A stretch of 64,000 nt of DNA from Candidatus Heimdallarchaeota archaeon (GTDB lineage: Archaea > Asgardarchaeota > Heimdallarchaeia > Hodarchaeales > Hodarchaeaceae): positions 320,001 through 384,000 of the forward strand of contig RDOB01000002.1 in assembly GCA_011364965.1 (NCBI GenBank). The letters run 5' to 3'. Positions 1-64,000 of the stretch are shown here, in pieces; positions within the stretch are counted from its first letter, which is position 1; every line of letters starts with the position of its first letter. Below the pieces are notes generated by a model, which saw nothing but the letters and a program-made list of their open reading frames with translations, was not told the origin of the DNA and did no database searches. The position numbers were made by a program, and so were the translations under genes.

Positions 1-711
1 CTTTCATTGAATAAAATCCAAGAGGAACGTGGATTAGCACCTGAATTTCCTGGAATTGGGAAAGTAAAATTACCTGAGAGCCTTTGGGATGAATTTTTCA
101 TCGATTTATTTTTAATGTATATTGCTCCTTTCTTATTCTTTGCTCTTCCGCCATTTTTTTCTTTAATCATGGCTCTACTAGGATATAATCCCTTAATTGG
201 ATTTGGAATTGGATTGCTAGTATTCGCTTTGATTTGGAAGTGGAGAAGAAATGAAAAATATCCAAAAGTAAATGATAATGATCCAACACTTACAGTTGTT
301 CATTGTTTAACAGATCAAACAAAGAACTCATTCTATGAAGCTTCCCCATTAAGAGGAAAACCAGCTGTTTTTGAGGGTAAAGTTGTAGGGCGAGGTATAC
401 CAGGGTTCTTCCTTAGTGAAGATTTGGTAATTCAGGACAAAACAGGGATAATTACTCTTGATTATTCTCCTATTCTAGGATTTATGTCATGGATTTTTGC
501 TTTATTCCGTGTTCCCAAGCTACAAGGACAAATGGTTAAAGCATATGGGTGGTATCATCGCAGTCCAACTCCCATATTGTCTGTATGGAAGATTAAAACT
601 GAAACTGGTCAAACATTCAAAAATCGTTGGTCTGGAGCCAATTGGTTATTTATGTGGATAGTTATTCTTTTGGGAATAATCTCAATAGCTTTTGGATTCT
701 TTCCTATTTAA
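1..711 (+). CDS. C-terminal part of a membrane protein, probably an M48/HtpX-like protease with a C-terminal OB-fold-like domain (5' truncated)
   Basis: Frame is open from base 1. TM helices plus 'GKVVGRGIPGFFLSEDLVIQDKTGIITLDY', which resembles the C-terminus of long HtpX-family proteins. The catalytic motif is not in the window. Confidence 0.55.
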   Translation, partial: LSLNKIQEERGLAPEFPGIGKVKLPESLWDEFFIDLFLMYIAPFLFFALPPFFSLIMALLGYNPLIGFGIGLLVFALIWKWRRNEKYPKVNDNDPTLTVVHCLTDQTKNSFYEASPLRGKPAVFEGKVVGRGIPGFFLSEDLVIQDKTGIITLDYSPILGFMSWIFALFRVPKLQGQMVKAYGWYHRSPTPILSVWKIKTETGQTFKNRWSGANWLFMWIVILLGIISIAFGFFPI

Positions 712-1567
712 TTTCCACATTCTCTCTTTTTCTTTCTTCCATTAATCCCACATTTTTTCTGTATTCCCTTTGGGAATGAAGTTTTTCAAGATCTACAATT
801 TTGAGAAAAGTTCCTCTTTCCCCATTTTTCATAGTATTAATGATATTGGTACCCACGGTATCTGAATTTTTAAATCTCCATGAGGGATCAGCTAAACAAC
901 TGGCTCCCACAGAGTAATATGGTTCTCTAATGACTTGTTCTGCCATATCACTTACTGTTACAATGATTGCAGCTTCTTTCGCTCGTACAACCGCGAGATT
1001 GTACCACATAAATCGGCCATAATTGGTGTAATCTATTGAGGGAACTACAGTTAATGTTGGACAGAATAAGATATCTATTTCGGTTTCTAAAAGTTTTAAA
1101 ATTCCATTTACATTCCATAAATCACTACAAATTCGTATTGCAGCTTTCCAACCTGAGAGGTTCCAAATAAGTTCTTTATCACCTTTAGTAAATCCTTGAG
1201 TTTTCTCATATCCAAAAGGATTCTGTTTATCATAATATCCCAATAACTTGCCTGATGAATTAAATAGATGGGTTCTGTTATATAATTGTTCAATTTCTTT
1301 TACTACTTGACTACCACCAATTATCCAAGAGGAATGCTCTTTAGCTATTCTTTCTAAGAAATTTAGGGATTTGAAGTATGTAGTTTCAGAAACTGCTTCT
1401 TTCCTCAATCCATTCCAATACTCTGGAAAACAGATTGCTGTTTGATTCTCACGAAATCCGTTAATGTTGCAGTTTAGGAGAGCTTCATATTCTAACAAAT
1501 TAGAGTCGAGTTGATTTAATTGAAGCGATGGTTGAAGTACAAGAATTTCGAGTTTATCTGATGACAT
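704..1567 (-). CDS. Carbon-nitrogen hydrolase (nitrilase superfamily)
   Basis: E-K-C triad contexts FPEYW, YYDKQNPF and ICSDLW. Confidence 0.88.
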   Translation of the reverse strand: MSSDKLEILVLQPSLQLNQLDSNLLEYEALLNCNINGFRENQTAICFPEYWNGLRKEAVSETTYFKSLNFLERIAKEHSSWIIGGSQVVKEIEQLYNRTHLFNSSGKLLGYYDKQNPFGYEKTQGFTKGDKELIWNLSGWKAAIRICSDLWNVNGILKLLETEIDILFCPTLTVVPSIDYTNYGRFMWYNLAVVRAKEAAIIVTVSDMAEQVIREPYYSVGASCLADPSWRFKNSDTVGTNIINTMKNGERGTFLKIVDLEKLHSQREYRKNVGLMEERKRENVEIK

Positions 1568-1569
1568 TC

Positions 1570-2736
1570 TTATTGAATCCTAGATAGAACAATCTCCATG
1601 ATATCAATAGATCGTATTGAAGACCTAAGACGATTAAGGTGTTCATCTATATTTATTTGACATGCCGGGCAAGCATTTAAACAATAATCAACATTCTGAT
1701 CTTCAAGTTGCTGGATCAAAGCTTCAGCTACATCTTCTGCAATTTCAGGGTAATTGGCTTTTACTAATCCACCAGCACCGCAACATAAGGCATTCTCTCT
1801 GTTATTTTCCATTTCACAATTTTTAATCCCAGGAAGAAGATTAATTAGTTCTCTAGCATGTTCATATTCCCCACAGTGTCTTCCCAATTCACATGGATCT
1901 TTAAAAGAAACTTTTATGGATTTATTATTGGTAAATTTAAATTTATTTTTTTTAATAAGTGAAATAATATAATCCATATGCGTGATGACCTTAAAAGGGA
2001 GACTCTTCCCTATAATTTTGGGATATTCTTTTGTGAAGACCCTAAAGCATCCAGCACATGAAATTATAAGAGTTTTAATTCCCAATCTTTCAATCTCATG
2101 AATATTATGCTTTGCCAATTCTAAAGCTTTATTTGGTTGTCCACCTAAGAGATAAGGGTTTCCACAGCAATATTCTGATGGTGAAAAGACAGATATCTTT
2201 TCATTTGCCTTCTCAACTAGTTTTAAAAGGGAAACTGGAGCCCCTGAAGCCCTTGCAGAATAGGATGAAACACACCCGATGAAATATCCAACTTGAGCTT
2301 TTCTATTTACAAATTTATTATATAAAGATTCAACTTCTGAGGCCCAAAAACTCCGATCTTCTTGGTCTAATCCATAGAAATTGTTGTTAACCTTTAGATT
2401 ACTAAACATTCTTTTTGTATGAAAAGGAATATAATCTTGAACCATAGTTTTTAATTCAGAATATACCTCAGTTAAGGGGATGTCAAGCATGCATTCCTGT
2501 TCACATGCTGCGCAAAAAGTGCATTGAAATAAACCTTTTGAGAGAGCTTGTAACCCCTCTTCCTTTTTTAGCCTTCCATCTGCAAGATTTCGGGATGTAA
2601 TCATTTTTCCTCTCCCTGTTACTATCTCATGCTTTACAGAAAGATATGTAGGGCAAGCAGCATTATTATTTACGCAATACGCGCAATAAGCACAGATATA
2701 GAGCTCGTTGAAATATTTCAAAGCCTTTAAGTTCAA
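1570..2736 (-). CDS. Fe-S oxidoreductase, HdrD/GlpC-like (4Fe-4S dicluster plus two CCG domains)
   Basis: CAYCAYC..CP, CTFCAACEQEC, EYCCG, SCAGC, DPCELGR, LCCGAGG, ACPAC. Confidence 0.9.
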   Translation of the reverse strand: MNLKALKYFNELYICAYCAYCVNNNAACPTYLSVKHEIVTGRGKMITSRNLADGRLKKEEGLQALSKGLFQCTFCAACEQECMLDIPLTEVYSELKTMVQDYIPFHTKRMFSNLKVNNNFYGLDQEDRSFWASEVESLYNKFVNRKAQVGYFIGCVSSYSARASGAPVSLLKLVEKANEKISVFSPSEYCCGNPYLLGGQPNKALELAKHNIHEIERLGIKTLIISCAGCFRVFTKEYPKIIGKSLPFKVITHMDYIISLIKKNKFKFTNNKSIKVSFKDPCELGRHCGEYEHARELINLLPGIKNCEMENNRENALCCGAGGLVKANYPEIAEDVAEALIQQLEDQNVDYCLNACPACQINIDEHLNRLRSSIRSIDIMEIVLSRIQ

Positions 2737-2805
2737 AATTACGATCCCCGAGATAAGTTGACTTGATTTAAGTTTCTGACCTCTTTTTAGCTTTTCTTAA
2801 TTAAT

Positions 2806-3693
2806 CTAAAAAGGAACATATCCATGTGCCATTAAGAATTCCTGTTCTTCGGGTGTTAAACTTTCTCCAGTGTCACGTTTTTTAAGAAGAAGTTTTATTT
2901 TGTCGTCAATTTCACTGAATGCTTCCTTTTTTGTTTCCTCGGAGAGTAATTTCTTTAAATTAATAATTTTTCCTTTTAATGCGTCTAATTCTTCCTGCTT
3001 AGCCTCAATATTGACTTTAAGCTCCTCGACTTTTTGTAAATGAGAAACAAAATCTTGGTGGGCCTTATCTTCTTCTTCCTTCAGAGGTTTAATGCGATCA
3101 TACATCTTTTGTACTTTAATAGATAATAATTTTCGATCTGCTTCCTCTTGTGAAATTTGCTTTTCAATTTCCGAGATTTCTTGCTCAATTTTTTCCTTGG
3201 ATTCTGGAATATCACCCAGATAATCAGCTACAATCGCTTCATTTTTTTTCTCTAAAAGTGAAATCCTCTCTTCAATACGTCTTATCTCATCCACTAATAC
3301 TTCCTCATCGTCCCGGGATAGACTGCTCGTTTGTTGCTTAAATTCAAGTTCATATAACTGATATTTTAGTTCGACAATAGTTAGCTTTTCGAGTTCATCT
3401 GAGGACAGGATTTTGAAAACAGGTCCTTCAGTTCGTTTAGCTTCCCTCCGTAGGAAATCACGACGCTTTTTCAACATTTCCAAAGTATTTCGAGAATGAT
3501 CTTGAGACTGCATCTCCGGCGCGGTTTTTTCCAACAATCCCTGCCTTTCCAATTTTTTCCTGTCTCGCAATTTTCTGAAATGTGTCGTTAATTTTTGTTG
3601 TTCCCTTAAACTATCTCTCATAATTTTAATTTCAGCAATTAATGTCGATTGTTGTTCGTAATGAAGTTTTAATTGATCCTTGGTAGATTTCAC
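2806..3693 (-). CDS. Archaeal coiled-coil protein (COG1340-like)
   Basis: Heptad-rich E/K/Q sequence, central 'LEFKQQTSSLSRDDEEVLVDEIRRIE' and C-terminal 'KRDTGESLTPEEQEFL'. Confidence 0.6.
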   Translation of the reverse strand: MKSTKDQLKLHYEQQSTLIAEIKIMRDSLREQQKLTTHFRKLRDRKKLERQGLLEKTAPEMQSQDHSRNTLEMLKKRRDFLRREAKRTEGPVFKILSSDELEKLTIVELKYQLYELEFKQQTSSLSRDDEEVLVDEIRRIEERISLLEKKNEAIVADYLGDIPESKEKIEQEISEIEKQISQEEADRKLLSIKVQKMYDRIKPLKEEEDKAHQDFVSHLQKVEELKVNIEAKQEELDALKGKIINLKKLLSEETKKEAFSEIDDKIKLLLKKRDTGESLTPEEQEFLMAHGYVPF

Positions 3694-3944
3694 GCGTATC
3701 AGTCCGTTTAATTTCTTTATACTTACGCATTATATATTTTAATGTAAATCGATAGCAAATTATTATATTTAAGGGTTATAATTGATTACTTCAACAAGGT
3801 TTTTTTATTTGGAAGAATTCTTAAGAGGCTATCTCTATTACTTTGAATTAACACATTAAAGTTCTGAACTGAGATTCTAAAGAAATAATTACATATTTTT
3901 AGCAAAAATTGGATTCAGTTATTTTAAAATGAAGAGGAAGCAGT

Positions 3945-4466
3945 ATGGATTTTTTTGAGGTAGTTATTCGGAATAAACGGTTTGAATCGTTCGATTCTGA
4001 ACATATGTTAACTTCTGACCAAATCAAACAGCTTTTAGCTTGTGCTCAGCTTGCTCCATCGTTATCAGATATTCAAAACTTTACCTATATCATAATTGAT
4101 GAAAAAATACTAAAGGAAAAAATTGCTGAATTTTCTCCTAACTTTGAATGGATCAAGAATGCATCTGCAATTTTCGCTGTTGTTGTTTTAATAAGAGAAG
4201 AGGATGATACAAATATAATCGATGCTATTATAGCTAGTTCCCAGTTGATGATGGCTACTGTAATTAATAATCTAGGTTATTCTCTTATTGTAGATTTTGA
4301 TCAGAAAGCCATTGGGGAAATTTTAGGTTTAAAAGATCCCACTTTGGAAGTGATTGCATTAATACCTGTAGGAAAACCACTTGATAAAGGAACTCAAGGA
4401 TATAAAAGAACTATAGCGGAATTAAGCAATCATAACTATTTAGGACATCCATTAAAATTTCCATAA
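3945..4466 (+). CDS. Nitroreductase family protein
   Basis: 'QLLACAQLAPS..IQNF' and 'VIALIPVGKP' match the nitroreductase pattern. Confidence 0.85.
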   Translation: MDFFEVVIRNKRFESFDSEHMLTSDQIKQLLACAQLAPSLSDIQNFTYIIIDEKILKEKIAEFSPNFEWIKNASAIFAVVVLIREEDDTNIIDAIIASSQLMMATVINNLGYSLIVDFDQKAIGEILGLKDPTLEVIALIPVGKPLDKGTQGYKRTIAELSNHNYLGHPLKFP

Positions 4467-4499
4467 CAATTTGGGGACAGAAATAGGACGAAAAATAGA

Positions 4500-4997
4500 A
4501 TGAGTTCATCTTTTTTGGTATTTTCTGTGGATATTAATAAATATGCAATCACAATTGCAGAATTAGAAAGCATTCTTGAATTTCCTAATTCTTTTCTAAA
4601 TAATACTTATCAAAATGAAATCATTTATGAAAAGCTGAGGCGAATTCCAATTTTTAATTCACATGCTATTTTACGATTTAAAAATCCCGAGATGACAATT
4701 ACCCCCCATTCAAGAATTTTAATGATAAAAAAAGGGAAAAAATTAAATCAAATTGGCATCGGAGTTGATTCAATAAACAGTATCGTGAAAGGAATTCATA
4801 AGGAAGGAATTAAACAAAGAGACACTGATGAACTAAGTTCTAACTCTATATCTTATAATTCAAAAAATATTCCAGTTTTTAAACCTCAGAATTATATTCA
4901 AGAATATAGAGTTCCAAAAAAATCAGAGATTAATTTCTTTAAAAGAAAATATAAAAAGGATTATAGTAGAGCCTACTACACAGGATATAAATCATAG
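4500..4997 (+). CDS. CheW-like domain protein (divergent)
   Basis: 'FLVFSVDINKYAITIAELESIL', 'RRIPIFN' and 'IGIGVDSINSIV' follow the CheW pattern. Confidence 0.7.
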   Translation: MSSSFLVFSVDINKYAITIAELESILEFPNSFLNNTYQNEIIYEKLRRIPIFNSHAILRFKNPEMTITPHSRILMIKKGKKLNQIGIGVDSINSIVKGIHKEGIKQRDTDELSSNSISYNSKNIPVFKPQNYIQEYRVPKKSEINFFKRKYKKDYSRAYYTGYKS

Positions 4998-5006
4998 GGG
5001 ATTCGA

Positions 5007-6458
5007 GTGGAAATCGCTGTACAAGAAATTAGAGTATTTTGTTTATGCGAGAATAAACAAGCTATTCAAAATTTTCTGAAATCTGCATTATCAAAGACCG
5101 ATGTCATAAGATTTATCATTGATTTCACTTATTCAGGAATAAAATCGACTGCTATATATTCAGGATTCACTCTGAAGTCATACCAAATATCAAGGAAACT
5201 AACAAAGGATTGGATCCCCACCACCTTTCTTTCTGGAATTAGAACCCTTTTAGAGGAATTTCCTCTTTCAGGATTACGGTCCAGCTTTTATTTAAATTTT
5301 TCCAAGGTAAAAATTCCAATAGATCTCGTTGAATGTTTGGAAAACCAATTGAAAGATTTTGTTTCTGAATATGAGACTTCTGCTTCTTATTATTCAATAT
5401 TTCTGGAGAGAGGATATGAAAGAAAGATACTAAATCAACTCTCTCTTAGATATCCCTTTATCTGCTTTGAAAACGGGCATGTACTACCAAATTTTTTCTA
5501 TAATACTGAAAAACTAAATAAATTCCCGAATAAATTAAAAGAGCTATATCTTCCAATAGAGTTACTTTTAGATGAATTAGATAGGAATAAATTGGAGAGA
5601 GATCAGCTAAAAAAAGAATTATTCCTTCAATCAACTCAAAATAACATACTGGAAGCAACTCTGTCAACTTTTTTAGCAATGGAAAAAGAACAGCGTGAAA
5701 AGGGAATAGAAAGCACCCCTGCAGACATGATTTCTCTTCTAGATTACAAAGAACTCCGAAAACGCTTTGATGAAAAGTCACAAATACTTTCATCTGTAAC
5801 TCACGATTTAAAATCCCCTCTTTCTGCTATTCAGGGTTTTGCTGAGCTTATGAAAGAAGGGATGGCTGGAGATATATCTGAGGATATGAAAAAGCATCTT
5901 GAGGTTATAATTAGAAATGCAAAACGCTTGAGTATTATGGTTGATTCTATTCTTGAATTTGAAAGTTATGATAGATCTGAATATGTTCTATCCAGAGAAG
6001 TTGTTAATTTAGTTGAGTTATTGAATGACGCAAAAATGTCTGTGCTCCCCCGAATGCTCCAAAAAAATCAAAAAGTTAATATTTATACTCCTGATACCTT
6101 GGAGATTGTAGCTAATCGTGAATTACTTTTAAGAGTGATACAAAATTTATTAGATAACGGAATTAAATATTCCCCAAGAGATACGGGGTTAATTGAAGTC
6201 TTTGCAGAAGAGAAGGTGAAAAATAAACAACCCTATGTTAAAATAACAATAAAAGATAATGGTTTTGGCTTTAAACCCGAAGAAGTGAAAAAAGCCTTTA
6301 TTCCTTTCACTCGGTTTGAAGCAGGTATTAGTTCTACTGGACTTGGTCTTTCTATTTCTAAGAAGATAATTGAGGATCTTCATTATGGAACAATTGAAAT
6401 TAGCTCTCCTGGAAAACAAAAAGGAACAACTTTGGTGATTACGTTACCCAAATCGTAA
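5007..6458 (+). CDS. Cytoplasmic sensor histidine kinase with a probable degenerate N-terminal MEDS domain
   Basis: H box THDLKSPL, N box NLLDNGIKY, G1 DNGFG, G2 TGLGL. The N-terminal domain ends 'LRYPFICFENGHVLPNFFY', like MEDS. Confidence 0.9.
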   Translation: MEIAVQEIRVFCLCENKQAIQNFLKSALSKTDVIRFIIDFTYSGIKSTAIYSGFTLKSYQISRKLTKDWIPTTFLSGIRTLLEEFPLSGLRSSFYLNFSKVKIPIDLVECLENQLKDFVSEYETSASYYSIFLERGYERKILNQLSLRYPFICFENGHVLPNFFYNTEKLNKFPNKLKELYLPIELLLDELDRNKLERDQLKKELFLQSTQNNILEATLSTFLAMEKEQREKGIESTPADMISLLDYKELRKRFDEKSQILSSVTHDLKSPLSAIQGFAELMKEGMAGDISEDMKKHLEVIIRNAKRLSIMVDSILEFESYDRSEYVLSREVVNLVELLNDAKMSVLPRMLQKNQKVNIYTPDTLEIVANRELLLRVIQNLLDNGIKYSPRDTGLIEVFAEEKVKNKQPYVKITIKDNGFGFKPEEVKKAFIPFTRFEAGISSTGLGLSISKKIIEDLHYGTIEISSPGKQKGTTLVITLPKS

Positions 6459-6596
6459 TAAAATTACATAATTTCTAGAATATAATTTAAATTGATATCA
6501 TTCCTCATCTATTTGATTACTCAAATCTTAAAAATATCAATAACTTGTCCTAAACATAGGCATATCCTTTATGATTGAAGTAAGGACTGAAAACCC

Positions 6597-6926
6597 TTGG
6601 ACGTAAATCCTTTAAAATTACTTGAAAAGGAATATACTCTGCTTATACTACAGTATCTTCATTTGAATCCAAATGGAAGAACATTCGAACAAATTTGTTC
6701 ATCAATTGATCACCGCGCTGTTCCTAGTATGGTTAATTCAAGATTGAATACTCTAAGGGAACTTGGTTTAGTGATCCGTATAAAGAGTGAGAAAGAGTTT
6801 GAATATTTGTTTGCCCTTTCAAATCGTGGAAGGTATGCGAGTGAAATTGTTTGGGATTTATTTCGAATCATCCTCAATCCACGAGACTCGGATGAGGATC
6901 CCGATATGATAGATTTCTATAAATAA
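6597..6926 (+). CDS. Winged-helix (HxlR-like) transcriptional regulator
   Basis: 'PSMVNSRLNTLRELGLVIR...YLFALSNRGR'. Confidence 0.8.
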   Translation: MDVNPLKLLEKEYTLLILQYLHLNPNGRTFEQICSSIDHRAVPSMVNSRLNTLRELGLVIRIKSEKEFEYLFALSNRGRYASEIVWDLFRIILNPRDSDEDPDMIDFYK

Positions 6927-7162
6927 TGGGAGACAGAGTAAGTTACGTCAAGTAGTAGGATCTATTTTGACGAAAAGGGATATTTAACCCTATGTTCATA
7001 TTATAAGAGGATTCTAATAATCCCTTTTTTCTTCTTGATCAATTTTTTATAAGCGCAAATTTCCAGCTTATTTGCTTGAAAAGCTAAATAATTGAAACTT
7101 AATTAATAAATTGGACAGACTTTCTTTACTATTTTCGCGATATTGAAACAAGTGGATTCCTT

Positions 7163-8188
7163 ATGTCTTTTTCTGATCAAAAAATGCAAAATTTATTGAA
7201 AAAACAGAAATATCAACTATATGGAAAAAACACCTCAGTAAAGAAATGTAGATGGACCCATAATGCCTTAAGAGAAAACAGGTACTGCTATAAAAGATTT
7301 TATGGAATTCGTTCTCATCAATGTATTCAATTCTCCCCAACACTTATCTGTAATTTCTCATGTCAATTTTGCTGGCGTATTCATGAACGTGACATTGATT
7401 TACCTGATATGTATGATTCCTATAGAAACCGTGATAAAGATAAATTGGAATTAATGTTTGATAGACCAAAAGAGGTCATAAAAGGTATTTTATTGGGACA
7501 AAAGAGAATAATCTGTGGCTATAAACCATTTGTAGATTTGGAAAAGTATAATGAAGCAATGAATCCCAAGCATGCAACTTTATCACTAACAGGAGAACCT
7601 TTTCTCTATCCCTGGATTCCTGAATTAATAAATGAGCTAAAAGCATTAGGAATGACCGTATTTATAGTCACTAATGGAAGTGTTCCTGAAACCCTTCTTG
7701 AAATACTAGAAAAAACTAGCTTTCCAACACAATTATATGTAACACTTCCTGCACCTGGCGAGAAGCTTTTTCTTCGAACTCACCGTCCTGCTGAGAAATT
7801 AAGTGCAATGCGAAAAATTTGGAGCACTCTAGAAATAATCGGAGCTGGGGTACCCTTTCGAACCGTTGGGCGTCTTACAGTGGCTGAAGGTCTGAATTTA
7901 GTGGATCCTGAAGGGTATGCTAAAATGATCAGCGTAATGAAACCATCTTTCATTGAAGTGAAAGGTGTTGTTCATGTAGGAGCAGCTGAGAAACGTTTAC
8001 CAAGATCTGTGATGCCCTCACATAAAAAAATTGTTTCTTTTTCGCTAGAATTAGAAAAATTAACAGGTTATAAATTGGTAAAACAGTCTCAGGTCAGCAG
8101 ACTAGTTATTCTCACTAACAATTCATATCCCCTTCTTATTCCAGAATTGCAATCGAATGCAGATTTACTACCTAATGAAGACGATTGA
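7163..8188 (+). CDS. taw1: 4-demethylwyosine synthase Taw1/TYW1 (radical SAM)
   Basis: VKKCRWT, CYKRFYGIRSHQCIQ, CNFSCQFCWR, SLTGEP, FIEVKG. Confidence 0.95.
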   Translation: MSFSDQKMQNLLKKQKYQLYGKNTSVKKCRWTHNALRENRYCYKRFYGIRSHQCIQFSPTLICNFSCQFCWRIHERDIDLPDMYDSYRNRDKDKLELMFDRPKEVIKGILLGQKRIICGYKPFVDLEKYNEAMNPKHATLSLTGEPFLYPWIPELINELKALGMTVFIVTNGSVPETLLEILEKTSFPTQLYVTLPAPGEKLFLRTHRPAEKLSAMRKIWSTLEIIGAGVPFRTVGRLTVAEGLNLVDPEGYAKMISVMKPSFIEVKGVVHVGAAEKRLPRSVMPSHKKIVSFSLELEKLTGYKLVKQSQVSRLVILTNNSYPLLIPELQSNADLLPNEDD

Positions 8189-8270
8189 ATCTAATAAGGA
8201 GCTCTTTTAATAATACCATTTATTCAAAGAATACAGAAGTAATGTACCAATAAGCTTTGGTGGATTATAA

Positions 8271-8474
8271 TTGAAAATCATTGAAAAAACCGTGGATAAT
8301 ACAACTTGTATAAGGATGAGATCAGGATCTATTGTTGAAGTACATATAATAACTCAAGAGGATGGAAACAAAACTCTAGCTATCGAACATGAAAATACAA
8401 AATTAGCGTTCAATGATACGGAAATAAAGGATTTTGTAAAACTCTTTGATGAATTCTTGAATTCTGTGAAATGA
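8271..8474 (+). CDS. Small hypothetical protein, paralogous to the N-terminus of the next gene
   Basis: GGTGG upstream of a TTG start; aligns by eye with residues 1-64 of 8489..9556. Confidence 0.7.
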   Translation: MKIIEKTVDNTTCIRMRSGSIVEVHIITQEDGNKTLAIEHENTKLAFNDTEIKDFVKLFDEFLNSVK

Positions 8475-8488
8475 TGGGGTGACTCTAG

Positions 8489-9556
8489 ATGAAAATTGAA
8501 TATGAAAACAAGAATACAATTTCTTGGTGTATTGATCGTTCGGATCACTCTAAGATATGTTTTAACGCGATTTCAATGACAGGAAAATTAGAATCAATAA
8601 AAATAAGCGGAGAAGACTTTATATTGGAATTTGAGTACGAAGAGGCTCTTAAATTCCTAGAAATTCTGAAATCTCTAGTATTCACTGAAACTGACTATTT
8701 ATTGACAAGTGATATACCTATTCCTGAAGATGAATCTTATATTTCCGAAGAAAGGTCCCCCTTGGCTGAAATAGAAGATGCCAAAAAAAGTGATATTGGA
8801 CTTGGTACATCTTACTCATATGAACCAGAGTTTAAAGAATCTTATGCAGAAGGAAAGGAAGAAATTGCACCGAAGGAACCCTCCGAAACATTAGAGTATG
8901 AACGTGCTTTTTCTCAAAGAATTGAATCAGTTAAAAGTCAATTTAGTGAATCCTTAATCGAAGAACGCAAAGAAATGATTGAAAACCTTCCTGAACCATC
9001 AGAAATTCTTAATGTAATCCAAACTACTCAAGAATCCTTTGATGAAAGTATGGATAAAGTATTTTCTACCGATGAATTAGATTCTACTCCCAAAGCTCCC
9101 ATAGAAGAGGTTGTTTCAAAAGCTACACCCCCATCCATTTTAAAATTTAGCGAATTATCCCGTACTGAGTTAGATACTGCTTCTTTCTTCCACGAGACGG
9201 AAGAAAAAAGTCCCCTTGAACTTTTACTTGAGGAAGACAAAATTGATTCCATAGGTGTCTCTGATCCCTTTGAAGATATTGATGAAACTTCAAAACGAAC
9301 CTTTTCTCCCGAAGATATGCAAACTCGTTCTTTTATAAGTAAATTTGATAAAGAGCTTAGCTCAAATGAGTTAGAGAGCTCGACATCGGTTCCAGATGCT
9401 GTGGAAGAACCAAGGGATAAGATAAAGTCCGATGAACCAATAGCAACAATCCAAAAACAGCCAATATCAATGACAGAAGAAGAAAGGAAACAAAAAATCG
9501 AAAAAGAAAGAGCAGAGCGACGTCGAAGATTATGGGAGTTAACTAGAGGATTTTAA
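8489..9556 (+). CDS. Hypothetical protein: small N-terminal domain, long acidic disordered region, charged C-terminal helix
   Basis: 355-aa ORF with a GGGGTGA SD, an E/S/P/D-rich middle and the C-terminus EERKQKIEKERAERRRRLWELTRGF. Confidence 0.8.
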   Translation: MKIEYENKNTISWCIDRSDHSKICFNAISMTGKLESIKISGEDFILEFEYEEALKFLEILKSLVFTETDYLLTSDIPIPEDESYISEERSPLAEIEDAKKSDIGLGTSYSYEPEFKESYAEGKEEIAPKEPSETLEYERAFSQRIESVKSQFSESLIEERKEMIENLPEPSEILNVIQTTQESFDESMDKVFSTDELDSTPKAPIEEVVSKATPPSILKFSELSRTELDTASFFHETEEKSPLELLLEEDKIDSIGVSDPFEDIDETSKRTFSPEDMQTRSFISKFDKELSSNELESSTSVPDAVEEPRDKIKSDEPIATIQKQPISMTEEERKQKIEKERAERRRRLWELTRGF

Positions 9557-9586
9557 TTTTCAATTGTAGCCTTTTTTTACATTTTC

Positions 9587-10258
9587 ATGGTGATTTTTAT
9601 GGCAAATTTGGCTATTACTGCACTAGTTTTTGATGCTGGGGATATTCTGGTTCACAGTAAAGGGGATATAGAACTTGAATCATGGAGAGAAATATCAGGT
9701 TATTTCAAAATCTGGGGGATTCCATTAGAGGATTATACTAAATATTTTTTACAATTTAATACCAGATTGAGAGAATTTGGATTAAAACAAAACTCCAAGA
9801 AAATAGTAATATCCCTCCAAAGCTCTAATCGAAAGGATTTGTGTTTACCAGTAAAATTATTAGAGCAATATGAAGCAGAAAAATGGTGGATGAACCCTGC
9901 TCCAGGATTGAAACAATTCATCGAGGAACTCAAAACTTTTAAATTTAAAATTGGTATTTTAACGGACAGTGTATTACCAGTAGTTAAAATTAGAGAAGTT
10001 TTACATGATATATCCCCAATGGTGGATTCAGTTGTTTCCTCTCGTGAATTCGGGAAACAGAAACCAGATATAGGAATATACAACCATATACTTTCGAGAT
10101 TGAAGGTAACAAATTCTAGTCTTGCATTATTTATCGGTCACGATTATGAGGAATTGGAAGGAGCTAAGAGAGTGGGAATGAGAATTTTAAGCATTAAAGA
10201 GTCGATAGACCTTTCGCTTCTCTATTCGAAAATTCTAGAAAATATTCAAATTACATGA
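9587..10258 (+). CDS. HAD-superfamily hydrolase
   Basis: VFDAGDIL, ILTD, KPD, FIGHDYEELEGA. Confidence 0.85.
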   Translation: MVIFMANLAITALVFDAGDILVHSKGDIELESWREISGYFKIWGIPLEDYTKYFLQFNTRLREFGLKQNSKKIVISLQSSNRKDLCLPVKLLEQYEAEKWWMNPAPGLKQFIEELKTFKFKIGILTDSVLPVVKIREVLHDISPMVDSVVSSREFGKQKPDIGIYNHILSRLKVTNSSLALFIGHDYEELEGAKRVGMRILSIKESIDLSLLYSKILENIQIT

Positions 10259-10277
10259 TTTTTTTGGATGTAAAAAT

Positions 10278-11462
10278 ATGTCACTAAATACTCCGATATA
10301 CGCAATATTGCACGCTTATCAACCTGCTAATCAAAATTTGAAAATTTTGGATCGTATTGTAAATTTATGTTATTTACCTATTGCAAAATTATTAGAACAG
10401 AACGCAGACTTCAGAATTACCCTCAATTTCAACGCTAGTCTATCTGAACTACTTGAATTTGAATACCCGCAGGTAATTGAAAAATATATAGAATTAGCGA
10501 GACATAAACAAATAGAATTTCTAGATTCTGGAGCATACCATCCAATATTACCGCTTTTATCTCCGAAAGAAGTTGAACTGCAGATAAAACTGAACAACGA
10601 GATTAATTCCCGGATTTTCGGACCAATTTGGAACCCAATCGGGTTTTGGCCCCCAGAATTAGCAGTTTCAACTGAAACTGCAGCTTTAGTCGAGCAGATT
10701 GGATACAAATACATGATTATACCTGAAATTTCAATTTCTACTTCCAATCCACCCAACCCACTCTATGATACTCTACTGGTTCATTCTTCTGCCCCCAATC
10801 TTGCTTTAATTAACAGAAATCGCGAAGTTTCAAATAATATCTCATTTAAAGGATATTCCACTATTAGAGATTTCACTTCTCGTGTTCAATTTTTTCAGAA
10901 ACAGCAACCTAAAGGAAATTTAATAATTGCTTCAGATTTAGAAACCTTTGGAGAACATCATTTAGAATATTATAAATTTCTAATTGAAATTTTATCGATA
11001 TGCGAGCCTCATATGTGCTCTGAACTCTTAAACCTGCCAGTTAAAAATATAAAGAATTTCAGAAGTAGTAGCTGGTCTACTTCAGAAGAAGACCTTTATC
11101 GTAATATTCCATTTCCTTTATGGGCATATCCAGGTAATTCTATACATCAGCTTCTAAATTTCCATTCTGACCTCCTTTCAGAAAGTTTAAGATATCTCCT
11201 CGAAAAAAAAGATGAAACAGATTACGATGTTAAGATTGCTCTTAAGGCTGCAGCTAAAGCTCAATATTCATGTCAACAATGGTGGGCGTCCATAAAAGAT
11301 CATTTCAGTAAGAACTTAATTATAAAAGGTATTCAAGAGCAAAGAAAGGCTTTAGAACTAATTCTAAACGCTTTAGGAAATGAAGGTAACTATTCTCTCA
11401 TCATAGGAGTATCTGATCGAACTTTGCATCGATTGGAAGGTTACCTTTCGCGTATTCGATAG
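10278..11462 (+). CDS. Glycoside hydrolase family 57
   Basis: HAYQP, YHPILPLL, GFWPPELAVS, DLETFGEH. Confidence 0.92.
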   Translation: MSLNTPIYAILHAYQPANQNLKILDRIVNLCYLPIAKLLEQNADFRITLNFNASLSELLEFEYPQVIEKYIELARHKQIEFLDSGAYHPILPLLSPKEVELQIKLNNEINSRIFGPIWNPIGFWPPELAVSTETAALVEQIGYKYMIIPEISISTSNPPNPLYDTLLVHSSAPNLALINRNREVSNNISFKGYSTIRDFTSRVQFFQKQQPKGNLIIASDLETFGEHHLEYYKFLIEILSICEPHMCSELLNLPVKNIKNFRSSSWSTSEEDLYRNIPFPLWAYPGNSIHQLLNFHSDLLSESLRYLLEKKDETDYDVKIALKAAAKAQYSCQQWWASIKDHFSKNLIIKGIQEQRKALELILNALGNEGNYSLIIGVSDRTLHRLEGYLSRIR

Positions 11463-11484
11463 ATAAAGGGATTATTGATAAAGA

Positions 11485-12825
11485 TTGAAAGCTCAACAAA
11501 TTTTAAAAGATCTTATTGCTTTTGAATCGGTTAATAATCCGCAGAATGGTTGCTATCCAAGTTCTGACATTTTGGACTATATTATTGATCTTCTCACCTC
11601 GTGGAATAGCGATATTGAAGTTAAAAAATTTTCTAGCAATAAATATTCCTCAATTTATGCATTTAACCCGTTGAGAAAAGCGAGTAAAGTGCTTTTTATG
11701 GGTCATTTAGATGTTGTTCCTGTTTCAAATGGGTGGAACACAAATCCTTTTATTTTACATATTGATTCAGATCGCGCGTATGGTAGAGGGACAAAAGATT
11801 GTAAAGGATCTGTACTTTCCTCACTATTGGCATATAAATCACTTTGCGAAGAAAATAATACAAATATTAGTTCCTTGGGCTTTTTTCTTTCAACTGATGA
11901 AGAAACAGGAGGAACGCATGGAGCTAAGGAGTTCTTCAACTATGCCAAAAAGAATAAAATCTTGCCTACTTATATATTGAACGTCGATGGAGGAGCTCAG
12001 GTTGTATATAAACGCAGAGCAGGGTTTGGAGTTAAAATAACTATCCCTCCTAATCTAAAAAGGATTTCTGGGAATAAAGAAACAATTATATGTAGCACAA
12101 ATATACTTGGAGATAATAATCGGCATAGCGCTTATTTTGTACGTGGGGCTGATAGGCATGCTGTGATATCCCTTTCTAAATTACTTCATGTTAATCCAGA
12201 CTGGCAAGTATCTCGAATCGATGGGTCATGGGTAAAGGGGAATGTGATACCAGATGATGCAGAGATTGATATTGTTAAACCCTCGAAGGAACTAAATTCA
12301 CAAGATTTCACTATCGATAATAATCTCACACAATTTCTTAGAATGCTCAAGTCCATAATATTGATTGAGCTCGATACTGATATAGTAAGTGACTTTGGGA
12401 TAACAGTTAATCCTAATATTTTGGAGTATGATGAATCAGTGGGATTGAAAGTCCATTTCGACGTTCGAGCATTTCTTTCATCGAGTTCTGTCTCCTCACT
12501 TATACAAGCTTTTGAGAAAAGATTAGGCACATTAACAGAAAAGTCACGAATTGAATGTTCAGGATCTTCAGGATACTTTCATACTCCAAAAGATAATATT
12601 CTTGTTAAAACAGCAAGTTCAGTTTTAAAGGAACATAATTTGCCATATTTGCCATGTGAACAGGAGGGAGCTTCTGATGCTCGGTATGCAAGTGAATTAG
12701 GAATTCCAGTCGTCGATATTGGACCCAAAGGAGGACATGTACATGGTAATGACGAATTTATAGATTTAAAATCAATGATTGAGTTTGGCGTTATATACAA
12801 GGAGATTATTGATAAGCTTGTCTAA
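11485..12825 (+). CDS. M20 family metallo-hydrolase (ArgE/DapE-like)
   Basis: GHLDVVP, GRGTKDCKG, DEETGG, GASDAR, HGNDE. Confidence 0.92.
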   Translation: MKAQQILKDLIAFESVNNPQNGCYPSSDILDYIIDLLTSWNSDIEVKKFSSNKYSSIYAFNPLRKASKVLFMGHLDVVPVSNGWNTNPFILHIDSDRAYGRGTKDCKGSVLSSLLAYKSLCEENNTNISSLGFFLSTDEETGGTHGAKEFFNYAKKNKILPTYILNVDGGAQVVYKRRAGFGVKITIPPNLKRISGNKETIICSTNILGDNNRHSAYFVRGADRHAVISLSKLLHVNPDWQVSRIDGSWVKGNVIPDDAEIDIVKPSKELNSQDFTIDNNLTQFLRMLKSIILIELDTDIVSDFGITVNPNILEYDESVGLKVHFDVRAFLSSSSVSSLIQAFEKRLGTLTEKSRIECSGSSGYFHTPKDNILVKTASSVLKEHNLPYLPCEQEGASDARYASELGIPVVDIGPKGGHVHGNDEFIDLKSMIEFGVIYKEIIDKLV

Positions 12826-12935
12826 AACTTGGCTTATATTGGAAATTAAGCTACACTACATAAGATTTTAATATAGTAGGATTATTAAAAAATAATAGGA
12901 TCCCCCTTTCAAGTTAAATTCGGTAAATTAGATTT

Positions 12936-13736
12936 GTGCGGACAAGTACGATGACTCTCGCAATCAATAGCATCTATAATATAGATTGTCGCGAAGGATT
13001 AAAGCAGATTGATAAAGAAAGTGTAGACCTACTTTTAACTGATCCACCGTTCGGAATTTCATTTGATAGAATGGGAACGCAGTATAATAGGAAACAGAAA
13101 AATCTAGGGGACTTATATACAGAGATTCCTCAAGAAGAATATTTTATTTTTACACTCTCTTGGTTAAGAGGAGTATGGGATGTTTTAAAACCTACTGGGA
13201 GCGGCTTTATCTTTTCTGGATGGAATAACCTTGGAGATATATTAAATGCGATTTCGGAAGTTGGATTTCGTCTTGTCAATCATATTATTTGGAAATATCA
13301 ATTTGGAGTCTATACTAAAAAAAAATACGTTACTTCTCATTATCACATTTTATATTTTACTAAACTTCCTTTAAATAAAGACCATTTAAGAACTTTTAAT
13401 CGGATTTCGGATTATTCTGTTTCCCTTGGTAAGCTTTACTTTGAGGATGTCTGGTTTATCAATCGTGACTACCAGAAGGGTGGAGAGAAAACTCCCACGC
13501 GCCTTCCTTTAGCTTTGACTGATAAATGCATAAGGATGGGTAGTGAGGAAGGAGATCTCGTTCTAGAGCCTTTCCTTGGTAGTGGAGCTGTTATACAGTC
13601 CTGTATGACATTTAATCGTCGATATATAGGGTTTGAAATAAGTCCAGAGATATTTCAGATCGCTAGAAATAGAATTGAAAAAACTAGAAATCACATCCAA
13701 AATAGAAATGGAACTTTGGAGAACTGGTTAAAATAA
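12936..13736 (+). CDS. Orphan beta-class N4/N6 DNA methyltransferase
   Basis: Catalytic DPPF precedes the SAM-binding LEPFLGSG and YIGFEI. Confidence 0.92.
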   Translation: MRTSTMTLAINSIYNIDCREGLKQIDKESVDLLLTDPPFGISFDRMGTQYNRKQKNLGDLYTEIPQEEYFIFTLSWLRGVWDVLKPTGSGFIFSGWNNLGDILNAISEVGFRLVNHIIWKYQFGVYTKKKYVTSHYHILYFTKLPLNKDHLRTFNRISDYSVSLGKLYFEDVWFINRDYQKGGEKTPTRLPLALTDKCIRMGSEEGDLVLEPFLGSGAVIQSCMTFNRRYIGFEISPEIFQIARNRIEKTRNHIQNRNGTLENWLK

Positions 13737-13872
13737 CAATAAGTTATCTTATTTTTAGTTATCTGGATGAAGCTTAGACGAAAAGAAGATTTTAAATTCG
13801 AAAATATAGGCGTAATTACATTCCTTAAATTCGATGTATAAATTATAAATATCTTAGTTGAGATGGTTTTCA

Positions 13873-14871
13873 ATGGTATTGTTAGTAACTGGTGGAACGG
13901 GGCTTGTAGGTAGCTTTTTGGTTGAAATACTGGCAAAAGATGAGAATTATCAAGGTTCGCGTGTAATTGTTCGAAATCAGGAAAGTGAACAATCCATCAG
14001 GAATTATGGTCTCATACCTGTTTATGCTGATTTAAATAATTTAGATACCTTGAAAACAGCGATCAAAGATGTAGATGGAGTATTAAATGTTGCATCATTA
14101 GCATCAGACACAGTTGGTTGGAATGATCTATTTCGAGTAAATGTAGAAGGCATGAAGAATCTTGTTACAGCATGTATGAAAGGTAATAATGATCCTTACA
14201 TGGCTCATGTTAGCAGTACTGGTGTCTATGGGCACTATATTCCAAAATATCCAATTGATGAATCCTATAAATTCAATCCTACAAGTATTTATCAAAAAAG
14301 TAAATATCTGCAAGAACAGGTTATTTGGGAAGCACATCATCAAGAGGGATGGGATAATTTTGGCATATTAAGGTCTCCTTCAGTTGTAGGACCCCGTGAT
14401 ACTAAGACAATGCTTCGCATATTTGAAGCTATTTATCAGAGGAAATTTCCAATATTTCGCAATGGTGTAAGTTATTTAACATTCATTCACCCTTATGACC
14501 TGAGTAAAGCGTTACTTCTTTTATATAAAGAAAAACCTCACGCTGAAGCGTTTAATCTAAAATCCTTTGAGTGTAAGCTAAAAGAATTGATGGATTACGT
14601 AATTATAAAAATAAATCCTCCAAAAGTTCCGAAGAAGATGAATTACCACTTGGTGTACGCGCTAGCAATATTTTCGGAAGCTTATACAAAAATTACAGGT
14701 CACGATACAACTTTGAACCGTTATCGAGTCAGTAAATTTGGACAATCGAGAAGATATATTGATACAAAAATTCGGTCTCTTGGATTTGAGCCTCAAAAGA
14801 CTATGAAGCAGACCATAGACGAAGCATTCGATTGGGCTGTTGAGAATGGATTATTTCCTCCTTCTAACTGA
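13873..14871 (+). CDS. NAD-dependent epimerase/dehydratase (extended SDR)
   Basis: TGGTGLVG, SSTGVYG, YQKSK, VVGPRD. ATG at 13873 preferred as start. Confidence 0.9.
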   Translation: MVLLVTGGTGLVGSFLVEILAKDENYQGSRVIVRNQESEQSIRNYGLIPVYADLNNLDTLKTAIKDVDGVLNVASLASDTVGWNDLFRVNVEGMKNLVTACMKGNNDPYMAHVSSTGVYGHYIPKYPIDESYKFNPTSIYQKSKYLQEQVIWEAHHQEGWDNFGILRSPSVVGPRDTKTMLRIFEAIYQRKFPIFRNGVSYLTFIHPYDLSKALLLLYKEKPHAEAFNLKSFECKLKELMDYVIIKINPPKVPKKMNYHLVYALAIFSEAYTKITGHDTTLNRYRVSKFGQSRRYIDTKIRSLGFEPQKTMKQTIDEAFDWAVENGLFPPSN

Positions 14872-15010
14872 GTTCTTAATATTGAATAATGTTTTGATGA
14901 ACTTATTTTCACATTTTTGCGAGAACTTCGAATTTCAAAACAAAGAAATATGTGAATAAAGAATAATTTTCTCGAACTAGTCTTTGAAATGTTTTGACAA
15001 TCACACTTGA

Positions 15011-15931
15011 ATGGGAAGATTATTGCAGGAAAATGATATTGATCCTTTTGTTAACGCAAAAATTCTTTTGATCGAGGATTCAAAAGATCACCAATTTTTG
15101 TTTATGCAAAAATTGAACAGTATAGGACTAACTAATATCATTGTTTGCGAAACAGGCGAGCAAGCTATTTATGAACTTGAAAATGACCCTGAATATTCAT
15201 TAATTGTCTCTGATTATAATCTTCCTGGAAAATCTGGAATAGATCTCATTAAAGAAATGAGAAATATGAAATTGGAAATTCCAATTATAATGATTACTGG
15301 ACTAGGATCCGAAAAAGTTGCTGTAGAGGCAATGAAGCTTGGTATCCAAGATTATATAACAAAAGAAGATTTTATAGCTTCTGATTCAGAAACCATAAAA
15401 GAAATTATTTTTAAAATTATGTTAGAATATCATACGAAACAGGAGCTTTTGCTTACTCGTCGTTTAAGAGCAAATCCTGATCGTATTTCAGTTTTTGTCT
15501 ACAGATTTGGTGAACGAGGCCCTGAGGTTTTTTTGCGAACTAAACTACCCTTTAATAAACTTTCAAGTTTAGAAGAAGAGAATTTTCTAATCAAGCTTGG
15601 AATTCATTATATGGCCGCTACAGGTTCAGGACATGAATATGCTACAGGATTGTACGAACTTCCAGTACCAGCTCACCCAAAATATCATGCTTTGGTCTAT
15701 GCTTTTCAAATGAAAGACTCTAATCCCAAGAGTTATCATTTAGAAAGCAAAGAGATGAATTATGGAATAATTGTGATTCTCTTTCCTGTTTTATTCCGTT
15801 CTATACTTCCACTTAGATCAATCATCGAAAATAAACTTGATAAATTAATGTATGAATATTCAGATATGCAGGAATTAGACTCTGAGTTGATTAGCAGAGT
15901 TAAATCAATTTTTATTCGTGTAGAAACTTAA
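15011..15931 (+). CDS. Response regulator: receiver domain plus C-terminal longin/uDENN-like domain
   Basis: Receiver residues intact (IEDS, SDYNLPG, MITG, YITK). C-terminal domain 'VFVYRFGERGPEVF...YAFQMKDS...YGIIVIL'. Confidence 0.85.
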   Translation: MGRLLQENDIDPFVNAKILLIEDSKDHQFLFMQKLNSIGLTNIIVCETGEQAIYELENDPEYSLIVSDYNLPGKSGIDLIKEMRNMKLEIPIIMITGLGSEKVAVEAMKLGIQDYITKEDFIASDSETIKEIIFKIMLEYHTKQELLLTRRLRANPDRISVFVYRFGERGPEVFLRTKLPFNKLSSLEEENFLIKLGIHYMAATGSGHEYATGLYELPVPAHPKYHALVYAFQMKDSNPKSYHLESKEMNYGIIVILFPVLFRSILPLRSIIENKLDKLMYEYSDMQELDSELISRVKSIFIRVET

Positions 15932-15954
15932 GGTTATATGATAGGGGAAACATA

Positions 15955-16641
15955 TCAAAGCTTTTCAATAATCTTCAGTAAATCTTTGCCAACAGCTGGA
16001 ATTATTGCCAATGGTTCATAATTTACTTTTTCTGTTGGTAAATCAAAAACCCCAGTTCTTACTAGAATGAATTGCTTAATATTTGCATTCTTTGCTGTCA
16101 ATAAATCAACCAAAGTATCGCCAATATAAACAACTTCCTTGATTTTCACATTTAAACGAGATATCGCTATATATAGAGGGATAGGAGATGGTTTCTTTAT
16201 TCCCAAACTTTTTGAATCAATAATTTCGTCGAAAAAGTGCAAAAAAGGCTCGAATCGTTTTTTTAATAAGCTTGGAGATCCATTTGTGACAATTCCTAAT
16301 AAAATTCCAGTTTTCTTGAGTTTTTTTAAAGTCGTTTCAACTTCAGGAAATGGATGTCTAACTGAATCCCACTTATAAAATTGAATCGTAATCTGAAGTA
16401 TTCCGATTAGAAAAGGAATCCAATTTAATTGAAAATCCGCTCGGACCCCACGAAAAAAATCCATATGAAACCAAGAGTATTTCTCCTTCAAATTATACAA
16501 ATACCCTAACCTTCGAAGATAAGCTCGAATTCTGAGAGGTGTGGGGTTTTTTAAAAATTTTTGAGCAATTAATTGCGGAAAAATTCTCAAAGAATTAACT
16601 AAAGTTCCATCTAAATCGAAAATTACAGCTTTCACTACCAT
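15955..16641 (-). CDS. HAD-superfamily hydrolase (phosphoglycolate phosphatase-like)
   Basis: FDLDGTLV, IVTN, KKPSP, YIGDTLVD. Confidence 0.92.
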   Translation of the reverse strand: MVVKAVIFDLDGTLVNSLRIFPQLIAQKFLKNPTPLRIRAYLRRLGYLYNLKEKYSWFHMDFFRGVRADFQLNWIPFLIGILQITIQFYKWDSVRHPFPEVETTLKKLKKTGILLGIVTNGSPSLLKKRFEPFLHFFDEIIDSKSLGIKKPSPIPLYIAISRLNVKIKEVVYIGDTLVDLLTAKNANIKQFILVRTGVFDLPTEKVNYEPLAIIPAVGKDLLKIIEKL

Positions 16642-16762
16642 TTTTTCAGCTTCTAATTAATCAGTTTTATTAAATTCCTGTTAAAAAAATCGCAACAAAG
16701 TAAAAACATAATTTTAACACAACACGCTATAGACATTAAGAAGCTTCTATTAGTTCTTCACG

Positions 16763-17704
16763 GTGATTCGAATCGTAATTCTAGGTCTGAATAAAAAACC
16801 ATACATACTTTCTCCCCTTGCTTCGATTACTATTCCTCCATTTCGCGGATTATGTGCAGAATTAGGTGCAGATGTTACTGTTTCCGAAATGACTTTTGCT
16901 CGGAGTATTTTATGTCAAAATCCTAGATCACTCAAAAGGATACAAAAGCACCCATCTGAAAAGCTCTTTGGAATTCAGCTGCTTACTAATAGTTCGGAAG
17001 ATTTAAAAGGAGCTATAGAGCGAATTGAGAGAAATAAGCTCAGTGATTTCATAGAACTTAATCTAGGATGCCCAAAAGCAAGAATAATAAATTCAAATTT
17101 AGGATCCAGTCTTCTCAAGAATAAGAATAAAAAGATACTGATAAATTTGCTTCAAATTGGGGGAAGCACTTGCTCAATTCCCTTTGCTTTAAAAATACGA
17201 GCTGGTTATTCAAAAAAAGTTTACAAATCAGTATTAAGGCTTGCAGAAAAATACAATATTGCTTTCATTACTTTTCATGCTCGCTTGGGGGTAGATACTT
17301 ATAAAATTCCTGCAAATCCGAAATTTTGGGCCGAAACCAAAAACATTAGTTCAATCCCAATCATAGCAAACGGTGATGTATATCATCGTCATCAAGCAGA
17401 AGAAATTCTCGGGAAGCTAAATTTAGATGGAGTTGCAATTGGTAGAGGAGCTCGAGGAAACCCACAAATTTTTAGCTCAACCCCCCAATTAGATACTTTG
17501 GAGATTTATGAGAGATTCATTGAATATTTACAAACCAGTGATTACTTTACACTCTTCAATTTAAAATTGCATTCTGCTGATATTCTTAAAAATTACCGAT
17601 TTTCCGCTCAAGCACGCAAAAAACTTATGAATCTAAATGACATGGAAGAAATTATAAAATATACCAAGAATCAATTGATTTCAAAGTCTTATTCAGAAGA
17701 ATAG
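16763..17704 (+). CDS. tRNA-dihydrouridine synthase family
   Basis: ELNLGCP, LKIRAG, TFHAR, IANGDV, IGRGARGNP. Confidence 0.9.
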   Translation: MIRIVILGLNKKPYILSPLASITIPPFRGLCAELGADVTVSEMTFARSILCQNPRSLKRIQKHPSEKLFGIQLLTNSSEDLKGAIERIERNKLSDFIELNLGCPKARIINSNLGSSLLKNKNKKILINLLQIGGSTCSIPFALKIRAGYSKKVYKSVLRLAEKYNIAFITFHARLGVDTYKIPANPKFWAETKNISSIPIIANGDVYHRHQAEEILGKLNLDGVAIGRGARGNPQIFSSTPQLDTLEIYERFIEYLQTSDYFTLFNLKLHSADILKNYRFSAQARKKLMNLNDMEEIIKYTKNQLISKSYSEE

Positions 17705-17762
17705 GGTGTTTATAGCATTTCCACATGTTAAAGTCGATTAAAAAATTAGGAGCCAAATCTGA

Positions 17763-18944
17763 ATGCCAATCAATCTGAATCCCGAGGCTGCTGCTGAATG
17801 GGACAAATATCTAGAAGCAAATACGATTGAAGAGCAAATTATGCATTTAGAAAGGTTTTTAGGAGTTGTAGTAAAACATAAGGGAGTAGAGAACCATCTA
17901 CGTATGGCTAAGGGGAAATTAAAGAAATTAAAAGCCCAGCGAGCCAAATTAAAATTGCAGCAAGCAAAAACACGTTCAGGAGAGAGGTGGCTGGTACCTA
18001 AGGGAGAGGATGCTCAAATAGTTATAATAGGAACTGTTAATTCTGGTAGATCATCGATTCTTAATGCTTTATCTAAATCAGAAGCAGCTAAAATTGGAAC
18101 ATATCCTTTCACCACCGTGAGACCAGAAGTGGGTTCTATAACAGCTGCTGGGGCTCGCTTACAATTAGTGGAACTCCCAGCAATTGTTGATGGTAGTGCA
18201 CAGGGGGAGATGTCAGGTAAACTTGTATTAGCAGGAATAAGAAATGGAGACTGTGTGGTTATTGTTTTAGACTTATCAAAGGATCCTGTGGATCAATTAA
18301 AGCTGATTTTAAAGGAATTAAAAACAGGAAAGATAAGGCTAAACACCAAAAAACCTAATGTGACAATAGAAAAGGTTGGATCAGGTAGCATTCAAGTATT
18401 TAATTCTCATTTCTTTCAAGGTGAAGGTAAAGAAGCAATAATTGACATTCTGAGGGCAAAAGGATATACTAATGTTATAGTGAGATTCTATGATTCTACA
18501 TCTGTAGATCAATTTCTGGATGCTTTGGATTCTACTATTACCTACTTACCTGCAATTATCGTTGCGTCAAAAGGAGATTCAGAGGGGTCGAAAATGAATT
18601 ATGAAGAGCTTAAAAAATTCTTGGAAGACTCAAATCTTCAGATGCAGGTTCTTCCAACAAGCGCAGCGAGAAAAGAAGGAATTGATGGGTTAGAGGAAGT
18701 AATTTTTAGTCAGTTAGGAAAGATTAGAATATATACACGAAATGCAAATGGAGAGGTGGCCGAACGTCCCATTCTCCTGGATCAAGGAGCCATAGTAGAG
18801 GAAGCGATAGAAATCTTAAGCAAAAAAATGCTTAAATTCTTCCGATTTGCTCGAATATGGGGAAAATCAGCGAAATTTGATGGAGAAAAAGTTGGGTTAG
18901 AGCGTGAGCTTCTTGATGGCGATGTTATTCAGGTTTTTGCTTGA
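17763..18944 (+). CDS. DRG/Obg-family GTPase-like protein with TGS domain (altered G motifs)
   Basis: YPFTT (G2) and the TGS motif 'FARIWGKSAKFDGEKVGLERELLDGDVI'. G1 reads GTVNSGRS, G3 ELPA, G4 SKGD. Confidence 0.9.
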   Translation: MPINLNPEAAAEWDKYLEANTIEEQIMHLERFLGVVVKHKGVENHLRMAKGKLKKLKAQRAKLKLQQAKTRSGERWLVPKGEDAQIVIIGTVNSGRSSILNALSKSEAAKIGTYPFTTVRPEVGSITAAGARLQLVELPAIVDGSAQGEMSGKLVLAGIRNGDCVVIVLDLSKDPVDQLKLILKELKTGKIRLNTKKPNVTIEKVGSGSIQVFNSHFFQGEGKEAIIDILRAKGYTNVIVRFYDSTSVDQFLDALDSTITYLPAIIVASKGDSEGSKMNYEELKKFLEDSNLQMQVLPTSAARKEGIDGLEEVIFSQLGKIRIYTRNANGEVAERPILLDQGAIVEEAIEILSKKMLKFFRFARIWGKSAKFDGEKVGLERELLDGDVIQVFA

Positions 18945-18951
18945 TAAGCTT

Positions 18952-19521
18952 CTAGCCCTGTCCTTCTTTTTTAAATCTTTCTTGCAAACGTTCAATAAAT
19001 GAATAATATTCTTCTTCAATGATGTCAAAGTAAATTAAAAGTGGTTCTAAGACCTGTGAGATGTTTTTTCCTTTTTTACTGCTTTTAATGCCTTCTGGTA
19101 ATGAATCGTATTCTCCTTTAAGTCTTTTCAAGGCTTCATGCATTTCGGATATCATTTCAGCATTTTCTGTATAATTTTTATCCAAAATACTGATAAACGA
19201 ATATACGGAGTCTTTTTTTTCTGAATATTCATATTTATCCTTACTTGTGCCCTTTTTGGGAGTTCGAACAAGAGTTCGCTTAATTACGCCCCAATCCTCA
19301 AGTGTTTTTAGATTACGACTAATCGTGGAAACTGTTACGTTTAATTTTTCAGCTAGATCTCCTTGCTTAAATATTGTATCATGTCCAAAAATAAAAACTG
19401 TAAATAATCTTCCAAGCATCGGATTCTCATTAAACTCATGCATTAAATCCTCAAGTAAGTTACTAGCCCGTTCTTGAAGTCTATCAAGCTCTTTTGAGTC
19501 TTCCTGTATACCTGAGCTCAT
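18952..19521 (-). CDS. GbsR/MarR-like winged-helix regulator
   Basis: 'QGDLAEKLNVTVSTISRNLKTLEDWGVI' followed by a helical C-terminal part. Confidence 0.85.
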   Translation of the reverse strand: MSSGIQEDSKELDRLQERASNLLEDLMHEFNENPMLGRLFTVFIFGHDTIFKQGDLAEKLNVTVSTISRNLKTLEDWGVIKRTLVRTPKKGTSKDKYEYSEKKDSVYSFISILDKNYTENAEMISEMHEALKRLKGEYDSLPEGIKSSKKGKNISQVLEPLLIYFDIIEEEYYSFIERLQERFKKEGQG

Positions 19522-19582
19522 GGTTTTTATTCTCCAGTAAGTTATTACATAAAACTTCTATATAAATAAAATTCTTATAAAT

Positions 19583-21643
19583 TCACTCCTGCTTTGAATA
19601 TATTATCTCTGTTTCCAATTGAAAATCTCGCGAAGAGTTTCCGATCATTAAAAAAAACCTTCCTGGTTCAATCACCCAATTGTGCACTTTTGAATCGTAA
19701 AACGCCAAATTTTTGGCTTTAATTGGAATTTCTATAGTTTTTTGCTCTTTTGAATCAATATATACCTTTTGAAACCCAATTAACTCTTTAGGAGGGCGTT
19801 TAATAGAGCATTCTAGATCTTTGGCATAAACTTGGACAACTTCAGCTCCAGCTCTTTCTCCCGCATTGAAAACTTGTATTTTCAATTTTAGTTCATCATC
19901 AATGGATTTCAATATGGTTTTATCTAGAGTAACGTCTTTAAAGACAAACTTGGAATATGTTAAACCAAAACCAAAAGGGAATAAAGGTTCAATGTCAAAT
20001 CCATCGGTATAACGATAACCAATAAATATTCCTTCTTCATAATTAACTTTAAGATTTTCTCCTGGAAAGGTTTTAGGAGATTTATGCGCAGGGGAATCTG
20101 ATAACGATTTTGGAAAAGAAATCGGTAATTTTCCTGATGGATTCACGTCTCCAAATAAAATATTTGCTATTGCTCTTCCTGCATGCATGCCTGAATACCA
20201 TGCTTCAAGTACAACTGGAACATCTTCCAACCAATCATCCATTCCAATTGGACTACCGTTAATCAAGACAACAATCGTTTTGGGATTTTTCTTTGCAGTT
20301 GATTTTATGAGTTGTACTTGTGATTCTGGCAGTTCTAATCGAATTCTATCTGTTCCTTCACTATCGTTTCCAAACGGAATCACATCTTTCCTTTTATTAC
20401 GTCTAATCATACTCTGATTTGTATAATGATCCAAACCAGCAAATACTATAGCTACATCAGCGATGCTAGAGTCATTTAACAACTGAATTTTATCTTTACA
20501 CCTTTCTTTTAATCCCTGAAAAGGAGTGATTTCATAAGGAGGTTTTACAGCACTACTTCCACCTGCTAATAATTTCCCAAATTTTCTATTCAAGTTTGGA
20601 CCCAATACAGCAATTTTCGTAAGGGTAGAGAAGTTTAATGGTAATAAGCTACCAGTATTCTTTAATAAAACAATACCATCTTCTGCCATAGTTTGAGAAA
20701 GTCTTTGATGATCAGCTGTATTTCTTTTACTAGGTAATTGGATTTTCTTATTCTCAAATAATCCAACATAGGTCATAACAGTTAAAAAACGTATAATTAA
20801 TTTATTGATTTGTGAATCAGTTATTTTACCAGCTGAATATAATTGCTTTAAGAATTCTGGTTTATACTTATTTGCACTGGGCATTTCAAGAGACAGACCA
20901 GCCTCAATACAATCCTCTGGAGAGACCGGAGGATCACTACGAGCAAGGGAATACCAATCGGAAACAACAAAACCACTAAAACCCCATTTTGCCCATAAAA
21001 GATCCTCTAGCAGCTCTTTTGATTCAAAAATGTATTTCCCATTAACTTTATTGTATGAAGTCATTATCATCCATGGATTTGCTTCCAAAATTGTTTCCCT
21101 AAATGCACGAAGATAGATTTCATGGAGAGTTCTTTCGTCAATTTCAGCACTTATAGTAAAGCGATTCGTTTCTTGGTTGTTCGCGACATAGTGTTTTATA
21201 CATGCTGCGACTTTCTGACTCTGAACGCCTTTGACATAAGAAACCGCCAACTCCTTTGTTAAGAATGGATCTTCACTGAAATATTCAAAAGTTCTTCCAT
21301 TTAAAGGAGATCGATCAATATTGATACTGGGAGCGAGAATTGCATGTCTCCCAACTGCTCTTGCTTCCTCTCCAGCTGCTTTGCCGTATTCTTTAGCAAG
21401 ATCTGGATTCCATGTGGCAGCAAGACAAATACCACCCGGAAATCTCGTATTTTTTCGAAAAAAGCTTGAGTGCATAGATATACCGAAAGGTCCATCTGTC
21501 ATTCTAAAGCGTTTGATACCCAATCGTTTAATGGGATTTGTGTCAAAAAATCGGCTCCCAGAACATAATTTGATTTTTTCATCTAATGTTAATTGATTGA
21601 GTAAGTCATTAATATGTTTCTGTTGTTCATTTGATAGTTTCAT
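19583..21643 (-). CDS. Glycoside hydrolase family 3 beta-glucosidase
   Basis: TDGPFG, GRTFEYFSEDP, KHYVAN, VVSDW, VNPSGKLP and an Fn3-like C-terminus. Confidence 0.95.
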   Translation of the reverse strand: MKLSNEQQKHINDLLNQLTLDEKIKLCSGSRFFDTNPIKRLGIKRFRMTDGPFGISMHSSFFRKNTRFPGGICLAATWNPDLAKEYGKAAGEEARAVGRHAILAPSINIDRSPLNGRTFEYFSEDPFLTKELAVSYVKGVQSQKVAACIKHYVANNQETNRFTISAEIDERTLHEIYLRAFRETILEANPWMIMTSYNKVNGKYIFESKELLEDLLWAKWGFSGFVVSDWYSLARSDPPVSPEDCIEAGLSLEMPSANKYKPEFLKQLYSAGKITDSQINKLIIRFLTVMTYVGLFENKKIQLPSKRNTADHQRLSQTMAEDGIVLLKNTGSLLPLNFSTLTKIAVLGPNLNRKFGKLLAGGSSAVKPPYEITPFQGLKERCKDKIQLLNDSSIADVAIVFAGLDHYTNQSMIRRNKRKDVIPFGNDSEGTDRIRLELPESQVQLIKSTAKKNPKTIVVLINGSPIGMDDWLEDVPVVLEAWYSGMHAGRAIANILFGDVNPSGKLPISFPKSLSDSPAHKSPKTFPGENLKVNYEEGIFIGYRYTDGFDIEPLFPFGFGLTYSKFVFKDVTLDKTILKSIDDELKLKIQVFNAGERAGAEVVQVYAKDLECSIKRPPKELIGFQKVYIDSKEQKTIEIPIKAKNLAFYDSKVHNWVIEPGRFFLMIGNSSRDFQLETEIIYSKQE

Positions 21644-21796
21644 TTATTGAACCCGTTGGTTTGCCTAACCTTTAATTAAAAAGAACATAAATCTCCATTA
21701 GAATTATTAAGGACAACGGTAAGGTTTAGCTTTTTATCACTTTTCGTTTTTTAGGCTTGTTTCTTAATAAACAAGATTTTAAATAACTTTGTATTA

Positions 21797-21824
21797 TTTG
21801 TGCAATTATAATTATTTACACAAA
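21797..21824. promoter_or_regulatory. Imperfect inverted repeat TTTGTGCAA-N10-TTACACAAA in a divergent promoter region
   Basis: 8/9 arm complementarity, lying between the GH3 and P-type ATPase genes. Confidence 0.3.
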
Positions 21825-21982
21825 GATAAAAATCACAAAAAGGGATTACTCTTGATCAATCAACTAACTTATTTATTTAAAGATATTAAGATAATGAATG
21901 CAAGTAAGATGAAAACAAAGTCTCTGGAGATCTTAATAATTACTTCTAGCTAATTTAAAAATTATTTGCATGGGATTAAAGA

Positions 21983-24727
21983 ATGAAACAATATTGGCAC
22001 GCAAAATCTTTGAATTCGGTTATTGATCTTTTGGAAACAGATGATGAACGTGGTCTTTCCTCCTCTGAGGCTCTAAAACGACTCGAGACGTACGGACCTA
22101 ATGAATTAGAAAAAACTAAGAAGAAACATCCAATTTTTTTATTTTTAGACCAATTTACTGATCCCTTAGTTATCATACTTCTAGTTGCATTGGTAATTAG
22201 TGTGACGATTGGCGTTTTTTCCCCTCATGAGGAAGATAAGCTTGAATATTTCGTTGATGCAGTAGCTATTACAGTTATTGTACTCTTTAATGCCTTATTT
22301 GGTTTCATACAAGAATATAAAGCCGAGAAATCAATCGAAGCATTAAAATCAATGGCTGCTCCATTTACTACAGTTGTAAGAGATGGCAAAAAGGACAGAA
22401 TAGAAGCGAGATTTCTCGTGCCTGGAGATATTATTCAAATAGAAGAAGGTGACAAAGTTCCAGCAGATGCTCGCCTTATCCAAGCCCATTCTCTTAGAGT
22501 AGATGAATCTATGTTAACTGGTGAATCTTTTCCAGTAGCAAAAGAAAGAAATGCTGTATTACCAGAAAATGCATCAATTGCAGACATACGTAATACTATC
22601 TTTAGTGGTACAAATATCACAAGAGGACGAAGCTTAGCTGTGGTTATTCAAACTGGAATGAATACTGAATTTGGAAAAATTGCAAAGGGATTGATGGATG
22701 AAGATACTGAAGAAACTCCGTTGCAAAAACGACTCAAAGTACTGGGAAAATGGATTGGAATTGCAAGTCTTTCTATTTGTGCCATTATTTTCGCAATTGG
22801 GGTTATCTTAAGCCAAAATATAATCGATATGTTTATTGTTGCTGTTGGTTTAGCGGTTGCTGCGGTTCCTGAAGGATTACCAGCCGTTGTTACTCTCGCT
22901 TTAGCCCTTGGTGTTCAAAGAATGAGTCAGAAAAATGCTATTATTCGTCGTTTACCCTCCGTTGAAACCTTGGGATCAACAACTGTAATTTGCTCTGATA
23001 AAACTGGGACATTAACTCGAAATGAAATGACCGGAAGAAAGATACTCACTGTTGATGAAGAATTATCTATAAGCTCAAGCATGAAGATAAACGAGGCAGT
23101 AGAAAAGATTTTAGCAGTTGCTATAGAGTGCAATAATGCTCAACTTAAATCTAATGATTTCAAGAATGAGATAGACATTGGTGATCCAACTGAAATTGCT
23201 TTATTACGTGTAGCTAAGAAACTGGATTTTTCCACGAATTTTGAGCGGCTTTACGAAATTCCTTTTGATAGTAATTCCAAACGTATGAGTGTAGTGGTAA
23301 AAAATCCCTCTAAAAAATATTTTGTGTTCACAAAAGGAGCTCCTGACGTATTGCTTCAGATATGTGAAAACTATTATTCAAAAGGAGAAATTATGCCTTT
23401 AAATGAAAATGTTCGTCAAAATTTGGAAAAATCTGAACAGCTTCTTGCTGAAAGAGGGTATAGGATGTTAGGGATGGCGTTCAAAGAGGCATCTAAAGAA
23501 AAAGTTGAAATTTCTATTTTTTCGGAAGATACTGAACAAATAGAATCTAATTTAACTTATCTTGGAGCTATCGCGATTATGGATCCACCCCGTGAGGGAA
23601 CAAAGGAATCTATTGAGACTTGCAAGGTAGCAGGTATTCGTCCAGTCATGATTACTGGAGATCATATGAAAACTGCCCTTGCAGTGGCAAATGAAATTGG
23701 TTTGGTCGAGGATATTGATACTAAATATTCTATGGAAGGAAGTGACCTTGCTCTATTATCTGATAAAGAACTAAGAGATGCTGTAAAAACAGTGAGAGTT
23801 TTTGCTAGAGTATCTCCTGAACATAAATTAAAGTTAGTATCAGCTTTCAAAGCAAATAATCACATTGTTGCGATGACTGGTGATGGAGTTAATGATGCCC
23901 CCGCTTTAAAGAAAGCAGATATTGGAATATCTATGGGAATTTCAGGTACCGATGTATCAAAGGAAGCTTCTGATATGGTATTAGCTGATGATGATTTTTC
24001 AACAATCGTTGGAGCAATTCTTGAAGGAAGAACAATATATGATAATATGAGAAAATTCATTCTTTACTTATTATCCTGTAATGCAGGGGAAATCGCAGCT
24101 ATGTTTATCGGAATCATGATCACATCCATTTTATTCGGAGCTCCTGTATTACCTTTACTTGCGATACAAATATTATGGGTTAATCTTGCAACTGATGGAC
24201 TTCCTGCTCTCGCCTTGGGTGTAGACCCTCCTGATTCTGATGTAATGATAAGAAAACCACGAGATCCAGATGAATCAATACTTACTAAAAAGGCCTTTTA
24301 CTTTATTCTATATTCTGGAATCTTAATTGGCGTTGGCACGTTATTCATATTCTTTTGGTATCTTACTTTTTCTACTGCCACAACTGAAATCGAAAGGATT
24401 ATGGAAGCTCGAACGGCAGCATTTACATTACTAGTAACCTTCCAGATGATTATGGCATTAAATATTCGTAAAGAGGAGCACTCACTCTTTGGCAAGGAAT
24501 TTATCCGTAATCCATACCTGCTTTTAGCAATTATCAGTTCAATGTTTTTCCATAGCTTAATACTATATTTACCGTTGTTAAATCCGATCTTTGAAACGGT
24601 ACCTTTAAGTCTAACAGATTGGTTATTTGTTCTCATTATTGGGAGTACTCTAATTTTTATAGATGAAAGTCGTACATTTTTATCAAAAAGAGTTCCAGCT
24701 TTGAAAAGTATTGCTGGTTATTGGTAG
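21983..24727 (+). CDS. P2A-type (SERCA-like) Ca2+-transporting P-type ATPase
   Basis: TGES, PEGL, DKTGTLT, KGAPD, TGDGVND, SCNAGE, WVNLATDGLP. Confidence 0.93.
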   Translation: MKQYWHAKSLNSVIDLLETDDERGLSSSEALKRLETYGPNELEKTKKKHPIFLFLDQFTDPLVIILLVALVISVTIGVFSPHEEDKLEYFVDAVAITVIVLFNALFGFIQEYKAEKSIEALKSMAAPFTTVVRDGKKDRIEARFLVPGDIIQIEEGDKVPADARLIQAHSLRVDESMLTGESFPVAKERNAVLPENASIADIRNTIFSGTNITRGRSLAVVIQTGMNTEFGKIAKGLMDEDTEETPLQKRLKVLGKWIGIASLSICAIIFAIGVILSQNIIDMFIVAVGLAVAAVPEGLPAVVTLALALGVQRMSQKNAIIRRLPSVETLGSTTVICSDKTGTLTRNEMTGRKILTVDEELSISSSMKINEAVEKILAVAIECNNAQLKSNDFKNEIDIGDPTEIALLRVAKKLDFSTNFERLYEIPFDSNSKRMSVVVKNPSKKYFVFTKGAPDVLLQICENYYSKGEIMPLNENVRQNLEKSEQLLAERGYRMLGMAFKEASKEKVEISIFSEDTEQIESNLTYLGAIAIMDPPREGTKESIETCKVAGIRPVMITGDHMKTALAVANEIGLVEDIDTKYSMEGSDLALLSDKELRDAVKTVRVFARVSPEHKLKLVSAFKANNHIVAMTGDGVNDAPALKKADIGISMGISGTDVSKEASDMVLADDDFSTIVGAILEGRTIYDNMRKFILYLLSCNAGEIAAMFIGIMITSILFGAPVLPLLAIQILWVNLATDGLPALALGVDPPDSDVMIRKPRDPDESILTKKAFYFILYSGILIGVGTLFIFFWYLTFSTATTEIERIMEARTAAFTLLVTFQMIMALNIRKEEHSLFGKEFIRNPYLLLAIISSMFFHSLILYLPLLNPIFETVPLSLTDWLFVLIIGSTLIFIDESRTFLSKRVPALKSIAGYW

Positions 24728-24881
24728 AGTTTCCAAAAAGAATCCCAGACATGTATAAAAAGAATAATTAATCATAATAGTTCATAGCAATAAGCAAGGT
24801 TTAATAAAAAAGAAGGAACTTCACCTTAAAAAGAAATAATCGTCTTTAAATAATTACCGAGAGTGGAATAGAGGACATATA

Positions 24882-26360
24882 ATGGTATCTATGACTCGGA
24901 TCAAAATTTCAAGGGTTTTTAATGCAGCCACTTTCTTCATTTTCACCTTTATCCAGATGATATTTGTTTCATGGATTTCAATAAGCCAAACTTATAAAGA
25001 ATCAGCCTTTCCACCAATTAAAGTTCTCGGTTTTTATGTTGCATTCAATCCTTTCGCTGATTTACGTTTCACTGCCTTTCTGGTTCTTTTAACGGCTGGA
25101 TTGCAAGTTTTACTACTTGCCTTACTTGTGAATATTGTTTTCTCTAATAAGAATATGGTTCAAATCTACCCTGAACCCCTTTATGGTCCTGCATATGCTC
25201 CTGAGGAAGCGCCGTTAGTCGATAGAACTCTTGGTCTTGTTCAACGCGTTGCGAGCAAAGCTCGTATAAAAGTAACAAAAGTATTCGTTTATCGTAAAGC
25301 AGTTCCAAATGCTTTTAGCTTAGATTTATTACCTATCCCAATTTTTAGAAAACCTTACTTAGTATTAAACACAAATGTATTAGAAATCTTAAATGATAAG
25401 GAAATTGAATCTGTAATTGCACATGAACTTGCTCATGTTAAAAATGGTGATAGTTTTATTCGATTAGTTCTTTCAATACCTAGACTTTTTCTTAATCTTG
25501 CTTATCTTTTTATTTACCTTCAGATTCTTACTGGAATTCTTGATGCTGTCTTTGACTCATTGGATATAGGAGCAGCTGTTGAACGTTTAATCTTCCTAGG
25601 ACTGATATATATCTTTATTGCTTTTATCACAAAATTCACAGTGCATTTTTTGTTTGCAGCTAATCATAAAGCAGAATTTCTTGCTGATTATTTTGCTGCC
25701 ACTCTAGTTGGCTCCGATATCCTCATAAATTCACTGATCCATTTGGGCCAACGCAGTGAAGCGATGCAGGTTCTGAATCGTGAAATAGAATGGCTTCAGG
25801 GCTTATCGGGAGAAAAAAAACTTTCAACTACGTTATTGAGAAATATTTACCAAAAATTTCCTAAAACTCAGCTCGATGAAGATATTGCAAGAGAAACAGC
25901 TCCAAAATTGTTCTTAGAAGAGAAATTGGAGGAATTAGTTTTTTTCTATGGAATTGAATTGGATAGGCAAATTCGAAATCAGCTTATTGAGCGCGCTGTC
26001 CCCTCGCTTTTGGAAAAAAGAGAGCAATATTACGATACGCTCAAAGATGAAGAATCAGACATCAAACCTAGTATATTAAAAGAAAAGACTATCGACTGGC
26101 GAAGATTCGATGCTGATAAGAACCAATACCTAGAAGAGGATGAAATTGAATCTTTGATTTTTACATTACTCGCGCAACCAGATAAAATGGTTTTTGAACA
26201 TGAACTTTTCCAAGGAACAGAAAAAGATCAGGATCACCCAGGTTTCCGTGTACGGATCCTAAAAATTTTCCAAGTATTTCATCCTGATAAATATGAACAA
26301 ATTGAATCTCAAATTCTCCAACAAGCTGAAAAGCAAGTTATATTAGAAAATCCAGTTTAA
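24882..26360 (+). CDS. M48/HtpX-family membrane zinc protease with an inserted EF-hand-containing domain
   Basis: PNAF, HELAH, AEFLAD and HPGFRVRI. EF-hand loop DADKNQYLEEDE at 26109-26144. Confidence 0.88.
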   Translation: MVSMTRIKISRVFNAATFFIFTFIQMIFVSWISISQTYKESAFPPIKVLGFYVAFNPFADLRFTAFLVLLTAGLQVLLLALLVNIVFSNKNMVQIYPEPLYGPAYAPEEAPLVDRTLGLVQRVASKARIKVTKVFVYRKAVPNAFSLDLLPIPIFRKPYLVLNTNVLEILNDKEIESVIAHELAHVKNGDSFIRLVLSIPRLFLNLAYLFIYLQILTGILDAVFDSLDIGAAVERLIFLGLIYIFIAFITKFTVHFLFAANHKAEFLADYFAATLVGSDILINSLIHLGQRSEAMQVLNREIEWLQGLSGEKKLSTTLLRNIYQKFPKTQLDEDIARETAPKLFLEEKLEELVFFYGIELDRQIRNQLIERAVPSLLEKREQYYDTLKDEESDIKPSILKEKTIDWRRFDADKNQYLEEDEIESLIFTLLAQPDKMVFEHELFQGTEKDQDHPGFRVRILKIFQVFHPDKYEQIESQILQQAEKQVILENPV

Positions 26361-27382
26361 TCAAATAGAACTCTTTCTAACATTAAGGGGATATTTCTTT
26401 CATTAGATGGCAGATAGAACAATTTAATATTAGGAAGTTTCCGTAGTTTGCCAAATAAAGGAGTAGTTAATTGCAAAGCTTGCCTTTTAGGAGTAATTAT
26501 AATTCTAACGTCTTGCATTTTGCTTAAAAGTGGAATAAAATCGAATCCTGTTGTAGCTAGCAAATCCGATATTAAAACAAGCGTTTTTTTACGAGAAATG
26601 ACTTTTTTAAACTCTTTATTAGTTGCTTTCAAAGCTGTATAAATATTGGTCTTTCCTCCAGAACGAATATTAATCAGCTTTTGAATGATTTCCTCACTGG
26701 TCATGAAGTGATCTGAATAGCTTTTTAAAATCCTTGGATCTGTATCAAATCCAATTATGGCCATATCACGGATATCCATGATCATGGAAAAAAGAATTGA
26801 GGCCAAGATGATTAATCTTAGATGGGTCAATACCGAATGGCTATGATCAATTAAAAGGATGACACTCTTCTCCTTCCGTTTTCTTTCATAGCATATTACA
26901 TGTTTATACATGAAATATGGGTCACCTGATCCTAGGTAATTCGCTATCGTGTGTTCAAGATGCCAAGACTTGCCTGGAACATAAGGGACCTTTCTGGGGT
27001 ATTTAGATCGGTCAATAGATTTTAATATCCTTTCTGCATGCCGAAATAATTTAGGGATTATAAGAGAGATTAGAACTTGTTTTTCATGTTCGGGAAAAAA
27101 TTCTTTTATCTGAAAAATTAAAGATGTCGATTCAAGTATAAATTCAGCGCTGGAAAAGTCTAATTGAAGAACTTCAGCAACTGCCCGTGGATGTTTTTCC
27201 GCAATTACTTCAATTGCTCTTAAATTTCTACTTGTAATGGCCTTCTTTGTAAATTCTAACGCAGAATTTTCATCTAGTTTTTGTCTTAAATCGAACTCGT
27301 ATATTCGTTCTAGAAGCATGATATCTAGGCCGTTAGAGGATTGTATTGAGATAGATGCGGGACTAATGTCCCGCTTTATCAA
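26357..27382 (-). CDS. vWA domain protein (MoxR partner)
   Basis: MIDAS residues DHSHS...GGKTNI...ISD; overlaps the MoxR stop codon. Confidence 0.88.
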   Translation of the reverse strand: MIKRDISPASISIQSSNGLDIMLLERIYEFDLRQKLDENSALEFTKKAITSRNLRAIEVIAEKHPRAVAEVLQLDFSSAEFILESTSLIFQIKEFFPEHEKQVLISLIIPKLFRHAERILKSIDRSKYPRKVPYVPGKSWHLEHTIANYLGSGDPYFMYKHVICYERKRKEKSVILLIDHSHSVLTHLRLIILASILFSMIMDIRDMAIIGFDTDPRILKSYSDHFMTSEEIIQKLINIRSGGKTNIYTALKATNKEFKKVISRKKTLVLISDLLATTGFDFIPLLSKMQDVRIIITPKRQALQLTTPLFGKLRKLPNIKLFYLPSNERNIPLMLERVLFD

Positions 27383-28230
27383 TTTTTTGAAATATTTGGG
27401 AAAAAAACTGATTCTGCTATTTCAAAAAGGCATTCTTCAATGGTTTTATCAATATCTGGATGTAATTTTACCTTACCTGAATATACAGAATAAATAGCAG
27501 CAAGAAATGTATCACGAGATTTCGGTAAATCCTTTAAAAGATTAGTCAATTGAATAGCGGCCCTAATACTCGCTCCAGAGTCAAAATTGGTATTTTTTCT
27601 TGTTTTCTCTGTGAATTCAACTACCTTCTGTATCAAAGGAAGATCTTTACATCCAGTCCTTAATTTCACAATATCTTCAGCTTCTCCCCCTGATTTATGA
27701 AATAATCTAATGAGAATACATCGATCAAAAAATGCTTCTGGAAGTGGATTTGTTCCTACATATTCAGAAGGATTTAGGGTAAAGATCGAATAAAAATGGT
27801 CATGAGCTTTAACTTCTCCATATTGCGGGATAAAGATATTCCTTTCGTCCATTGCTGCCAGAACTCCGTTCATACTTTCGCTAGGAGCTCTATTTACCTC
27901 ATTGAAGAAAAATAACCCACCGTTGTTCATTGCGTTTGTTAATGGGCCGTGAATAAAGCTTTTCTCGGTGAAACCAAGTTTCATAACTAATGGCGGATCA
28001 AACCATCCCCGACAATGAGTTATGGTTAGATTTTCATCCCCATCTACCCTATAAAAAGGTCTTTTTAATGCTTTAGCGACTGTTTTAGCTAATTCCGTTT
28101 TCCCCGTTCCTGATTCTCCTTCGATTACGACAGGAATATGGTTATTAATTGCTGCTAGTATTATTTTGATTTCCGAATTGAGGCCTAAGAGATTTTTTGC
28201 ACATTCTTGTATAATTAAATCGAAATTCAT
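27379..28230 (-). CDS. MoxR-family AAA+ ATPase
   Basis: GESGTGKT, FFFNEVNR, TLNP, LPEAFFDR, SIRAAI. Confidence 0.92.
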   Translation of the reverse strand: MNFDLIIQECAKNLLGLNSEIKIILAAINNHIPVVIEGESGTGKTELAKTVAKALKRPFYRVDGDENLTITHCRGWFDPPLVMKLGFTEKSFIHGPLTNAMNNGGLFFFNEVNRAPSESMNGVLAAMDERNIFIPQYGEVKAHDHFYSIFTLNPSEYVGTNPLPEAFFDRCILIRLFHKSGGEAEDIVKLRTGCKDLPLIQKVVEFTEKTRKNTNFDSGASIRAAIQLTNLLKDLPKSRDTFLAAIYSVYSGKVKLHPDIDKTIEECLFEIAESVFFPNISKN

Positions 28231-28275
28231 ATTCTTTAACCTTAAAAATCGGTATAAGAAGATTCTTAGAGTGTT

Positions 28276-30216
28276 TCAAATCTCAATTAGAACTTTTGTT
28301 AAAGTAACTTTTCCAGTATCTTCATCAAAAGTTAACCAACCTTCTTCCTCTAATTCTTTAACTAATCGTGCTGCAAATACAAGTTGAATAGCAACTGACT
28401 TTGCTAATTCAGTTATAGAAGCTTGTTGAACTTCTTGTAATACAAATAAAAGGGCATATTTTGGATTTTTTGCTAGATTAATTTTGAGAGTTTCGACAGC
28501 TGATTGAAGATTTTCCGATTTTGATTCCAATCGCATTTTTTCTTTTTCTAGGAGATTCATTACATTATTCTTATCATTCAATGCTGTTTCGACTTCTTTC
28601 AGTCTTTTTTCTAGTCTTTTATTCTCAGCATTTGAATTATCAAGATGAGACTGAAGACTTTGAATCTGTGTTGCGAAATCGTCACGTTCTCGTTCTATTT
28701 GAGACTGGAATGCTATTGATTCAGTTGCTTCCTTTGCAATTTCAGTTTGTCTTTGTCTAAATAGCTCTAAATCTTTACGAGATTCTTCTAGTTCTCTATT
28801 CTTTAATTGTAATTGGTTCTCAAAATCCGTGATTATTGATTTCTGCTTTTCGAAAGAAATATTCAAATTGGCTAATTCATCTCTCAGTTGATTTCTATCC
28901 TCTTCCAAGGAGGTAATCCTCTCATCTTTCCCCATCAGGGATTTTGTTTTATCCTCCAATTGCATTTGAATAGAACGTTTTTCTCTTTTAAGATTCTCGG
29001 AAATTTCCTCGTGTTCTTTTTGCTGGAGGCTGAGTTTTTCAATTTCTGCTGATAAATCGGAATTTTGTTGTTTAATTCTTGATAATTCTCGTTTAAAGTC
29101 CTCTATTTCCTTCTGTATAGCTAATTTTTCTTCTTTCAGAGATGCAACATATTCTGTGAGATCTTGGGAACCTTTTTCTCTAGCCTCTACTTTCAAAGAT
29201 AGTTCTCGAACTTCATCCTCCTTTCTTTCCAAGACCTTTTTGGTATCATCTAATTCTTCCCTAAGTGTGACTGCTTGCTGACTAGTTTCTGCAGAATCCA
29301 ATAATAAATCCTCATTTTCCTCCTCGAGTTGTTTTATACGTTCAGATAATTCATCATTAACATTTATTAAATTACTCATATCAGTATTAAGCTGTTTAAG
29401 TTGACTTTTAAGAGAATTAAGGTCTTCTTTGAACTTTTCTTTTTGAATATTGATTACCTGAAGATTTTCCTCTCTAATTGATTCTATCTCAAGGCGCAGC
29501 TTTTCATTAGCTTCTTTCAGTTTAATATTGTCTTCTGCACTACTTGTGAGAACTTGAACTTCCGCTTTCAAGTTTTCTATTTCCATATCGCGATCTCCCA
29601 AAACACTTTGCAATTCCTCAACCTCAAGACGAGTTGACACAAGTGCATTTCCCACAGTTTCAAATTCAGCGTCCATTTTTTCTCTATCATGTCGGGCTTG
29701 CTTCGCTTCTCGTAATGCTTGATCTAATTCTTCCTGAAGCCTATTAATATTTTCAAGTTGATCTTCTACTTTATCAGAGCTAATACCAGACTGATTTTGC
29801 AATTTTGCAATTATTCCTTCTTTTTCTTGTAATTGAATCTGAAGATCATCTAGTTGAAGTTGAATTGGTTCAATCTCCGCTGCTCTTCTTCTCCATTCGT
29901 CTATTTCATTTTTTAATTGATCGAGCTCGTCGTGAGTAACGACTATTGCTCCGCTGGAGTCGAGTTCTTCTATATTATCAACACCTTTTAACCCGATTTT
30001 GGAAAATTCCGTGTGAGCTTCCTTATTGAACGATTGCATTTTCCTTTTAAATGTTTCAATCAAAGCCTCAATTTCTGTAAGGGAATAATGCATTTTAGGG
30101 TTTCTTTGTAGATTCTGGACTATTGATTTCGCTTCAGAAGAAATCTCACGCTCTAATCGACGTTCTTGCTCTGCAATATTTTGAATAAATACTAATTTTG
30201 GGTTTTTTCTAGACAA
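28276..30216 (-). CDS. Long coiled-coil protein with a C-terminal winged-helix domain
   Basis: About 480 aa of heptad repeats, then 'ASITELAKSVAIQLVFAARLVKELEEEGWLTFD'. Confidence 0.85.
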   Translation of the reverse strand: MSRKNPKLVFIQNIAEQERRLEREISSEAKSIVQNLQRNPKMHYSLTEIEALIETFKRKMQSFNKEAHTEFSKIGLKGVDNIEELDSSGAIVVTHDELDQLKNEIDEWRRRAAEIEPIQLQLDDLQIQLQEKEGIIAKLQNQSGISSDKVEDQLENINRLQEELDQALREAKQARHDREKMDAEFETVGNALVSTRLEVEELQSVLGDRDMEIENLKAEVQVLTSSAEDNIKLKEANEKLRLEIESIREENLQVINIQKEKFKEDLNSLKSQLKQLNTDMSNLINVNDELSERIKQLEEENEDLLLDSAETSQQAVTLREELDDTKKVLERKEDEVRELSLKVEAREKGSQDLTEYVASLKEEKLAIQKEIEDFKRELSRIKQQNSDLSAEIEKLSLQQKEHEEISENLKREKRSIQMQLEDKTKSLMGKDERITSLEEDRNQLRDELANLNISFEKQKSIITDFENQLQLKNRELEESRKDLELFRQRQTEIAKEATESIAFQSQIERERDDFATQIQSLQSHLDNSNAENKRLEKRLKEVETALNDKNNVMNLLEKEKMRLESKSENLQSAVETLKINLAKNPKYALLFVLQEVQQASITELAKSVAIQLVFAARLVKELEEEGWLTFDEDTGKVTLTKVLIEI

Positions 30217-30346
30217 GATTGATTTTCGCCCCTAGATTACTTATTCGCCTCGGTTGGATAAAAACTTCTTTCACTCTCTACTTTGGAGTATTCAGAATTT
30301 TGCTAATTGTTGAGACATTCTAGTTTGGATCAAGTTATATTTTTTG

Positions 30347-30943
30347 TTACTCTTCTTCTTCTTCTAGAGTATCAAGTTTTAGGTGTTGAAGATTCTGAGT
30401 TAATGATCCAATCTCCTTATCAAATTGTTGGAAACGTCCTTGATATAAGTTGTTTAATGCAAGATCAAGATGAGATGTTTTACTTTCTGGTTCATATCCA
30501 ACTATTGTCAATAATTTAAAATTTTGTTGTTGCGTGTCTTTTAAAAATTTTGGTAAAGAATTTAAATCTTTGTTAACTGCTTCAAGAACCTTTAAAGCAC
30601 TCTTTTCACCTGTTGTGAGATTTTGTGTGAATGATTCGACTTGAGGTAGTAGAACTGTCCTCAATTGATATCTTACTTCATCCTTTGAGATATTCTTATC
30701 AGATGCAAGATTTTCAGCCCATTCCAATATTGTTTCAAAGTTGCGAATGCTGTTCTTTTCAAGTTTGATCCAATTAAGTAATGTCTCCAGAGCGTCCTCG
30801 ACAGTTACGAGTTGTTTATATAGCTCATCTCTATTTTCAAGTGCATAATCCCGTAGATCCTCTAAAATTTTAAATAATTCGATTGAGCTATGTTGATATT
30901 CTGTTTTATTGGGTTTTTCCTCGGTATCTGGTGTCATTTCCAT
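30347..30943 (-). CDS. Hypothetical all-helical protein
   Basis: 198-aa ORF with a GGAG SD and amphipathic helices. Confidence 0.75.
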   Translation of the reverse strand: MEMTPDTEEKPNKTEYQHSSIELFKILEDLRDYALENRDELYKQLVTVEDALETLLNWIKLEKNSIRNFETILEWAENLASDKNISKDEVRYQLRTVLLPQVESFTQNLTTGEKSALKVLEAVNKDLNSLPKFLKDTQQQNFKLLTIVGYEPESKTSHLDLALNNLYQGRFQQFDKEIGSLTQNLQHLKLDTLEEEEE

Positions 30944-31102
30944 TAATACTCCCGATTAATTTGATTTTTAAGGACATTGGAGTCCAGTCAGAATGTTAGT
31001 AAGCTTCTATACCATTGGCAGTTTTAAACCTAATTATACTAGAATTATTCAGAAAATTTCGTGAAATCCATTTTATTTTAGTAGTGTGCGATTTTTGTCA
31101 AA

Positions 31103-33493
31103 TCACTTTTTAAAGAAATGAGTAGCTAGCAATGGGACTTGTCCAATTGCTATTCCACCATCACCAGGTGGGACGTGTTTGTGATAGATTAGATAATCCT
31201 TGGCGGAGTGTCTTGATACGAGTCGATGGTAGAACTCCGTAAATATAGTTCTATTAAATGTTACTCCACCTGATAATCCAATCTTATTTATTTTATGCTC
31301 ATTAGCTAATTCAAAGGCAAGGTCAGCAAACTTATGTGCTATAGCCACCTCTGCGGCTAGTGCTACTTTGTATGGATGAATATTTTCCGATAAAAGGGAT
31401 AATAATTCCTCAATAAAAACTGATGTATGTATAACGTTCAGCCCAGATTTATTCTCTGAAGAAGAAAGTTTTAGTCGAAATAAATCCCTATATTTAACAG
31501 CTTGCTCAGCAAATGACTCTAGCTTGATCGCTGGTTCTCCTTCATAGGTTCTTACTTGACTTGCACCAACTAAAATAGAAATTGTATCTAATAATCTACC
31601 GCAACTTGATGTGATATTGAATCCAATCTTCGATTTTTTATAAATTATTTTTTCTAATTGCTGGCAGATAAGTGAGTAATTTGGGGTTTTTGGTATCCAA
31701 GATAAGGAAGGGATTTTCTCTAAATTGATAGTTAATTCGTCTATCGAACGTTGTGACAAGAGTATTGAAATTAACATTCGATAGGGTTCTGATACCGCTT
31801 TATCTCCTCCTAAAAGAATCTGTTGCTCCAAATGTGCTAATCTGTCAAAGTTAGAATAATTACCTAGAAGAATTTCTCCTCCCCAAATTGTATTATCAGG
31901 GCCATATCCAGTGCCATCTAAAGCTACACAGATTACTTTCTCATCAAATTTGACTTCATTTTCGATAGCTAAGGAGCCCAGATGTGAAAAATGGTGCTGG
32001 AATTGGTAAAAAGGGATATCAAGCTCACTAGACATTCTTTTCCCCATATTTGTTGTAGTAAAATCAGGATGCAAATCAGCACCGATTGCACCGATAGTTT
32101 TTACTCCCAATAACTGTTTGATATGATTTAGTGAGTTTGAGAAAAATTCCTCATTTTCTAGTGATGTCATATGTCCAATATGTTGAGTAGCAAAGCATTT
32201 TGATCCAATTCCGATAGCTCCAACATTGTACATTTCTGCTCCTAGAGCAACAATTGGTCTATCGACTTTCCAAGGTAAACTTATTGGTTCAGGGACATAT
32301 CCTCTGCTTCTTCTGATGAATAATGATCTACTGCAGTCAGGTGTTTTATGGACCTTTAGAATACTATCATCAGCCCTTTGGAATATTTCTCTATCATGTA
32401 GAAGGAGATAATCTACTACATCCGAAAGCTGATTTTGAATATTATAATTTTCAATCAACATAGGAACGTTACTTAGATTTGCTGATGTCATAATTAATGC
32501 AGGATCATGCATCTTTTCGGTAATCATGTGATGAATTCCACTATACGGGAGTAGAACACCGATATTATGCAACCCAGGCGAGATTAAAGGGGAAAGGGGA
32601 AATTTTTCTTTTTTATTTAATAGGACAATAGGACGGGGAAGGGATGTAAGGAGCTCTTTCTCTGATTCATTCATTATTGCATACTTATCAATTTCTCTCA
32701 GATTATGTGACATCACTGCAAAGGGTTTATTACCACGTCCCCCTTTCCACTTTCTTAATCTATCAATTGGAGTATCATTTAGAGTACCACAAGCGATGTG
32801 AGTTCCTCCAATTCCCTTAATGGCTAGAATTTTTCCTTCATTCAATAATTTTGAGATTAGAGTCCAATTTTTATGAAAATCAGATTTTGAAATAATTATT
32901 TGTCCTTTTTTATCAATTAGAAAGTATTTTGGACCACAATTCCAGCAGCAGGTGGTTTGCGCGTGAAATCGTCTGTCCTTAGGGTTTGTGTAATCCTCTA
33001 AGCATTCTTTACAAAAAGGAAATTTATTCATTACCGTTCTAGGTCGGTCATAAGGAAGGGAAGTTATGACTGTATATCGTGGCCCGCAATCAACGCATGA
33101 TGTGAACGGATAATTCTTTCTTCTTTCATTCAATTGCATATCATTCAAGCATTTATCACAAATTGGTAGATCTGGTGGAATATATGATCCTTCAACACCA
33201 CGTACTAAGGTACTTTTCTCTATTACAAATTGGTCATACTGGTCGAGGAGATTCATAAAATCCTCATATTGAACATTAAAAATATCATATTTTGCGAGTA
33301 CTGGTCTGTTCGCTTTTAAATCATTAATAAACGCCAATACCTCTTTTTTCTTTCCTTTTACTTGAATTTCAACTCCAGCGTCTCCTCTATTTAGAACAAA
33401 ACCTTTCAGATTATAATTAACTGCTAAATTGTAAACAAAAGGCCGAAAACCAATTCCTTGTACGACACCATTTATAAGGATACGACATTTCAC
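31103..33493 (-). CDS. hypF: Carbamoyltransferase HypF
   Basis: GVVQGIGFRPFV, zinc fingers, RRFHAQ, RRSRGYVP, QHHFSH, PPGDGGIAIGQ. Confidence 0.97.
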   Translation of the reverse strand: MKCRILINGVVQGIGFRPFVYNLAVNYNLKGFVLNRGDAGVEIQVKGKKKEVLAFINDLKANRPVLAKYDIFNVQYEDFMNLLDQYDQFVIEKSTLVRGVEGSYIPPDLPICDKCLNDMQLNERRKNYPFTSCVDCGPRYTVITSLPYDRPRTVMNKFPFCKECLEDYTNPKDRRFHAQTTCCWNCGPKYFLIDKKGQIIISKSDFHKNWTLISKLLNEGKILAIKGIGGTHIACGTLNDTPIDRLRKWKGGRGNKPFAVMSHNLREIDKYAIMNESEKELLTSLPRPIVLLNKKEKFPLSPLISPGLHNIGVLLPYSGIHHMITEKMHDPALIMTSANLSNVPMLIENYNIQNQLSDVVDYLLLHDREIFQRADDSILKVHKTPDCSRSLFIRRSRGYVPEPISLPWKVDRPIVALGAEMYNVGAIGIGSKCFATQHIGHMTSLENEEFFSNSLNHIKQLLGVKTIGAIGADLHPDFTTTNMGKRMSSELDIPFYQFQHHFSHLGSLAIENEVKFDEKVICVALDGTGYGPDNTIWGGEILLGNYSNFDRLAHLEQQILLGGDKAVSEPYRMLISILLSQRSIDELTINLEKIPSLSWIPKTPNYSLICQQLEKIIYKKSKIGFNITSSCGRLLDTISILVGASQVRTYEGEPAIKLESFAEQAVKYRDLFRLKLSSSENKSGLNVIHTSVFIEELLSLLSENIHPYKVALAAEVAIAHKFADLAFELANEHKINKIGLSGGVTFNRTIFTEFYHRLVSRHSAKDYLIYHKHVPPGDGGIAIGQVPLLATHFFKK

Positions 33494-33624
33494 GAATTAA
33501 TGACTCCAAATAAGGAACTATCTCCAATTCCAGAAGAAATCATGACGCTTTGAAATTCTTTTTTTATTATATGAAAATTTCTTTACATGATATTAATCTT
33601 AAAGAAAGAGCATTTGAGTTGTAA

Positions 33625-34122
33625 ATGAGAAGAATGAACGCAAAAAAAGAATTAAAGGATTTTATATTATTAGGGAGAAGCGGAAGGTTTTCCATATTAT
33701 GTATTGGAAACGATTTAAGGGGGGATGATGGTTTAGGACCAGAAATCTATAATAGATTAAAAAATCACATCACTGATGACATATTATTATTAAATACGGG
33801 TAATCAACCTGAAAATTTCCTCACCGTCCTAGCTCGTAGTCAAATCACGCACGCTCTGCTTATAGATGCTGTTGAGTTCCATGCAGCTCCTGGAACTACG
33901 GGTTTCTTCGATCCTAAAGACTTGCAAGAATACCAAGTAACTTTTAGTACACATTTTCTTGGGATGAAAATGCTTATCAATACTTTTGAAGAAAAAACTC
34001 ATGCAAAGTATAAAATTTTAGGAATCCAGCCATTAAATTTAGAATTTGGCTCATCAATGACCCAAGAGGTTCGTACAGCGATTGATAATTTAGTAAATTT
34101 TCTAAATCCAATGTTGATATGA
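33625..34122 (+). CDS. hycI: Hydrogenase maturation endopeptidase (HycI family)
   Basis: IGNDLRGDDGLG, PEN, IDA, STH, GIQP. Confidence 0.92.
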   Translation: MRRMNAKKELKDFILLGRSGRFSILCIGNDLRGDDGLGPEIYNRLKNHITDDILLLNTGNQPENFLTVLARSQITHALLIDAVEFHAAPGTTGFFDPKDLQEYQVTFSTHFLGMKMLINTFEEKTHAKYKILGIQPLNLEFGSSMTQEVRTAIDNLVNFLNPMLI

Positions 34123-34275
34123 TTTCATTTTTTTTCAAATAAAATTTTGTTAATTATAATGATGATCTAATTATTTACCAGCTTCTATCCCTACTAAAGA
34201 CTTAAAAAATTAGTTTTATCAGCTTGAGGTTAGTTTAGCCTTTAATTAAATTAGATTTGTATTGTATTTGCTTGA

Positions 34276-34312
34276 TGTACAGCAGTTGTACAGTAAATTA
34301 CATACTTTTACA
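34276..34312. promoter_or_regulatory. Candidate operator upstream of the hydrogenase operon: TGTACA-N5-TGTACA plus phased TACA repeats
   Basis: TACA at 34278, 34289, 34299 and 34309 (10-11 bp spacing). Confidence 0.35.
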
Positions 34313-34377
34313 AGGCTCCTTATTACGAAAATCGTAATTCAAATAACATAGAAACATCCGATAGGTGGAAATTAACT

Positions 34378-34728
34378 GTGGAACTTTTGAATGAACTTGT
34401 AAGAGGCCTTTTTGCCGCCCTTGTGGCGCTAGCTGTTTTATATGGGTTAGCTCACTGGTTACAGATAGCTAAATTTCCTAAATCGAAACTAAAGCAAGAG
34501 CTCTACCAAAGTGGAGAGACAGTCGTACCGAGAAAACGAAGATATCTAGAGCGAACATTCATTTGGTTATCTTATTTCTCAATCGTCCACGTGATTAGCT
34601 TTATGTTAATAACTCTATTAGCTTTCACAGTGTTAACGGGCCCAATTGAGATCTTTTATCCTTTACTCTACTTCATTTTTGCTGCTTTTGCGATTCTGAT
34701 ATTAGCTCGAACACCAGCAACAACGTGA
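34378..34728 (+). CDS. NuoA-like three-TM subunit of the membrane-bound hydrogenase
   Basis: Three TM helices; loop 'ELYQSGE' equivalent to the NuoA YECG loop; first gene of the operon. Confidence 0.75.
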   Translation: MELLNELVRGLFAALVALAVLYGLAHWLQIAKFPKSKLKQELYQSGETVVPRKRRYLERTFIWLSYFSIVHVISFMLITLLAFTVLTGPIEIFYPLLYFIFAAFAILILARTPATT

Positions 34729-34737
34729 GGCGAAAAA

Positions 34738-35208
34738 ATGGCGAAATTAATTAATAAAACAAAATTAGTAGTAGATGCATTGACAAATTCTCCTTTTGTG
34801 GGGCATCTAAATTGTGGAAGCTGTAACGGATGTGATATCGAAATTGTTGCAGCATTAACTCCTCGGTTCGATATTGAAAGGTTCGGTGCGGTACTTCAAG
34901 GAACTCCAAGACATTGCGATGTTTTATTATGTACAGGACCAGGCACTCGTCAGATGGAACCACGTATTAGACGATTGTTTGAACAAATGCCTGAACCTAA
35001 GTTCATAGTCGCGGTGGGAAGCTGTGCTAGCACGGGACATATTTATCAAGAAACATATAGTACTTGTGGAAAGCTTGATAATATATTACCTGTTACAGCT
35101 TACATTCCTGGCTGTCCTCCGAGGCCAGAAGCAATAATTGATGGTGTAGTCAAGCTAATCACATTAGCAAGGCAAGGAGCTAAAGCTACGGAAGAAGAAG
35201 AGGATTAA
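34738..35208 (+). CDS. Group 4 [NiFe]-hydrogenase small subunit (NuoB-like)
   Basis: GSCNGCDIE, VGSCA, PGCPPRP. Confidence 0.95.
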   Translation: MAKLINKTKLVVDALTNSPFVGHLNCGSCNGCDIEIVAALTPRFDIERFGAVLQGTPRHCDVLLCTGPGTRQMEPRIRRLFEQMPEPKFIVAVGSCASTGHIYQETYSTCGKLDNILPVTAYIPGCPPRPEAIIDGVVKLITLARQGAKATEEEED

Positions 35209-35218
35209 GGAGTTAAAA

Positions 35219-35731
35219 ATGATGCTAAACGTACCTAAATCATTAGATGAAGTTGCTAAAGCTCTTAATCTAACTAGACGAGACCCAAAAATCTACCCAC
35301 GTGATTATTATGTTAATAGCTCTTCTGACCGAATGTTGGAAATTGCTGCAAAACTAAAAAATGAATTTGGAGTTCATCATGTTTCCACGGTAATTGTAAG
35401 GGACGATGAGGATGGTTTTCATCTTATATATCCCTTCTCGGTGATTCTTGATAATAGCGAGTGGGGAAAGCTCATAGTGGATTTTCTTGTTGATAAAAAG
35501 AATCCTGAAGTTGAATCTCTCACTCCTGAATTTCCTGGACTTGTAATTGCAGAACGAGAAGCATATGACATGATGGGAATTAGGTTTAAAAACCATCCCG
35601 ATCTGCGTCGACTTTTAACCCCAGATATCATGCCTTCTGATATTTATCCTTTACGAAAAGACATTACTGCTGAAGAAATTCGAAGAAGACTAGCTGAAGA
35701 AGCAGAAAAAAGGAGATTAGACTTAGAATGA
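35219..35731 (+). CDS. NuoC-like hydrogenase subunit
   Basis: EREAYDMMGIRFKNHPDLRRLL, YPLRKD. Confidence 0.93.
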   Translation: MMLNVPKSLDEVAKALNLTRRDPKIYPRDYYVNSSSDRMLEIAAKLKNEFGVHHVSTVIVRDDEDGFHLIYPFSVILDNSEWGKLIVDFLVDKKNPEVESLTPEFPGLVIAEREAYDMMGIRFKNHPDLRRLLTPDIMPSDIYPLRKDITAEEIRRRLAEEAEKRRLDLE

Positions 35732-36966
35732 CAGAATACGCTCCTCCTATTCCTGAAACTCCTGAGGGAGATTATAGTATCTCAATTGGACCTCAACATC
35801 CTACCCATAAGGAACCAATAAGATTCATATTTCAGGTTAAAGGAGAAACTATTGAACACGTTGATTTACGAATTGGTTTTAATCATCGTGGTATTGAAAA
35901 AGCATTTGAACAACGAACATGGAACCAAAATCTTTATCTAGCAGCAAGATTATGTGGAATATGCAGTGCTGCCCATCAATTTGCATATGCCCAAGCTGCG
36001 GAACGTTGTGCAAAAATATACGATGAAATTCCAGAAAGGGCGCAATACATACGTGTGATTATCCAGGAACTAGAACGCATTCAATCCCACATGTTGTGGT
36101 ATGGTGTATTGGCTCATGATACTGGTTTTGATACAATGTTTCATCTTACTTGGCGTGATCGGGAAATTGTGAACGATATTCTTGAAATAATTTCAGGAAA
36201 TCGGGTAAATTATGCGATGTGGACAATTGGAGGTGTTAGACGGGATATTTCAAGGGATCAGATAACCAATATTATTCCCAAACTCAAAGATCTTCGTAAA
36301 AAATGCGATTATCACCGAGATGTAATGATGTCAGAAAGAAGTTTCATTGCGAGGCAAGAAAACGTAGCAATATTATCAACAGAGGATGCTAAGCGATTTT
36401 GCGCAGTTGGCCCAACAGCTCGTGCAAGTAATGTAAATTGTGATGTTCGGAAAATCGACCCATATTGCGCTTACAATAAAATTGATTTTGATGTTCCACT
36501 TTGGGATCAAGGAGATATTTTTGGTGGATTATCTCTCAGACTCGATGAGACTTTAATTTCCATTGATATGGCGATTCAAGCATTAGAAAACCTTCCTGGC
36601 AATCCTGGTGATATAAAAATTCGCGTTCCGCGAAAAATTGACCCAAACGAAGGAATTCAAAGAGTTGAGGCCCCTCGTGGTGAAGATATCCATTTTGTAA
36701 GATCTAATGGATCTGAAAAACCCGATAGACATAAAATCCGAGCACCTACATTTGCGAATTTACCAAGTTTAGTTCATCGCCTTAAAGGATGTCAAGTTGC
36801 TGACATTCCACCAGTGATTCGTGTAATCGATCCTTGTATCGGGTGTTGTGAGCGAACTACCTTTGTTGATATAAAAACTGGTAAATCTATAGATCTTTCA
36901 GGTGAACACTTGATTTCACGTACAAATCGCGCTCATCGGCTTGGAACGAGAGTGCTTGAATTTTAA
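35728..36966 (+). CDS. Group 4 [NiFe]-hydrogenase large subunit (NuoD homologue)
   Basis: Ni ligands RLCGIC and DPCIGC, GPQHP, EAPRGE, and a C-terminal extension after ER consistent with HycI cleavage. Confidence 0.95.
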   Translation: MTEYAPPIPETPEGDYSISIGPQHPTHKEPIRFIFQVKGETIEHVDLRIGFNHRGIEKAFEQRTWNQNLYLAARLCGICSAAHQFAYAQAAERCAKIYDEIPERAQYIRVIIQELERIQSHMLWYGVLAHDTGFDTMFHLTWRDREIVNDILEIISGNRVNYAMWTIGGVRRDISRDQITNIIPKLKDLRKKCDYHRDVMMSERSFIARQENVAILSTEDAKRFCAVGPTARASNVNCDVRKIDPYCAYNKIDFDVPLWDQGDIFGGLSLRLDETLISIDMAIQALENLPGNPGDIKIRVPRKIDPNEGIQRVEAPRGEDIHFVRSNGSEKPDRHKIRAPTFANLPSLVHRLKGCQVADIPPVIRVIDPCIGCCERTTFVDIKTGKSIDLSGEHLISRTNRAHRLGTRVLEF

Positions 36967-36978
36967 GGAGGTATTAAA

Positions 36979-38100
36979 ATGTCTTTTATTAAGAATAATA
37001 TATATCCAATCTTCCTTATCGCAACCGGAATATTTATTGCCGCTCTATTTTTAGCATTTCAGGGTTCAGAAGCGATTTTGCCCTGGCTGAAATATTTCTT
37101 GTTTCCTGGTGTCTTGTTTGTCTTACTTATGGGATTATTCTATAACTGGTTTGATAGAAAAATGTTTGCGCGCATGCAAAATCGAATTGGACCCAGATTT
37201 ATTCAACCAGTATATGATATGCTAAAACTTCTAGCTAAAGAAGATATCACACCAGATGGGGTAGATAAACCTGAATTTGATTGGATTCCTGGAATACAGG
37301 TAATCTTAGCGTTCTTAGTAGCTTTTTTCGTTCCAGTATACGCCACGTTCGGATTAATCTCCTTTGAGGGTGATTTGATATTCGTAATGTTCCTTTTAGC
37401 CCTAGTTGGAGGATCTGTATTCCTGATGGGATGGGCTACGAATAATCCCTATGGTCTCCTTGGAGCTTCAAGAGCTGCAGTAGCTGAATTTTCATTTGAA
37501 ATTCCCTTAGGTCTCTCACTGGCAGGACCTGCAATACTAGCTGGTTCAATGAGGATTTCTGAGATAAGTGTAAGCAAATTTTCTCTGCTAAATCTTCCTG
37601 TTAATTTTTTTGCAGGACAAGTTACGATCATTCATTTAGTATATTTAATTCCTCTAATAATCCTCTTTGCTGTTTCAATATTAGCAGCCACTGCTTTATT
37701 AGAGAAAGTTCCATTCGATCCTGCTCACGCCGAAGTTGAGATAGTTGGGGGTTGGACAGTCGAGTTAACGGGGAAAAAGCTTTTCTTTACTCAACTAGCG
37801 AACTTCATAATGGAATTTGCCTTAGCAGGAATTATTGCTGCTGTATTCCTTGGAGGTCCTGGGATTAATGATTTCAATGTGAATATTGGTAACTGGGATG
37901 TCCTTGGGTATTTAGCGAGTATCCTTAGCTTTTTGATAAAAACAACAGTTATTGTATTTCTTATCACCTTGATGAGAACTCTTCATTCAAGGATCCGAAT
38001 TGATCAATTAGTACAATACTTCTGGAAATATTATTTACCGATCTCATTAATTGGTGTGTTCCTCATATTGGTTTTTATGGGAACTATTGGAGTGGTATAA
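36979..38100 (+). CDS. NuoH/HycD-like membrane subunit
   Basis: DRKMFARMQNRIGP, KLLAKE, PFDPAHAEVEIVGG, RIRIDQ. Confidence 0.95.
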   Translation: MSFIKNNIYPIFLIATGIFIAALFLAFQGSEAILPWLKYFLFPGVLFVLLMGLFYNWFDRKMFARMQNRIGPRFIQPVYDMLKLLAKEDITPDGVDKPEFDWIPGIQVILAFLVAFFVPVYATFGLISFEGDLIFVMFLLALVGGSVFLMGWATNNPYGLLGASRAAVAEFSFEIPLGLSLAGPAILAGSMRISEISVSKFSLLNLPVNFFAGQVTIIHLVYLIPLIILFAVSILAATALLEKVPFDPAHAEVEIVGGWTVELTGKKLFFTQLANFIMEFALAGIIAAVFLGGPGINDFNVNIGNWDVLGYLASILSFLIKTTVIVFLITLMRTLHSRIRIDQLVQYFWKYYLPISLIGVFLILVFMGTIGVV

Positions 38101-38101
38101 A

Positions 38102-38536
38102 ATGGCTGGAATCAAAGGTTATGTTGCAGTTATCGGAGAGGCCGTTCGAAATCTTTTTAGACCAAATGTGACAGTGCTTTTTCCATTTGTTGAATCTACA
38201 CCATTACCAGATGGATTTCGCGGTGCTCCTGAAGTAAATCCTGATTTGTGTACGGTATGTTTCACTTGTGAACGTGAATGCCCAACTCATTGTATCACGA
38301 TTACTGGCCCAATTGAAGATCCTAATACTCCTGAGGGAAAAGAGGCCTATACTCACGCAATAAAATTAGCACAATGCATGTTTTGTCAAACCTGTGAGGA
38401 ATTCTGTCCCACGGGCAGAAAAGGTGAGCCAGCTATAAAATTGGGTAAGGAATGGCTCCTAGCAGTTTACAATGTTGAAGACACAGTGAGAACCAAAGTT
38501 GTATATAGAAAAGCGAGGAAAAAGGAGGAATCTTAA
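38102..38536 (+). CDS. NuoI-like 2x[4Fe-4S] subunit
   Basis: CTVCFTCERECP and CMFCQTCEEFCP; ATG at 38102 directly follows the previous stop. Confidence 0.93.
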   Translation: MAGIKGYVAVIGEAVRNLFRPNVTVLFPFVESTPLPDGFRGAPEVNPDLCTVCFTCERECPTHCITITGPIEDPNTPEGKEAYTHAIKLAQCMFCQTCEEFCPTGRKGEPAIKLGKEWLLAVYNVEDTVRTKVVYRKARKKEES

Positions 38537-38788
38537 ATGGCGTCAATAGAAATTCTTTTTCTTGCATTATTTACGATAGCAATGGCTATTGCAGCGCTTG
38601 AAGCAGAAAAAATATCACGAGCGATAATAGCTCTAGCTTTATCATCAGTGGGAATCGGGCTAATTTTTCTGTTATTAGGTGCGAATTACGCAGCTGTATT
38701 TGAATTTTTATTATACGGTGGAGTATTAGTTATACTCTTTATGGCTGTTGCTTCGTTTACAGAAGATAAAGAGGAGGCCAATGTTTAA
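38537..38788 (+). CDS. NuoJ N-terminal-like membrane subunit
   Basis: 'LLGANYAAVFEFLLYGGVLVILF' matches NuoJ TM3. Confidence 0.85.
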   Translation: MASIEILFLALFTIAMAIAALEAEKISRAIIALALSSVGIGLIFLLLGANYAAVFEFLLYGGVLVILFMAVASFTEDKEEANV

Positions 38789-39030
38789 TGTCCAAAAAAC
38801 AAATGTTTGGCACCATTGGTTTAGCCTCGTTTGTGTTTATGTTGCTTCTAATGGTGTTCTCTGGATTACCAGGAGCAACGTGGGCACCAGTATCATCCAC
38901 AGCGGGTACTAGTTTAAGTCTGTTATGGGATATCAATGGCCTTTTTCCCGCAGTACTGATTCAAGGGTTCGTACTTTTTGCTGCACTGCTAGGAGTGAAT
39001 TTACAATTTACACCTGCAAAGAAACATTGA
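38788..39030 (+). CDS. NuoJ C-terminal-like small membrane subunit
   Basis: Two TM helices; position between the NuoJ-N-like and NuoK-like genes. Confidence 0.65.
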   Translation: MSKKQMFGTIGLASFVFMLLLMVFSGLPGATWAPVSSTAGTSLSLLWDINGLFPAVLIQGFVLFAALLGVNLQFTPAKKH

Positions 39031-39045
39031 TGGAGATGATAAAAG

Positions 39046-39372
39046 ATGGTTGCAATAGGTACTTATGGTGATTTTGAAGTGATTCTTGTCTTATCACTAA
39101 TGATGCTGATAATAGGAGTTTATGGGCTTGTTTCAAAGAAATCTGCAATAAAAGTTATCATGGCAATTGAGATTCTGGTTGGGGCTCCAAATCTTGCTTT
39201 TATAGCATTTGGATATGCACAAGGTACAGTTGATCCAATGACTGAAGCTTTTGTAATAATTTCTCTATCAGTTGGTGCAGCGGTTATCGGATTATCATTA
39301 GCTTTCTTAAGAAACCTCTGGAAACACTTCCATACTACAGAAGTGGATGCATACACGACATTGAAAGGTTAA
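39046..39372 (+). CDS. NuoK/MnhC-like membrane subunit
   Basis: 'IGVYGLVSKKSAIKVIMAIEIL' and a C-terminal TLKG. Confidence 0.9.
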   Translation: MVAIGTYGDFEVILVLSLMMLIIGVYGLVSKKSAIKVIMAIEILVGAPNLAFIAFGYAQGTVDPMTEAFVIISLSVGAAVIGLSLAFLRNLWKHFHTTEVDAYTTLKG

Positions 39373-39373
39373 G

Positions 39374-41320
39374 GTGACAGATATGGCAGATTTTATCAAT
39401 ACATATTCATTCTATACGGACCTTTTTACGCTCTTGGTTCAACCTTGGTTCTTAATCTTTGTACTCCCTATGATAGGGGCATTGCTTTCTGTAATACTAG
39501 CAAGATTCAATGCTTTTATAAGAAATATTATCGCGCTGATTTCAACTGGCTTAGCTGCTGGATTTGCTTTACTATTAGTGTTTGGCCAAACATGGGGAGA
39601 ATATGCCCTTGAAATAATGCCAAGCAATGCAGTAGGGGTGTATTTTACCAATTCAATAAACGTTGATCCTTTATCTGCGTTTATGGCATTAGTAGCTGCA
39701 GGTTTGGGATTTTTAATTGCCTTATTTTCCTTGGAGTATATGAAAGGTGATGAAGCAGAAACAAGATATTGGTTCTTTTTACAGCTTTTCGTTGGTGGAA
39801 TGGTATTACTTGTATTAGCAGGTGATTTAATTCTACTTTACTTCGGTTGGAAGATTGTTGGGGTTTGTTCTTATTTTTTAATAGGCCATTGGTTCCATAA
39901 ACCCGATCCTCAGGGAGAACTTTGTGCTAAATCTGGCATTAAAGCATTTTTGATGACTCTAGTTGGAGATATCTTATTATTAGCTGCTTTAGGCATTCTA
40001 TGGTTAGCATTAGGTACAATTAACATCACTGATATCATTACTGGATTCTCAACAGTTTCCGCCAGTTTGCAGGTATTGGTAGCATTATTCGTGTTAGCTG
40101 GGGCAATTGGTAAATCAGCTCAATTTCCACTTATTACATGGTTATCTAGTCCTCGTTCAGTTAATATTGATGCGATGCAAGGGCCTACAACAGTAAGCGC
40201 ATTGATACATGCTGCTACCATGGTAAAGGCAGGCGTTTATTTGATATCTAGATTTTACTTTGTTTTCAGACAGGTTGAGATTGACATTTTTTTCGTAGCT
40301 CTAGCTATGGTAGCTGTTATAACAGCATTCATCACAGCAGCATCTGCACTTGTTTCAGTTGATATAAAACGCGTACTAGCCTACTCTACAGTCTCACAGT
40401 TGGCATATATGTTTATGGGTCTTGCTATAGGTTATTTGGCATATTCTACAGAAGAAGCAATTAGTTTTGAAGGTTTTATGGGCACTCAATTTCATTTGAT
40501 GTCTCACGCAATCTTTAAAGCTCTCTTATTCCTTTCCGCTGGAGCTATTATCCATTCTCTGGGCAATGAACGAAATATAAAAAAGATGGGAGGACTCAAA
40601 AAAGATCTACCGATTCTTCATTGGGTTACCCTGATAGGTGTTTGTGCCTTAGCTGGAATTCCATTCCTATTCAACGGAGGATACAGTAAAGAGACAATTT
40701 TGACAAGTGCTTTTGCGTTTGCTCAAACTGAATCGTCCTATGCAATTTTCGGTTGGCTTATATTTGGAATAGGAATTATAACAGCATTTATGACAGCTGT
40801 TTATGCGTTTAGGTTCTTCTTCCTCATATTCTACGGGGAGAAACCAGCTGATCTCAAAGTACATACCCCTGGACCGATAATGCATGGCGTTACAGGTCTT
40901 TTAGGAGGTTTAGTCATCGTAACAGGATTTACAACTCCACTTTGGTTTAATGCATATTTTGAACCAATGTTCGAAGGATACAATTTACATTTGGCTATAA
41001 TCCCCTCCGCTCTGGAAGGGTGGGTAACGTTGACAATAGTGACTGCTATGGTGGCCCTAGGAATAGGATTGAGTTACTTGATTTATTTCAAAGGAGATCG
41101 TACAATCATGCCTACAGTTAGAAAATATTGGATACTCAATGTAAGTCATACCATTGCCAAAGAAGGATTCTACTTAGATAGGTTGTACAGCAGTCTAATT
41201 GATTTATTCCATTGGGGTAATTGGAAGTTAAGAAACTTACAAACCGGGGATTTGAATTATAATATGTCTCTTCTTGGTGCTGTAGCATTAACCATTACAG
41301 TGATTCTTCTGTTCTTATGA
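39374..41320 (+). CDS. NuoL/MrpA-like antiporter subunit
   Basis: GKSAQFPL, AMQGPTTVSALIHAATMV, DIKRVLAYSTVSQL, HAIFKALLF. Confidence 0.95.
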   Translation: MTDMADFINTYSFYTDLFTLLVQPWFLIFVLPMIGALLSVILARFNAFIRNIIALISTGLAAGFALLLVFGQTWGEYALEIMPSNAVGVYFTNSINVDPLSAFMALVAAGLGFLIALFSLEYMKGDEAETRYWFFLQLFVGGMVLLVLAGDLILLYFGWKIVGVCSYFLIGHWFHKPDPQGELCAKSGIKAFLMTLVGDILLLAALGILWLALGTINITDIITGFSTVSASLQVLVALFVLAGAIGKSAQFPLITWLSSPRSVNIDAMQGPTTVSALIHAATMVKAGVYLISRFYFVFRQVEIDIFFVALAMVAVITAFITAASALVSVDIKRVLAYSTVSQLAYMFMGLAIGYLAYSTEEAISFEGFMGTQFHLMSHAIFKALLFLSAGAIIHSLGNERNIKKMGGLKKDLPILHWVTLIGVCALAGIPFLFNGGYSKETILTSAFAFAQTESSYAIFGWLIFGIGIITAFMTAVYAFRFFFLIFYGEKPADLKVHTPGPIMHGVTGLLGGLVIVTGFTTPLWFNAYFEPMFEGYNLHLAIIPSALEGWVTLTIVTAMVALGIGLSYLIYFKGDRTIMPTVRKYWILNVSHTIAKEGFYLDRLYSSLIDLFHWGNWKLRNLQTGDLNYNMSLLGAVALTITVILLFL

Positions 41321-41331
41321 GGTGAAAAAAA

Positions 41332-42867
41332 ATGGTAAACATATTAGGATTTGATCTACCTTTATTTGTCTTTGCACTAGTTCCTATGACTACAGCTTCT
41401 CTTTTAGTATTGCTGGAAAGATTCCTCAACGTTTCACGAACTCAAAAGAACATAATGCACATAATTGCGTTCATGGGTGCAGCTACGGATGTTATCTTAG
41501 CATTTTTATTTGGTTATGCTATCTTGAACTCCACTGGGAACGAATTCTCGTCCACTTTCATCATTAATCTAGGTGCTGACGTCACCTCGCTGTTTTTCAT
41601 CTTGATCTTTACTACAGTGCATTTCGCAGTAACTGTATACTGTATAAATTACATGGAACAATTTGATGAGCTCCCGAGATTTTATGCTCTGCTATTAACT
41701 GTTGTAGCTGGTTTAAATCTAATTGCTTTGTCTACAGATTTCTTCACATTATTTGTAGCTTATGAAATGATGAACCTTTGTGCTTATTCAATGGTAGCGT
41801 TTTATAGAAATGTCGAATCAGCAGAAGCGAGTTTTAAATATCTTGTAATGAGCAGTTCTGGCGCCTTATTAATGCTATATGGCGTAGCATTAGTATATGG
41901 AACAACAGGATCGATTTCATTTGAAGCATTGGCTGCAATGTCACCAATGAACAATTTAGTTCTCTCTATAGGTGGAATCTTGATGATTCTAGGATTTGGA
42001 GTGACAGCAGCAATGTTATTCTTCAATACATGGCTTCCAGATGCGCACCCAGCCGCTCCCCCTCCAGCGCATGCGATGCTGAGTGGTATTATTACATTAG
42101 GCGGTACTTATGGTATGCTTCGAACTCTATTCTTAATTATACCACTTGATGCTCTTACTGGAGCAAATTGGAATATCGTTTTGATAGTTGTAGGAATTTT
42201 AACAACTCTTCAAGGGAATTTATTTGCTCTTATTCAGTTCCTGAGATCTGATCCGCAAGCACGGAATCTCAAGCGAATTTTCGCGTTCAGTACAATCAGT
42301 CACATGGGTTATTTGATAACTGGCCTAGGTGCAGGGACTATATTGGGTATCGGTGGCGTATTATTCCACGCTTTGAGCCATGCTCTTGCTAAAGGAGTAC
42401 TCTTTATGATTACAGGATTTCTCATCTATTCGACTGGAACCTATTATTTGGATCAGTATAAGGGTTTCGGACGAAGAGATCCTTTGATCGGTGTTTGTTT
42501 CGTAATAGGAAATTTCTCCTTAGCTTCTATTCCATTAACTAGTGGTTTCTGGTCAAAATTCCAAATAATTCTTGGCTTATTTGAAAATGGGAATCCTATA
42601 GGGGTATTTGCAGGGATCACGTTGCTGATTTTCACCTTCTTTGCCGCTGCAGGTTACCTGTGGTTAATCAAATATATTGTATTTGATAAATCAGATCAAG
42701 ATCCAAAGTACATCGAGAACTTTGATAGTGTAACTTTTTCCCGAAGGAAATCATGGTCAATGAAAGCTGCGATTGTATTCTTAGCTATTTTGGTTGTATT
42801 AATTGGTATATTTCCAGGACCAGTGGCAGATTTTGCTATTAAAGCCGCTACCGCCTTATTAGGGTAA
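41332..42867 (+). CDS. NuoM/N/MrpD-like antiporter subunit
   Basis: EASFKY, WLPDAHPAAP, KRIFAFSTISHMGY, GFWSKF. Confidence 0.93.
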   Translation: MVNILGFDLPLFVFALVPMTTASLLVLLERFLNVSRTQKNIMHIIAFMGAATDVILAFLFGYAILNSTGNEFSSTFIINLGADVTSLFFILIFTTVHFAVTVYCINYMEQFDELPRFYALLLTVVAGLNLIALSTDFFTLFVAYEMMNLCAYSMVAFYRNVESAEASFKYLVMSSSGALLMLYGVALVYGTTGSISFEALAAMSPMNNLVLSIGGILMILGFGVTAAMLFFNTWLPDAHPAAPPPAHAMLSGIITLGGTYGMLRTLFLIIPLDALTGANWNIVLIVVGILTTLQGNLFALIQFLRSDPQARNLKRIFAFSTISHMGYLITGLGAGTILGIGGVLFHALSHALAKGVLFMITGFLIYSTGTYYLDQYKGFGRRDPLIGVCFVIGNFSLASIPLTSGFWSKFQIILGLFENGNPIGVFAGITLLIFTFFAAAGYLWLIKYIVFDKSDQDPKYIENFDSVTFSRRKSWSMKAAIVFLAILVVLIGIFPGPVADFAIKAATALLG

Positions 42868-42895
42868 ATCTTTACCCTATCTTCCTTTTTTTTTT
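42860..42895 (+). terminator. Hairpin plus T-tract terminator after the hydrogenase operon
   Basis: TAGGGTAAA-TC-TTTACCCTA inverted repeat overlapping the stop codon, followed by T10. Confidence 0.7.
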
Positions 42896-42975
42896 ACAGA
42901 TCTTTTCAACTAGAATTCTTTTTACACCTTAAATTAGAAAGTGTAATTAATTCATCTAAGTAGATTGTGTTTAAT

Positions 42976-43215
42976 ATGTGTTTAGCAATCCCAGCTCAAG
43001 TTGTGAAAAAGCTTGAAGATAATTTGGTTCTTGCAGATTTCGGCCGAGGAGTCCGAAGAGAAGTGAGTGTTTCCTTAATTCAGGAAAAGCTGACTGAAGG
43101 GGATTGGATCTTAATTCATACTGGATATGCAGTATCAAAGATGGAACCCGAAGATGCACGGGAAACACTTGCTCTTTGGGAAGAGATATGGGCAAATGAA
43201 GAAGATTCCATGTAA
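42976..43215 (+). CDS. hypC: Hydrogenase assembly chaperone HypC
   Basis: MCLAIP start and GDWILIHTGYA. Confidence 0.96.
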   Translation: MCLAIPAQVVKKLEDNLVLADFGRGVRREVSVSLIQEKLTEGDWILIHTGYAVSKMEPEDARETLALWEEIWANEEDSM

Positions 43216-43225
43216 ACTTTTCTTA

Positions 43226-44275
43226 TTAACACACTCTAGGTATTGGTTCACCCACTGGTTTATCTAGAATCCTGTGTCCTCCAATTCTTGTTCGTAATAG
43301 TACCTTCCCTGCCCTCTCTCTTTTTGCGCGTCCAATGATTGCTGCGTTTCGCCCCAATTCATGACTTTTTAAAATTTTAAGCACTTTTTCTGCATCCTCT
43401 GGGTGAACAGCAATAATAGCTTTCCCTTCACAAGAAACATTGAGTGGATCTATACCAAAAACTTCAGAGATTATTTTTACCTCTTCCAATATTGGAATTA
43501 CATCTTCATCAATCCATATTGAAACTTTAGATTTTTCTGCCCATTCATTTAGTACAGCAGTTAATCCACCTCTTGTGGGATCCTTTGCTGCATGAACTCG
43601 ATATTTGGTGATTGGAAGGATCAGTTCAGTTAAAGGAGCAACATCAGAATGTAGATTTGACTCTAATTCGGTACCCTCTCGACTAACTAACATTGCAAAA
43701 CCATGATCGCCTAAAGTACCAGATGTAATGATTATATCTTCGGGTTGAACTGAACTATCTGTTATTCTTTGGCCTTCAGGTATGATACCCAAACCTGTCG
43801 TATTAACTAAAATTTCTGTTTGATACATTGATCCCATTGGCATAACTTTAGTGTCACCTGCGACAATAGCAATCTCATATCTCGTTGTAATATCCACTAT
43901 TGTATCAATTATCTCCCCAAGAATTCCAAACTTTATCCCTTCACGTATTATAAGGGCTAAGGTAATTGCGATTGGTTTAGCTCCCATCATAAGTAAATCA
44001 TTAATTGTACCACAAGCTGCAAGCGTACCAATGTTACCACCTTTGAAAAAAATTGGTGTTACAGTATATGAGTCAGTTGTCACAACCAAATCAACTTTTT
44101 TATTTTCTAGTGGAATAATCGCTCCATCATCAAACGATTCAACCCCTAAACCTTGAGAAGTTACCCTTTTGATTTTGATTCGATCAGCAATGAATTTTAT
44201 TAATAAATCCATTTTTTTCCCCCCCTGACCCATATCGAGTTCGATCAATTTACCCTCTAATGACTCATCCAGCAA
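43226..44275 (-). CDS. hypE: Hydrogenase maturation protein HypE
   Basis: TTDSYTV, GTINDL, GDTKV, KDPTRGG and a C-terminal PRVC. Confidence 0.96.
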   Translation of the reverse strand: MLDESLEGKLIELDMGQGGKKMDLLIKFIADRIKIKRVTSQGLGVESFDDGAIIPLENKKVDLVVTTDSYTVTPIFFKGGNIGTLAACGTINDLLMMGAKPIAITLALIIREGIKFGILGEIIDTIVDITTRYEIAIVAGDTKVMPMGSMYQTEILVNTTGLGIIPEGQRITDSSVQPEDIIITSGTLGDHGFAMLVSREGTELESNLHSDVAPLTELILPITKYRVHAAKDPTRGGLTAVLNEWAEKSKVSIWIDEDVIPILEEVKIISEVFGIDPLNVSCEGKAIIAVHPEDAEKVLKILKSHELGRNAAIIGRAKRERAGKVLLRTRIGGHRILDKPVGEPIPRVC

Positions 44276-44430
44276 AATGGTTGCACCTTTTGATGAAAAC
44301 TAATATTTACTCTTGATTCTTACAGAAAGCAAATTTCTATTAATATATGGTTATAGCTCACTTTTTTGTTGTTGATTGAATAATAGAATATCATCTCTTG
44401 GAATAAGAAGAATCTAAGGTGACAATATAA

Positions 44431-45990
44431 ATGACAAAACAATATTACGATTGTACATTCTTTAATGCTAATGTTATTACTCTAGACAAGCTCAATCCCG
44501 TTGCAGATATGGTTATGATACGAGAAGGGAAATTTACTTATGTAGGAGAATATAAAGAAAATTCAATTAATAATTCTGTTTTATCTATTGATTTAAAAGG
44601 AAAAACCATTCTTCCTGGCTTTATAGATCTTCATACGCATCTTTGGGCCGAAGCTCCTACCATATCAGTTGATTTAGGTTCAGCGAAAACATTTGCAGAA
44701 GCTTTAGAGATACTTAAAGCGGAAGTGAAATCAAAATCTCCTTCTGAGTGGATTTTTGCTTCTAATTGGGATGAATCGAAATGGCTGGATCGCCAAGATT
44801 TTTTGGATCGCAAAATTTTGGATGAAATCAGTATAAAAAATCCTATCTATGCAAAACGAGAAGATGGTCATTTAGTTTCCATTAACTCACCCGCTTTAAA
44901 GATATTACAGATCCCTGGCAGTCATCCAGGTTTAGAAAAGGATTCAAATGGCATACCCTCTGGTATATTGAAAGATGTATGGCTAGATATGTCTGAATTT
45001 TATAAAGAAATAATTCCTGCTAATATTTTGGACTCTATTGATATAGCTACTTCTAAGGGAATTACTTCCGTTGTAGACAATCTTACTATTATACCCAAAG
45101 GACAGAAGAACATCATTCAAGCCTATCAGAAATTAGATAATGAAGGTAAGCTAAACATCAGAGTATTTCTCAATCCGACTATTGCTTTACTTCAAGAGTT
45201 TCATCATTTAGGGCTTCAGCAAAATTGGGGTTCGGATAAGCTTCGTTTTTATGGCTTTAAAGCGTTTGTAGATGGAGCACTTGGAGCCAAAACAGCACGA
45301 ATCATATTTCCTTATGTAGGTACGGATATAAAAGGAAATATCTTTATAAATCAAGAGGAAATAATAAATAATATAACTTTTGCCGAAGAAAACAATTATA
45401 CAATGTGTATTCATGCTATTGGAGACGAAGCAATTGATATTCTTTTGGATTGTTATGAAAAGGGTATTAGTGCAACTGGAAGAAAAAGATCAGAGCGGAA
45501 ACACAGGATAGAACATGCAGAAATGATAACAAATGAACAAGTGCTTAAAGCTAAAAAATTGGGAATATTACTCTCCATGCAGCCGAATTTTCTAAAGTGG
45601 GAATATCCTGGGGGTCTATACGAGACTCGTTTAGGGAAAGATCGATTTATGGGTTTAAATAGATTTGCTGAAATCCAGCGATTAGGAGCGCAGCTATATT
45701 TTGGATCAGATAACATGCCCCTCTCACCTTTATATGGTATAAATATAGCAACTAACTTCCCTTCTGAAGCAATTCAGATTTCAGTATTAGACGCTCTAAG
45801 AGCTTATACTGTCAATAATTCGGAGGCTTTATTTATGGAAAATAAAATTGGGACGATTACTGTAGGGAAATTCGCTGATTTTGTCATATTAACTCAATCT
45901 CCGTTAGATATTCCGAAATCTGATATTAGTGATGAATTAGTTGAAAGTACATATGTGAATGGTAAATTGGTTTTTCAAAAGGATAAATAG
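44431..45990 (+). CDS. Amidohydrolase (YtcJ-like)
   Basis: PGFIDLHTH, DGALG, HAIGD, HRIEHAE, GSD. Confidence 0.92.
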   Translation: MTKQYYDCTFFNANVITLDKLNPVADMVMIREGKFTYVGEYKENSINNSVLSIDLKGKTILPGFIDLHTHLWAEAPTISVDLGSAKTFAEALEILKAEVKSKSPSEWIFASNWDESKWLDRQDFLDRKILDEISIKNPIYAKREDGHLVSINSPALKILQIPGSHPGLEKDSNGIPSGILKDVWLDMSEFYKEIIPANILDSIDIATSKGITSVVDNLTIIPKGQKNIIQAYQKLDNEGKLNIRVFLNPTIALLQEFHHLGLQQNWGSDKLRFYGFKAFVDGALGAKTARIIFPYVGTDIKGNIFINQEEIINNITFAEENNYTMCIHAIGDEAIDILLDCYEKGISATGRKRSERKHRIEHAEMITNEQVLKAKKLGILLSMQPNFLKWEYPGGLYETRLGKDRFMGLNRFAEIQRLGAQLYFGSDNMPLSPLYGINIATNFPSEAIQISVLDALRAYTVNNSEALFMENKIGTITVGKFADFVILTQSPLDIPKSDISDELVESTYVNGKLVFQKDK

Positions 45991-45998
45991 GTGTTATA

Positions 45999-46973
45999 AT
46001 GTCTCCCTTGGTTATCTTAACTCACAAAATTCCAGAGATCGGTCTAAATCTATTGAAGAATGAAATGAATGTAATTATTTTAGATGAAAAAGAAGATATT
46101 AATACTCAATTAAGGAAATTTATGCCTCAAACTGAATATTTGATTTCGCTTCTGTCCGTAAATGTGACAAAGGAATTAATAAATCTGGGTACTAAATTAA
46201 AAGGAATAGCAAACTATGCTGTTGGGTATAACAATATTGATATTAATGCAGCTCGGGAAAAGAATGTTCTGGTAACTAATACACCAGATGTACTTACTGA
46301 TGCAACCGCAGATCTAGTTTGGGCGCTAATTCTTGGAGTAACACGAAAAATCATCGAAGCAGATAAGGTTTGTAGAAAGAATGCTTTTCCAGGATGGTTA
46401 CCTGAATATCATCTGGGATTTGAAGTAACTGGAAAAACTATAGGTATCGTGGGAATGGGCCGCATAGGCGCTGCTGTAGCACAGCGTGCCAAAGGATTTG
46501 ATATGAAAGTGATCTATCACTCAAGATCAAGAAAATGGTCTCTCGAAGAAAATTATGGTTACGAGTATTATGAAGAATTACACCCTTTATTGAAGAATTC
46601 AGATATTGTAAGCTTAAATCTTCCATATACAAACGAAACACATCATCTAATTTCAAAGACTGAATTTGAAATTATGAAGCCTACTAGTTACCTAATTAAT
46701 ACAGCTAGAGGTAAAATAGTTAATGAATCTGATTTGGTACAGGCATTAAAAAGAAATCTTATCGCTGGAGCTGGATTAGATGTTTTTTATAATGAACCTG
46801 ACATTCCAGAAGCTCTGCGATCTTTAAAGAATGTGATCCTAACCCCACATATTGGTTCTGCAACGTTTCAAGCTCGTGATGCTATGTCGAAAATGGTTGC
46901 GGATAATATAATAGCTATCGAACATGGATTAACTCCACCCAACCTAATACCAGAATTTAAAAATAGAAAGTAA
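45999..46973 (+). CDS. D-2-hydroxyacid dehydrogenase (glyoxylate/hydroxypyruvate reductase-like)
   Basis: AVGYNNID, GMGRIG, NTARG, LDVFYNEP, PHIGSA. Confidence 0.93.
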   Translation: MSPLVILTHKIPEIGLNLLKNEMNVIILDEKEDINTQLRKFMPQTEYLISLLSVNVTKELINLGTKLKGIANYAVGYNNIDINAAREKNVLVTNTPDVLTDATADLVWALILGVTRKIIEADKVCRKNAFPGWLPEYHLGFEVTGKTIGIVGMGRIGAAVAQRAKGFDMKVIYHSRSRKWSLEENYGYEYYEELHPLLKNSDIVSLNLPYTNETHHLISKTEFEIMKPTSYLINTARGKIVNESDLVQALKRNLIAGAGLDVFYNEPDIPEALRSLKNVILTPHIGSATFQARDAMSKMVADNIIAIEHGLTPPNLIPEFKNRK

Positions 46974-46976
46974 AGG

Positions 46977-48650
46977 TTACTGGATTTGTTCCAGGTTTCC
47001 TTTACAATAAGGACATGTTGTAACCCCTGTTTCTTTGATATTGGCATAACAGTCACTGCATATCTTTCGAGAGCACTGATCGCATTTATATGCAGAATCT
47101 GTTGATGGATGAGTTTCTCCATCAAGTTGACAATGGAAGGATTCACGTTCATCAGGGAAATATTTGTGGGTTTTGATAGGTTGTTCAACCTTTGCTCCGC
47201 AATACTTACAGAATCGACTGTTTGGTAGAAGATCTCGACCACAACTACGACAATTTGTCTCGTTTGCTGGAGTAGTTATTTTCGAAACGCCATAATCTCT
47301 ACCAACAAGTTTCGCACCGCAGTTTGTACAATATGTATCTCCTATTTTCGTCTTGAAATTGCATCTATGGCACTGCCCTTCCTTTAATGTCGGGATTCCG
47401 GCACTCGGAGGAACCTCTGTTGTTGGAGGAGTGCTTGGAGGCGTTGTGGTTGCATCTGGAACTACTGCTGGAGCTTTCTTTGCTTTACTTCTTTGAATAA
47501 GGGCAATTATCAAGATAAGAACTATAATACCACCTATTACTAAAAGAACTGGTTGAAAATCAAGCCATCGTTGTTCATAAGTTATATTGGTTTGATATGT
47601 GACATCAAAAGTGATGTCCACCGACTCTGCGGGGTTTATGAAGGGATCGAAATAGATAAAGAAATACCAATCACCATCAGAAGGAACAGTATAACTATCA
47701 GGAGCAATGTAATCTACAGCTTCATAAAGCACAGGAGCAGCAGAAAAGTCATACACTCCGACTGCATTATAATTTACAGTAAAATCGACATTGATTGGAC
47801 TAGTTCCAGCGTTATACCACACTAAATACCAATCTTGTGCATATGGTATAGTATATGAACCATTATCTCCTGAACTACCAAAATAAGAAACATCAGGATA
47901 TATTGTTTCCCAATTATTCCATCGACTAAGTTCATTTGCATCTGTTATGAAGAATTCGATGTCTCCTCCAGAAACAGTGAAATCATATGCCAAAATGGAT
48001 CCAGGTTTGAGGAAATACCCAATATACTGGTAATCATGATTCGCTTGAACAACCATATTTTCACTGTAACTACCTGTAAGAGTACGTGTTGCAGGAAACG
48101 TTTCAAAAGGTTGATTCCAGATAATAAATGTCACTTCACTGAATGCATCTAATGTGTAATCAATTTGCTGACCAGCAGATAATTGTTCTCGTTCATACCA
48201 ATATTCATTGTAATAGAGAGTTTGAGTATCGCGATAGGTCACCGTACCATCTGCAGAGGCGTTTGTGAATGGGAAAGGGATGAATGCCATACCTAGTAGT
48301 GGAAGTATAATGAGTAATGCAATAATTCCAAGTACAATACCACTACTCCAGTAAACTGGAGCATAATACCAAGGACGATAAGGGTAACCCCACCACCAAT
48401 ACCAACCCCACGGTCTACGCCACCATGGGCGCCAGAATCCCCAGTGTCTTCTTCCATAAGGATGGTAATGCCCGCGTGAAATACCACTACTCCGAGGTGC
48501 TCTTGATACTGTCCGTCTTGATCCTGTTCTTCCAAAGGGTCTCCCAGAGGATCTTATACTTCCAGTACGAAAGCTGTGGCTACCACCTCTAAAGCCGCCC
48601 CCTCTAAAGCCGCCCCCACCCCTGAAACCACCACCACCGCCACGAGGCAT
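46977..48650 (-). CDS. Two-pass membrane protein: RGG tail, W/Y-rich segment, GOLD-like ectodomains, double zinc ribbons, C-terminal RING-like finger
   Basis: (GGFRG)n N-terminus, two TM helices, CxxC pairs and C-terminal CQLD..CDQC..CSDC..CPYC. Confidence 0.85.
   Translation of the reverse strand: MPRGGGGGFRGGGGFRGGGFRGGSHSFRTGSIRSSGRPFGRTGSRRTVSRAPRSSGISRGHYHPYGRRHWGFWRPWWRRPWGWYWWWGYPYRPWYYAPVYWSSGIVLGIIALLIILPLLGMAFIPFPFTNASADGTVTYRDTQTLYYNEYWYEREQLSAGQQIDYTLDAFSEVTFIIWNQPFETFPATRTLTGSYSENMVVQANHDYQYIGYFLKPGSILAYDFTVSGGDIEFFITDANELSRWNNWETIYPDVSYFGSSGDNGSYTIPYAQDWYLVWYNAGTSPINVDFTVNYNAVGVYDFSAAPVLYEAVDYIAPDSYTVPSDGDWYFFIYFDPFINPAESVDITFDVTYQTNITYEQRWLDFQPVLLVIGGIIVLILIIALIQRSKAKKAPAVVPDATTTPPSTPPTTEVPPSAGIPTLKEGQCHRCNFKTKIGDTYCTNCGAKLVGRDYGVSKITTPANETNCRSCGRDLLPNSRFCKYCGAKVEQPIKTHKYFPDERESFHCQLDGETHPSTDSAYKCDQCSRKICSDCYANIKETGVTTCPYCKGNLEQIQ
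48585..48640 (-). repeat. Short coding tandem repeats (GGFRG units)
   Basis: cctctaaagccgccc occurs twice, plus a degenerate copy. Confidence 0.7.
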
Positions 48651-48655
48651 TTGTT

Positions 48656-49630
48656 TTATTCCTCCTTAGCAGCAGTGCTTGTTGCTTCACGGAATATTAT
48701 GTCTCTTGCTACTGCTGCTACTAAAAATATTATAGCTAATCCACTAAATGTGACTCCTAAGATATCAATTTGAGCTGAGGATGCACGGATCGCACCAAAT
48801 AGAAGTATTAATACAAATAAAAGCCATTCGATGAGTAGATTGCCAATTCCAACTAATAATCCAATTTGATGCCAATTTCGATTAAGTTTAATTTTGTGAT
48901 AATCAGCAGATGCCCATTGATAAATCGCAAACGCACTGAAAATGCTTAATAATAAAAACACAATCCCATATACAGCTAACAATAGCCAGAATAAACCAAA
49001 GTCACCTTGGAGAGTTAAATAGCTGTAGATCGATCCACCTCCTCGCGCTTCGAAAAGATAGTACGTTACAAGGTCTGGTCCTGAAGCGGGTACAATAGGT
49101 GCTTTCAGAAAACCAGCTAATCCAATTGCAGGCGCTAAACCTCCAAAAAACAAAAATAGGACTGTTGCTAGTAATGTAAACGCATAATTAAACTGGCGAG
49201 GATTGGATACTGGAATTAATCCTTTCAAATCTTCGTATTTTTCAGGTAAATAGCCCCAACAATCCGTTATGGTGGCTACACCCAATAATTCCTGATTTTC
49301 AACAACAGGAATTACAGAAACATCTAAATCGCGCATACGTGTGAAAGCAACTGCAACAGGGGTATTATTTGTAACTGGATCAATGGTATACATGACTTCA
49401 GTCACTTTTGCATTTTCTGCAGATAAACCTTCAGCAACTAGATTTGTGACTATATCAAAGTCAGCAATTACCCCAACGACGTTATTCCCTTTATCAACAA
49501 CAACCAGATCTGGAATCCCCGCTTCTTTCATTTTCATGGCCGCATCTTTTACAGATGCTTCACTTGAGATCACATCATATTCATCATCGATCGTTAGATC
49601 CGCAATTTTAAATTCCTTATCATTAGACAA
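48656..49630 (-). CDS. CBS-pair protein with a C-terminal four-TM domain
   Basis: Two CBS motifs (LVVVDKGNNVVGVI, IPVVENQELLGVAT) and four hydrophobic helices. Confidence 0.88.
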   Translation of the reverse strand: MSNDKEFKIADLTIDDEYDVISSEASVKDAAMKMKEAGIPDLVVVDKGNNVVGVIADFDIVTNLVAEGLSAENAKVTEVMYTIDPVTNNTPVAVAFTRMRDLDVSVIPVVENQELLGVATITDCWGYLPEKYEDLKGLIPVSNPRQFNYAFTLLATVLFLFFGGLAPAIGLAGFLKAPIVPASGPDLVTYYLFEARGGGSIYSYLTLQGDFGLFWLLLAVYGIVFLLLSIFSAFAIYQWASADYHKIKLNRNWHQIGLLVGIGNLLIEWLLFVLILLFGAIRASSAQIDILGVTFSGLAIIFLVAAVARDIIFREATSTAAKEE

Positions 49631-49923
49631 TAGAAAAGTAAACCTCCGATTTCATATTGATTGAGATAACTTACGTTGGATAGTCCGTAAATTCATCATA
49701 TAAAGCTAGTTCTTGCAGAAGCTTGTAGAAGTCTTGAAAATTAAAAATGAAATAACTGAAACACCATTACTTTCAGCTCTAATGTTTCCAAAGGTGTCTT
49801 TTGGGATTTTATAAAGATCTTATTCCTTTGTTCGAGTAATAAGAGATAATTTTTCATTAATTTTTGAGTTGTAGAAAGTATAAAGCGACTATTTTTATAC
49901 AGAATATAATCATTTAAGCTAAA

Positions 49924-51228
49924 TCAGTCTTCTTCTTCAACGCTATTATTTTCAATTAAATAGCCTAAAGAATGTTTAATTTCTTCTAGGGGAAGATCGC
50001 GAATCGAAATTTTGGTGATACGTCCGCAAGATTTTCCGTTCCTGTGTCTATTTTCAACTTCTTGTTGTATTAATCCAAGCTTTCCAAGATCTTTGAGGTA
50101 AGACCAGATTTGAGTTTGTCTTCTAGGATGAATATTTGCTTCCTCGCAGATCCGCTGATATTCTTTCTGAACTACTGGAGTAGTGACGAAATTCCTATCT
50201 TTAGAGAGGATTTTTGCAATACTTAACAAAAGCAATTTTTGATGGATGTTTAGATCTTCAACAATTGACTTCTCCATGGGAAGAATAGAAACCATGGCTC
50301 GACGGATATGTTCTGCGGAAATTCGTGAATCAAAATCTTGATCAGCCAGTTTAGCTGCTCTCCAAAGTAGTTCGATTGCAAAACGAGCGTCTCCATTTTC
50401 TTCAGCTAAACTTGCAATGACTTCTAGTAGTTCATCATCATAAGCTGATTCTTGAAGACCTTTTTCAGCGCGAGACGAAATAATATCAAAGAGCTGATTG
50501 CGCGTGTACGGAGGGAACGTAATTATATTTTTACCCAATGATGAAGAGGTGGAATCATCCAAATAGTATCTAAAGTTAGGATCTCTAGTTATGGTTAGGA
50601 GATTGAAGCGAGATTCCTCACTTTCCTTTGAATAGCCTAAATGATGATTGTTTCTCATTGGAGGGGATTCTTCTATACGAGATAATGCATACAGAAAATC
50701 TATCCGTTCATCAGGAATTAAATAGTCAATTTCATCAAGGATTAAGAGACTAACAAGATTCTGTTCATATAATAACAAAGTAAACATCCGTAAAAGCTCT
50801 TCAACACTAAATCCTCGTAATGGGAATCCGGGGACTAGTTGTCGCAAAATTGTGGTTAAGATTAGATGAGGAGTTTTAGTCTTCCTGCAGTTTACATGAA
50901 AAAATCGAAAATTGGGTCTATTTCTTGAGTTCTCCTGCTCTTTCAAGAAATTTGACAATTGAATTGCAAATGCTCGTGACAATACTGTTTTCCCCGTCCC
51001 TACAACTCCATATAGAATCACACGTCGATTGGACGTTGTTGGATGTGTAATAATTGACCGAAAATAGTTAACAAGTTGTCTCATCTCATCTTCTCTGTGC
51101 CAGATCTGATCAGGAATATAATTTGTTGAAAAAACACTCTCCCCGCTTTGGTTATCCTCTACCATTTTGAATACAGATTGATTGTTTTTGAAAGCTTTTT
51201 GAAAGAAATTTTTTTTTGAATCAGTCAT
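49924..51228 (-). CDS. cdc6: Orc1/Cdc6 replication initiator
   Basis: YIPDQIWHRE, GVVGTGKT, LILDEID, FPPYTRNQL, GDARFAI and a C-terminal wH domain. Confidence 0.95.
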   Translation of the reverse strand: MTDSKKNFFQKAFKNNQSVFKMVEDNQSGESVFSTNYIPDQIWHREDEMRQLVNYFRSIITHPTTSNRRVILYGVVGTGKTVLSRAFAIQLSNFLKEQENSRNRPNFRFFHVNCRKTKTPHLILTTILRQLVPGFPLRGFSVEELLRMFTLLLYEQNLVSLLILDEIDYLIPDERIDFLYALSRIEESPPMRNNHHLGYSKESEESRFNLLTITRDPNFRYYLDDSTSSSLGKNIITFPPYTRNQLFDIISSRAEKGLQESAYDDELLEVIASLAEENGDARFAIELLWRAAKLADQDFDSRISAEHIRRAMVSILPMEKSIVEDLNIHQKLLLLSIAKILSKDRNFVTTPVVQKEYQRICEEANIHPRRQTQIWSYLKDLGKLGLIQQEVENRHRNGKSCGRITKISIRDLPLEEIKHSLGYLIENNSVEEED

Positions 51229-51397
51229 TTCATGTTAATTCCATTCGTAGGTGACCCTTGCAACGCAATAAAGGATAAATAAAGCATAAACCTTTTGAGA
51301 ATAAACAGTAACTAGGGATTATATAAAAAATCACTAAAGACGGTCTTATTTAGAAATAAAAATCTACAAAGTCTAAATCGTTCTTTGAAAGTAAGCG

Positions 51398-51567
51398 ATT
51401 TAATTCTATATTTCAATTTAATTCTAAAGAGATTGATTTACTGATAGTTCGGGGATGTTTAAGGGAGATTTAGCAAGTACCTGAAATAAATTCGTTTAAT
51501 ATTTTTAATAATGAGGACTTTAATCTCGAAATGGTTCTATTAGAAGGCGCCATATTATTTAATTCTA
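51398..51567. repeat. Three copies of ATTTAATTCTA upstream of cdc6
   Basis: Exact copies at 51398, 51416 and 51557 in a 510-bp AT-rich intergenic region. Confidence 0.55.
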
Positions 51568-51738
51568 AATTAGGAGAAGAGTCAAAACGAAGATTTTACG
51601 AAATCAGGAATTCTTCCATCCCTACATGAAAATTCTTCCGATTCCAGCTTTTATTGATTGCAGATTTCTGAATTTTTTTAAATAAAATGAATAAATCCAT
51701 GTTATCCTCCTATTTTGTGCTAGAAAGAGGGAACCTGC

Positions 51739-52776
51739 TTGAATGATGACCCTTTACGGATTAACGAAATTATTAAGTATGCTGACGAAAAAGTTGCCAC
51801 TCTTGAACGAGATAACGGCAAAATAAGGTCTTGGAGGTCTTGGAGAAAATGGATGGTTAATCAACAAAATAGGTTCTCTCAAGGTAAAATCTCTCACTAT
51901 CAGTATTATTCACTTGCAGCAGCGTTCGCCCAATATCTTCATAGCGATTTAGCTATCTCTATTAACCCTATCGAGGAAATTCTTTCCTCCAATTATTGTT
52001 CGACTTGTTTAGACCCTATTGATGAAGATGAAGTCCGACTCAAGGTATGCAGTAATTGCAGAAGCCGTCTTTCTTTATTAGAACGTGAGCGGGTTGTTTT
52101 ACCTTCCCAAATGGGCTTTATTTTCTCTCTCTCCCTTTTTTGGTTGATTTTTTTGAATCCTAAAAAAGCATTTAATTATTTGCGATATGGATTAGCAAAT
52201 TGGATTCACGTTTTATCCCTGTTTATTGTTTCCAGTGTTCTTCTTAGCGTAACGGTATTGGAATTTGTACCTCGAATGAGCTACACTACTCAAGAGGAAA
52301 TTGAGGTATGGATGAGCGTTCAAAATACTATTGCTTGGGAAGGCGTAATAGCTTATTTTATTCTAAATATCGTTATCTTTTCGCTTTATACTTTGGTAAT
52401 TTATTTTTCTACCCGAGGTTCATCATTCTCTTATTCGCTTTCTGAAACATTGAAAATATCTAGTCTTATAATCTTACCTCGTGTTCTTCTTATGCCTCTT
52501 TATGCATTTTTCTATCAACAAACAACAAATGAAACCTATCTAATTTCTAGATATGTTTCGTTAGAGCAAGTGCAATGGCTTATCCTCAATTTAAATGATT
52601 ATATGGGAGAATATGGGGTCTTTATTGAAACTTTAGCAGGTATTCTGACCCTAATGTTGTTCTTTTTCGCGTTGTATTACACTTGGAACCTTGAGACTGA
52701 TTCATCGTTATTTCGTCTTATTCCAATGGCATGGATGTTCATTATTCTTGCCTTTGGAGTCCCTCTATATCTTTAA
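51739..52776 (+). CDS. Yip1-like membrane protein with an N-terminal helical region and zinc ribbon
   Basis: CSTC...CSNC, then 'LIFLNPKKAFNYL...W' and about five TM helices in the Yip1 pattern. Confidence 0.65.
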   Translation: MNDDPLRINEIIKYADEKVATLERDNGKIRSWRSWRKWMVNQQNRFSQGKISHYQYYSLAAAFAQYLHSDLAISINPIEEILSSNYCSTCLDPIDEDEVRLKVCSNCRSRLSLLERERVVLPSQMGFIFSLSLFWLIFLNPKKAFNYLRYGLANWIHVLSLFIVSSVLLSVTVLEFVPRMSYTTQEEIEVWMSVQNTIAWEGVIAYFILNIVIFSLYTLVIYFSTRGSSFSYSLSETLKISSLIILPRVLLMPLYAFFYQQTTNETYLISRYVSLEQVQWLILNLNDYMGEYGVFIETLAGILTLMLFFFALYYTWNLETDSSLFRLIPMAWMFIILAFGVPLYL

Positions 52777-53066
52777 AATTCGTTCTAGGTTTCAATATTT
52801 CAGGAAGATAAGAACAATTAAGAATTTAGTTTGAGTTCTACCCGTAAATACAAATTATTCCCTTTGAGTTTTAAAAATCAACCCTAAGGTTTATTGTATT
52901 GTAAATTAAAGCTTTTATCCGTTCAGTGGCGAAATCCAACAATTATTTTCCGAATCATCTCATTTAATAACTTGGATGCTCCATTAACAGGCTTTCTTGC
53001 GATTTAGGTCGTATAGGAGAGTTTTTGAATGAATTATAGCCATTATTCTTTTTATTGTAAATCCAT

Positions 53067-54017
53067 TTATTTTGGTTTTTGTCTTCTAAAACCCGTCCTA
53101 TTGTGATAAATATTATCTCTATGACCCTCTTTCCCTATGTAAACATCCTCACAATATAATTCCGATGGATATATTTCCATTGTCCTCTCATTCAAAAAAT
53201 TCTTAAGATTTTGAGGCAGTTCCCCTTTGATCGAGTCAAGAACTTCCTCCTGATCTATTTCAAGCCGATAGATTCGTTTAAAATAACGATTAATATTTGA
53301 AATATCTGTTTGGAGGTATTCGATTGCTCGATCTATTCTAATACGAACTGGGGTATTAATGAAGGTTTTTATGTTGAATTGCACAGATTGTGATACATCC
53401 ATTGTAATAAGCTCCTCATTCTGATTAATCATGAGATTGTGTTCACTATAATCTCCATGGATAAAATTTCCTTTAAGAAAGAGATCAGCTAAGATATCTA
53501 TTGAATCATATAGATATTCTGTAGCTTTTTCCTTTGGAAGAGGGACATCTCGAAGAAGAGGAGCAGGATCTTCCGATCCGCTGCTGGCGGGGATGAATTC
53601 CATAACAACAATATTATCCATCAAGCTGATTGGCTTGGGAACTAAGACATGTTCCCTCATTTGCATTAAATTCCAATATTCTTGTCTAGCAGCTAATGCA
53701 GCCATATCATTTGCTAGAATATGCTGAGTTCCATGTAGTCGCTTTTTTATAGTACTAGTGAAAAATCTAAATACTTTTGCACACACAAATTCATCCTTTT
53801 CATTCAAAGCAAGGATAACTGTAGCTTCTTTACCTCCTCCAATCACAGAGAGAATTTTTTTGATTTCACCTGTATCAAGTAGCTCCTTTTTAGCTTCATC
53901 AATTCTAATTTCCTTTAATTGGTGTTTTGATTGTCTTTTTTGTTTATATTCTTCCCTGCCGAAGGCATTTTTCTTGTATCTTTCAAATCCGATTGTCTGA
54001 TTATGGTCTGAACTCAT
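53067..54017 (-). CDS. RIO1-family serine/threonine kinase
   Basis: GGGKEATV, CAKVF, VMEFI, IHGDYSEHN, DVSQSV. Confidence 0.92.
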   Translation of the reverse strand: MSSDHNQTIGFERYKKNAFGREEYKQKRQSKHQLKEIRIDEAKKELLDTGEIKKILSVIGGGKEATVILALNEKDEFVCAKVFRFFTSTIKKRLHGTQHILANDMAALAARQEYWNLMQMREHVLVPKPISLMDNIVVMEFIPASSGSEDPAPLLRDVPLPKEKATEYLYDSIDILADLFLKGNFIHGDYSEHNLMINQNEELITMDVSQSVQFNIKTFINTPVRIRIDRAIEYLQTDISNINRYFKRIYRLEIDQEEVLDSIKGELPQNLKNFLNERTMEIYPSELYCEDVYIGKEGHRDNIYHNRTGFRRQKPK

Positions 54018-54059
54018 TTTTTACAACTCTTACCTCAAAACATAAAATTGGTCTTAGGA

Positions 54060-54293
54060 TTAAGAATCATTTTTTCTTTGTTCATATTGATGAAGTAGAT
54101 TATTATTCGCACTCCATTGGTTGACTATTTTTTTTGCTTCTGAGATGTACTCCAAAATTTCGTGTGATTGATCTGACAGGTAATTTATATCGAAACTGGA
54201 GCTTATATTTATACTTCCAATTCTTAAATACAAACATTTCCAAATATCATCGCTTTTAATGTCATGAATAGGGCTTTTAAATTTCGATTTCAC
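54060..54293 (-). CDS. Possible small hypothetical protein
   Basis: 77-aa non-overlapping ORF, co-oriented and just upstream of the RIO kinase; no recognisable motif. Confidence 0.35.
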   Translation of the reverse strand: MKSKFKSPIHDIKSDDIWKCLYLRIGSINISSSFDINYLSDQSHEILEYISEAKKIVNQWSANNNLLHQYEQRKNDS

Positions 54294-55044
54294 AATTCAA
54301 TTCATCCTAAACCAAGTTTTGTGTTATCATGTTAGGTTTTAATATCAATGTCAGGGGGAAGCTTGTTTAATGGACGTTACAACCATTTTTCTTGCTTTGA
54401 TCTAACTATCCTAAGTTCGAGGCTCCGCTATGGTGCTATCATCAGTGCTGCTTAAGCTTGGAGACCATGAAAGATAGACCAAAAAGTTAATCTATACCAG
54501 CAGAAAGATTGGAGAAGAATATCGTTAATGTCAAAAGTAAAATCTTCACTGAATTGTCTTGTTTGTTTCTATTTGACAATTGCAGGAGCTCGTTCACAGA
54601 TGACAAAAATCAACATTCTTATTTCATTAACTTCATATATCATCCAGACAAGTACCTCCTGTATCAGTGACATCCAAAAGAAAGCTGATTGAATTTATAT
54701 AGCTTTTGTTTTTGCTAGGAGTATGATTAATAAATCACAGATACATCGGAATGAGAGAGAGAGCTCATTGAAAATGACAAATATCTCCAGAATTTTAGAT
54801 TATAGTAAGCCAAAAGAGCTGAATAAGCAAAAACGATGAACCTGACGTTTTAAGTGTTAAACTTGAAATAATTTATGGCTGATCAATTTCTCTTCACGCT
54901 AAATATGATTAATCTTCCTGAAATAAAGTACACATCACTTTAAGGTGAAATTATTACTATCATGTCTTTAATTTACACTCTGTTCAGTTAAAAGATTCCT
55001 TAAGTTTCTATTCAATTAACATAATTACATTGGATTGATTAACT

Positions 55045-56157
55045 GTGACACCTCGTAAGAGAAAAACCACAATATCAAATGATGAAGACGAAACAAACAC
55101 TATCTCTTTAACAAATGATGATTTAACTTCACCTTCGGAGTTTAACTCAAAAACTAAAAGCTCTAGTCCCCCATCAAACGAAAAAGGCCTGAAAATCGGT
55201 GATATATCGGAACTTCCAGGTATTGGTCCAGCAACTGCAAAAAAATTGCAGGATTCTGGATTTGGGACATTAGAATCACTGGCAACGGTTAGCATTGGTG
55301 AACTAGTTGCAGTCGGAAACTTAGGAGAAGCAACATCGCGTAAAATTATTCAGGCTGCGAGAGACGCCTTAAATTTCGGCTTTATATCTGCGGATGAGGT
55401 ATTAGAACGAAGAAGAAATATGCTTAAAGTCACAACAGGTTCAACTGCACTTGATGACTTGTTTGGTGGGGGAATAGAGACTGGAGCTGTAACAGAGCTG
55501 TATGGAGAATATAGAACCGGAAAGACTCAACTTGCTCATCAGTTATGTGTAGCAGCTCAGTTACCGAGAGAATTAGGTGGGCTTAATGTTGATGGAGACG
55601 AGCCCATAAAAGTAATATACATTGACACAGAGGGAACATTCCGTCCTGAACGAATTCTCAATATGAGTAAACGGTGGGAAGGCGATCTTGATGTCAAGAA
55701 AATCCTAAAAAACATTATGCATGGTCGTGCTTATAATAGCGATCATCAAATGGTTCTAGCAGAGAAAGCTGCTCAGGATAGTCAAATTCAACGAGTTGGC
55801 CTAGTGGTTGTTGATTCACTCATCTCTCATTTCCGTGCAGAATACATTGGAAGAGGAACCCTTGCTGGGCGGCAACAGAAATTAAATCAACACATTCACA
55901 CTCTTCTTAAAATGGCTGAAGTTAGTAACTTGGCCGTCATTCTGACAAATCAGGTTCATTCGAAGCCTGATCAATTCTTTGGTGACCCTACCGCTCCTGT
56001 TGGAGGAAATATCGTAGCCCACGCGAGTCAGACGCGTGTCTACCTCCGTAAGTCAAAAGGTGAAAGAAGAATTGCTAGGATCGCTGATTCACCACTTTTG
56101 CCCGAAAATGAAACTGTTTTTGCAATTACAGGTGAAGGTATTATAGATGTAAATTAA
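55045..56157 (+). CDS. radA: DNA repair and recombination protein RadA
   Basis: HhH LPGIGPATA, GEYRTGKTQ, DTEGTFRPER, FRAEYIGRG, TNQV. Confidence 0.97.
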   Translation: MTPRKRKTTISNDEDETNTISLTNDDLTSPSEFNSKTKSSSPPSNEKGLKIGDISELPGIGPATAKKLQDSGFGTLESLATVSIGELVAVGNLGEATSRKIIQAARDALNFGFISADEVLERRRNMLKVTTGSTALDDLFGGGIETGAVTELYGEYRTGKTQLAHQLCVAAQLPRELGGLNVDGDEPIKVIYIDTEGTFRPERILNMSKRWEGDLDVKKILKNIMHGRAYNSDHQMVLAEKAAQDSQIQRVGLVVVDSLISHFRAEYIGRGTLAGRQQKLNQHIHTLLKMAEVSNLAVILTNQVHSKPDQFFGDPTAPVGGNIVAHASQTRVYLRKSKGERRIARIADSPLLPENETVFAITGEGIIDVN

Positions 56158-56234
56158 TCTCTTACCTTCATTTCTTCTCTGCTTTTCAGGCGGAGAATTA
56201 ATCAATTGTATTCAATTTTAAATTTAGTCGACTA

Positions 56235-56768
56235 ATGGCAAAACCATTTCAATCATTTATTATTACAGGAAAAAAAGGAGCAGGAAAATCTACTATTTGC
56301 AAACGAATATTTGATTACTTGCGTTCTCGATCCATATCAACTGGGGGAGTAATAACAGTTCAAAATGCGGTTAAATGGTTCTATTTACTGCCTATTGGGC
56401 TGAAGATTGAATTTGAGGCACAAGAAGGAGAGGATCATATTCCGATTGGGAGATTTAAAGTCCATAAAAAGCACATGGAGAAAACAGTTGAACATATAAA
56501 AGCCACTATTGGCAGTAATATCGTGATAATTGACGAAATCGGATTTTTGGAAATGATGGGAGAAGGCTATCATTCAATACTGAATCAAGTTCTCACACGA
56601 ACTGGAATAAATATATTCGTTGTAAAAGAGCGAATTTTAAACGATTTCATTCTTATGTTCCCTCATACGCAGAATTATTCAGTGATTCGAGTGGATAAAC
56701 AAAATTTCGAATTAAAATATAATTTCTTAAAGAATACACTTGATAATCTTATTATTTATTTCAAGTGA
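56235..56768 (+). CDS. Nucleoside-triphosphatase (THEP1/NTPase_1 family)
   Basis: ITGKKGAGKST, IGRF, IIDEIGFLE. Confidence 0.85.
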   Translation: MAKPFQSFIITGKKGAGKSTICKRIFDYLRSRSISTGGVITVQNAVKWFYLLPIGLKIEFEAQEGEDHIPIGRFKVHKKHMEKTVEHIKATIGSNIVIIDEIGFLEMMGEGYHSILNQVLTRTGINIFVVKERILNDFILMFPHTQNYSVIRVDKQNFELKYNFLKNTLDNLIIYFK

Positions 56769-56855
56769 TTTTGGGAATATTTAAAACGTTCATACAAGAT
56801 TCTTTGAATTTAACACTCAAGTTAATAATTTAATACCACTCTGGAGAGAAAAAAG

Positions 56856-58355
56856 TTGGTTCAAGAAAAATTTATTGGCGCGATTGATCAGGGGACTACA
56901 GGAACACGATTTATGATATTTGATAAGGACAGCAACCTTTTAGCAGCTCATTATAAGGAACATGAACAGATTTTTCCAAGACCAGGATGGGTGGAACACA
57001 ATCCGATAGAAATCTGGGAGAATACAAAATATGTTATGAAAGAGGCTCTTAAAGAAGCAAAAATGTCTCTTTTAGATATTCTAGCTATAGGAATCACTAA
57101 TCAAAGGGAAACCACGGTTATTTGGGATAAAAATACTGGTATTCCATTATTTAATGCAATAGTATGGCAATGTGTAAGAACTAGTGATATTTGTAATGAA
57201 ATAATCCAAGACGGATATAACTCTGTATTTCAAGAAAAAACTGGATTAGTTACTGCTACTTATTTCTCTGGGCCTAAAATTGCTTGGATATTGAGAAATA
57301 TACCAGGAGCTCAAGAAAAAGCTGAGAGAGGAGATCTACTTTTTGGAAATATTGATACATGGTTAATTTGGAATTTAACTGGCGGCTCTCATATCACTGA
57401 TTATTCTAACGCTTCGCGAACTATGTTGATGGATCTAAAAAGTCTTGAATGGGATTCAGAATTATGTAATTATCTCAAAATTCCCCAGTCTATGCTTCCT
57501 GAAATTCGTCCTTCAAGTGACTCTGCAGGATATGGGCATATTAAATTTGATGGGATTACTCATGGCCCTGTTATTTGTGGAGATCTCGGTGATCAACAAG
57601 CTGCCTTATTTGGTCAAACATGTTTTGATACAGGAAATGCAAAAAATACTTACGGTACAGGTAATTTCCTCCTTTTAAATACTGGAGAGAAAATTGTAAA
57701 ATCCGAATCTGGCTTACTCACGACTGTGGGTTATGGAATAGGTTCTGATGTTTCCTATGCGCTTGAAGGGAGTGTAGCTATTGGAGGAGCGGTAATTCAA
57801 TGGCTCCGAGACCAATTAAAGATTATAAGTTCTGCATCAGAGTCAGAACATTTGGCCACTTCGGTTTCAGATAATGGTGGGGTATATTTTGTCCCTGCGT
57901 TCGTTGGTCTATTTTCTCCCCATTGGGATATTTCCGCACGTGGAGCTATTGTCGGATTGACTCGTGGAAGTAATAAAGCTCATATCGCCCGTGCTGCACT
58001 TGAGTCTATTGCATTTCAATCTTACGACGTTTTCAAAGCTATGGAAAAAGATAGTGGAATCTCTCTGAAAAGTTTAAGGGTGGACGGGGGTGCTTCTAAA
58101 AATGATTTTTTAATGCAATTTCAAGCAGATTTATTAGGAATTGACTGCATTCGGCCTAAAATTGAGGAAACGACCGTTTTAGGAGCAACATATGCTGCTG
58201 GTCTGGCTGTAAATTATTGGTCAAATATAGAAGAATTGAGAAAAGGCTGGTCAATTGATAGAGTATTCTCATCCAAAATCGACGAATCCTCTAGAGCAGA
58301 TATAGTCCATTTATGGCATAAAGCAATTGGTAAATCAAAAGGATGGGTGGAATAA
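56856..58355 (+). CDS. glpK: Glycerol kinase
   Basis: DQGTTGTR, NQRETT, YFSGPK, GDQQAALFG, YGTG, VDGG. Confidence 0.96.
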   Translation: MVQEKFIGAIDQGTTGTRFMIFDKDSNLLAAHYKEHEQIFPRPGWVEHNPIEIWENTKYVMKEALKEAKMSLLDILAIGITNQRETTVIWDKNTGIPLFNAIVWQCVRTSDICNEIIQDGYNSVFQEKTGLVTATYFSGPKIAWILRNIPGAQEKAERGDLLFGNIDTWLIWNLTGGSHITDYSNASRTMLMDLKSLEWDSELCNYLKIPQSMLPEIRPSSDSAGYGHIKFDGITHGPVICGDLGDQQAALFGQTCFDTGNAKNTYGTGNFLLLNTGEKIVKSESGLLTTVGYGIGSDVSYALEGSVAIGGAVIQWLRDQLKIISSASESEHLATSVSDNGGVYFVPAFVGLFSPHWDISARGAIVGLTRGSNKAHIARAALESIAFQSYDVFKAMEKDSGISLKSLRVDGGASKNDFLMQFQADLLGIDCIRPKIEETTVLGATYAAGLAVNYWSNIEELRKGWSIDRVFSSKIDESSRADIVHLWHKAIGKSKGWVE

Positions 58356-58373
58356 AAGAGCAAAATCATCCAG

Positions 58374-59102
58374 CTACTTTTCTTCGACTAGAAATAAATG
58401 TATGGATTTTTCCATTTCAAGAATGGAATCATAGATTGCATCTGGTCTGCATTTTTCGAGAGTTGTTCGACTTGAATATCCTGTGGTGATACCAAAAGTT
58501 GTCATCCCAATAGTTTTTCCTGCTATGATATCTCCTCCCAAATCTCCAATAATAGCACACGATCTAGGATCGTCTGTTAAATCAAATTTCCTTAAAAAAT
58601 GGATAAAACCTTCCTCCTTATGTTTAGTAAATTCTCCTAATCCTATAATCATATCATTTTTAAAATATTTATCCCCTTTTAGATGATTATTCAAGAAAAT
58701 ATCTATCTTTTTTCTTGAACTCATACTCACTATAGCTATTTTTATTCCTGCTTTTTGCAATCGCTTGAGAGCGAATTCAGCGTCTTTTGTAGGTTTTGCC
58801 AGATAGAATAATTTCTTGTGATTCCTCCCAACATAGTAAACCATCTGTAAAGCTTTTACTATACTGAACCCTAACCCTCTCGTTGCCTTGAATATTGCTA
58901 GAAGAATTTTCCATTTTACATTACGTTCATCTTCTGCAGTTTTGGAGAAAATTAATTCATTAGACAATAGAATTAGGTCATTAGTATTTACACCGAGTTT
59001 TTTGGCGACTAGGTCAAAATAGTACCTATGAGTATCTACTAGTGTCCCATCAAAGTCAAATATCACAGCTTTAATTGGAATATACACTAGTTGGGGAGGC
59101 AT
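58374..59102 (-). CDS. HAD-superfamily hydrolase
   Basis: FDFDGTLVD and IGDLGGD. Confidence 0.9.
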   Translation of the reverse strand: MPPQLVYIPIKAVIFDFDGTLVDTHRYYFDLVAKKLGVNTNDLILLSNELIFSKTAEDERNVKWKILLAIFKATRGLGFSIVKALQMVYYVGRNHKKLFYLAKPTKDAEFALKRLQKAGIKIAIVSMSSRKKIDIFLNNHLKGDKYFKNDMIIGLGEFTKHKEEGFIHFLRKFDLTDDPRSCAIIGDLGGDIIAGKTIGMTTFGITTGYSSRTTLEKCRPDAIYDSILEMEKSIHLFLVEEK

Positions 59103-59280
59103 ACTTCTCGCTTCGAAAAATTTGCTTGATTTTCTTTTTCATTTTGTATATGATATCCCCCTTTTTGGCTTTCGCTTAGAACTTACTTTTTTTAAATATT
59201 CCCCGATTGGGATTAATTATCTGTTATTTATAGTATCTAAAGATATATGAAATTTAAACGGAGAATATCGAGGATTAGAT

Positions 59281-60234
59281 TTGAAATTTGACTTTAAAGA
59301 CCCATTAAAAGGCCTAGATCTCAAGCTTAAAATTTGCGACTCTCACGTTCATATTTGGGCTGTGGATGCATATCCTAAATTGGAAAAGTGGGCTGAACTA
59401 TTTGGTATAAAACGATTTTTAGGGATTGCTCAACCTGAAATTAAGAAGGGATTAGAAAAGAATGGAACTTCAGCAAACATAATTTTTGCATATTATATGC
59501 CTGTAGATGCATGGGCCCATTATGATATCCCGAAACTCCTTTCTGCAGTAGATGAAGCCATTAAATTTGGATATCCTGTTGTTAAAATGTGGTTTGGGCC
59601 AAGATTTTTAGATTTGACAAAATCAGAGAAAGAATTTTCAATCTCCTCCCCTAATTTTGATCCAGTATTTTCAAAAATTGAGGAACAGGATTTAATTGTT
59701 GACATTCACGTTGCTGATCCTGACTACTGGTATCAAACTACATATACAAATGTGAAGAAATACCGCACAAAGAAAACAGCTCTTAATGAATTCTGTTGCG
59801 TTTTAGAAAAACACCCGTCAATGAAAGCAATAAGTATTCATTTTGGAAGCCTTCCTGAAGATTTAAATTTACTTTCGAATATTTTGGAAAAGTTTCCTAA
59901 CCTTTCTATAGACACTGCCTCAACAAAATGGATGATACGGGAATTAGGTAAGAATCTTGAAGATAGTCGTGAGTTTATTCTAAATCATTCAGATCGGATA
60001 TTATTTGCGACAGATTTATCTGTAGGTTGGGGAGATCGTACTGATAATTATTATGCGTCACGGTATTGGTCACAGAGAATTTTCTGGGAAACTGATGTCA
60101 AAGGAATCGAATTACCATTCGATGATACTGACAATCCAAATCCTCCTACTTTGATAAACGGATTAAATCTACCTGTACCAATTCTTCAAAATATTTATTG
60201 GAAAAATGCTTTAGAGATTTTTAAAGAATTATAA
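59281..60234 (+). CDS. Amidohydrolase_2 family metal-dependent hydrolase
   Basis: DSHVH, IHVAD, IHFG, ILFATD. Confidence 0.88.
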   Translation: MKFDFKDPLKGLDLKLKICDSHVHIWAVDAYPKLEKWAELFGIKRFLGIAQPEIKKGLEKNGTSANIIFAYYMPVDAWAHYDIPKLLSAVDEAIKFGYPVVKMWFGPRFLDLTKSEKEFSISSPNFDPVFSKIEEQDLIVDIHVADPDYWYQTTYTNVKKYRTKKTALNEFCCVLEKHPSMKAISIHFGSLPEDLNLLSNILEKFPNLSIDTASTKWMIRELGKNLEDSREFILNHSDRILFATDLSVGWGDRTDNYYASRYWSQRIFWETDVKGIELPFDDTDNPNPPTLINGLNLPVPILQNIYWKNALEIFKEL

Positions 60235-60244
60235 ACTCAATAAC

Positions 60245-61699
60245 TTAAGATTCAATGTTTAGGATCTCTTTTACCATTTCAATTTTCTTATCTATGTTTG
60301 CTTGACGAGAAATCATTATTCTTTGGGCTTGTGGAGAACCTGCACCATGTAGAGACTCTGTTTTATAGCTAACCGCCGCTACACCCATTACCAAATTTTC
60401 TATAAACCTAAACAGGCTAAATCGATCCCTCGGAGACACAGATTCACATGTTGATAAATATTTATTTAATATAGGCCCAATTTCTGAATCATTTAAGTCA
60501 AGTTCACTTGGCATTGTACATATAATGCCCCCTGCTAGATCTTCTGCTAATCTGCCAATTTCATAGGGAAACCGTGTTACATTTTGTTTATTCACGTTTG
60601 CCAATAGCATATCCATTTCATAATTACCAGCTGGACGCTGTGAACCCTTAAGGCTGCAAGCCAATGCACAACACCATAAGGTTTCATTTAAATGAACCAT
60701 TTCAACTAATTTATCTCTGATATGAGAAGCTCGATGCACTCCATTATATTCAGCCGCTAATGCAGCCGCTCCTATTAGTACATCTCCTACACCGGTCTTA
60801 CAGGCATAAGATTGTCTGTGATATCCCGCAAAACGATTAACTAGATCCCCAGAGAACTCAATCTCCCCATTCATGAAAATTTGATTGGTGGGAATTACTA
60901 CATCATCAAAAATAACAAAAATTTCCTGACCACCAAATTTAAAATTCCCAATATCTAAGGTAGCTTCCTCCAGTTTTCTTTTATCACAGGATTGTCTACC
61001 ATAGACCATTGTAATTCCTTTTGCATTAGTATCGACTCCAAAACTAATAGCAAATTTCTCCTCTCCCTCTCTTAACGCTATCGTGGGCATTATAATTGCT
61101 CTGTGGGAATTTAAAAATCCGGTTTGGTGAACTTTTGCCCCCCGAACGACAATTTCATCATCATTTTCTTCTACGAGGTGTAAATATGCGTCAGGATTAG
61201 ATTGATTAATTGGTCTACCTCCTCTATCTCCTTTCGGATCAGTCATGCTTCCTGCTACAAATAAATCCTGCTTTTGCACCTCCTTCCAATATTCCTTAAA
61301 GTTGGTATGGTAATGCGTGCCATGATTTTGGTCTATTTCCCAACTCACACTAAAAAGAGCGTTTGCTGCGTCAAACCCAACACATCTTTGAAAGCAACAG
61401 GCAGTTTTTTGTCCAAGTAATCGTTGCATTTCAACTTTTTTAATCAAATCTTCAACCGATTGATGGATATGAGTAAATCGATTAATTGTTTCTCCAGTTA
61501 AATTGGATTTGGCAGTCATTAAATCTTTATATTCCTCTTGTTGAGCTAGTTCGTAGATTTTCTTTGCAGTATTGATTGAAGGTTCAATAATTTTGAAAAA
61601 AGGATGTTCCCAAAATCTTTTGATTTTTTCACCAAACATGAAAAGGGTTACTTCCCGTTTCAGGCTCTCAAAATATTCATCTGGAGTTTTTAGAGGCAT
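60245..61699 (-). CDS. abfD: 4-hydroxybutyryl-CoA dehydratase
   Basis: Fe-S ligand motifs CFQRCVG and HRQSYACK, TDPKGDR, HGAGSP. ATG at 61699 with an AGGTG SD. Confidence 0.88.
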   Translation of the reverse strand: MPLKTPDEYFESLKREVTLFMFGEKIKRFWEHPFFKIIEPSINTAKKIYELAQQEEYKDLMTAKSNLTGETINRFTHIHQSVEDLIKKVEMQRLLGQKTACCFQRCVGFDAANALFSVSWEIDQNHGTHYHTNFKEYWKEVQKQDLFVAGSMTDPKGDRGGRPINQSNPDAYLHLVEENDDEIVVRGAKVHQTGFLNSHRAIIMPTIALREGEEKFAISFGVDTNAKGITMVYGRQSCDKRKLEEATLDIGNFKFGGQEIFVIFDDVVIPTNQIFMNGEIEFSGDLVNRFAGYHRQSYACKTGVGDVLIGAAALAAEYNGVHRASHIRDKLVEMVHLNETLWCCALACSLKGSQRPAGNYEMDMLLANVNKQNVTRFPYEIGRLAEDLAGGIICTMPSELDLNDSEIGPILNKYLSTCESVSPRDRFSLFRFIENLVMGVAAVSYKTESLHGAGSPQAQRIMISRQANIDKKIEMVKEILNIES

Positions 61700-61823
61700 T
61701 TCTAACACCTTAAATTTATACACATAACTCAGTTTATTAATTATTTTGATGAAAGAATGTAAAGCGAAACTGCCAAAAATTCTTATTCACTTATTATGTG
61801 AAGGGATAATTATCTCAAAATAG

Positions 61824-62612
61824 ATGGTCAGAATGAACAATGAGTATTTGGAAATAGCCAAAATAGCAGCAAAAGAAGCTGGTGAGATTTTAAAGGAATA
61901 TTACGGTAAATTTCTCCACATTACTAGAAAAGAGGATGATAGCATTGTAACAGGAGCAGATTTGGCATCTGACTCTATTATAAGGAATATAATAAAAGAA
62001 AAGTATCCAAATCATTCGTTTCTAAGCGAGGAGAGCGGAAAAGAAGAGATATTATCGGATTATAAATGGATAATTGATCCATTAGATGGAACTACAAATT
62101 TTACCATTTTAAATCCATTTTTTGCAGTTTCAATTGGCTTAGTATTTAGAGATACTCCCCTCATAGGTGTAGTTTATTTTCCTCTCCAAAAGGAGATTTT
62201 TTATGCCATAAAAGGTAAAGGAGCGTTCTTGGAACATCAGGTTTTACAGGTTAATTCTGAAGCAAGTTTATCAAGCTCATTTATTACATACTGCAATGGA
62301 AGAGATCTTAATTCTCGAAAAAAAATTATAGAATTGTACTCCGAATTGAAATTAAGAAATAATCATGTAAGACAAATTGGAGCTGCAGCTTTAGAATTAG
62401 CCTATGTAGCCTCTGGGCGAACAGGGGCTTTCCTTTTGCCAGGTGTCAGTGCTTGGGATGTAATTGCTGGAGTTTTATTAGTTAAAGAATCCAAGGGAAT
62501 TACTACTGATTTCAATGGAAATCCGTTCTCATTAGAATCAAAAACCCTTTTAGCAGCCCCTCCAAAGCTACATAGTGAAATATTGGAAATTATCATGAAT
62601 CTCTCAAATTAA
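61824..62612 (+). CDS. Inositol monophosphatase family (SuhB-like)
   Basis: SEE, WIIDPLDGTTNF, WDVIAG. Confidence 0.93.
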   Translation: MVRMNNEYLEIAKIAAKEAGEILKEYYGKFLHITRKEDDSIVTGADLASDSIIRNIIKEKYPNHSFLSEESGKEEILSDYKWIIDPLDGTTNFTILNPFFAVSIGLVFRDTPLIGVVYFPLQKEIFYAIKGKGAFLEHQVLQVNSEASLSSSFITYCNGRDLNSRKKIIELYSELKLRNNHVRQIGAAALELAYVASGRTGAFLLPGVSAWDVIAGVLLVKESKGITTDFNGNPFSLESKTLLAAPPKLHSEILEIIMNLSN

Positions 62613-62662
62613 CACCTTTCAGCATATATAGAAAGTTAAAATTATGGATATGTTATAATAGT

Positions 62663-63625
62663 ATGTCAAAATACCCCAAAATTAAGGTTTATCTAATAAC
62701 TGGATTTCTAGGGACTGGGAAAACAACTTTAATCCAAAATCTATTACCTCATTTCAGGTCTTCTATCATTGGTGTACTTATTAATGAGTTTGGGGAAATT
62801 GGAATTGACAGTCAGCTTATTCCTTTGAATCCACCATCATTAATCGAGGTTATAGGGGGTTCAATATTTTGTCAATGTTGCCGAGAACATTTTCTGCAAG
62901 CATTGTTTAAATTCTCTACTTCCGCTATCGAAATATTACTCATAGAAACATCTGGTCTATCTGATCCCACTCCTTTCTTAATTGATTTTCAACTTGTTCA
63001 AGAGAAAACTAACGAGGCGTTTGAATACAAAGGTTGTATTTGTGTTGTAGATACACCTCGTTTTTTGGAGACACATGCAGCTTTGGATGTTGTTAATAAA
63101 CAAATAATAAGTTCAGAAATAGTTCTTATTAATAAAATCGATTTAGCAGATATTGATACAATTGAAAGGGTAAAAAACCAGATTTTAAACATTAAAGAAA
63201 ATCTAAATATTTACAAAACAACTTATTGTCAAATATTACTCGATTTTTTGAATCAGCTAGAAATGTCTCCCATTACTATTATAAATCGGGATTTTAGTAA
63301 TAGCTCAGTAACGACATCTCATATGGATATTAATCTTACCTCTATCACGCTATTAAATAGAAATAATTTATTATCTTTCCTTAATGCTATAGCTCCAAAA
63401 TCCAGAAGAATTAAAGGATTTGTAAGACTAGAAGATAATTATCTATACTATGTAGATTGTGTAGATCAGGAGATAAAGCTAGAAAAAAAGGATCTGAATA
63501 TTATAGAATCCAAAATAGTAGTAATTTTTTGTGAAGGGATTGATATTACAGAAATTTCTAGCGTTTTCGATAAGTGGGAAACCTTGATTGCTAGTTATTC
63601 AGGAAGAAGTGGAATGTCAAAATAG
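62663..63625 (+). CDS. CobW/COG0523 metallochaperone GTPase
   Basis: GFLGTGKTT, NEFGE, FCQCC, ETSG, NKID. Confidence 0.92.
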   Translation: MSKYPKIKVYLITGFLGTGKTTLIQNLLPHFRSSIIGVLINEFGEIGIDSQLIPLNPPSLIEVIGGSIFCQCCREHFLQALFKFSTSAIEILLIETSGLSDPTPFLIDFQLVQEKTNEAFEYKGCICVVDTPRFLETHAALDVVNKQIISSEIVLINKIDLADIDTIERVKNQILNIKENLNIYKTTYCQILLDFLNQLEMSPITIINRDFSNSSVTTSHMDINLTSITLLNRNNLLSFLNAIAPKSRRIKGFVRLEDNYLYYVDCVDQEIKLEKKDLNIIESKIVVIFCEGIDITEISSVFDKWETLIASYSGRSGMSK

Positions 63626-63999
63626 AATATAACTCCATTATCAATTTTACTTTCAACCCATATCTTTCCACCATGGGTTTCAATAATTTTTTTGACATTT
63701 GCAAGGCCAATACCACTTCCTGTGACACCTAAAGGATTGGGGATTCGTGTGAAAAGCTGAAAAATCTTGGAATGATATTTTTTAGGGATTCCTGTCCCCG
63801 TATCTTTAACATAAATTGTTACAAAGTCTTTTCGTTTTTCATACATACCAATTTTAATTTCTCGTTCCTTACTTTCACCCATGTATTTTATACTATTATC
63901 TATTAAATTATCAAAAACCTGTATGAAACGAGTTCGTTCAACATATACATCAGGTAGATCTTTTTCAATATTTACTTCAATATTTGAGGCCTGTAAGCT
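63595..63999 (-). CDS. Histidine kinase HATPase domain (5' truncated)
   Basis: Frame is open to the window end: QVFDNLIDNSIKY, DTGTGI, GSGIGL, HGGKIWVES. Confidence 0.92.
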   Translation of the reverse strand, partial: SLQASNIEVNIEKDLPDVYVERTRFIQVFDNLIDNSIKYMGESKEREIKIGMYEKRKDFVTIYVKDTGTGIPKKYHSKIFQLFTRIPNPLGVTGSGIGLANVKKIIETHGGKIWVESKIDNGVIFYFDIPLLPE

Positions 64000-64000
64000 T

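Follow-up and report, generated by a model that had tools for sequence, protein, structure and literature searches.

Two genes occupy positions 21,983 to 26,360 of the window (the whole stretch of DNA analysed, 64,000 nt from a Candidatus Heimdallarchaeota archaeon), the first assigned to the P2A-type Ca2+-transporting ATPases and the second to the M48 metalloproteases (Table 1). Within the protease, the segment between the putative third zinc ligand and the C-terminal HPx4R motif holds a helical insert, and this insert contains a loop of the EF-hand type.

Table 1. Genes, motifs and predicted features at the pump and protease locus (positions in the window).
Feature	Position	Strand	Remarks
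P2A-type Ca2+-transporting P-type ATPase	21983..24727	+	914 aa; DKTGT, PEGL (M4), NAGE (M5), NLATD (M6)
AT-rich spacer, pump to protease	24728..24881	+	154 nt
M48 (HtpX-like) integral-membrane zinc metalloprotease	24882..26360	+	492 aa
HELAH zinc-binding/catalytic motif (residues 181-185; H181, E182, H185)	25422..25436	+	in 62/62 orthologues covering the site, of 63
AEFLAD (residues 264-269; E265 = third Zn ligand, D269)	25671..25688	+	invariant in 63/63; roles taken from BepA
Family-specific helical insert (residues 270-451)	25689..26234	+	exceeds the segment of classical M48 enzymes by ~140 residues
EF-hand-type 12-residue loop (D410-E421), DADKNQYLEEDE	26109..26144	+	entering helix ends WRRF; exiting helix 419-431
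HPGFRVR = HPx4R (residues 452-458)	26235..26255	+	H452, P453 and R458 invariant in 63/63; starts 42 residues after loop position 1

The motifs of the upstream gene product read CSDKTGT, VPEGLP, CNAGEI and WVNLATDGLP, and the protein passed the cut-off of the SERCA-type Ca-ATPase model of NCBIfam (TIGR01116, 722 bits, cut-off 703.4), while that of the PMR1-type model was not reached (TIGR01522, 764.5 bits, cut-off 798.3). The motifs and the TIGR01116 score confirmed the SERCA-like pump with PEGL, NAGE and NLATD ligands that a preliminary description of this locus had placed here. The closest proteins in the PDB were SPCA1, Listeria LMCA1 and SERCA (all E ~1e-170), and among the known P2A Ca2+-ATPases (SERCA, SPCA and prokaryotic pumps such as LMCA1 and Bacillus YloB) the protein aligned end-to-end with SPCA1 and LMCA1 (E ~1e-175). 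Equivalents of SERCA residues E309, N768, E771, N796, T799 and D800 are retained; in contrast to SERCA, the position of the site-I ligand in M8, Glu in SERCA1 (E908), is occupied by Gln (VTFQMIMALN), and SPCA1 aligns an Asp there. The pump is predicted to be an ordinary P2A Ca2+ exporter.

The downstream gene product scored 49.3 bits on the Pfam family Peptidase_M48 (PF01435; cut-off 20.3 bits, E 6.8e-13). In a set of 63 orthologues from Hodarchaeales, other Heimdall-class families and Thorarchaeota, with identities down to 23–27%, residues H181, E182, H185, E265, D269, H452, P453 and R458 were present in every orthologue covering them, and the protein is predicted to be an active-type M48 enzyme. 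It has four hydrophobic segments (residues ~14–36, 60–90, 193–224 and 227–260), and the positively charged N-terminus predicts an N-in topology, which would place both catalytic parts in the cytoplasm. The protease shares with HtpX (MEROPS M48B, involved in membrane-protein quality control in bacteria and archaea) an N-terminal transmembrane hairpin, a cytoplasmic HExxH domain followed by two hydrophobic segments, a Glu as third ligand within ExxxD and a C-terminal HPx4R, whereas only the Heimdallarchaeal enzyme has the helical insert of ~140 residues with the EF-hand between the latter two motifs. Its best NCBIfam matches were HtpX models, but assignment to HtpX proper (the M48B equivalog) was rejected, as the scores for all eight HtpX models were far below their cut-offs (245 bits or more; the best score was 56.7 bits, for NF003965 with its cut-off of 245). 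In database searches, identity dropped abruptly from at least 60% among members of its clade to no more than 32% for ordinary HtpX proteins, and a Foldseek search with the full-length model returned ZMPSTE24 and Ste24 as top matches, both weak (E 5e-3 or worse, TM ~0.27).

The distance from E265 to H452 is 187 residues, in agreement with the ~185 residues originally estimated between the third Zn ligand (AEFLAD) and HPxxxxR, and compares with 45 residues for the corresponding E201–H246 distance in BepA (bioRxiv 10.64898/2026.07.01.735768). Residues 270–492 were modelled with AlphaFold2 at a pLDDT of 93.8, and a fold search of the PDB with the model of the insert gave no convincing match. The insert is homologous to inserts in bacterial proteins (hhalign 99.4%, E 5e-21), and the protease family was found in 101 of the 400 Asgard genomes searched, with relatives in bacteria, so that the earlier statement that no archaeal system like this is described was wrong where it implied rarity. 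A description of an EF-hand M48 protease was not found in the literature searched, and the protease is predicted to be a member of a distinct, undescribed M48 (HtpX-like) subfamily, with its helical insert of ~140 residues probably located in the cytoplasm.

The EF-hand loop of the preliminary description (D1, D3, N5, hydrophobic 8 and E12, with Q at position 6) maps exactly to the interval in Table 1; it is directly preceded by F409, and DADKNQYLEEDE-I satisfies all positions of PROSITE PS00018. This pattern was matched in 38/63 orthologues, including 15/21 sequences of its own genus. Genome-wide, there were 3 matches in 2040 ORFs of at least 150 aa, with 2.35 expected from composition; a lone match is therefore close to chance, and the evidence for the loop comes from conservation and profile searches. 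Loop positions 1, 3, 5, 8 and 12 were found to be nearly fixed in the 63 orthologues (column entropies of 0.23, 0.67, 1.43, 0.0 and 0.12 bits), as compared to 2.9, 3.0, 2.8 and 3.2 bits for positions 2, 4, 6 and 10. The predicted metal-ligand positions are thus under strong purifying selection in this alignment.

A profile of the insert (A2) matched calbindin D28k (E 5e-9 summed over its repeats, with the best single stretch at E 0.01), secretagogin and calmodulin in the PDB; EF-hand proteins made up 60/60 of the matches listed, and all alignments fell within profile positions 114–170, the EF-hand segment. The Pfam EF-hand models were the only Pfam families to match more than two members of the orthologue set, although they reached just 13–16 bits on the Heimdallarchaeal protease, below their gathering cut-offs of 25–30 bits, and gave E ≤ 0.01 in only 5–7 of 47 orthologues. 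In the AlphaFold2 domain model, short entering helices at residues 396–401 and 406–409 are followed by a loop at 410–418 and the exiting helix at 419–431, whose first residue is loop position 10, the same as in canonical EF-hands; the full-length model contained the same helix-loop-helix at lower confidence. A second EF-hand was found neither by sequence, nor by profile match (one segment only), nor as a pairing helix-loop-helix in the model. The likeness to calbindin D28k and calmodulin extends to the 12-residue loop with D1, D3, N/S/D5, hydrophobic 8 and E12 common to all, and with calbindin also to the aromatic residue before the loop (WRKYD in calbindin, WRRFD here). Canonical EF-hands act in pairs; in contrast, the EF-hand of the protease is single and unpaired, lies inside an enzyme, has Gly6 replaced and scores below the Pfam thresholds. 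Conservation, profile matches and model together mark the loop as a true relative of EF-hands, for which Ca2+ binding is predicted.

Homologous inserts of Planctomycetota, Verrucomicrobiota and Armatimonadota carry the canonical loop DRDGDGRLxxxE (pattern DxDGDGxLxxxE). A 12-residue EF-type loop was present in 47/97 full-length family representatives, starting 33–45 residues (mode 41) before HPx4R, with the other half or so having a 13-residue variant or no recognisable loop, which indicates that Ca2+ binding is not obligatory for the fold. Gly6 was found in 29 of these 47 representatives, including the bacterial relatives examined, while the residue at this position varies among Q, R, Y, F, L, S and K in the Asgard clades. 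This variability may point to an EF-hand that lost metal binding in this genus when Gly6 was replaced, leaving a helix-loop-helix scaffold or a protein-interaction surface: position 6 in the genus is Q, Y, R, S or F, never Gly, the Pfam scores are sub-threshold, and the variant or missing loops in about half of the family fit as well. We nevertheless regard such degeneration as improbable, because D1, D/N3, S/N/D5, L8, E/D9 and E12 are strictly selected in the genus, which is hard to explain without a role as ligands; PROSITE accepts Q, R, K, N, H and D at position 6, and PS00018 is still matched by most sequences of the genus. Without Gly6, bulky residues outside this allowed set may impose a non-canonical loop conformation.

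Lone EF-hand-like or DxDxDG loops are common as structural sites in prokaryotic enzymes, and the loop could likewise hold a divalent cation constitutively and stabilise the insert, without acting as a switch, with regulation taking place by other means (substrate or membrane stress) as in HtpX. This would be consistent with an unpaired loop set in a well-packed helical domain, in which the helix-loop-helix was modelled at pLDDT 94. It also agrees with the lack of any detectable classical EF-hand-pair protein (PF13499) in the genome, and hence of any sign of a wider Ca2+-signalling toolkit. On the other hand, in the predicted cytoplasmic location free Ca2+ would be low, if it is kept low as in other cells, and a structural site would need unusually high affinity or would use Mg2+, while the fixed spacing between loop and plug motif across very distant lineages suggests functional coupling over mere stabilisation. 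A purely structural role is judged unlikely.

In BepA, the periplasmic M48 protease of E. coli, HPx4R forms the core of an autoinhibitory plug, in which the His can act as fourth ligand on the catalytic zinc and so block water, and the plug is held by the Asp of ExxxD (D205) and the Arg of HPx4R (bioRxiv 10.64898/2026.07.01.735768). Both proteins have the H-E-H-E zinc site, the ExxxD aspartate (D269 being the equivalent of D205) and the conserved HPx4R residues His, Pro and Arg, and the counterparts of the BepA plug His and of the Asp and Arg that hold it are invariant in the 63 orthologues. BepA, on the other hand, is a soluble TPR-domain fusion that is activated through lid insertion at the BAM complex, and it has no EF-hand. 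The plug role is carried over here by analogy, as it was demonstrated only in BepA and discussed for BlaR1, but not for HtpX-like enzymes. Since the loop lies ~41 residues upstream of the plug motif, control of the protease by Ca2+ can reasonably be supposed.

We consider an M48 protease that is modulated by Ca2+ (or another divalent cation) through an EF-hand insert, and has the pump as an incidental neighbour, to be the best explanation, with a probability of about 0.55. When the loop takes up Ca2+ or another divalent cation, the exiting helix would change its angle and so move the equilibrium of plugged and open protease, allowing cytoplasmic Ca2+ to tune the enzyme; the pump would act on the protease only via its general effect on cytosolic Ca2+. 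The subfamily ranges over Hodarchaeales, other Heimdall-class archaea, Thorarchaeota, Planctomycetota, Verrucomicrobiota and Armatimonadota, and we tentatively propose that throughout this widespread group of membrane proteases the built-in EF-hand could sense Ca2+ and mechanically release or lock the autoinhibitory HPx4R plug. Calpains are similar in concept, being Ca2+-dependent cysteine proteases with penta-EF-hand domains in which Ca2+ binding by EF-hands sets the activity, but they are unrelated to the M48 protease in catalytic type, fold and ancestry, and are soluble enzymes whose EF-hands are paired and lie in a domain of their own.

The activation of M48 proteases (HtpX, OMA1, ZMPSTE24, BlaR1 and BepA) is an active question, and a natural variant with a ligand-type loop ~41 residues from the plug offers a directly testable switch model. 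If this model is correct, an HtpX-like enzyme would for the first time have a defined ligand that triggers release of its plug, and the closest archaeal relatives of eukaryotes would possess a cytoplasmic device for Ca2+-to-proteolysis signalling. An EF-hand-type protease conserved across one quarter of the sampled Asgard genomes also bears on pre-eukaryotic calcium signalling, for which a survey traced eukaryotic EF-hand proteins and SERCA back to bacteria without naming an Asgard EF-hand effector (PMC7016017).

The preliminary description proposed a candidate calcium-signalling module, a Ca2+-gated membrane protease with a trigger that the neighbouring pump resets. As a dedicated two-gene unit, it would have the protease respond to a rise in Ca2+ and the pump, expressed along with it, restore the resting state. 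The two genes are co-oriented and 154 nt apart, the spacer lacks an oligo-T terminator run, and both proteins would act on cytosolic Ca2+; a single TATA-like TTTAAATA is located 37 nt 5′ of the protease ATG and is not conserved within the genus. Adjacency was retained in 21/21 genomes of one GTDB genus, although the proteins are merely 60–70% identical there, but in these genomes the complete block of pump, M48, VWA, MoxR, coiled-coil and helical ORF is collinear, in most of them with a GTPase upstream. The pair is thus conserved no better than its unrelated neighbours, and with the whole block syntenic within a single genus, the adjacency counts as one evolutionary event. Outside the genus, all 42 Asgard loci covered (sister family f2, three other Heimdall-class families and Thorarchaeota) lacked a P-type ATPase within ~7 kb of the orthologue, and none was found near the bacterial relatives at 6 loci. 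The position of the pump next to the protease is incidental, a gene order at the level of the genus; a dedicated partnership is not supported and highly doubtful, and a conserved module is largely refuted. A "pump plus sensor" module should not be propagated from this accident of gene order. In both f2 genomes, the pump orthologue lies on a different contig without an M48 gene downstream, and the neighbours that do recur around the protease outside the genus are TldD/PmbA peptidases and Ras-like GTPases.

The protease contains the motifs HELAH (residues 181–185), AEFLAD (264–269) and HPGFRVR (452–458), and judged by its sequence it belongs to the M48 family on each feature tested. It differs from HtpX in scoring below every HtpX equivalog cut-off (57 bits, with cut-offs of 245 or more), resembles BepA in its plug triad, and resembles calbindin and calmodulin in a single loop; a fold search with the full model returned weak ZMPSTE24/Ste24 matches only. 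From its four hydrophobic segments and the positive charge at its N-terminus, the protein is predicted to be N-in, which would place the insert and both catalytic parts in the cytoplasm. The preliminary description had claimed an enlarged gap between the third Zn ligand and the HPx4R motif, and this gap indeed spans 187 residues (E265–H452), compared with 45 residues between the same motifs in BepA (bioRxiv 10.64898/2026.07.01.735768), so that the insert of approximately 140 residues is real. Foldseek comparison of the high-confidence insert model with the PDB yielded no match at E ≤ 0.001, VIA-align wide gave generic helical hairpins (best Z 5.5), and rows for Cbl-TKB, a domain containing an EF-hand, were weak and not significant. 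Going by this model, the insert as a whole matches no known fold and was assigned to none.

Features in the window, and examples from loci of protease orthologues outside the home genus (L-numbers)
Feature	Position	Strand	Details
HTH/MarR-like gene and GH3 glycosidase	18952–21643	−	between DRG-like GTPase and pump
Pump, P-type ATPase	21983–24727	+	914 aa; all Pfam P-type modules present
VTFQMIMALN	24380–24410		pump residues about 800–810; Gln at SERCA1 E908 position
Protease, M48	24882–26360	+	492 aa; Pfam Peptidase_M48; 154-nt spacer after pump
EF-hand loop	26109–26144	+	protease residues 410–421, DADKNQYLEEDE
VWA, MoxR-type AAA (AAA_5), 646-aa coiled-coil protein with MarR-like wHTH, 198-aa ORF	26357–30943	convergent to protease	
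TldD/PmbA pair	e.g. L112:4281–7090, L081:10065–12466		examples from L081–L116
Ras-family GTPase	L103–L106, L110, L113–L115; e.g. L113:6545–7123		

The EF-hand loop lies exactly at the location first proposed for it, and its identification is solid, resting on the four independent lines of conservation, profile search, structure model and bacterial homologues. A match to the PROSITE pattern PS00018 was rejected as proof by itself, as the long ORFs of the genome give three matches versus 2.35 expected by chance, and the Pfam EF-hand call from the single protein was set aside with E-values of only 0.016–0.11, under the cut-offs; the pattern alone is thus insufficient to establish the loop. Orthologues of the protease are present in 23/24 genomes of its order, and of 400 Asgard genomes 101 contain its C-terminal domain; these span the home genus, the sister family, three more families of that class and the majority of a second class, the Thorarchaeota. 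In 63 aligned orthologues (down to 23–27% identity), the entropy at loop positions 1 (D), 3 (D/N), 5 (D/N/S), 8 (L) and 12 (E) is 0.23, 0.67, 1.43, 0.0 and 0.12 bits, respectively, against 2.8–3.2 bits at positions 2, 4, 6 and 10, showing that the ligand positions are nearly fixed across Asgard genomes and the others vary. Three points count against a textbook EF-hand: the loop lacks Gly6, and position 6 is free to vary in the archaeal clades; there is no second hand to pair with it; and roughly half of the family representatives carry either a 13-residue loop variant or no recognisable loop.

When a profile of the C-terminal domain was searched against all PDB sequences, the best match was calbindin D28k (5e-9), followed by secretagogin and calmodulin, and all 60 of the 60 matches listed were EF-hand proteins. 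All aligned matches fall within profile positions 114–170, which is the EF-hand segment and includes the WRxFD lead-in. The helix-loop-helix expected from the preliminary description was also modelled by AlphaFold2 on the domain alignment (pLDDT 93.8), with short entering helices predicted at residues 396–401 and 406–409, a loop at 410–418, and a predicted exiting helix beginning at loop position 10, matching canonical EF-hands. A search of the genome with the EF-hand-pair model PF13499 detected no other EF-hand protein. Separately, a 2219-aa ORF on the minus strand of contig C15 of genome G000 has several DxDxDGxLDxxE motifs (DTDYDGLLDGEEL, DTDGDLILDGAEL and DSDRDGLLDGAEW), which resemble secreted, Ca2+-binding repeats like those of thrombospondin type 3.

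An HMM search run exhaustively over 1.84 billion representatives recovered only 218 clusters with the domain, and the HExxH-bearing matches inspected were mostly 390–500 aa in length with the domain at the C-terminus. A bacterial branch, represented by MAGs of Planctomycetaceae, Pirellulaceae, Thermoguttaceae, Verrucomicrobiota and Armatimonadetes, carries a fully canonical loop (RIRWRRFDRDGDGRLxxxEI), and homology to the Asgard insert extends over its entire insert (hhalign 99.4%, E 5e-21). At six bacterial loci (L117–L122), from Planctomycetota, Verrucomicrobiota and Armatimonadota MAGs, the proteases are 390–420 aa long and the loop DRDGDGRLxxxE lies 39 residues before HPx4R. Among the family representatives, a bacterial-looking subgroup of considerable size (P0133–P0219) has a loop one residue longer, such as FDTHIKDNRLDEKEL, with fewer acidic residues, and may represent a degenerate EF-hand or one with altered specificity.

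In BepA, an autoinhibitory plug has HPx4R at its core, and the His of this motif is the fourth ligand of the catalytic zinc; the ExxxD Asp and the HPx4R Arg keep the plug in place, and this arrangement has been proposed to be general for M48 enzymes (bioRxiv 10.64898/2026.07.01.735768). The equivalent residues D269, H452, P453 and R458 are invariant in the 63 orthologues, and in the family at large the EF loop starts 33–45 residues ahead of the plug His, most often 41. Given these invariant residues and the near-fixed spacing, the most economical mechanism would be that binding of a cation to the loop shifts the exiting helix and thereby moves the plug. This M48 protease with a built-in EF-hand is a candidate for Ca2+ dependence. 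The combination of HtpX or M48 with an EF-hand was absent from the literature searched, and a comparative study of the Ca2+ system in eukaryotes derived its EF-hand components from bacteria and named no Asgard EF-hand protein (PMC7016017).

The motifs previously attributed to the pump (DKTGT, PEGL, NAGE and NLATD) are all present in the ORF. The pump scores above the cut-off of the NCBIfam SERCA-type Ca2+-ATPase equivalog (722 bits versus 703), falls narrowly short of the PMR1-type equivalog, and can be aligned over its full length with human SPCA1, Listeria LMCA1 and SERCA1/2 (E about 1e-170). Equivalents of N768, E771, T799 and D800 are retained, and the sole departure from the expected ligands is the Gln at the position of SERCA1 E908, a site-I Ca2+ ligand. 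By analogy with LMCA1 and PMCA, the pump may carry one Ca2+ per cycle.

Pump and protease had been interpreted as a candidate calcium-signalling module, and in 21/21 genus genomes having the protease a pump orthologue (66–70% identity) does immediately precede it on the same strand. However, the convergent block downstream, in which the VWA stop codon overlaps that of the protease by 4 bp, is collinear in every genus genome whose contig reaches that far, as is the DRG-like GTPase upstream of the pump in most of them. The conservation of the pair therefore does not exceed that of the unrelated genes around it, and a single genus represents one event. Neither a P-type ATPase nor other window neighbours were found within about 7 kb on each side of 42 loci outside the genus (2 from the sister family, 13 from other families of the class and 27 from Thorarchaeota), and the six bacterial loci also had no P-type ATPase. 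Adjacency of the pump was consequently rejected as functional evidence after this synteny control; the earlier interpretation was half right, in that the sequence observation is confirmed and the EF-hand protease stands, but the pump module does not.

The HTH/MarR-like gene and the GH3 glycosidase look like a local insertion, since the GTPase directly adjoins the pump in most genus genomes. The window has a GC content of 34%. A look for a separate promoter or terminator between pump and protease gave a single TATA-like box in the window, which is not kept in the genus, and SD-like GGTG or GAGG motifs ahead of many of the starts.

Outside the genus, a TldD/PmbA peptidase pair was located within about 1.5–5 kb of the protease orthologue in 24 of the 42 loci, in two classes and in differing arrangements: downstream and on the same strand in one Heimdall-class family, and upstream and divergent in most Thorarchaeota loci. 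This neighbourhood may reflect a shared proteolysis context; the genome studied here has four TldD/PmbA pairs, none of them near the window. Finally, in about nine Thorarchaeota loci the gene immediately preceding the protease orthologue, on the same strand, encodes a small GTPase of the Ras family (Pfam Ras, E 1e-37).

Follow-up and report, generated by a model that had tools for sequence, protein, structure and literature searches.

Membrane-bound RING ligases are central to quality control and sorting in the eukaryotic endomembrane system. To our knowledge, the archaeal ubiquitin systems that have been reconstituted so far work with small soluble RINGs. The closest described relatives of the protein reported here are APD1-4, eukaryotic homologues of the same layout that are RING E3s and whose substrates are unknown even in plants (PMC13210498). 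Among known structures, the C-terminal finger is best matched by aS34, a RING-like protein with two zincs that belongs to the 30S subunit of Saccharolobus and is restricted to Thermoprotei (PMC11698992).

Here we analysed a gene on the minus strand of the window, by which we mean the whole stretch of 64,000 nucleotides. Its product belongs to a family of Asgard membrane proteins with two TM passes, of which it is the Heimdall-group (Hodarchaeales-like) version; the eukaryotic counterpart of this family is APD1-4. The first-pass annotation had proposed an undescribed system at this place, which is not wholly so, since the protein has known eukaryotic counterparts. In the open literature, to which our search was confined (subscription journals were outside its scope), no paper was found that joins APD, DUF4792 or PF16040 to Asgard archaea or to archaea. 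For the source stretch no RNA run was listed; the DNA runs were metagenomes from marine sediment, mangrove, estuary and soil.

The 557-aa protein, its topology and its operon partner

The frame at 46977..48650 (-) is open throughout and its product is 557 aa long. A total of 112 homologues was found, and every named one belongs to Asgard archaea. Because of these homologues, and because residues of the finger are invariant in its 35 carriers, a chance ORF is ruled out. The protein gave no useful match in an NCBIfam search, and PDB sequence searches with the protein and with profiles as queries returned nothing significant. Read from the N terminus, an RGG tail and a stretch rich in W, Y, R and P precede TM1, an acidic ectodomain of all-beta structure separates TM1 from TM2, and TM2 is followed by a P/T linker, the double zinc ribbon and the finger; every element of the domain series that had been annotated from the RGG tail to the C-terminal finger was found in the ORF. 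The features are as follows, with the basis of each in brackets.

46977..48650, minus strand: whole gene, APD-like two-TM membrane protein of 557 aa (open ORF)
48471..48650, minus strand: G/R/S tail, predicted cytoplasmic, residues 1-60, with three FRGG repeats, RGG-box-like (sequence)
48339..48470, minus strand: W/Y/R/P-rich juxtamembrane segment, residues 61-104, conserved family-wide (sequence)
48282..48338, minus strand: TM1, residues 105-123 (hydropathy)
47553..48281, minus strand: extracellular all-beta domain, residues 124-366, in all likelihood homologous to the eukaryotic APD1-4_N/APD1-4_M luminal domain (model and profile comparison)
47754..48080, minus strand: GOLD-like beta-sandwich core, residues about 191-299, nested inside the ectodomain (VIA-align, Foldseek)
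47496..47552, minus strand: TM2, residues 367-385 (hydropathy and charge bias)
47376..47495, minus strand: basic stop-transfer stretch, then P/T-rich linker, predicted cytoplasmic, residues about 386-425 (sequence)
47190..47375, minus strand: double zinc ribbon, residues 426-487, with a conserved GRDYG..TTPA spacer (Pfam DZR)
46980..47165, minus strand: C-terminal finger, predicted RING-like cross-brace, residues 496-557 (model, conservation)
48656..49630, minus strand: upstream partner gene, CBS pair and four TM helices, 324 aa (sequence)

The tail opens with MPRGGGG..FRGG..SSGRPFGRTG, an opening that is kept across the Asgard family. Its three FRGG repeats are clustered in residues 1-23 and conserved family-wide, and qualify as RGG-box repeats. 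Residues 1-102 contain 19 R and 11 W and no D or E. Both tails had earlier been placed on the cytoplasmic side, and the positive-inside rule gave the same receptor-like N-in/C-in arrangement: N-tail and C-tail are predicted to be cytoplasmic, with the inter-TM domain of about 240 aa facing outward. The RGG and aromatic tail may mediate a further putative interaction, be it with RNA, with acidic lipid or with itself.

The CBS-4TM gene ends 5 nt before the start codon of the 557-aa gene, and an AAGGAGG Shine-Dalgarno sequence lies within its last codons. In 36 of 37 genomes it is the gene immediately upstream, in the same orientation, and it has this place at loci L018, L020 and L022 as well. 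A functional pairing of the APD-like protein with the CBS-4TM protein is very probable. The partner, for which an ESM Atlas feature search retrieved its own cluster only, would form a membrane complex with the APD-like protein and report adenine-nucleotide status.

The ectodomain and its relation to APD1-4

The ectodomain was modelled as an all-beta domain with a pLDDT of 93, and residues 128-366 have a net charge of -27 and no Cys. Using VIA-align, the core matched the GOLD domain of p24beta1 with a Z of 12.7 and an rmsd of 1.6 (88 of 93 residues), and further GOLD matches were p24gamma2 (Z 12.1) and TMED1 (Z 11.9). The beta-sandwich is common to the core and the p24/TMED GOLD domains (5azw, 5gu5 and 7rrm; Z 11.9-12.7, rmsd 1.6-2.3), whereas the Asgard core sits within an outer sheet and the membrane topology and tails differ. 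Of the GOLD ectodomains annotated before, the GOLD-like fold was confirmed but not the plural: there is one core, nested in an outer beta-sheet domain. By sequence, EMP24_GP25L (PF01105) was matched in 3/105 family members, with a best E of 0.0065, and an ESM Atlas feature search with the ectodomain gave weak archaeal EMP24-like leads only (0.82). Foldseek matches to birnavirus VP2 were long alignments with an rmsd of about 15 A and were taken to reflect a nested-sandwich topology in common rather than homology.

A closer relation was found to the APD proteins. Pfam APD1-4_N (PF16040) was matched by 77 of the 105 family ectodomains, with a best E of 5.2e-7, and APD1-4_M (PF16041) was the next family; the window protein alone reached 16.1 bits (E 0.0089) with PF16040, under the cut-off of 27. 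Among 1.84 billion proteins, the ectodomain profile matched proteins of Pellita catalonica (8.3e-10) and Cochliopodium minus (1.9e-8) and a Brassica APD (2.7e-5), and these eukaryotic matches themselves score above the PF16040 and PF16041 cut-offs. Comparison of the Asgard and eukaryotic luminal alignments by hhalign gave a probability of 98.5% (E 2.7e-15, 169 columns), and a plant APD cluster was the second-nearest ESM Atlas cluster to the ectodomain (TM 0.54 over 168 aa). In the plant APD P0261, TM helices 73-91 and 313-331 flank the lumen and are followed by a C-terminal RING. Judged by its sequence profiles, the ectodomain is almost certainly homologous to the APD luminal domain, and it would bind an extracellular or surface ligand.

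An ectodomain tree was built from 13 eukaryotic and 38 archaeal rows, the remaining homologues being left out. In it the eukaryotes grouped together with support 99, and their long branch fell outside every archaeal group. With these rows the tree gives no grounds for a sister relation to Hodarchaeales in particular, or for a transfer in recent times.

The zinc ribbons and the C-terminal finger

The two ribbons have the form CxxC-x10-CxxC (Cys427/430/441/444 and Cys467/470/481/484). Pfam DZR (PF12773; cut-off 27.3) matched the whole protein with 33.6 bits (4.3e-8) and the isolated tail with 38.7 bits (1.1e-9), and it was matched in 35/35 finger-bearing members. An NZF (RanBP2-type) reading of the ribbons was rejected on inspection by eye, since the characteristic Asn and Trp do not agree even though the spacing would.

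The finger carries the motif C507-x2-D510-x12-C523-x2-C526-x4-C531-x2-C534-x11-C546-x2-C549 at nt 46980-47132, with eight zinc-ligand positions at RING spacing. None of its seven Cys varies among the 35 finger-carrying sequences, nor does D510 or H514. The model of the finger has a pLDDT of 81-86, and its top Foldseek matches were the RINGs of RNF4, c-Cbl, RING1B and Bre1, plus aS34. VIA-align returned, at Z 4-6.3, hardly anything other than RING, ZZ or U-box domains; a fold Z of 5-6 is modest for a short domain.

Covariation was followed in 20 paralogues together with the finger copies of the window genome itself. Among the paralogues, the third residue after the first Cys, corresponding to ligand position 2, is C, D or H. 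A His at +7 was found in every copy that lacks ligand 2 (12/12) or ligand 6 (3/3), and it is missing where all four Cys of site 1 are present (6/6). The His stands in for a ligand lost from either pair 1 or pair 3, so that both pairs are predicted to bind the same zinc, as in a cross-brace. Zinc site 1 is non-canonical, with Cys, Asp or His, Cys and Cys. Asp had been annotated as the second ligand; the covariation speaks against this assignment, His514 being the likelier replacement ligand than Asp510. A two-zinc cross-brace of the RING/ZZ/U-box type is thus supported as a prediction. The model showed this RING-like cross-brace and not the non-cross-brace zinc ribbons that had been considered as the contrary outcome.

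No Pfam RING family reached its cut-off with the finger (zf-RING_4 22.8 bits versus 27, zf-UDP 15 versus 27.1, zf-RING_2 weak), and zf-RING_4 was touched by 35/35 finger-bearing members. The best Pfam RING matches were the C4C4 RINGs of CNOT4/Not4 (zf-RING_4) and cellulose synthase (zf-UDP), which have in common with the finger the eight ligand positions at nearly the same spacing, the cross-brace and the motifs CP.C[KR] and C..CY. The finger differs from them in falling below the curated cut-offs, in the Asp at ligand 2 and in the extra invariant His. The parallel to Not4/CNOT4 that had been drawn earlier was borne out in the spacing, at a sub-threshold score, but not in the second pair, which is CxxC as in CesA, whereas Not4 has CxC. 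With the plant APD RINGs, hhalign gave 6.6% and no specific relation, so that no common origin of the two can be claimed.

As the best PDB match of the finger, aS34 had a profile E of 0.013, which is not significant, and a fold Z of 6.3 over 55 aa. Like the Asgard finger, aS34 of the Saccharolobus solfataricus 30S subunit (9fhl_a) is an archaeal two-zinc RING-like finger with seven Cys; unlike the membrane-protein finger, it is a free ribosomal protein of 72 aa found in Thermoprotei only (PMC11698992).

Functional readings and comparison with known systems

The finger was confined to the window's own genus among the genomes searched, with 3-12 copies per genome, and the Loki-, Thor- and Hermod-type family members are without any RING. 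Other carriers are CBM96-TM-finger, LVIVD-propeller-TM-finger, YCF48/BNR-propeller-TM-finger and finger-LRR proteins; the finger family is a cytoplasmic end module of other receptor-like proteins in the genus. The check for Ub, E1 and E2 that the first-pass annotation had suggested found these genes in the genome, in three clusters. No gene for Ub, E1 or E2 lies beside the window gene. A paralogue of 582 aa, which has two fingers and winged-helix repeats, is encoded immediately behind a JAB/E2/Ubl-GG/E1 cluster, and in 19/21 genomes of the genus its gene is the next one downstream of the E1. Its winged-helix repeats matched the UFL1 model PF09743 with 24 bits, barely above the cut-off of 23.2, and this may only reflect the presence of such repeats.

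Conserved residues of the finger (L509, I/M/L/V538, P547 and K550) fall at what we take to be the canonical RING-E2 contact positions, assigned from the c-Cbl, CNOT4 and RNF4 complexes. Complex prediction with the finger alignment, the best E2 of the genome and two Zn gave a score of 0.00 against a mark of 0.32; it was run without controls and weighs neither way. The best overall explanation is an APD-like membrane protein whose finger would serve as a membrane-anchored RING-type E3, a reading to which we give about even weight. For the finger as such, a candidate E3 function with E2 recruitment has its chances evenly divided. As its outer domain is a relative of the APD luminal domain and its inner tail ends in a RING-like finger, the protein is a putative ligase and may represent an archaeal precursor of the membrane E3s. 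The finger would recruit E2~Ub from one of the three Ub-like systems of the genome, and would ubiquitylate the protein itself, its CBS-4TM partner or nearby membrane proteins.

Less probable, although a serious competitor, is a non-catalytic scaffold or receptor that acts with the CBS-4TM partner and whose finger is a protein-protein module without E2 recruitment or ligase activity. Examples would be oligomerisation, as proposed for the N-terminal RING-like finger of CesA, or the binding of peptide tails, as in ZZ domains. Most family members keep everything except the finger. The Loki-, Thor- and Hermod-type proteins and the amoebozoan homologues, together most of the family, have no RING, so the core function of the family needs none. 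The finger lies under all RING cut-offs and, like a generic adaptor, is fused to many unrelated proteins. E3 RINGs do not outscore the ZZ domains (Nbr1 with Z 5.4, p300, HERC2, PRT1) or the finger of CesA, and the same fold serves non-ligase modules such as the ZZ domains, the CesA N-terminal finger and aS34. We know of no E3 role of the CesA finger. Against such a scaffold stand the conserved residues at the RING-E2 contact positions, the double-finger paralogue next to the E1 of the Ubl/E1/E2/JAB cluster, and the eukaryotic homologues with the same layout, which are RING E3s (PMC13210498).

It is improbable that the protein tethers RNA or ribosomes to the membrane, with the RGG tail binding RNA and the aS34-like finger binding the small subunit in translation or ribosome quality control. 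The FRGG repeats of the N-tail would fit this role, and so would the fact that, of all PDB entries, the 30S protein aS34 (PMC11698992) matches the finger best in both profile and fold. However, the sequence match to aS34 is not significant, aS34 is limited to Thermoprotei (PMC11698992) and is itself described as RING-E3-like, and G-rich tails resembling RGG boxes are present as well in finger-less APD-like proteins of eukaryotes. Least probable is a p24/TMED-like cargo receptor without a role in ubiquitylation, whose GOLD-like ectodomain binds cargo and whose tails bind coat or ESCRT: the fold match (Z 11.9-12.7) is strong and ESCRT and small-GTPase genes lie near a UEV-like protein in the genome, but Pfam EMP24 matched only the 3/105 members, the specific homology is to APD and not to p24, and p24 proteins are single-pass with short tails whereas the Asgard protein is two-pass with large zinc-binding tails.

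With the membrane-anchored RING-type E3 as the preferred reading, a wider proposal can be made, which we consider speculative and rather unlikely in its full extent. The APD-type membrane ubiquitin ligase would have arisen in Asgard archaea, and the Hodarchaeales-like protein would be an active membrane-anchored RING E3 that, with its CBS-4TM partner, couples an outside signal and the energy state to a membrane-protein ubiquitylation that feeds ESCRT. If true, this would amount to a prokaryotic pathway of ubiquitin-dependent membrane-protein sorting, and the ectodomain-TM-finger proteins found across the genus would be a whole set of receptor-type E3s. Independently of this wider proposal, the present finding would give APD, an orphan membrane E3 family of eukaryotes, an origin in archaea, and it names a concrete candidate for a membrane E3, complete with a conserved partner, in the archaea closest to eukaryotes. 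It also shows one Heimdall-group genus in which a single type of finger has been connected with a Ubl operon and with a wide range of extracellular sensor domains.

Among known systems, the RING E3s of archaeal Ub operons resemble this one in that the host organism has E1/E2/Ub machinery; they differ in being small, soluble proteins of the RING-H2 type whose genes are part of the Ub cluster (PMC5654768), whereas the window gene lies elsewhere in the genome. The PA-TM-RING receptors (RNF13/GRAIL) have the same design, in which a binding domain outside is linked across the membrane with a RING in the cytoplasm, and the RNF13 RING was among the fold matches of the finger (Z 4.5), but their PA domain is not homologous to the Asgard ectodomain. 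With Arabidopsis APD1-4 (ABERRANT POLLEN DEVELOPMENT 1-4), the Asgard protein has in common the homologous inter-TM domain and the succession of cytoplasmic N-tail, TM, lumen or exterior, TM, linker and C-terminal zinc finger. The amoebozoan APD-like members, from which the RING is absent, also have a Gly-rich N-tail starting MPR/MGR..GGG. The plant APD RING is of the C3HC4 type (PF13920/PF13639), whereas the Asgard finger is of a different, C4C4-like type. Unlike the eukaryotic APDs, the Asgard protein is placed in the archaeal cell membrane, and it goes beyond them in its double zinc ribbon, its FRGG/aromatic tail and its CBS-4TM operon partner.

A two-gene membrane module in Asgard archaea

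P0001 and its upstream partner have the following features:

46977..48650, minus strand: open reading frame of P0001, 557 aa
Residues 105-123 and 367-385 of P0001: transmembrane (TM) helices, from a hydropathy scan
48656-49630, minus strand: partner gene upstream of P0001, encoding a CBS pair and four TM helices

Acidic residues are absent from the first 102 residues of P0001, where 19 Arg and 11 Trp occur; residues 128-366 are Cys-free with a net charge of -27, and all 15 Cys are located after residue 426. The positive-inside rule places both tails in the cytoplasm and the middle domain outside. The order of elements described in the first-pass annotation was correct, including the C-terminal finger motif, C507-x2-D510-x12-C523-x2-C526-x4-C531-x2-C534-x11-C546-x2-C549. 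The N-terminal tail (MPRGGGGFRGG..SSGRPFGRTG.., then a RPWYYRWWYSPWW-like stretch) is kept in all homologues compared, and this RGG tail may bind RNA.

The partner gene stops 5 nt ahead of the P0001 start codon, and the Shine-Dalgarno sequence lies within its last codons. By coordinate comparison, 36 of the 37 genomes that gave a near-full-length ectodomain match keep the pairing, and a contig break accounts for the remaining one; the pairing was also found on Heimdall-, Loki- and Hermod-named contigs. A two-gene module of P0001 and the CBS-4TM partner is well supported. Elsewhere in the window, 51739-52776 (plus strand) encodes a 345-aa multi-pass membrane protein with a cytoplasmic CxxC..CxxC ribbon (CSTC..CSNC), for which no Pfam match was found.

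A word-indexed search gave 112 homologues of P0001, and all named ones are from Asgard archaea. Copies from Heimdall- or Hodarchaeales-named MAGs are about 60% identical and span the full length, whereas copies with Loki-, Thor- and Hermod- names are about 40% identical, measure about 490 aa and end directly past the double zinc ribbon. In a phylum survey of 201 sampled genomes, near-full-length ectodomain matches were present in 9/9 genomes of the window's genus, in 28/40 and 2/3 genomes of two further families, and in none of the 35 genomes searched from the remaining families of the same class. Among the genomes searched, matches to the finger profile were confined to the window's genus (9/9, and also the window's own genome), and the main finger-less family gave none in its 40 genomes.

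The ectodomain and its eukaryotic relatives

The AlphaFold2 model of the ectodomain, built on an alignment of 105 Asgard sequences, is all-beta with a pLDDT of 93. Model residues ~64-172 superpose on the GOLD domain of p24beta1 (Z 12.7, rmsd 1.6, 88 aa), and the core also superposes on those of p24gamma2 (Z 12.1), TMED1 (Z 11.9) and SPF/Sec14L (Z 11.6). Since the outer sheet around this core is formed by the N- and C-terminal strands, the model describes one GOLD-like sandwich nested within a second beta domain; the GOLD-like fold proposed earlier was therefore retained, but as a single core and not several. The same ectodomain was found inserted between WD40/PQQ-like beta-propeller repeats in P0111-P0113 (540-660 aa, signal or anchor, C-terminal TM), so it is a portable extracellular module.

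In Pfam, the luminal domain family APD1-4_N was matched by 77 of the 105 family members (best E 5.2e-7) and APD1-4_M ranked next, while EMP24/GOLD was matched by only three; P0001 alone reached 16 bits against APD1-4_N. The nearest foreign ESM Atlas cluster was from plants and carries APD1-4_M/N (TM 0.54 over 168 aa). An exhaustive HMMER search with the 105-sequence profile against 1.84 billion representatives gave 248 matches, including the amoebozoans Pellita catalonica (8.3e-10), Cochliopodium minus (1.9e-8), Balamuthia and Planopodium, and a Brassica APD (E 2.7e-5). The eukaryotic proteins reached have PF16040 and PF16041 above gathering scores. When the archaeal alignment was compared to 17 eukaryotic luminal domains with hhalign, the probability was 98.5% (E 2.7e-15, 169 columns). 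Homology of the P0001 ectodomain to the APD luminal domain is well supported. A quick maximum-likelihood tree gathered all eukaryotic rows on a single long branch that lies outside the archaeal groups; the APD-type ectodomain has an old origin, but the tree names no specific Asgard sister group.

The finger and its zinc ligands

The 35 finger carriers show no variation at any of the seven Cys or at D510, H514, L509, P547, Y548, K550, G551 or the terminal Gln. The model (pLDDT 81-86 over the finger) has short strands, a helix that starts with the third Cys pair, and a closing hairpin. Foldseek top matches were the RINGs of RNF4, c-Cbl, RING1B, Bre1 and TRAF3 together with aS34 (E 0.01-0.1, probability 0.95-0.99, 52-63 columns at 2.5-3.2 A). 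VIA-align, with all representatives searched, matched almost exclusively cross-brace domains (Z 6.3 for aS34, 5.4 for Nbr1 ZZ, 5.2 for the Slx1 and listerin RINGs, 5.1 for the RNF213 RING). The RING-like reading was supported by the fold, but the sequence remained sub-threshold: zf-RING_4, although touched by 35/35 members, remained below its cut-off (22.8 against 27 bits); zf-UDP was touched by 29/35. The best PDB profile match was aS34 (E 0.013), a Thermoprotei 30S protein whose authors saw a likeness to two-zinc RING E3 domains (PMC11698992).

The finger is a multi-copy domain in the window's genus, with 3-12 matches per genome. Among 20 paralogues and the window genome's own copies, the residue three positions past Cys1 is Cys in 9, Asp in 12 and His in 3. 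A His at +7 is present in 12/12 Asp copies and in 3/3 Cys copies without the sixth ligand (CVDA, CVDS, CVEA), and is missing from 6/6 copies with four site-1 cysteines and from 3/3 CxxH copies. A single His near pair 1 thus compensates when either ligand 2 or ligand 6 is lost. This implies that pairs 1 and 3 share one zinc, so the covariation supports cross-brace pairing at the sequence level. The pattern also makes His514 the likelier zinc ligand in P0001, where Asp510 would assist or substitute.

Membrane-bound carriers comprise CBM96-TM-finger, LVIVD-propeller-TM-finger and YCF48/BNR-propeller-TM-finger proteins; others are a cytosolic propeller-finger protein, a finger-LRR protein and, with two fingers each, PCI/winged-helix proteins. 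At loci L045-L050 (genomes G102, G062, G133 of the window's genus) and L024 (ORF 1814-3124) the finger was seen as a cytoplasmic end module of several receptor-like proteins and in the fusions to LRR repeats and to a cytosolic beta-propeller, and the sensor-TM-finger proteins look like a genus-wide set.

Ubiquitin-like conjugation and comparison with APD proteins

The presence of Ub, E1 and E2 genes, proposed earlier as a check on the ligase reading, was confirmed. Of four UQ_con matches in the genome, one is a UEV-like protein that sits in an ESCRT-type neighbourhood; Ub-like genes, five ThiF/E1 matches and canonical RING matches are present as well. These genes cluster on contigs C16, C1 and C13, and no Ub machinery was found near the P0001 gene on contig C9. 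The UEV-like protein (262 aa, coiled-coil tail; C16:82085-85345, L004) has a small-GTPase-like gene on one side and the gene of a 206-aa helical protein on the other, and about 5-10 kb separate it from the C16 E2/RING/Ub/E1 cluster; the locus looks like an ESCRT-I-like neighbourhood. On contig C13 one finger paralogue adjoins such a cluster:

C13:35000-47000 (L023), ORF 6081-7829, plus strand: double-finger protein, 582 aa, directly past a JAB/E2/Ubl-ending-GG/E1 cluster

Its winged-helix part matched the UFL1 model PF09743 (24 bits, cut-off 23.2) and also PCI. Among 21 genomes of the genus, 19 carry its orthologue directly downstream of the C13-type E1 and on that gene's strand. The double-finger protein is a candidate E3 for the C13 Ubl system, and because it is kept beside the E1, the finger family is tied to Ub-like conjugation, via this paralogue and not via the gene of P0001. 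Four matches to the C13-type E1 have one in-frame stop each (G136 TAG, G206 TAA, G201 TAA, G207 TGA); these stops may be real breaks, or the six-frame match may have read through an upstream gene boundary.

For P0001 itself, we consider the chances of E3 function to be even. It is supported by the finger fold, the paralogue's operon link, eukaryotic relatives of the same layout that are RING E3s, and conserved finger residues at positions equivalent to the E2-contacting ones of solved RING-E2 complexes. However, it is weakened by the sub-threshold sequence scores and the odd first zinc site, by the use of this fold in modules that are not ligases, and by the lack of the finger in most of the family.

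APD1-4 have been described as endomembrane-system RING E3s that span the membrane and have unknown substrates (PMC13210498, citing Luo et al. 2012). The finger of P0001 has no specific relation to the plant APD RING (hhalign 6.6%). In a second archaeal family, P0229 (MFQ5980359.1, named Heimdallarchaeota) and P0220, a short GOLD-only ectodomain lies between two TMs; an RG-rich tail precedes the first TM, and the second is followed by a zinc ribbon and a canonical RING-H2-like finger slightly under the zf-RING_2 cut-off (E ~2-4e-5). This family is an independent pairing of the APD-like ectodomain type with a RING.

In the amoebozoan members the N-tail is Gly-rich and starts MPRHGGG or MGKHSGG, and the C-tails are rich in Pro and Tyr, with PPxY motifs in some; these members have no RING. 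Six amoebozoan and eukaryote-like APD_N/M proteins without a RING (P0167, P0183, P0189, P0255, P0213, P0228) have a Gly/His/Arg-rich N-tail starting MPR/MGR/MPV..GGG. PPxY motifs, which recruit NEDD4-type HECT ligases in eukaryotes, occur in the C-tail of several RING-less eukaryotic APD_N/M proteins. Plant APDs (~445 aa; PF16040, PF16041, PF13920) share the two-pass layout of P0001, with TM helices spanning 73-91 and 313-331 and a RING at the C-terminus.
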